Assembly: GCA_043228905.1 (NCBI GenBank)
Contig: JBHGNT010000352.1
Coordinates: 1-32,244 of the forward strand
Origin: Azolla caroliniana
Lineage: Eukaryota > Plantae > Polypodiophyta
Direction: 5' to 3'
DNA: 32,244 bases
How positions within the stretch are numbered: position 1 is the first letter of the stretch; each line of letters starts with the position of its first letter. Shown here piece after piece: positions 1 to 32,244 of this stretch. The notes below the pieces were generated by a model. It saw only the letters and a program-made list of their open reading frames with translations, did not search any database and was not told the DNA's origin. The position numbers and the translations under genes are program-made.

Positions 1-5
1 AGGCA

Positions 6-1394
6 TTGAGAGATAACGAAAGAGAGCAGCGGAAGTTGGTAGAAGACGACAGACGGCGAATGGAGGAAGGCCTTCGCCGAAGCAAAGCCACCAATGACCG
101 ACTACAAGAAGAAAACGGGACACTGCAAAAGGAAAAAGATAGGCTGCGCCGACGAATGGAGCAGGAAATTGAGCGGTTGCGAGAGGAACTCCGACAACAA
201 AAGGACCGGGATGATCAGTTGCGAGCTCAGGCGAACCGACGCCTAAAACAGAAGACGGAGGAATTCGACAGACTATGTAAGGATTATAAACAGGCCACGT
301 CGGACATCAAGAATCAGGCAGCAACGTACGACCGACAGATAGAGAAGCTGAAAGAGCAGCTCAAGGAAAACCGCTTGGAATTGTCCAAAGCAAGGGAGGA
401 AGTATCGGCGGAGAAGACCTTGACGTCGGAACAAAGAAAGGAGATGGAAGTACTTCGGCAGAAAGTAGGGGAGCTGACAAAGAGCAGGAATGAGGAGAAA
501 GTGAAGTTGACTTTCGAAATCAACAAATGGCGGAGTACCTGTGACAAGCAAAAAGTCGACTCTGAAGCTCAAGCTCAGTTAATGGCCGACATCATCAAAC
601 GGATAAGGAAGGAAAAACAAGCAGCTTCGGAACAGGCTAAAGCAGGGGTTGACCGAATTAAGTTCATCATGTCAAGCTGGAGTACCCGAGCTCAGGCCAG
701 CATAAATGAAAGCACGGAGAAACTCTGGAAGGAATGGGCACAACAGGCAGCTGAACTGCAGATACTCCGAGCTGATGCAGAAAATCGGAAGAAAAACGGA
801 GATGGGTTCTATAAAATGGACGAAGAAAGTATCGTCAACATCCGGGAAGAACTGTCGGAGGATTTCTATGCTCTAGCAGAAGAGCATCTCAAGGAAATCC
901 GAGGGTTAGTAGAGAGGTTGGATGATGGGCAGCTCGAAACCCAACTAGAATTGGAAGGGTACGAGAAGGACCGACTGCGACAGGAAGCCGAGGGACACAC
1001 AACGCCGATCTCCATTAGTGAGGGCGAGCGACCGGCTGAAGAGGACCCAACCAACAATGCACCCCGACAAGAATTACCCGAGGAAGAACTTCCGGAGCAA
1101 GAGCAGGTTGATGCCGGGGATGATGCAGAGTGGAGACAGAGAAGTACCGAATCCGGGGAGGAAAGGACACAACCAGTGGAAACCGGAGAGAGCGATACCG
1201 GGAACGGAACGGAGGTAGAGCAGGACAGACTCGGACAGGATACAGAAGAAACACCGGTACTACCGGTAGAAGCAGAGTCGGAGCAGCAAGATGCGAAAAG
1301 GCAGCCAATCCAATCGGACGTCGGAGACGGCACAGGCAAAACAACACTTGAAACCTCGGAGCGGAGTTTGCCTGATAATTTGGAGGAAGACTGA
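6..1394 (+). CDS. 3' part of an uninterrupted ORF (open at the window start): long charged coiled-coil region plus acidic disordered tail; probably an extra ORF of an LTR retroelement
   Basis: 462 codons without a stop or intron. Residues ~1-330 are E/K/R/Q/L-rich and heptad-like; the tail is E/D/T/P/G-rich. The ORF ends 50 bp before an LTR-like unit (1445-1739). No recognisable catalytic domain or transmembrane segment. Confidence 0.55.
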   Translation: MRDNEREQRKLVEDDRRRMEEGLRRSKATNDRLQEENGTLQKEKDRLRRRMEQEIERLREELRQQKDRDDQLRAQANRRLKQKTEEFDRLCKDYKQATSDIKNQAATYDRQIEKLKEQLKENRLELSKAREEVSAEKTLTSEQRKEMEVLRQKVGELTKSRNEEKVKLTFEINKWRSTCDKQKVDSEAQAQLMADIIKRIRKEKQAASEQAKAGVDRIKFIMSSWSTRAQASINESTEKLWKEWAQQAAELQILRADAENRKKNGDGFYKMDEESIVNIREELSEDFYALAEEHLKEIRGLVERLDDGQLETQLELEGYEKDRLRQEAEGHTTPISISEGERPAEEDPTNNAPRQELPEEELPEQEQVDAGDDAEWRQRSTESGEERTQPVETGESDTGNGTEVEQDRLGQDTEETPVLPVEAESEQQDAKRQPIQSDVGDGTGKTTLETSERSLPDNLEED

Positions 1395-1444
1395 AGCCGG
1401 CTGTGGGTTCGAAGTGCAATGCACTTTCCCACGGGCGTGCCATG

Positions 1445-1739
1445 TGTTGGCCGGTCAGAGAAGGCAAATGGGAAAGCAAGGTCGGATTGGATAAATATAG
1501 AAATAGGAATAGAATTATTAGGAGGAACGGATCCGGTAGTTGTAACCGATCCGGATCCGAACCGATTCGGTTTCGGTTAACGGTTGCCTACCGAGCACCG
1601 ATTGTAATCTGGCCGGATGCCTATAAAAGGATCCGATGTTTTGTAATGAAGGGCGAAGAATTAATATAGTTTTGCTTATGCTGATTAAATCTTGTCTTCG
1701 TCTGTGCTTAAGTGTAATTATCATACGCGTGTATTAACA
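1445..1739 (+). mobile_element. LTR-like unit 1 (probable 3' LTR of the element carrying the coiled-coil ORF)
   Basis: TGTTG...TAACA termini, TATAAAA at 1622-1628, T-rich R/U5-like tail, CCG/CGG palindromic cluster at 1528-1600. No second copy in the window. Confidence 0.5.
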
Positions 1740-1784
1740 TCCTATCCCTACCACCCCTTTGGAGAAGTGTCGGATAGACACCTG

Positions 1785-2494
1785 TGTTGCGGCTAGTCCA
1801 GCCATACATACAACAACCCCAGCCTCACTCACCAAAGCGCACGACTACGACCGACAACACGGAGTAGGTTACGGACGAAACAGAACCCCGACCTACTGCG
1901 AGCCCACCAACGGCGGAACCGACCACCATAGCACACGATGAGCCCACAAAGCCTAGACTGCCCACACAAGAAGCCAGCGACGCCATAGGCAGCCCTCCCG
2001 AGTAGGTAGTGGAACCACCTACCGACACGCCTATGGACACTACGCCGTCCCCGGACCCGGACACTGGAGCAGAACCAATCATCCGGGCCATTTTGGAGGA
2101 ATAGTAACCGACGGATAAGAGCACATGAATATAATATAGTAAAATTGTAACGCATGTTAACGGTTCACGCGGGAAGCGTGAACGACTAAAAAGACCTTGT
2201 GTATATAAAGGGCAGAAATCCTCTGATAGAGGTAGCGTGTAATTTTGAATGTAAGAAGCGTATCTTAATAGAGTTCTATCTTCTCTGATATTTGTGCGTA
2301 TCTGTGGTTAATCTACTGTGTGTTTGTGATCCTTGGTGGCGTAGTGTAGTCGTAAGAGCGTAGGCATGAGTAATAGTGTGGTTGCTATTCTGCTGTCTAA
2401 GGATTTCGGTTGTAGCCATCTCCCTTATACGCTACTAGGTTACGGGAGGTATCCCACTAAGTATTACGCTACGACCATATCATTCGTTGCAACA
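1785..2494 (+). mobile_element. LTR-like unit 2
   Basis: TGTTGC...GCAACA terminal inverted repeat, TATATAAA at 2202-2209, GT-rich U5-like region. No matching TSD and no PBS. Confidence 0.45.
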
Positions 2495-2997
2495 CAGTTG
2501 CTTTGAGGTCTACGTCGAAGGACTGACCGTAGACCGTGTTCCTAATCGGTAACAACAATACTCGGCCACGATACACGCACGAGCCTTGTTATCATTTGGC
2601 ATCTCTTTCAACCTTAGACAACGAGCTTAGGTTAGGAGTATCAGTTTTTTCTATATGTGTTACATAAAGATTGACATATTACAACGAGACCAAATCCACA
2701 TACATGTAGAAGGAGCATCTTGGTCGAATGTTGCCATGGACTGTATCGGCTCAATCTAAGGCGGATGAACCACTCGTGCTTGATCCATGCTCACCCCACC
2801 CTTAGACATGTCAGCTGCACAACTTCTCCAATGTCTTCTAACAAAAACCTTTAAACAAATCATCAGTCAACATGCATGCATCACACATCATTACCACTAT
2901 TAGGCGAGATTGGTTCGTGACAAACTTCTCTTGAGTTGGATATATCTCACCGTTATTGGAATCCCACCAGTCTTTGTACTTCGACCTGGCAGCCATC
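2495..2997 (-). pseudogene. Decayed intron-containing coding remnant of unknown product (possibly a DNA-transposon gene)
   Basis: Three exon-like blocks on the minus strand (MAARSKYKDWWDSNNGEIYPTQEKF.., ..RHWRSCAADMSKGGVSMDQARVVHPP*IEP.., LKEMPNDNKARACIVAEYCCYR..) separated by short GT..AG AT-rich segments; in-frame stops present. Confidence 0.3.
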
Positions 2998-3803
2998 TAC
3001 CACCATACAAGGAAAAGAAAACATAAATAATCAAACATTTTCTGAATTTAATGCTCAAACACACACAATATTAACCTTAATCAAGCAAAACATTGAACTG
3101 TAAACCATTAATAATCAATAAGTTTTTGCAAGTCTATTCAATGATGAATGAGCTAAACTTGGGCCACATTCTAATATCAAGCATTAAAATCATAATATCA
3201 ACCATAAACCACTAATAATCAATATCACGCTAATATCATAATATCATTAATAATCAAATCAAGCTAATTAAATTCAATATCAAGTTAATATCAACAACAC
3301 TCCAACCATAAACCATTAACATTCTAAGATCACATATCAATAGACATGTTGTAAACAGCTTTTGAGAATAAACTTATTCATTGTATCAAACAAACCCTAA
3401 ACAATTTCTACAATCATACTATCATGCTAAACCCTAAACCTTCTCCCTATCATTCTAATATCGAGCCATAATATCACATTAAAATCATAATATCAACCAA
3501 AACCTTCTCCCAAACCCTAATATTTCGACATGAAAAAGCCAACCACATAAAAAAGAAATTCAAAAAATGTAGAGACAAACACAAATACATACATGGGAAA
3601 TAGTAGGGCACCGATTGCATAAGTGATTGTTAGGAATGTCGATTGCAAGCCGCTTGAAGAAAAATCTTTTTCCTGTCAATAGAGCCTCTCCAACCAATAC
3701 CACCACCCACCCCACATGCAGGTGGTGGTTCTATATGTGAGATCGCCTCGTTGTCACATAGTTACGCGTGTGTGTGTGCTACTCGAGTGGGATCACGAGG
3801 GTC

Positions 3804-3953
3804 TTGGACTAGGGAAGCTTCTCAAAGTCGAGGGCTCCTCAAAGTTGAAGTTTCCTAGACTCGAAAGATTCGTTAGAGTTGAAAGTTCCTTGTAGTCGAG
3901 AGCTCGTCAGAGTCGAATGCTCCTCAGAGAAGGCTTCTTTAGACTCGAAGGCT
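3804..3953. repeat. Degenerate 17-bp tandem array (~8-9 units)
   Basis: Units from 3821: ctcaaagtcgagggctc / ctcaaagttgaagtttc / ctagactcgaaagattc / gttagagttgaaagttc / cttgtagtcgagagctc / gtcagagtcgaatgctc. Confidence 0.75.
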
Positions 3954-5470
3954 TGTCATGAAAATGTAAGTTATGAGTAGATGTAATTCCTCACTCAGTG
4001 GTCAAAATCGAGATCTAAAAACTCAGTCATGAACCTTGTGATGAAGGCATTATGGTAAACACTTAAACAAGGTTTTGAACAAAAACAATGATGCAATGAA
4101 GAACGCTACAAAACCTATGTGCGGCAATTTCATTCCAATAATCAAAAGGGATTTCTTCCAATCAATATGAAACACAATGGAATCGATTCAATGAACGTGA
4201 TTGGTTTACCTATCTGGAGGAACACCAAAGAAATTCCGTCACACCAAGATTGATTAAACCTCCATTGAGTATCTCTACAGATACTTGCCGTAGATTTTGT
4301 GTGCAATAATAAGTTCAAGAGAGTGGAAGTACAACGAGAAAAATTCTCAGCTTCGTTACATGGAGTGAACAAGCAATAGAAGAAAGATAGGAATAAACAA
4401 AGAAGATAAGTTCACGGGTAGAGCTTCAGGGGGTATCCTCAAGCTTTGGTACAACGTCTCAACAAACGACAATCATGTCACCTTTTGTCATCGTTAATCT
4501 CACACCCCTCTTGATTTGCAACCCTAACTTTCTTGCTTCAATTTTTCCGCAACGTTTTAGTGCCTGATGGTAGCATAAAGCTTTGACCTCCCACTTGTGG
4601 TACAAGCTCTTTGAAATTGTGGTAAGAATGTAGCTAGTTCTTTGTCCTTCATACCAAACCCTCGATCTATCATTCAATCTTTCTGATATTCCTACTTTAA
4701 CTTATTTTCTCTTATGCATTTCCCACATCACGACATTCACCCCCCACCAAACCAACATACCCTCTTGTATGTGCCAATGTGGTATCGTGGGTTAGCAATC
4801 ATTCTTCACCTCCTTCACTGATGTTAAACAATTGCAATGCATCATGCCTCAGTCGTGAAGAAGAACGCATCAACAAGGATACCGAGCAATTAAAAGGACA
4901 CATGAAAGAGAGGTAGTGAGAACCAATAGTGGGAAAGGGGAGCCAATGGGGAGCCAAGTGTGAAATGGCCACACTCATTATGTAAAACCTATATAAACCG
5001 CACTATGGTGTCTTTGTAAAGGTTCCTCCATTTGTACGACCTCCTAGTAAGTTATTAGAGCCCTAAAGCTTCCTCTCCTCTTTCTCATAATCATAAGCTT
5101 AAGAGAGATTAGTGATAGTGTTTAGTAGATAAACAATAAGCACGTTGGTGCTAGACCTCTTAGTAAGAGGGTTTAATCAGCATATTCTTTGTTTTTATTG
5201 GTTTAAGAAAGTGAGTGTGAGAGATATATAAGCGTTAATCGTGTGTAATCATTATGTGAGTGTGAGGCTCGAGGGTATTTGACAACTACCCTTGCTCAGT
5301 TTGCTACCAAGACGAGATATGTTGGTTTGGACTCCGCAAATGACATCGATGGAAGGTGCAACTTCATCGATCTATAGAAGCGTTTTCCGTGAGGTGCACG
5401 GATCTTATACATCTGCATCTGACACTAACTTGCCTATATTAGGCCTATTTACTTAAATAGGCGCGTGACA
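3954..5470 (+). mobile_element. Long LTR-like segment (possibly composite)
   Basis: Starts TGTCATG and ends CGTGACA (imperfect IR); TATATAAA at ~4990 preceded by CCAAT motifs. Flanks (aggct / ttcca) do not form a TSD. Confidence 0.4.
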
Positions 5471-5693
5471 TTCCAGATCGTCTTACTCAACCGTTTCATC
5501 ATCCGGTCTAGATCCGTCATCTGGTCCAACATCTGACTTTTCCAGCATTTCCAAAACCCAGTCTGAAACTTAGGCCTATCCAGTCATATCGTATCTGGCT
5601 TGGCTTGCGTCTTGTTTAGTCAACCGGCCCATGTTGAGTCCCTGTTGAGTTGCCCGTTCAACAAACTTAACTCCCAAATTTGTGAACCCAACA
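5471..5693 (-). mobile_element. Fragment of a copia-type LTR (5'/U3 end)
   Basis: Minus strand begins TGTTGGG like the LTR of copia C, and contains tcatccgg motifs similar to the array in that LTR. Confidence 0.3.
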
Positions 5694-6343
5694 ATGAGAT
5701 CTCATGATCATTTTATAGCTTCTTGGGGGCACCATGTTAGATAAAAATCGTAGTGCTACTTTTAACATGCACCTAAGCTTATGTTGGCATGGACGCATGA
5801 TGCTAGCTAAATCCTTGTTGGCATGGTGTTATTTACCACTTCATTTTCATTAGTTATGAGTTGTAGCTTACCTTTCTCCTCTATCACCTCGTGTAAGGTT
5901 TGGACCCTTGACCTCATTGTTCAGGTGTTTGGCTTTAGCATCTTAATTTTCACTTTCGTACTTTTTTTTCCAATGTTCACTTCAATGAGATTCATGACCT
6001 ATTGTAACTTGCCATTTAGGTGTGTTACTCCCTTCGCGTCTGCCACAATATGACACCATGCACAAACCTAGAGGTGGTTCTCAAGAAGAATAGTGAGTCA
6101 AAAGTAACTTTTAGTAAGAACATTGAGAGTCACTACAAGCCTATCTAATAGGGGCTGACACAATCCATGAGATATATTTTCTTGCAACTCTTCACATTAT
6201 AAGAAACTATAGGATACCAAATGTGTTGATGCTCTGATTGACTATATAAAGCACTCTTCTCCTGCTTTGTAATATGTTGGTTAATCTCCTTTGTAATATA
6301 CAATCTTCTTGAGTATTTTCTATTATCGATCTTGTGTCTCTCT

Positions 6344-6443
<100 letters not shown>

Positions 6444-6496
6444 ACACACATCTCTAAGCTATTCCGTTGCACAAGAATCACCATCGATTCTTTACA

Positions 6497-6508
6497 TGGT
6501 ATCAGAGC
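6497..6508 (+). promoter_or_regulatory. Primer binding site (tRNA-iMet) of copia A
   Basis: TGGTATCAGAGC immediately after the LTR-terminal CA. Confidence 0.95.
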
Positions 6509-6664
6509 GAGGTTGGTAGCTTGATCTAGCCCACTCGCCTCATCATAACCATGTGTTGTGTCTACGCCGACCATTCAAAGAAATCCGGTTCATCGCTATC
6601 GTAGTTCGGCTACATAGCTCGTATTCAAGAGAGAAGAAGAAGGAAGAAATCTACATCGAACACC

Positions 6665-8170
6665 ATGAATACTCAAATGGGGAGCGCTCTCCCTAGCGAG
6701 AAGTTGGACCGAAACAACTTTGCATCTTGGGAATACAAGATGCACCGATACCTTGTCGGTCAAGGTTATTGGAGCTATATCAAAGGACCACAAGAAAATC
6801 GACTCGACCCAGAGGACGCCGACTACTCAACATGGGAGCAAGTGGCGAGTCGAATAATGTATTGCTTGGCGACATGTGTTTATGACCACAAGCTCGGCTG
6901 CATTCGAGAAGCCACAACGCCAAAACAAGCATGGCAGAATCTAAGGAAGATATTCGTTGCCAATATGAAGACATGAAAGCTTCAACTCCGCCAAGAGTTG
7001 AACAACATACAACAATGGGACATGTCCATCACAAGCTACACCTTGGAGATCAAGGAGCTTTGTGACTTGCTCGGCTCGATAAGCGTCAATGTGGATGATG
7101 ATGAGATGGTGCAAATATGCCTCAGCGGCCTTGCACCACAGTTCAGCATGATGAGGAACATCGTACTAGCAAGGGAGAACCCTCCCTCTTTCTTCGATCT
7201 TCAATCCATGTTGTTGGTTGAAGAAAACCATGTTCGAACGAAGAGCAACGCCTCAGAAGGCCACATTCTCTACAGACATTCGAATGGAGGAAGAGGACGT
7301 GGCTGAGCAAGAGGTTGATTCGGCCAAGGATGAGACAGATGAGGTCCGACTTACGACAACAACTCCCAATTTCGGCAACAAGACGAAAGCCATCGAGGAA
7401 CCTTCGGAAGAAGGGGGAACTTCCATTCCAGTCTGAGCCGACAAACCTTGATCGAATGCGGATATTGAGGAAAAATCGGCCACCATGAAGAAGTGTGCTG
7501 AAAGAAGAAGCGTGAGTCACCTGCCACAAGCTGACAACTCACAAATTATGCCACCAACTCCGACTATGAAGACCATGGCGGAATGTTCGTGATTAGACAT
7601 AAAGCAAATTCTATGTCAGCCTTTACTTCGACTAGTGCCTCCAATCCGGAAGATGTATGGTTCGTTGACTTCGGTGCCTCGAACCATATGACATCCCATC
7701 AAGAATGGTTCCGAGACTTACGAGAGTTGGACCGATCCGGTTTTGTTGAGACTGGAGAGGACACCACTCATCCGATTCGGCATGTCCGCATTGTCCCATT
7801 CGGGAAAGACAACGAACAAACTTACATAAAAATGTCTTACATGCACCCACCATAACGAAGAATTTGGTCTTAGTCGGCCAAATTGTGGAGCAAGGGATCC
7901 AAGTTCGATTCAACCAAGGTGGTTGCCTCATCGAGAAGGAAGGCCGACTAATTGCTCGTGGTGGAAGGGAAGGCCGAATGTTTATCCTCGAAGCAAACGA
8001 GGTAAAATCAGCCATGTTTGCAAAGGGCCTCAAACCCGACACCGACATAGAGCTATGGCATAAAAGAATTGGTCATATGAATCTCAACAAACTCAAGGCG
8101 ATGCAATCGAAAGGAGTCGTCATTGGGCTCCCAACTTTCAAAGAGAAAGAGATTGAAGGAGTATGTGAAG
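6665..8170 (+). pseudogene. gag-pol: Copia A gag, protease and pre-integrase (stops and frameshifts)
   Basis: MGSALPSEKLDRNNFASWEYKM (copia gag N-terminus); decayed CCHC knuckle at ~7455-7500; VWFVDFGASNHMT protease motif; ELWHKRIGHMN pre-integrase motif. Confidence 0.9.
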
Positions 8171-8582
8171 TGCCAAGTGACAATCTCAACATTGGGTGCG
8201 TAATACGGTGTGTAACCCAGTGCGTAGACTGGGTGCATAAAACAGTACGCATAACATGGCCGTATCGGTGCGTAAACCGAAAGGCCGTTTGTATGGTATT
8301 CCTTGTAAGGAATAATTTTGGGAGTTAGTGTAGTAGGCTCATTCATGAGTACTCAAGTACTGTCAGTACTTGTGTCAGTCCAATAGTCAGGGTTGTATAA
8401 AAGGTGCTCACTGAACACGAAGAATGTATAGAGCGTCATTATTTTGAAATAGAACTGAGTTGTCTGCTCTCTCTCTGTCTCTCCCTCTCCATTTTTGTGT
8501 TTCTTGTGTTTTACGAAACTGTCATTCTCCGAACTGTGTACTCTATGTTTCGCATATGCTTTCGCACACGTATTCTTTTACA
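8171..8582 (+). repeat. 5' LTR of copia B
   Basis: TG..CA ends, TATAAAA at 8396-8402, direct repeat of 14097-14509. Confidence 0.97.
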
Positions 8583-9222
8583 TGGTATCAGAGCGAGAGG
8601 GTTGAAGTCCTCTGCAGCCGACAAGAAATGCTTGCGACAAAACAGAGTTGAAGTTGTCCTTCGTTTTTTTTTTCCGAAAAAGAAAAAGATAGCAATATGG
8701 ACAGAGGTATGGGAAGCTCGCTACCGACTGAAAAGCTCGACAGGAGCAACTACACATCTTGGTCGTACAAGATGCACCAATACTTGCTCGGTCACGGCTA
8801 CTAGAGTTATGTCGAAGGAGCTAATGATACAGCACCTTATTCGACACACAGAGATTTTTCGGCTTGTGAACAAGCGGCAAGCAGAGTTCTCTACTGCTTT
8901 GCATCCTGTGTGAGCGACCAGCTATTGAGCTATATTCGGGATGCTAAGACGCCAAAGGACGCGTGGGCGAATCTCAAAAAGATTTTCACCGCAAGCACAA
9001 CGGCCAGGAAGTTGCAGCTCAGGCAAGAGCTCAGCAATGTCCGGTGTCGTGAAGTACGAAAGCTTCACATTAAAAGTCTACAAAAAGATAAATATGTAAA
9101 TAAAATATAACTTGATAATGTTTTATAAAGGTAATATTAACAACACACACTATGATAATATTATATATTATATGTAGAGGCAGATAAAAATACATATATG
9201 TTATATTACATGGACGAGAGAG

Positions 9223-9276
9223 GACTTGAGACAATAAACCCCACCTTATGACACTAAAACCTTACCATTTAGCCTA
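9223..9276 (-). promoter_or_regulatory. tRNA-like Pol III type-2 promoter cassette, copy 1 in LTR E (degenerate B box)
   Basis: Minus strand: TAGGCTAAATGG, 32 nt, GTCTCAAGTC. Confidence 0.5.
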
Positions 9277-9391
9277 TACTAATAATTTACAAGAGATCAT
9301 ATGTGTTGTTTTATTTGAAGTAGTATTTTATAGTCTAAACCATGTAATATACTACATGCACACCATATAGCATATCACATGGGCAAAGGAG

Positions 9392-9445
9392 GACTTGAAC
9401 CAACAACCCCAACCTTATGGCATACAAATCTTACCATTTAACCTA
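9392..9445 (-). promoter_or_regulatory. tRNA-like Pol III type-2 promoter cassette, copy 2 in LTR E
   Basis: Minus strand: TAGGTTAAATGG, 32 nt, GGTTCAAGTC(C). Confidence 0.65.
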
Positions 9446-12400
9446 TACTTGTGATGTATATAAAACATATGTGTTGTATTATTATATGGTTTAAATGATG
9501 AAATGTACTACAGGTGCACCATACAACACGCATGCAAGAGCCTCTCTGCATGTGCACCATATAGCACACATGCAAGAGCCTCTCTGCATGTGAGCCACAT
9601 GGCCCACATGTAGAACCATCTCTTCCCTATAAAAGGAGAAGGGAGTATGGTCACAAGGGATATCGAAGGAATCAAAATCAAAGAACTATATTGTATGATA
9701 TATCAATAAATAAATAAAGAATTATATTAGATAAGAGATATCATAAGATAGAAAAAGGAAGACAATAAAAGAAAAGAACTAGTTTGACGGTCGTGGTGCT
9801 CAACTCACTACAAAAAGGGCGGAGGTTCAAGTCTCACCATCATCAAAAGCTAAAAGGGAAGATTGTGATCTACCCTCAAGAATGAGAAGAGCAGTTGCCT
9901 TGTGAGACAAAGTTCGAAGGATCAATGATGTTCACAACCATTTTGAAACTCTTTCATCAAATAATTATAAATCTCTTTTATCCTTTCAAATATCATTCTA
10001 TATCTTATCTTGTTGATCTCTATTTACTCTATCTCTACTCTTTCGTCTCTTCCGTCCATAATCCCAGTGATTCTTTCCTCACTTTCACGTTATCTTTTGT
10101 CTGTGCAACGTTATGCTTCTGGACGAGCCACGCCACGACACCGGCAGAAAGATCTATCTGTGGCTGATTACACAACCCGAATCAAGGAAATCTGCGATTC
10201 TCTTGCCTCTGTCAACGTGAATGTTGAGGACGATGAAATGGTGCAAGTTTGCCTTGGTGGGCTAGCGTCTAGGTTCAGAGTCTTCCGAACGGCGGTCTGT
10301 ACGAGGGAGAATACGCCTTCATTCTTCAAGCTTCAGTCAATTTTTCTCGTGGAGGAAAATCACGCGGGTGCGTCGACGAGTGAGCACACCAACGGCAAGA
10401 TGTTGTACACGGAGGAAGATAGGCCCCGTGGTTGTGGTGAACGAGGCGGATCGGCGCGCAATGGAGGCAGCCGACAAGAGTAGAATAACGCGGCATAATT
10501 GAAATGCCGACAGCAGTTTCGGACCCTCCACAAGTAGGGGGAGTCATGGCGGCGCTGGAAGGCGGCAAGTGAAGGCCGTGTTGGAATGTTGGTATTGTGG
10601 CAAGAAAGGCCACAATGAGAACGACTGCTGGAAAAAGAGAGCCGATTCGGACAAAGCCGGATCGAGCCGAAGAGACGTAGAGAGGCGTCAGAGATCGCAC
10701 TACGTAGAATACTCTGAACGAGCTCAAAACAAATAGGGCCCAACCTTCGTAATGAAGCATAAGGCCAATTCTATGGTCTTGACCACCTCGAAATCAAGCG
10801 AGGTGTGGTATGTTAATTCCGGAGCGTCAAATCATATGACGAGTCACGAGGAATGGTTCTCGTACTTGGAGAAACCGGAATCGCAAGGAGTGGTCGAAAT
10901 GGGAGACAACACTCTGCATACCATTGAACATGTCGGCAAAGTTCCCCTCAGCCATATCAGGCAAAAAGGGAAACTCGTGAACATGTTGCACGTCCTGACA
11001 ATAACGAAGAACCTGGTGTCGGTCGGTCAGATCATCGACTAGGGAATGCAGGTTCGATTCACGCATCTCGGGTGCTTCATAGAAGAGGAAGGCAAGATAA
11101 TCAAGCAAGGGTGTCGTGAAGGGAGGATGTTTATCCTCGAAACCAACAATGTGGGCATCGCTATGTTTGCGAAAGGGCAGAAGATCTAGTCGGACATCGA
11201 CTTGTGGCATAAGCGGTTCAGCCACGTAAATTACCCACTGCTTCATGAAATGAAGACAAAGAACATTGTTTTCAGCTTGCTGAAATTTCGGGGCCATGAT
11301 AGCCAAGTCTGTGAAGCCTATCAGATGGGTAAACAACACTGATTTCCATTCCCCAACGAGCGTAATCGGAGCCATAATCTGCTCGACTTGATCCATTCGG
11401 ATGTGTGGGGACTGGCACAAAACGCGAGTCTCGGTGGAAGCCGTTACTTTGTAACCTTCATCGATGACTTCACTCGGCACATGTGGGTATGCACGATCGC
11501 GAAGAAGAGCGAAGTCTTCGCATGTTTCCTGAAGGTGAAGAGCCTTGTGGAAAGGGAAACAGGGCGTAAGATCAAATGCCTACGGTCAGATTGGTAGGAA
11601 GGAGTACTTCTCCGACCAGTTCACAAGTTATCTACAGAAGGACGGAATTCGACGCGAATTCTCGTGTTTTTACACGCCGTAGCAGAACGGCATGGCCGAG
11701 CGGAAGAATCGGACAATTGAAGAAGCAGCGAGAGCAACGCTTGAAGAGAAGCATATGCCGAAATTCTATTGGGCTGAAGCAGTGAGGATGGCTGTCTACC
11801 TGCAGAATCAGACTTCTGTGAATGGAGCAGTGCCGAGTTAGATCGGAGTGAGTCTGACTATGGGCAAACTGAAAAGGAACCTCCACGGAAGAGGTCGACA
11901 GTAGCTGAAAAGGTCGTGAAATCGGGTAATCACGAATTACACCGATCTACCCGCCTCAAGAACCCCGTAAAGAGATACAGGTATAATGAGTACATGGCGC
12001 ACCATTACGCGTACATGATGCGAGTGGCGGAAGTGCGTGAGCCGGAGAGCTACACAGAAGCAGCGAAAGACATGAACTGTCGTGCCGCGATGGAGGAAGA
12101 GATGCGCACTTTGACTGATAATGAGACTTGGCACCTGGTTGACGCACCGAAGGATGTAAAGAAGATCGGATGTAGGTCGGTGTATAAAGTGAAATACAAT
12201 ACCAACAGCTGATTCAATCGATACAAGGCTCGCTTAGTGGCGAAAGGCTACATGCAGAAGCACGACGTGGACTACGATGAGACCTTCGCGCTTGTTGCGA
12301 AGATGACTACCGTGCGGGTTCTGCTAGTTGTAGCTGCAACAAAGGGGTGGCACTTACATCAAATGGATGTAAAGTACGCGTTCCTACAAGGTGATCTTGA

Positions 12401-14096
12401 GGAACAGGTGTACATGGTACAACACCCCGGTTTTCTATCTAAACGAAACACTTCGACAGTTTGCCGACTGAAGAAGTCACTATACGGACTTAAGCAAACC
12501 CCATGAGCTCGGATGGGGTTTACGATGTCGAAATCAGACTCTTCACTATTTGTTCGGCAAGGTCAATCTGGACCGGTTAGCCTTCTACTGTATGTTGATG
12601 ATTTAGTCATCGCCAATGCCGACCTGGAGGAAATCCGCCGCATAAAGTCTCAGCTTGTGGAATCATTCAAAATGAAGGATCTTGGAGACCTTCATTACTT
12701 CCTCGGGATCGAAGTGATCCGTACCCCCGAAGGCATATTGATCAGCCAAGGTCATTACACGCTGAATATGCTCTTCAAGTTCGGGATGGCAAATTGTAAG
12801 CCCATCTTGACCCCTCTGGACTGAAACGTAAAGCTTCGCCGAGATTCGGGAAAGGCGTGCAACTCGACACTGTTTCGACAAATTATCGGAAGCCTCATCT
12901 ATTTGACAATTACTCGGCCGGATCTCAGCTACCCGGTCGGCTTAATCAGTCAATTTATGTCACAGCCTATGGCCGAACACTTTCACTGCACACAAAGGAT
13001 ATTGCGATATGTCAGCGGCACGAAAGACATGACGTTGTTGTATCGGGTAGGTGTAGCCGAACAGTTGGTTGGCTACACGGATGTCGATTGGGCCGAAAAC
13101 GCTAGTGATCGTAGATCCACATCTGAATACGCCTTCTCATTAGGAAGTGCGGCGATCGCGTGGAGCAGTAAGAAGCAACTGACAGTAGCATTGTCGAGCA
13201 TGAAGGCCGAATATCGAGGGGTGACTATCGCTATGTGTGAAGTCATTTGGCTGAAACAACTATTATGGGATTTGCATGTGGAGGTGTCCAATCTGGTGAT
13301 GATCTATTGTGAAAAGCTTAGCAGTATCCACCTTGTGAAAAACCCTGTATTCCACGCCCGGACCAAGCACATTGAGGTGCATTACCATTTTGTCCTCGAG
13401 TGGGTCCTTTCAGGTGAAGTTGAACTAGCATATGTTCTGACGGATTGGCAAGTTGCCGACATCTTCACCATGCCTCTTGGTCTTGACAAGTTACGACATT
13501 TCTTGGGTGAGCTAGGGTTGCGTCACCTCGACACGCCGAACTTGAGGGGGAGAAAGGAAGAACAGGAACAAGAGTGTGAAAGGAGCGGAGGTGTTCATCA
13601 CGGCGGAAGTGACCATGATGAGGAATCAGACGAAGAATTCGATTTCAAACTGGTTGAAGAAGCTGAAGAAGAGAGCAAGGGCCGTAATCGTAGGGAAGAG
13701 CCGAGGACAACCGAATCAGGGGAAGGTAAGGCCAAAACCAAGACTTGGTTTGTCATTGTCAAAGGCCTAAAGATTGAAGATGAATTGGAGATAACCAATT
13801 CAGATGTAAGTGGAATTGAATCGGAAGAGACCAATTCAATCGAAATGTTCGATTCGGTTATTACAAATCGAATGAGGGCCAAGAGAAAAAAGAAAAGAAA
13901 GGGGCAGCAACGGACACACCAACACCGTGACAGCAAGGGAGCTGAGAAGGGCCGAATGAGCAGACAAGCCGACCGGAAGGGTCGAAGCGCACGAAATCGA
14001 ACGGGTTGAGGAGCGCGAGCGAGGCATGAAGCCAGAAGGAACCGGAGCGTAGATCCGGAAGAGTAGACGGAACCTCAAGTTGAGCTTGAGGGGGAG

Positions 14097-14509
14097 TGTT
14101 GAGTGACAAGCTCAACATTGGGTGCGTAATACAGTGTGTAACCCAGTGCGTAAACTGGGTGCGTAACACAGTACGCATAACGTGGCCGTATCGATACATA
14201 AACCGAAAGGCCGTTAGTATGGTATTCCTCGTGAGGAATAATTTTGGGAGTTAGTGTAGTAGGCTCATTTATGAGCAGTTAAGTACTATCAGTACTTGTG
14301 TCAGCCCGATAGTTAGGGCTTGTATAAAAGGTGCTCACTGAGCATGAAGAATGTATAGAGCGTCATTATTTTGAAATAGAACTGAGTTGTCTGCTCTGTC
14401 TCTCCCTCTCCCTCTCCATTTTTGTGTTTCTTGTGTTTTACCAAACTGTTGTTCTCCGAACTGTGTGCTCTGTGTTTCACATACGCTTTCTCACACGTAT
14501 TCTTTTACA
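14097..14509 (+). repeat. 3' LTR of copia B
   Basis: Follows the PPT; direct repeat of 8171-8582. Confidence 0.97.
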
Positions 14510-14514
14510 TGAAG

Positions 14515-16916
14515 CATGCCAATTCAGCACCCATTCCCAAAGGAGAGGAACGTGAGCAAAGGCCTATTGGACATAGTCCATTCAAATGTGTGGGGATTGG
14601 CATAGACGGCCACATTCGGAGGATGTCGGTACTATGTTACCTTCATCGACGACTTCTCTAGATACACATGGATCTTTTCCATGAGGATGAAGAGCGAAGT
14701 GTTTACACACTTCCGAAAATTCAAAACCGAAGTCGAAAAGACAACTGGCCGCCATGTAGGATGTCTTTGGTCAGACGGAGGAAAGGAATACTTCTTCAAT
14801 GCGTTCACGGCATACCTTCAATAAGAAGGAATTCAGCGAGAATTCACTTGTCGACACACACCGCAACAGAACGGTGTACTTGAACGCAAGAATCGGCATA
14901 TCCTCAAAGTAGCAAGGGCCATGCTAAATGAGAAGCATATGCCAAAGTCATATTGGGCAAAAGATACAAATACGGTTGTCTACCTCATGAACTAGTTCAC
15001 ATAATTCGGAGTGCACGAGGTCACCCCGCACGAGAAATACTATGGGAAGAAGCCAGATCTATCCCATGTAAGGATATTCGGCTCCATTGCATACGTGCAC
15101 ATTCCTGATGAGAAGCGGCAAAAGCTTGACCCAAAATCAGAGAAGTGCATCCTTGTGGGGTACTCACTAGAGCAAAAGGGGTACAAAGTGCTTCAACCCC
15201 TCTACTCGAAATGCTTGTGTAAGTAGGAATGTCATCTTTGACAAATTGACATCATGGTACAAACCCGAGCCGACTCCTCCCGAACCATCTACGAACGACC
15301 TCAACAACACAGAAAACAATGATCAACTAAGGTCAATACTCGAAGAGAGTCCGATCTCCACCAGATTGAGCGGACCACAAGAGCCTCCGAGCAATGAAAG
15401 CATATCTTGGCCAAGTCCAAAGATGGACAAAGGGAAGGCCAAAATTCCAGAACATGAAGACGATCACTTCGACGGCAACAAATCGACTCACTCATTCAAT
15501 AGTGAGTTCGATGGCTTTGATGTGCCTCTTATGAGGTCACCCAGAGTTAAGAAAGCACTCACATCGGCAAATGAGAAACTCCGTCGCTCCACCCGAGAGA
15601 AGAATCCAGTTAGCCGATTCGGCTACAACGACTATATGGCATACCACTATGCCTTTATAATGAAGGTGGTAGTAGTTCGAGAACCGGAGAGCTTTGCGGA
15701 AGCCGCTAAATATCCACAATGGGTCGAAGCGATGAACGAGGAGATGCAAGCTCTCAGCAAGAATAAGACATGGGATCTCGTCCCTCACTCACCACAGAAG
15801 AAGGCAATTGCCTGTAGATGGATATACAAAGTGAAGTATAATGCCCACGGTTCTGTGAACCGCTACAAAGCTCGACTCGTAACAAAGGGCTACGCACAAA
15901 CACAAGGAGTCGACTATGAAGAGACCTTTGCCCCAATGGCAAAGATGACAACAATCCGGACTGTGATAGCACTTGCTGCAGCGAAACCGTGGCACCTCCA
16001 TCAAATGGATGTCAAGAACGCCTTTCGTCAAGGCAAATTAGAAGAGGAGGTGTACATGGTACAACCACCTGGCTTCGAATCCAATATTCATCCAAAAGCT
16101 GTATGCCGACTCAAGAAGCCTCTCTACGGCCTTAAGCAAGCACCATGTGCTTGGCACTAGAAGATAACACAATATCTTCATCGAATCGGCTTCCGAATGT
16201 CCAAATTTGACAATTCTCTCTATGTAAGAAGCGATTCTGAAAGTCTGATTGTCATCTCCTATACATGGATGATCTGGTCATTGGAGGTGAGTATCTAGTC
16301 GACATCAACAAGGTCAAGTTCCTCCTCTCTAGAAAATTCGAGATGACGAACATGAAAGAGCTCCATTTCTTCCTCGACATTGAGGTAATCCGGACTCCAA
16401 CCGGAATAATGATATCTCAACGACACTACATCCTCAACTTGTTATACAAGTTCGGAATGACCGAGTGCAATTATGTGGCAACCCCACTTGATCGAAACCT
16501 CAAACTGGATGCGGACTCCGACACCACAGTGTGTGAGCCGACTCAGTATCGACAACTGATCGGGAGCCTCATCTACCTCACGATCACTCGACCCGACCTG
16601 AGCTATCCAGTCGGCCTCCTTAGCCAATTCATGAAAACTCAACGAGATATTCATTCGGATTGTGCTAAGCGAGTGCTACGATACGTAAGTGGAACGATGG
16701 ACTATGGCATTCTCTATAAGTCGGCCATGCCAATTCAACTCGAAGGGTACATACATGCCGATTGGGCCGGCGACTAAGCCGATCGATGATCAACCTTTGG
16801 TTTCGTCTTCTCCCTCGGAAGTGGAGCCATCTCCTGGAGTAGCAAAAAGCAACCAACCGTCGCTCTTTCGAGCACAGAGGCCAAATACAGGGGCCCGGTG
16901 GTGGCTGCATGTGAAG
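14515..16916 (+). pseudogene. pol: Copia A integrase, RT and partial RNase H (stops and frameshifts)
   Basis: [82 protein letters not shown]. Confidence 0.93.
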
Positions 16917-17705
16917 TGATGGGAACTGCAACGTTCCTTATGCGCAACGCTCGGCCACAACCGAGCTTAGAATGATACACAGAAAACGGGAAATAAAACA
17001 CAACACAAAGAGGAGACAAGGTACACAGGAGGTTTACGTGGAAAACCCCAAACGAGGGGAAAAACCACGGCAGCCCACAAGCTGCAAACTATCACTATGA
17101 TGAAATGTACAACACTGAGTTCACTGAGGCACCGACCTCCTGCTCACAGATCTTCGCCACAGCCGGCGGTTACAATAGAGGCAGCGACCTCTTTCTCTCT
17201 CTCTCTCTCTGTACAGTTACGCACACTCTCAATTCTTGCACCAACAAGAATGACAAACAACTACTCACTAAAAGTTTGCCCTAAGTCATATTTATACTAA
17301 TATGACTTTTCGGCTATTTACAAATGTAGCCTCGATGGGCTCTCAGAAACATATTTACGAATATGTCTCTTCCTCCGGTTCGCACCGGGTCTGCGTCATT
17401 CGGCTCTCCGTAGTCGGGTGCTCCTCATCCGGTTCTCACTGGTTCTGCACCATCCGGCTCTCCGTAGCCGGGTACTCCTCATCCGGTTTGCACCGGGCCT
17501 GCACCATCCGGCTCTCCGTAGCCGGGTACTCCTCATCCGGTTCCCACCGGGCCTGCACCATCCGGCTCTCCGTAGCCGGGTACTCCTCATCCAGTTCACA
17601 CCGGGCCTGCACCATCCAGCTCTCCGTAGCCGGGTACTCCTCATCTAGTTTCGTCCGAGGCACTGTTCTTCTCCCTTCCCATCTAGAGGGACCTGTCTCC
17701 CAACA
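16917..17705 (-). repeat. 3' LTR of copia C (789 bp)
   Basis: 7/8 terminal IR, adjacent PPT, TATAAA on the minus strand at 17296-17291. Confidence 0.88.
17371..17650. repeat. 54-bp tandem repeat (5 units plus a partial) in U3 of LTR C
   Basis: Unit tcatccggtttgcaccgggcctgcaccatccggctctccgtagccgggtactcc; it produces the 18-aa repeats seen in the ORF track. Confidence 0.95.
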
Positions 17706-17715
17706 AACTCCCCCT

Positions 17716-20490
17716 TCACTCCGGCATGGGCTGACTTACCAACCCGATCCTCTTCTGGCATGCGTTCAGCTTGTTGGGTGTCAGCACTTTGGTTAGCATA
17801 TCTGACCCGTTCTCGGCCGTGTGGATTTTCGTCAGCGCGGACTCCTGGTCATCTACTCTTTCCCGGATCCAGTGATATCTCCGCTGGATATGCTTCGTCC
17901 GGGAATGGTAGGCCGCATTCTTAGCAAGGTGGATGGCACTTTGACTGTCGCAATAGAGTCGGTATTCATCTTGTCGGATACCGAGCTCTTCGATGAAATC
18001 CTTCATCCATAAGATTTCCTTGTCGGCTTCCACAACTGCCATGTACTCCGCCTCTGTGGTTGACAATGCAACCGTCTTCTGCAGCCTCGACTACCAGGAA
18101 ATAGCTCCCCCTGCATATGTCATTACATACCCGGATGTAGACCGGCTAGTATCCACATCAGCCGACATGTCCGAATCGGTGAAACCGTCCAGTTGAGGTT
18201 TTCCGGAGCCGAATTGGAGACACATATTTGAAGTGCCCTTCAAATACCGGAGTATCCATTTGACCGCGTTCCAGTGCTCCTTGTCGGGATTGCTCATGAA
18301 CCGGCTCACCACTCCGACTGCGTATCCTATATCCGGTCGGGTACACACCATTGCGTACATCAAGCTCCCGACGGCAGAGGCATATGGAATCTTCCTCATA
18401 TCCGCCTTCTCTACTTTCGTCTTCGGGCTTTGTTTACCGGATAGCCTGTAGTTTGCTGGAAGTGTCGATCCGACTGGTTTCGCCTCTGACATGTTGAACC
18501 GGTGAAGCACCTTTGTCACATACTTCTCCTGTGACAACCATAATTGCTTCACTGACCGGTCCCGAATGATGTGCATCCCCAACATCTGTATTGCCGGACC
18601 CAAGTCTTTCATTGAGAAGGTCCGGTTGAGAGCCTTCTTCAGCATCCATATTTTGACTTGGTCCCGTCCGACGATCAACATGTCATCCACGTACAGAAGG
18701 AGTATCAAGAAATTGCCTCCTTCGAACTTCTTCACAAACACACAGTGATCGGCCTGCGTCTTGTGGTACCCTTGATCGGTCATGAAGGAATCGAACTTCC
18801 GGTACCATTGTCGGGGAGCCTACTTTAGTCCGTACAGGCTCTTCTTCAGCCGGCATACCAGGTGCTCCTTCCCTTTCTCCACAAATTCTTCCGGTTGCTG
18901 CATGTAGATCTCCTCTTCGAGGTCGCCATGAAGGAATGTCGTCTTCACGTCTAGCTGCTCTACCTCGAGGTCCATGCTAGCCGCTATACTCAGCACCGTC
19001 CGGATGGAGGTCATCTTTACTACCGGGGCAAATATCTCGTCGAAGTCCACGCCCTTCTTCTACTGGAACCCCTTCACCACGATCCTGGCTTTGTATCTCG
19101 GGGGGTTGCCGGCATCTCCCGGTTTCAACTTGTACACCCACTTGTTTCGGAGTGCCCGCTTTCGTTTCGGCAACTCCACCAATTCATACGTATGGTTCTC
19201 ATGCAGGGAATCCATCTCATCCTGCATGGCACTTAACCATTTTCGGCTGTGGGTGTCTTCCTTCGCTTCTTCGAAGCTTTCCGGCTCCCCCTCATCGGTC
19301 AGCAGAACATGATCTGCATCCGGAAATCTCCGAGGGGCCCTTCTCTCTCTGAGAGGATATCTCCGTCTCTGGGCTTCGGTGACCGGCTCATCCATCTACT
19401 CTTCATCCGAATCCGATTCAAGGTCTTGGCCAGTTTTGGTTTCAGCTTCCTCTACTTCTTCTTCAGCCTGTTCGGTATCCTCACCGTAACCGGCTAGTCC
19501 CTCGAGTGCTAACCGGTCTCTTGCCGGTTGGGTCTGCTCATCGTAGAGTCAATCCATACCGGTCGACTCGAAGTTCATTATCTTCTTCTCCGACTCCTAG
19601 TCGGCGAGTGTCTTGTCCTCCATGAAGATAATATCTCGACTCCGGAATACCTTCTTGTCGAACGGGTCCCACACTCGGTAAACGAACTCATCGTCACCGT
19701 AACCGAGGAATACGCATGGCCGGGTCTTTGGATCTAACTTTCCTCTCCGGTCCTTTGCTACATGCACATACGCGAGACACCCGAACACCTTCAGATGCCG
19801 GTAGGACACTTCCTTACCGGTCCATACTCTCTGTGGCGTGTCTCCGTCCAAGGGTACTGAGGGTGATCTGTTTATCACGTATGTCGCCGTCGACAATGCC
19901 TCAGCCCAAAACTTCTTGGGTAGTTTTGCATGTGCTAGCATACTCCGGACCCTCTCCATTATGGTCCGGTTCATCCTCTCGGCAAGTCCGTTTAGTTCCG
20001 GCGTCTTCGGCACGGTAAATTCGAGCCGGATTCCCTTCGAGCGGCAGTACTCCTCGAACTGCCCCCGGTATTCTCCTCCGTTGTCTGCTCGAACCGCCTT
20101 CAGCTTCCGGCCGTTTTCTCTTTCCACTCTCGCGTGGAGCTCTTTGAAGACGGATAACACCTGATCCTTCGTCTTCAACGGTGTGGCCCACAGCTTCCGG
20201 TTGTGGTCATCTATGAACGTCACGAAGTACTGCGCTTCGGCATGTGACTTCGTGTCTACTTGACACACATCCGTATGCACCAACTCCAGTGGTGCATTAC
20301 GTCTCATCGGTGGCCTTGGTCGGAAGGAGGTCCGGTTCTGCTTACCGGCCAGACAATCAGTGCACTTCTCTAAGTGCACGTTCTTCACTGGAATGAGGTT
20401 GTCGTCTGCAAGCCTCTTCATCCCCTTCTCGCTCATATGACACAGCCTCTTGTGCCACAGCTCACCGGCAGTGTCGGATGCCATGTTCAC
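17716..20490 (-). pseudogene. pol: Copia C pol: integrase, RT, RNase H (several premature stops)
   Basis: LWHKRLCHMSEKG, VHTDVC, RADNGGEY, TPELNGLAERMNRT, RYKARIVVKGF, LYVDDMLI, YASAVGSLMYAMVCTRPDI, RTKHIQRRYHWIRE; these motifs are typical of Tnt1-like pol. Confidence 0.95.
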
Positions 20491-21387
20491 TTCTTCCGGA
20501 CATAAAAGAAAAATGGTTTGTTGAAATTATGAAAATCCAGTTACGTTAATAAGTAGGAAATTTTCTAAACAGGATAAAAATGTTTGCCTAACATTGGTCA
20601 TCTCATAAGATTCAATGTTCTTGGCATATGAGGATTAAATATCATCCACCATATGCAGTAAAAAAAGGTGTATAAGATGCCATAATTCATCACCTCAACA
20701 ATTGGTGGACAAATTATTGCTTAGATCGTTTCCACATATTTTTACCCTTTCTAAAGTAAGGATGGGAAAACCTATATATTTTTACACGCTCCATGATTTT
20801 GCATATGAGGATTACATTATTCCTGCCACACGTTATCCACCTCAAACTATAAAGATGCCTTTCCTACTTGATGATTGAACTTTGTCCTTTATTGTTTCAA
20901 TAAATGTTTTTGAGCATACAAGTGGATTGTAGAATAATTTATTGTTTATCTTTCTTTGCCCATCTCTTTATAGGATTGTAAAATAATTGGTTGGTTATAC
21001 CTTTGCACATGTTGCTACAACAATGTTGAGCAATTGATTGCCCACATGTTTGCACAAATTTCTACGCCATCTAGGATAAGACTAGAGGCATCCTTTCACA
21101 TATTCTCAAGTAAATGAGCATCATTGACATTTTTTGTGTTTGTACAATAATATTGGACCCTACAAGAGAACATTACAACACATGAACAATGTTGTACCTT
21201 GGTAGTCAAACTAATCCTTCATGCATTTTTTTATGATGAGTCTTAGCCTAAAATTAGTGTAAATTTAGTTTCAAGTATAAAATGTAGCTCACATTTTTAT
21301 GTTCTTAAATCAGAAGCATCCTTCATTTTGAAAGGTTAACAAATATAAAGTTATCCAAAATATGAAACCATATTCCATCTTACCAAC

Positions 21388-21404
21388 GTATGTATATATA
21401 TGTA

Positions 21405-21448
<44 letters not shown>
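21388..21448. repeat. (TA)/(TATG)/(TG)n microsatellite
   Basis: Seen directly. Confidence 0.95.
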
Positions 21449-21451
<3 letters not shown>

Positions 21452-22746
21452 ATAATAGACATGACCTAATTAGGAAAAGACAATTGGATGTTGTTCATTC
21501 TAGAATAGTATCAAAAACATTTTAAAACATTGAGAAATATTGAATAAGGTAAAGGGATCACTATAACTCGATTTGAACCTATTTAGTTCAAGTTGTATGG
21601 CAAGAATAATAAGGTTATAAAACATTAAAAGAATATTAATGTGGATGAAAAAATCTGAACTAAAACAAGGACATTGTTAAAGTGTAAACCAAAAAGATGA
21701 ATTAACAAACAATATAAACTTAACAATAGAGCCATGTAAACAAAATTATAAAAACATCAAACGTATATCACAATTACATCTAGTAGATTTGTATGTTGTA
21801 ATTTACTACAACATTCTCTAAACAATAAATAAAAGGTAACAATTCAGGGAATAAGATGTATCAAGAAATCGTCAAGTTTGATGGCGTCATGTTGTAAGGT
21901 AAGACCAAGGTACTTGAAAGCTATTGTGTGAATATTGAGGGCAAAGTCAATGATACATTGCATATTTTGTATTGGCATGGCAACAAGTAAACATGGTGGT
22001 TTTGTTTTAGGGTTTTGGTTTTGAGTTTAGAGTAGATATATCAAAAGGCATAGAAAAGAATACACAATGAAGGTTGAACTAATATAGGTTTAGTATTTTA
22101 AAGATTTATCTCTTTCGATGTAGAACAAAAAGACAAGAGTAAACCAATACCAATAATGATTTAATAACAAATGAAGCTAACAATAATATCAATGTAATAA
22201 ATGATGGTGATAATGATAGGAGAACATTACTGCAATCACCTCATGAGTTATGTACATAATTACCCAACATATTTATATATTTATTTGTTTCATAAACAAT
22301 TACATAATATATTGTCGACATGTATTCGATAGCTGGGTGTGTACAACCTTCAAAATGTACATGCTTAAATAGGAAAATTAGATGGCATGTTTTTACATCT
22401 TGAACGAAAATGACTTTGTTTACAATGTTCGCTTGAAAGACATTTCCAAATCAGTGTGAATTTATGCCTATGAGAGTTGATTTTTCCAAAACCTTCTTCC
22501 GTAGCACACCGAGTTGGTCCTAAACTTCTCGGTTATTAGCATAATAATAAAAGTTTCTATAGCTTAGAATATAACAACTCTACTAGGCATTTGTTCTACA
22601 CAAGGATACTCGAGTGAGCTTCAAAAACTCAAGGGTCGTCTAGTATACATGTCCTAATACTAAAAATATTGGAGTGTTAAGTTTAAATAACTTTAAACAT
22701 TAGAAAATCAAACACAATACAGAGTGTTAAGTAGAACAGGGAAAGG

Positions 22747-23371
22747 CTAATGGTAGGATGTAGGCATTCCCTTGAAGAGGAGGAAGGCAAGCTTTCCAAT
22801 GTGGAAATAAATGAAGTGGCCATGCGAGTGTGAAATAAAAGATGCGAAGTTCGTACCGACCACACATTGCCACCCAGTACCATAGCATTTATCAAACTCC
22901 TGCACATCCCATATCACCATGATCATCATTGAAAAGATAATCACCAAAAGGCACAAATATAGTCTCATGGATGCCAATCAAGTGCATGATGATGATTATT
23001 ATAAAGACAATGGTGGTGATACTATATCATGCATTCTGCAAATTAGATCATCTTGCATTGTAATGAGATATACATGCAAGATTAAAATGGCATCATCCAC
23101 ATATACATATGAAAAGTCACTCCCTACTCCCAACATATGGATGGATGGATGGATGGATGTATTGTATTGTTCATAATTGACGATAATGTCTAGTTACAAG
23201 AGAAGTGAAGGATATGATTATGTGTGTATATACCTGTTTTAGCGATTGGGCAATGCTTTGACAATCTCCAATTGCATGGGTGTCTAAAGCATGGGTTGCA
23301 CATTGCATAGCATGTCTTTGCATGGACATGGACATATCTGTTTGGCCAATCATGGCCTTGCCCTCCAACAT
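22747..23371 (-). CDS. DLC: Dynein light chain type 1 (LC8) family protein, plant type; complement(join(22747..22899,23234..23371)), 96 aa
   Basis: Exon 1 MLEGKAMIGQTDMSMSMQRHAMQCATHALDTHAIGDCQSIAQSLKQ; 334-bp phase-0 intron with CAG|GTA donor and TGCAG|GAG acceptor; exon 2 EFDKCYGTGWQCVVGTNFASFISHSHGHFIYFHIGKLAFLLFKGMPTSYH*. Matches the plant LC8 pattern MLEGKA..TDM..MQ..A..K|EFD..YG.GWQC.VG..F...H....FIYF. Confidence 0.93.
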
Positions 23372-24025
23372 TTTGTTTGTTTGTGTGTGTGTATGTATGT
23401 ATGTGCGAGAGAGAATCCAAAATAGAAAACCCTAATATTAGTATGTATGTATGTGAGCAAGAAACTTATTATAGAAAACCTAAATACAAGGATGCATGTA
23501 TATTTGATGATTCAAGGTATTCTTTGAGTGCTTCTATAGAGTGTTAAAAGTTTGTCTTTCTTTATGCATCCTTTTATAGCCCCATGGGAAGGAGAGAGAA
23601 TCCAAAAACACAAAGAGTCTGCTCTATAGCCCTTCTCTCTTTTGGATTAGCATACGATCATACTATCTTATCTCATGTATTAGTTTATGAAGGTCAAACT
23701 ACACTAGGTAGCAAGACAAACTCCTCCAAAAACCAACTTGAAAAAATTAAAATAAAACAAAAAGAGCTATGATAGACACCGTTCCATAAGATGCCAAATT
23801 TTGTTTGTTTGAGCACATATTGATTTGGTTACAATGACTTAGACTTCACTTTAGTATAAACATAAGTTAAATAATTTCATCTCTCTTTATTTGTTGCTAT
23901 CTTTGATAAGATAGATGTTCAGTTGTAATTATCTCTTACATGTTGAATCTCATGGGTCATTTTGGATTAAGGATCATGAAGATCCATACTCATCATAATC
24001 ATTGTGTGGAGAATATGTTGGCACG

Positions 24026-24218
24026 TCTCCATTCAAACCTACGAGCTATCGAAGATCTTTGCACAAGGTTCACCCATTTGAAACACTCCATGTATTTTGT
24101 TAAAATAGACTATGCTCATATCTTCCATTCAAACCTACAAGCTATCAAGGATCTTTGCATAAGGTTCACCCATTTGCAACACTCCATGTATTTTGTTAAA
24201 TCAGACTACTCTCATATC
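24026..24218. repeat. 96-bp tandem duplication (2 copies)
   Basis: ccattcaaacctac..gctatc..gatctttgca..aaggttcacccatttg..acactccatgtattttgttaaa at 24029 and 24125. Confidence 0.9.
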
Positions 24219-25262
24219 CTCAAGAACACGAAAAATCTGCAGATATGTCTACGCAGTAATTTTAAATCAAATAACTAATATGATACGGTTGTTAAAATTT
24301 CTCTAAACTTAAAGTTGAAGTACCTCACGTGTAAATGGAAATTCACATATTTTCACCCACTACATCCGTCTATGTTTCCCTACAACTTTCTTTTTCGATA
24401 AAAAATAGTGTTTCACATGTGTCTCATGTAACTAGACCTTTTTTTTTTTTAATTACACCATAGTTTCCATTACCAATCCAAAAAGCATATACAACACATA
24501 TGATAATACAATGTAGTGGCGGGTAAGATATCCCCCATTACATCATACTTGACACCAACCTCCACCTATGGAGGAAACAAAACTAGAACATTAAACACAA
24601 GTTCCATAAAAAACTTAAGCTTTATTTTAAAACACAAACTGTAGACAATTGTACGAAAGATAAGAAACATGAAGTACGTAATATAATTTAAATATCATGT
24701 ACATAAGTATCAATGATGATGGAAATGACTCATCGAGTATATCATTGTGGATGAGGAAGTATTGAAAAGAGCTCACATTTGTCTTATATGGATAAGTAAT
24801 ATGATTTGTCATGAAGTTGCTTTGGATCCCCAATATACAATTTATTTCTTAACCATGGTCAATTGCTTTTCGTCTTGTTGTGACAAGATTTTTCCTTCCC
24901 ATCCCATCAATATTACTGACCAATGACACAAAAGAACATAATATGTCCCCTCACATTTAAGAAAATATGACGACCCATAACATACTAACCATGCCATTTC
25001 AGTTCTAGTAAAGTTCTATGTCCTATAAGATTGATATCCCCATAAAACTAGAGAACTTTATATAAATGAAAATGATCTCGAAAAATAATCTATTGTGTAG
25101 TTTCTACATATCATTTTTCATCATATAACACTTCATGTCAATAAGCAAGTAGAATGCTTACAAAAGATAGGTCAAGTCTCCTTTAAGGCACATGATAAAA
25201 GAGAGATAAATAGATAGATTTTATTATCATCTTCAAAGGTTAAAAGTATAGCATTTTCACAT

Positions 25263-25933
25263 TGTCGCGCCTTTCGGCGCCGGATTGTTTCATGAGTCGG
25301 GTGGGAACCGCTAGGGTTTTGGACTAAGAGGAAGAAGAATTTGAGACTAATTAGAATATAAATAGGTTGTAGGAAAGAGATATAGAAACCTCGTGAATCT
25401 CACGAGTGTATTGCATTAGATTAATCAATATTAAGATAATATGAATGTAGATAGAAAGAGAAGAATATAGAAACCTCGTGAATCCCACGGGTATAGTTTA
25501 TTTCGTGAATCCCACGAATATAATTAATTGGTGTTTTTTTAGAAATATATCCAATTTCCAAATATTTCACACCCCCTATTACATTGTGCTCCCCATCCTT
25601 ATATAGTGATGAGAGAGTCTTAGCACTCCATGCTTTTTCTGTAATTATCAACTTTATGCTTTTTCTATCAATAGACTATATGCTTTATCTAACATGCTTT
25701 TTCTAACTTGATGCGTTTTTATCGACTATAGTGTTCATGCACGCTAGATGTGCATGTGTAGCTTTTTCTTTTATCATGCATTTTCTTCTAACTAAAGTTT
25801 ATCCTAGTGTGCACTTACCTTTCTATGTGGGACGTCTACTTTTTCAACATTAATGATATGTTAGTGTAATGGTAAAGCTTCACATTATGTACATGGAGGT
25901 ACAAGGTTTGAATCTTGCCCTATGCATGTAACA
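25263..25933 (-). mobile_element. Solo LTR D (671 bp)
   Basis: Minus strand TGTTACA...CGCGACA (IR mismatches are all CpG-type transitions); near-TSD acat/atat; TATATAA on the minus strand at 25605-25599; internal cgtgaatcccacg repeats. Confidence 0.7.
25862..25914 (+). promoter_or_regulatory. tRNA-like Pol III type-2 promoter cassette in U3 of LTR D
   Basis: TAGTGTAATGG, 32 nt, GGTTTGAATC (GGTTCGAATC with CpG decay); T5 run at 25937-25941 just outside the LTR. Confidence 0.6.
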
Positions 25934-25953
25934 ATATTTTTAACATTCTCTCC

Positions 25954-26128
25954 TATTTGCAAATATGTCTCTTCATCCGGTTCTCACCAGGTCTTCTTTA
26001 TCCGGTTCTTACTGGGTCCTCCTTACCGGGTCCTCTTCGTCTATTTCTCACCGGCCTTCTTCATCCGGTTCTCATCGGGTACTCTTCATCCGGTTCTTGC
26101 CGGGCCTCCATGCCCATCCGGAGGGACC
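25954..26128 (-). mobile_element. U3 fragment of a copia LTR related to LTR C, with a ~25-bp tandem array
   Basis: Shares aatatgtctcttc.tccggttc and cccatc..gagggacc anchors with 17360-17693; unit tcttcatccggttctcaccgggtc. Confidence 0.7.
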
Positions 26129-26169
26129 AAAAATGCAATTTTCTCATAGTGTGCGATTTACACTATGAC

Positions 26170-26611
26170 AACGTACTGCATAATGAAGAATGTTGCATCT
26201 CATCTTCCAAACCATTTTTCCTTTATCTTCCATCAACTAGAGCACAAATTTCCTTTTATGTGTTTTCGGGATCTTCTTTTGTTTCCTATGTGAAACTTGA
26301 AATTTGATGTGAGGGACTTTTATGAACCTTAAATATGTATTTGACAACCTCTTTCCATAACCTTGATCGCAATGGTAAGATATCTCAATATTAAGATGTA
26401 GAAGGGTGTTATGTTGTTTGTTTCTTGACTTGGAGAAACTTTGTAAGAAAATGTTTTTGGGTATTTTCAAACTCTTTCCAAGTGTACCTATGGATGCTAC
26501 CGCCCTGTACTTCCACCCTATAAAGAAGCATTGGTGTCACCAAAGTGTCAACAAGATATTTCTTGAGAACCCAACACTAAATTTCTCCATGATTGCATGT
26601 GTCCTCAAATG
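26170..26611 (-). mobile_element. Old degenerate LINE ORF2 fragment, same family as 26647-28153
   Basis: Collinear with ~27195-27637 (e.g. gaaactttgtaagaaaatgttttt, gtcaccaaagtgtcaa, gattgcatgtgt.ctcaaatg), with many stops and indels. Confidence 0.88.

Positions 26612-26614
<3 letters not shown>

Positions 26615-26646
<32 letters not shown>
26615..26646. repeat. (GA)16 microsatellite at the LINE 3' junction
   Basis: Seen directly. Confidence 0.95.
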
Positions 26647-26650
<4 letters not shown>

Positions 26651-28153
26651 ATTATCGTCTTTGGAGGTCAAATATGACCTATGAGACCAAGAATATTACA
26701 TTTCACGTGATACGTGTGAAGGTGAGTAACGACTCTCGATGTTCAAGAACTTTACCAATGAATATTGCAATCGAGAGTGCACATCATGGTTGTGAGAGAA
26801 ATTCGTGCAGGGATTGGGCTTGATCGAAGAGATGTGGAAAGCATGGTCGAATATGATCAAAGGCAGAGCATTGTATCAAAGTGTGATACTCAGACTCTCG
26901 AACTTGTTTAGGGAAAAGTGTGCATAGTTAGCCACTCTCATCACTTGTGCCCCAACGCCCCGTCTCACGTCTCAATGCGTGCGAGCTAAGTCGCATGGAA
27001 GCAATGGTTCAAATGGCAGATATCGGGACGGGTAACATGTATCGATGTGTACGGCTTCCCTGTTTCGCGAAGAATATGGTTTTGAAGTTAAGTGCAACAT
27101 CTGTAGTATAATGTGTGAAGCGTGAGCCACCACATTTGTCCCATGTCGTGATACATTGGCATTGCAAAAAGGCCTCATTTACAGAGGGATCTAGTGACGC
27201 ATCATGAAGTAAGTGTCTTGCATCCTATCTACCAAACCATTTTTCTAAATCTTGCATCCAACTTGAATACAAAATTTTGCTTTTATGCGTCTTTTGGATC
27301 CTTTTGCTTGCTTCCCATGCAATTCTAGGAAGTCGATGTGAGGGGCTTTTTTGAACCTTAAGCACGTATTCAACAACCCTTTCCATGGACATGATCTCAA
27401 TGGGAAGCGATCTTGTCTCAAGGAGGAGGAGGGTGTAGGGTGTTTGTTTCTTAACTTGTAGAAACTTTGTAAGAAAATGTTTTTGGACATTTTCAAACTC
27501 TTTCCACGTAGATTTAGGGATGCTACCGCCCCATACTTCCACCCCATAGAGAAGAACCAGGGTCACCAAAGTGTCAAAAAGATATTTCTTGAGGACCCAA
27601 CACTTAATATCTCCAAGATTGCATGTGTTCTCAAATGCATAATATGCTCGCTTACCCACCTCTAAGCGGCATGTAGCACATTCATTCCATTTATGATTTG
27701 AAGGAATTTCAAGGCCAAGATATTTGAAGCTTTCCACACATTCAAGTGGCTCATTGTTGTACATAATGCATGGTTTATCTCTTTTTTGACTCTTCACAAG
27801 CATAATCTTTGTTTTAGAGCAATTGACACTTAATTTAGTATGCATGAATTTTTTTTCCAATGCCTTCATAAGCTTTTGTGCATCTCCTGAAGTATTTGCA
27901 AAAAGCACTACATCATTCGCATATAACAAAAGCATAATCACAACATTCCCAATGACAACTTCTTCAACACATTCTTCCTTTACAAACTTGGTAACCATTT
28001 CTTCTAATTCATCAATGCATAAACCAAATAATGTTGGTGAGAGTGGACATCCTTGCTTAACACCAATAGTGCTATTGAAAAAATCTGAAAGTCTATCTCT
28101 CATACGCACACAACATATAACCTTCTCATATATTCGGGAAATTGCAAGCATAT
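26647..28153 (-). mobile_element. Non-LTR retrotransposon (LINE) ORF2 3' half: RT plus C-terminal Cys/His finger; non-L1, RTEX/L2-group-like
   Basis: GVKQGCPLSPTLF, LLLYANDVVLF (YADD mutated), FKYLG, LLYGVEVWG, RLSSHALRRETGRW..CTLF..ESEYHTLIQC; stop at 26703, short 3' UTR. Cut at 28153 by gypsy F. Confidence 0.9.
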
Positions 28154-28606
28154 TGTCATAATATGGCAAGACTTGAACCCATGACCTTATGCTACATGGG
28201 TTGAGCTCTTACCATTAGACTATGTATTGTAATACAAAAGATATTATTTTCATTTAAGTTTTATTATAGGAAACTGATGTATATTCTAGAGTTCTCTAGA
28301 ATATTCTAGAAACTTCAAGAGTACTCCTGACAACACTATAAAAGGAGGCACAAGGCATTATTTCGAACCAAATTGGTTCAACGCTAGTCTTTAGCCTCAT
28401 AGCCCTTTGTACTTACTTTTCCTATAATATATAATCTGTTATCATCATCTCTCTCTCTCTCTCTCTCTCGTCCTCGCTCTCTCTCTCTCTCTCTCCTCTT
28501 CTCTCTTCCTCTCTCGGGAGTCTTACGCAGTCCCGTCCTCTTGGTACTAATAGTACTACCCTTCTCTAGTACTAATTCTCTCTTTGTTTTAGTACTATTC
28601 CTGATA
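28154..28606 (+). repeat. 5' LTR of gypsy F (453 bp)
   Basis: TGTCA...TGATA (TGACA with C>T); TATAAAA at 28337-28343; (CT)n tract; followed by a self-priming PBS. Confidence 0.75.
28170..28222 (-). promoter_or_regulatory. tRNA-like Pol III type-2 promoter cassette in U3 of LTR F
   Basis: Minus strand: TAGTCTAATGG, 32 nt, GGTTCAAGTC. Confidence 0.65.
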
Positions 28607-28608
28607 GT

Positions 28609-28620
28609 TTGAACCGATTT
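28609..28620 (+). promoter_or_regulatory. Self-priming PBS of gypsy F
   Basis: TTGAACCGATTT is complementary (one G-U pair) to AAATTGGTTCAA at 28370-28381, which starts 33 nt after the start of the TATA box. Confidence 0.75.
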
Positions 28621-28675
28621 CTCTTCTGTCTCCCTCCCTTCATACTAACCTCTTATTCCTCTTTTCTTTCATCCC

Positions 28676-29814
28676 ATGGCCATTGTTAGTGCTCAAGAAT
28701 ATCAATCTGTTTTCTTGGAGTTTCAATGCTTGAAAGAGAGGTTCCTTGCTTTGGAACAAGAAAATCAACGGTTGTTGGGGGATCTTCAACAAATCTCCTT
28801 AGAAAAGTAGCAAACGCAACAACAACATGGGGAACTTGCGTTACGCGTGCAACAACTCGAAGCAACCATCGTAGCGATGCAACAACAAGGACTCGGAACA
28901 CAAGGGATTCATAAAGAACCCAAGATTGGCCTTCCCACGAAGTTCTATGGAACACGATCGTAGTGTAGAGGGTTCCTTAACCAGGTAGGATTAGTTATTC
29001 AAATGCATCCTTCCCGATATCCCACCAATGCATCACAAGTGGGTTTAGTAGGCACATTGTTAAGTGGCTCAGCATTGGCATGGTTCGCTCCATTGTTAGA
29101 AAAGGAATCTCCATTACTCAACAATTTTGAAGAGTTTATAGGTGAGTTTAAGGCATGTTTTGGAGATACTGACAACATAAGGATTGCAATCAACAAAATC
29201 CGGCGATTACGACAAGGTGACCGTCCAGCCTCTGCATACACTGCAGATTTCCGCCTACTTGCCACCGATATCCCTTGGGATGATCAAGCGTTGATGGAGC
29301 AATTTCGTTATGGCTTACGCAACGATGTCAAGGATTTACTCTTGACCTTCCCCGAAGAGCCAAAGTCCTTAATAGAAGCAATCAGTCGCGCGGTGAGATG
29401 TTACAACCGCCTCTTTGAGCAATGTTCGGAACGACAACTACAGATGCCAAGGGCAAGATTAGAGCCCACCTACGCCTCAGTGGTAGCAAAACCTTTTCCG
29501 AGGGAGTCATATAATGTGCCTCCAGTGAATACTCCGACTCCGATGGAGAATACTCCGACTCCGATGGAGCAAATCGACTATGTCTTTATTGTGGTGGTCC
29601 AGGGCATATTGCAGTAAATTGTCCCCATAGGTGAAGGAGACAAGTAAACCAAATAGTTGCTAGTACTAATTGTACTAAACCCAAGTCTGTTTCAGTAGGG
29701 ATATCTGATAGTCGTCATAGTCCTAATAGTACTAATAGCCCAAATCTAGCAAACAAATCTAATGTCCTTAGTCAATTAGAAGAAGAGTTAAATGACTAAG
29801 TCCAGCCAAAATAG
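28676..29814 (+). pseudogene. gag: Gypsy F gag (stops, internal deletion and frameshift)
   Basis: MAIVSAQEYQ..KEPKIGLP.KF.GTRS..LLSGSALAWF..LRQG..Y..DF..FRYGL..CLYCGGPGHIAVNC knuckle. Confidence 0.9.
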
Positions 29815-29838
29815 GAGCCGTTTGGTTGGACAACCCTA
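29787..29838 (+). promoter_or_regulatory. Putative -1 ribosomal frameshift signal at the gag-pol junction
   Basis: G TTA AAT heptamer, 6-nt spacer, 11-bp stem 29800-29810/29821-29831; loop TAGG can pair with CCTA at 29835-29838; pol is in the -1 frame. Confidence 0.65.
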
Positions 29839-32244
29839 GATATGTTCAGCCCATTAGTGGTTCCATTCCCTCTAAGCAAGTTAGCAATGTGTTCATAGCC
29901 CAAGTAGCAGTTAGTACTAAAAGTACCCCTCCAGTACATGTTCTAGCACTTCTAGATTCTGGAGCTAATTCTTGCTTCATGGATAGGAAATTTGCCCAAG
30001 ATCATCAGATATCTCTCAGAAAACTCCCATGTCCTGCCTCTGTAGTAGTCATTGATGGTTGTCCCATTGCTTCCGGAAATATCATAGAAGAGTCAAAGCC
30101 CATTAATATTTTCCTAGATAATCTAGCATGTGTCATATCATTTAATATAATTAGCATCCCAGAACACCCCATTGTCTTAGGATTACCATGGTTCGAATTA
30201 CATAACCCAGACATAGATTGGCGGACAAGAGAAATCCAGCATCGAAAAGCCCGAGGGTCTACTCATGAGATTGCAACGATTTCACTACATTAGTTACGTG
30301 AGGAAGGACACAAGGAAGAAATGTTCCTCTTCGCAACATCAGTAAAACCCTTCAACACCATTAAAGAGGAATCCACCATTCAACTTCCAGAGAAGTATCG
30401 TCATTATGCCGATGTGTTTGATAAAGTACAAGCCAATACGCTTCCTCACCATCGACCATATGATTGCTCCATCGATTTACAACCGGGGAAAGAGCCACCA
30501 TGGGGACCGATCTACAATCTGTCACCAACCGGACTAGAAGTCCTTCGAGCCTATATAGAGGAGAATTTGGAGAATGGTTTCATACGACATTCGAAATCTC
30601 CAGCCGACGCACCCATTTTCTTCGTCAAGAAAAAGGATGGCTCACTTTGTCTCGTTGTAGATTACCGTGGCTTGAATAAGGTTACAATCCGAAATAGGTA
30701 TGCACTTCCCCTTATCTCAAGTCTTGCCTATAACCTCGTACGGATCCGACCAGGACATGAATGGAAGACCGCGTTCCGCACCAGATATGGGCACTTCAAG
30801 TATACGGTCATGCCGTTCGGCCTCACTAATGCGCCAACAGTCTTCCATCACATGGCAAATGATATTTTCCAAGATCTCTTGGATGTGTGTCTAATCATCT
30901 ATTTGGATGATCTACTAGTTTACTCAAAGACCCAAGAAGAGCATGATTCTCATGTACTATTAGTACTAAAACGACTTCGAGAACATGGTCTTTATGCAAA
31001 GCTGGAAAAATGTACTTTCGGGTGCAGCCAAGTGGAATTTCTCGGCTATGTCATTTCCTCAGAAGGCATCTCCATGGACCCAGCTAAGGTCCAAATGGTG
31101 GTAGAATGGCAGACTCCGCGTTCGGTGCGAGATGTGCAATGCTTTCTAGGCTTTGCCAATTTTTACCGGAAGTTTATAAAGGATTACTCAAAGCTCGTTT
31201 TGCCTTTTACACAACTTACTAGGAAGGGACAATCGTTCATTTGGTCTGAAGAAGCGGACATGGCTTTTGAGAATCTTAAAAAGGCATTTACATCAGCTCC
31301 GATTCTAGCTCACGTTGATCCAGAAAAACCATTCATCATCAAAGCGGACGCATCGGATTTTGCATTGGGGAGCATTCTATCACAATGAGGTAATGATGAA
31401 AAGCTACATCCTGTGGCTTTTCACTCACGTAAGTTTGACGCCGCCGAAATCAACTACGAAATTCATGAGAAAGAGCTATTGGCTATAGTGGACTCTTTTA
31501 TGCAATGGAGGCATAAAAGAGTCCACTATAGCCAATAGCTCTTCTCATCAAGTCAGTGTATTCAGTGACCACAAAAACCTCGCCTATTTTCAAGACGCTC
31601 GCGTGTTAAATCGACATCAAGCTCAGTGGGCCCATTTTCTCACGCGTTTCGACTTCAAGATTACATATCGACCTGGGAAGCACCAAGGGAAAGCAGATGC
31701 ATTATCACGACGTTCGTACCTAGCACCGCGTCCCGGCGAGCCAGCTTTCGATAACCAAAAGCAAGTAATCTTGGGACCGGCACGATTGCAAGCAACACAG
31801 GTCTTTGGCATGCCCATGGATTCCCACGTTATCAATATCATACGTGCGGACCTGAAGACAGATGCTTTCGCCCAAGCTATACTAGCACAAATTGATCCCT
31901 CTCGAGTGTCGTGTTCACAGTCGCAACCACCAGGTACAGACTATCGGCAATTCAAATACCATGATGGATTACTCTTCTTTAAAGAACTTTTGTATGTTCC
32001 TAATGGTTCTTGCTGCCTTCGAGTAGTACAAAACTGTCATGATACATATACAGCTGGGCATTTTGGTAGTACTAAAACATTAGATTTAGTACAACGATCA
32101 TTCTGGTGGCCCCGTATGCGACAATTTGTCGAAGATTTTGTTCGGACTTGTGATACATGCTGCAGAGCGAAAATGCCAAGGCATCATCCATATGGTTTAT
32201 TAGAACCATTGCCAATTCCAAGCAAGCCGTGGCAATCCATTGCT
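29826..32244 (+). pseudogene. pol: Gypsy F pol: protease, RT, RNase H, integrase HHCC (stops, deletion, inverted duplication)
   Basis: LLDSGANSCF; MPFGLTNAP; IYLDDLL; ADASDFALG; HDTYTAGHFG..FWWP..CDTC. Confidence 0.93.

Follow-up and report, generated by a model that had tools for sequence, protein, structure and literature searches.

The window analysed here, the whole stretch of 32,244 nucleotides, consists of nested eukaryotic retrotransposon DNA. It contains three LTRs that we call D, E, and F, and their features are collected in Table 1. LTR F is followed by a gag-pol element of which it is the 5′ LTR, so F as a solo LTR is ruled out, and F as a TRIM is likewise ruled out because the element is protein-coding and self-priming. 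The F LTR is 453 bp long (other copies end in TGACA, at place 28605), and its empty site is found in public sequencing runs, where contigs of the uninterrupted LINE reach 28153 and carry on. The window stops before the F element does. The close relative L010, with 83% pol identity to F across the compared part, keeps gag and pol open and has RT, RNase H, integrase, and a C-terminal Chromo domain.

In 20 of the 21 sites listed, the sequence to which the primer binding site (PBS) is complementary follows the TATA box at a distance of 32–35 nt; in L072 the distance is 55 nt. Across families, as judged from the window and 20 locus sites, the 5′ end of R and the PBS show clean compensatory change. 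From this match and covariation, we conclude that the orientation is fixed and that the element is self-priming. Self-priming is described as a mark of the Tcn1/Tf1 group (PMC6317226), and the authors of PMC2864245 found no evidence of this kind for SM-Tcn1. Judged by its domain order, the chromodomain of L010, and the self-priming PBS, F is a Tcn1-type chromovirus, and elements of this type have been reported from mosses, lycophytes, and ferns, which are non-seed plants (PMC6317226, PMC2864245). Going by the types of element present, the host is probably a non-seed plant. A comparison of the F RT with viral contigs found no relative. The RNase H region of F contains a near-perfect inverted repeat of about 80 nt (31467-31547), a local fold-back duplication whose matches to miRNA families are spurious and under the gathering score.

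LTRs D and E are without a coding part, and neither has a BLAST match among the 79 Gag-selected loci described below. E is inserted in a copia gag gene, where empty-site joints skip 1100 bases in four of four runs, and its CCGG target site duplication (TSD) fits the NCGN 4-bp target duplication of Phygy-like non-chromovirus gypsy elements, a motif that we take from PMC6317226. The flanks of D, ACAT/ATAT, are a probable decayed 4-bp TSD and match NCGN only if CpG decay is assumed. The orientation of F is firm on account of its gag, pol, and priming site, whereas for D and E only the TATA boxes indicate it. Just upstream of the E TATA box is a palindromic, duplicated stretch (9545-9614), and beside D lies a decayed copy (25954-26097) related to a 54-bp tandem repeat found at 17352-17651 in the 3′ region of a minus-strand copia element.

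Table 1. Positions of the LTRs, cassettes, and neighbouring features in the window
Feature	Positions	Strand	Remarks
Solo LTR E, 1096 bp	9045..10140	+	TSD CCGG; TATA box 9628-9634
E cassette 1, antisense, B box decayed	9223..9276	-	Within a 71%-identical tandem duplication
E cassette 2, antisense	9392..9445	-	25.0 bits
E cassette 3, sense	9780..9833	+	About 150 nt downstream of the E TATA box; 30.3 bits
Solo LTR D, 671 bp	25263..25933	-	TATA box 25605-25599
D cassette	25862..25914	+	A box 25862-25872, B box 25905-25914; antisense to D; 30.7 bits
LINE reverse transcriptase gene hit by F	27225..28153	-	Pfam RVT_1, empty-site contigs
LTR F, 5′ LTR of Tcn1-type chromovirus (Ty3/gypsy)	28154..28606	+	Inserted in the LINE RT gene
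F cassette B box	28170..28179	-	0 mismatches, 16 nt from LTR 5′ terminus
F AGGTC, exactly tRNA positions 44-48 (variable loop)	28183..28187	-	
F cassette A box	28212..28222	-	0 mismatches
TATAA, possible Pol III (TFIIIB) TATA	28264..28268	-	Suggestive only; A+T-rich surroundings, -39 relative to tRNA position 1
Heat-shock-element-like GAA/TTC array	28284..28316	+	Cassette-TATA interval; core match 28299-28311
Pol II TATA box of F	28337..28344	+	
5′ end of R, complementary to PBS	28372..28382	+	Self-priming
Self-priming PBS, not tRNA-complementary	28607..28619	+	Covaries with R among families
Decayed gag, protease, RT/RNase H, and part of integrase of F	28964..32244	+	Pfam; runs off the window

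Cassettes in the three LTRs

The original prediction was that the three LTRs, of 453, 671, and 1096 bp, carry four antisense cassettes with the A and B boxes of a tRNA-type Pol III promoter. All four are found where they had been placed, the LTR lengths are confirmed, and the B box does lie 16 nt (F) and 19 nt (D) from the LTR 5′ end. For matching within the window, we used a generic motif, TRGYNNARTGG/GGTTCRANYC, that consists of textbook boxes and is not fitted to these copies. The F cassette matches it with 0 mismatches and an A-to-B spacing of 32 nt, and the D cassette has the same 32-nt spacing and a B box with one mismatch (GGTTTGAATC). In E, both antisense copies (9445-9392 and 9276-9223) have an A box in a 12-nt variant form, and within the window the second of them has a decayed B box. 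The four cassettes are antisense to the TATA box and upstream of it as proposed, but a fifth had been missed, which lies in E in the sense direction and downstream of the TATA box (other copies of it carry the canonical G at 9829). Thus, four of the five cassettes in the window are antisense to their own LTR and one is sense, and because the sense one is downstream of its TATA box, all five face away from a Pol II TATA box.

Such a set is not expected by chance. With at most one mismatch, three cassettes are observed in the window against a mean of 0.003 in 300 block-wise dinucleotide shuffles, and with at most two mismatches there are four against a mean of 0.187; none of the 300 shuffles reached the observed count. 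We also scored the window with a matrix made from 17 cassettes outside it, using a listing threshold of 13 bits. F scores 42.9 bits, D 30.7, E cassette 3 30.3, and E cassette 2 25.0, while E cassette 1 (9276-9223) falls under the threshold, and the top score in 30 shuffled windows is 18.7 bits. A possible sixth, decayed cassette on the minus strand (5890-5948), with a good variable loop and B box and its A box lost, scores 16.8 bits, which is below the shuffle maximum; it sits in what is probably a minus-strand LTR, with its end near 5737.

Contigs from four runs, with four species labels, cover the F cassette, and contigs of four runs cover the E cassettes. Among the 15 joints listed of 91, one cuts the F cassette (28196-28280; one contig in each of two runs). 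LTRs D, E, and F are otherwise mutually unalike, as had been noted before, and D and F resemble each other at the cassette alone, with 75% over 65 nt (E 0.01). Within it, D shares the register of F: ATGTA occupies tRNA positions 34-38 and AGGT positions 44-47, so that a common donor is suggested; tRNA positions are given throughout in the textbook numbering. A search of the window for tRNAs, with Rfam at a relaxed E of up to 10 and with ARAGORN, came back empty. A search for the cassette pattern in viral contigs gave three matches, which look like chance.

The cassette among relatives of F

Relatives of F were chosen by Gag alignment alone, which gave 79 loci from the best 80 of 162 matches; near-copies are numerous among them, and contigs that the assembler collapsed may be chimeras. 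The antisense cassette, with at most two mismatches, is present in 31 of 54 U3 windows (53 loci and F, with F among the 31), and the same motif occurs on the sense strand in 0 of 54 and in shuffles in 0 of 162. Thirty-six of the 79 loci were set aside as missing the outer U3 owing to short contigs, truncations, or assembly jumps at a CT microsatellite. The other 43 were graded by inspection: 32 have a clear cassette, five have a degenerate one in register (L027, L037, L060, L079, and L082), two are unclear (L049 and L066), and in four it is absent despite a whole U3 (L065, L072, L078, and L080). These last four relatives indicate that the cassette is dispensable.

Where measured, the distance between the LTR terminus and the end of the B box is 11–65 nt, and that between the TATA box and the start of the A box is 111–207 nt, with a single value of 49 nt that refers to another TATA-like run. 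The order in U3 is terminus, B box, A box, A+T-rich tract, heat-shock-element-like array, TATA box, and R. Independent SINE insertion was considered and rejected, as no tail or TSD is seen by eye and the cassette is in the same place in 37 of the 43 outer U3s, which agrees with the original assignment of the cassette to LTR families. At the cassette, ARAGORN found no tRNA in 42 loci and Rfam found none in 8 loci.

Carriers fall in two clades that are about 59% identical over RT–RNase H–integrase, with cassette-less lineages between them. The tree is a quick version with a midpoint root and no named outgroups or references (40 of 50 rows kept, each of at least 300 aa), and its topology would fit one old gain with losses or two gains alike.

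Nearby tRNA genes at L025, L029, and L059 were checked as possible tRNA-gene targeting; L025 and L029, which have no LTR end at the tRNA-gene junction and look chimeric, were not counted. L025:1-6300 is a tandem array of decayed, intron-bearing tRNA-Tyr-like genes. One clade has a second antisense tRNA-like cassette, with 31-nt spacing, in frame within pol (L020:2944-3005, L025, L019, L021, L022, L024, L048, and L054). It is located in the protease–RT linker, about 1370–1420 nt past the gag match or at the permuted equivalent, and the complement of its B box encodes RTQ (frame checked in 4 loci). This pol-internal cassette looks like an independent capture.

Conserved positions and lost stems

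To compare cassettes across families, we used 18 that are less than 80% identical, dereplicated from 36. The spacing between their boxes is 32–33 nt, where 32 nt corresponds to tRNA positions 20-51. Mean pairwise identity is 0.66 in the A box and 0.77 in the B box, values that are partly circular because the cassettes were picked by motif, and it is 0.83 at positions 44-48. The AGGT at variable-loop positions 44-47, which lies outside the search motif, is kept at 89, 100, 94, and 94%. Elsewhere identity is about 0.33–0.40 overall (anticodon arm 0.37, acceptor halves 0.34–0.35, upstream flank 0.34–0.40), and the flanks of the cassette cannot be aligned across families. G45, G53, T8, and T54 are invariant. 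The B-box CpG at positions 56-57 reads CG in nine cassettes, CA in seven, TG in one, and TA in one, so that there are seven of the tolerated CA for one of the damaging TG, a ratio that is partly circular for the same reason as the box identities. Retention of the boxes, the spacing, and the variable-loop positions over families upholds the view that the cassette is tRNA-derived; ATG is found at positions 34-36 in 10 of the 18, and the isotype of the donor tRNA is not assignable.

The fold of a tRNA is not retained. The paired fraction is 0.60 in the D stem, 0.41 in the anticodon stem, and 0.62 in the T stem, against 0.61, 0.37, and 0.63 after shuffling of rows, and conserved RNA stems were rejected on this basis. 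Acceptor pairing is 0.47 vs 0.40 when shuffled (31 of 2000), which is inside the range of the slid control. A functional tRNA gene is ruled out as well, because there is no cloverleaf pairing and no ARAGORN or Rfam match. With the boxes and variable loop kept and the stems of the 18 cassettes at shuffle level, it is the promoter-type positions that persist and not the fold, just as the claim of kept boxes and a lost cloverleaf had it.

It had also been expected that the boxes would be more conserved than neighbouring U3, and this is borne out across families but not within the close group of F (10 LTRs, some of them decayed single copies), where the boxes are at 0.78–0.82 and the rest of U3 is at 0.79–0.83. 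In whole-U3 alignments, two other groups have a modest excess (0.85–0.91 vs 0.72–0.78 and 0.77–0.82 vs 0.61–0.74), and one further pair has none.

The 40 nt upstream of the cassettes are 79–82% A+T. A TATAW starts at -40..-29 in 10 of the 18 vs 4.5 in shuffles (5 of 1000), in a window chosen after the data were seen, and narrower windows give 7 of 18 at -37..-29 (55 of 1000) and 5 of 18 at -34..-29 (87 of 1000). In plant tRNA genes, the upstream TATA has been reported to peak at about -35 (PMC3082873).

Possible roles and comparison with known systems

Because the cassette faces outward, it cannot make genomic RNA, and because the clade self-primes, it is not needed for priming. In our view, selection for a promoter-like role at the level of DNA is the likely reason why the module persists. 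More specifically, and with a confidence that stops a little short of an even balance, we propose from its sequence that the cassette works as DNA, as a putative Pol III/TFIIIC platform that helps keep the LTR promoter open. In such a scheme, the A and B boxes would recruit TFIIIC, TFIIIB, and Pol III at the outer edge of U3, and this assembly, standing back to back with the Pol II promoter, would resist nucleosomes or spreading silencing, such that an open or barrier zone would arise between the flanking chromatin and the LTR promoter. The chromodomain would be expected to steer the elements into heterochromatin, where an open promoter would benefit Pol II transcription, and the outward orientation would spare the enhancer and TATA box from Pol III read-through.

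The fission yeast tDNA barrier is reported to need the A box, the TATA box, and Pol III, and not TFIIIC alone (PMC2040200), and these needed parts match the parts that are kept in the LTR cassettes. The same barrier works in either orientation (PMC2040200), and the strand bias would therefore not follow from a barrier role by itself. In Arabidopsis, clustered tDNAs are described as being themselves silenced by methylation (PMC7544208), and a literature search found no tDNA barrier in plants.

We regard it as unlikely that an antisense Pol III RNA is instead the selected product, regulating the element via small RNAs, for example. Such a product would be in line with the full promoter layout that is retained and with the 7 of the 18 cassettes where T4 follows the B box at no more than 45 nt, in six of them at no more than 20 nt, as in tRNA genes. 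However, 6 of the 18 lack T4 throughout the up to 400 nt read, the others have it at 56–226 nt, and thus neither a conserved Pol III terminator nor a conserved product length is found across the 18, and no fold is conserved either. Made from the 3′ LTR, this transcript would cross the polypurine tract into the end of pol.

The cassette could also be a neutral relic, a tRNA gene or SINE head that was captured once or a few times and has been hitchhiking in LTRs. The lack of excess box conservation in the F group, the five loci with decayed boxes, and the four without a cassette are what a relic would leave, but boxes, spacing, and AGGT survive amid flanks of background identity and lost stems, they persist across clades that are 59% identical in pol, and the cassette recurs in the unrelated LTRs D and E. 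Taken together, we find this explanation improbable.

We give a low probability to co-option for Pol II, where motifs such as TGACCT in the sense direction, or the A+T tract, would be enhancer or nucleosome-exclusion sites with no part for Pol III. Positions 44-47 are as invariant as the boxes, and heat-shock-element-like arrays, called by the GAA/TTC consensus, adjoin the cassette in 12 of the 18 U3s, both of which fit with co-option, but the retention of both boxes and of their spacing would be left unexplained. Five of the six U3s without such an array have a T4 run 12–20 nt past the B box, an observation confounded by relatedness.

There is small likelihood that integrases directed at Pol III genes use the cassette as a landing pad or are decoyed by it; Pol III-directed integration is known for yeast Ty1 (PMC12786077). 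No insertion lies upstream of any cassette in the window, the F U3 has no listed place where many contigs start or end, and no repeated breakpoint is seen by eye in the cassette loci, although with collapsed assemblies the test is a weak one.

Ty3 has a bipartite PBS. Annealing of U3 RNA, as the complement of tRNA D and T loops, to a host tRNA for strand transfer would predict the antisense orientation in U3 and has an HIV-1 U3-R precedent cited in PMC6468702, but it is very improbable. In the F clade PBS and R covary, which leaves the RNA with no tRNA primer, the unpaired stems mean that the stretch cannot match one real tRNA, and G45, G53, T8, and T54 are invariant though wobble would allow G>A and T>C. 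For the solo LTRs D and E, annealing may still apply.

A wider form of the proposed Pol III/TFIIIC platform, which is possible and somewhat more doubtful, is that these are self-insulating LTRs, in which autonomous retrotransposons of non-seed plants have their own putative tDNA-type barrier as a standing promoter module. If this is true, self-insulation would have been kept over deep chromovirus lineages and gained by unrelated gypsy LTRs too, the E promoter would be bracketed on both sides by cassettes, and the elements would counter silencing in cis with borrowed Pol III machinery. To the question of how LTR elements remain transcribable after landing in heterochromatin, a conserved and mutable 54-nt module beside the promoter would offer a testable answer, and a barrier role would also probe whether plants use tDNA barriers. 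Even without a barrier role, abundant LTR families would spread very many TFIIIC-type sites, with a bearing on chromatin organisation, tRNA pseudogene counts, and LTR annotation.

We conclude from the sequence comparisons that the cassette is a real, lineage-wide LTR module that extends the theme of small-RNA promoters in LTRs; its function is what we infer. Several known systems resemble it in part. The tRNA-Lys3-like sequence in HIV-1 U3-R is also a tRNA complement in an LTR, but it acts with the tRNA primer (PMC6468702), and the F clade uses none. The S. pombe cen1 tDNA barrier likewise requires an A box, a TATA box, and assembled Pol III, but it is a host tRNA gene that was tested in yeast (PMC2040200), whereas the LTR cassettes are known from sequence. 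Tcn1 clade chromoviruses share the chromodomain, self-priming PBS, and gag-pol order (PMC2864245, PMC6317226), and the available text of these two papers does not mention an LTR tRNA or Pol III cassette for the clade. More broadly, a full-text search that took in few subscription papers, with the Repbase notes outside it, found no description of an antisense tRNA-type cassette in autonomous plant LTRs.

Cassandra TRIMs, with which the cassettes had originally been compared, do have a Pol III promoter in a plant LTR, but theirs is 5S-derived and drives the element's own RNA, and the elements are non-autonomous (PMC10886601, PMC12786077). Helenus/TRIMp3, although also non-autonomous, is closer in that its LTR sequence is tRNA-derived; boxes A and B are the centre of conservation there, and a functional tRNA is mostly absent (PMC10886601). 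In the same report, "not a few LTRs" in Repbase are said to resemble part of a tRNA, with only TRIMs analysed (Kojima 2024, PMC10886601), and its supplements may list tRNA-like autonomous LTRs. Helenus elements are described as non-autonomous, 311–1263 bp long, tRNA-primed, and thought to be transcribed from their Pol III promoter (PMC10886601), whereas the F element is gag-pol coding and self-primed, with a Pol II TATA box and an outward cassette. The longest Helenus LTR given is 323 bp (PMC10886601), compared with 671 bp for D and 1096 bp for E. A Pol III promoter placed to transcribe the element is a Helenus trait that is not seen here, where only E cassette 3 is sense, and the available text of PMC10886601 does not state the Helenus orientation outright. 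Helenus is thus the closest known kind, and autonomy, self-priming, and an outward promoter set the present case apart.
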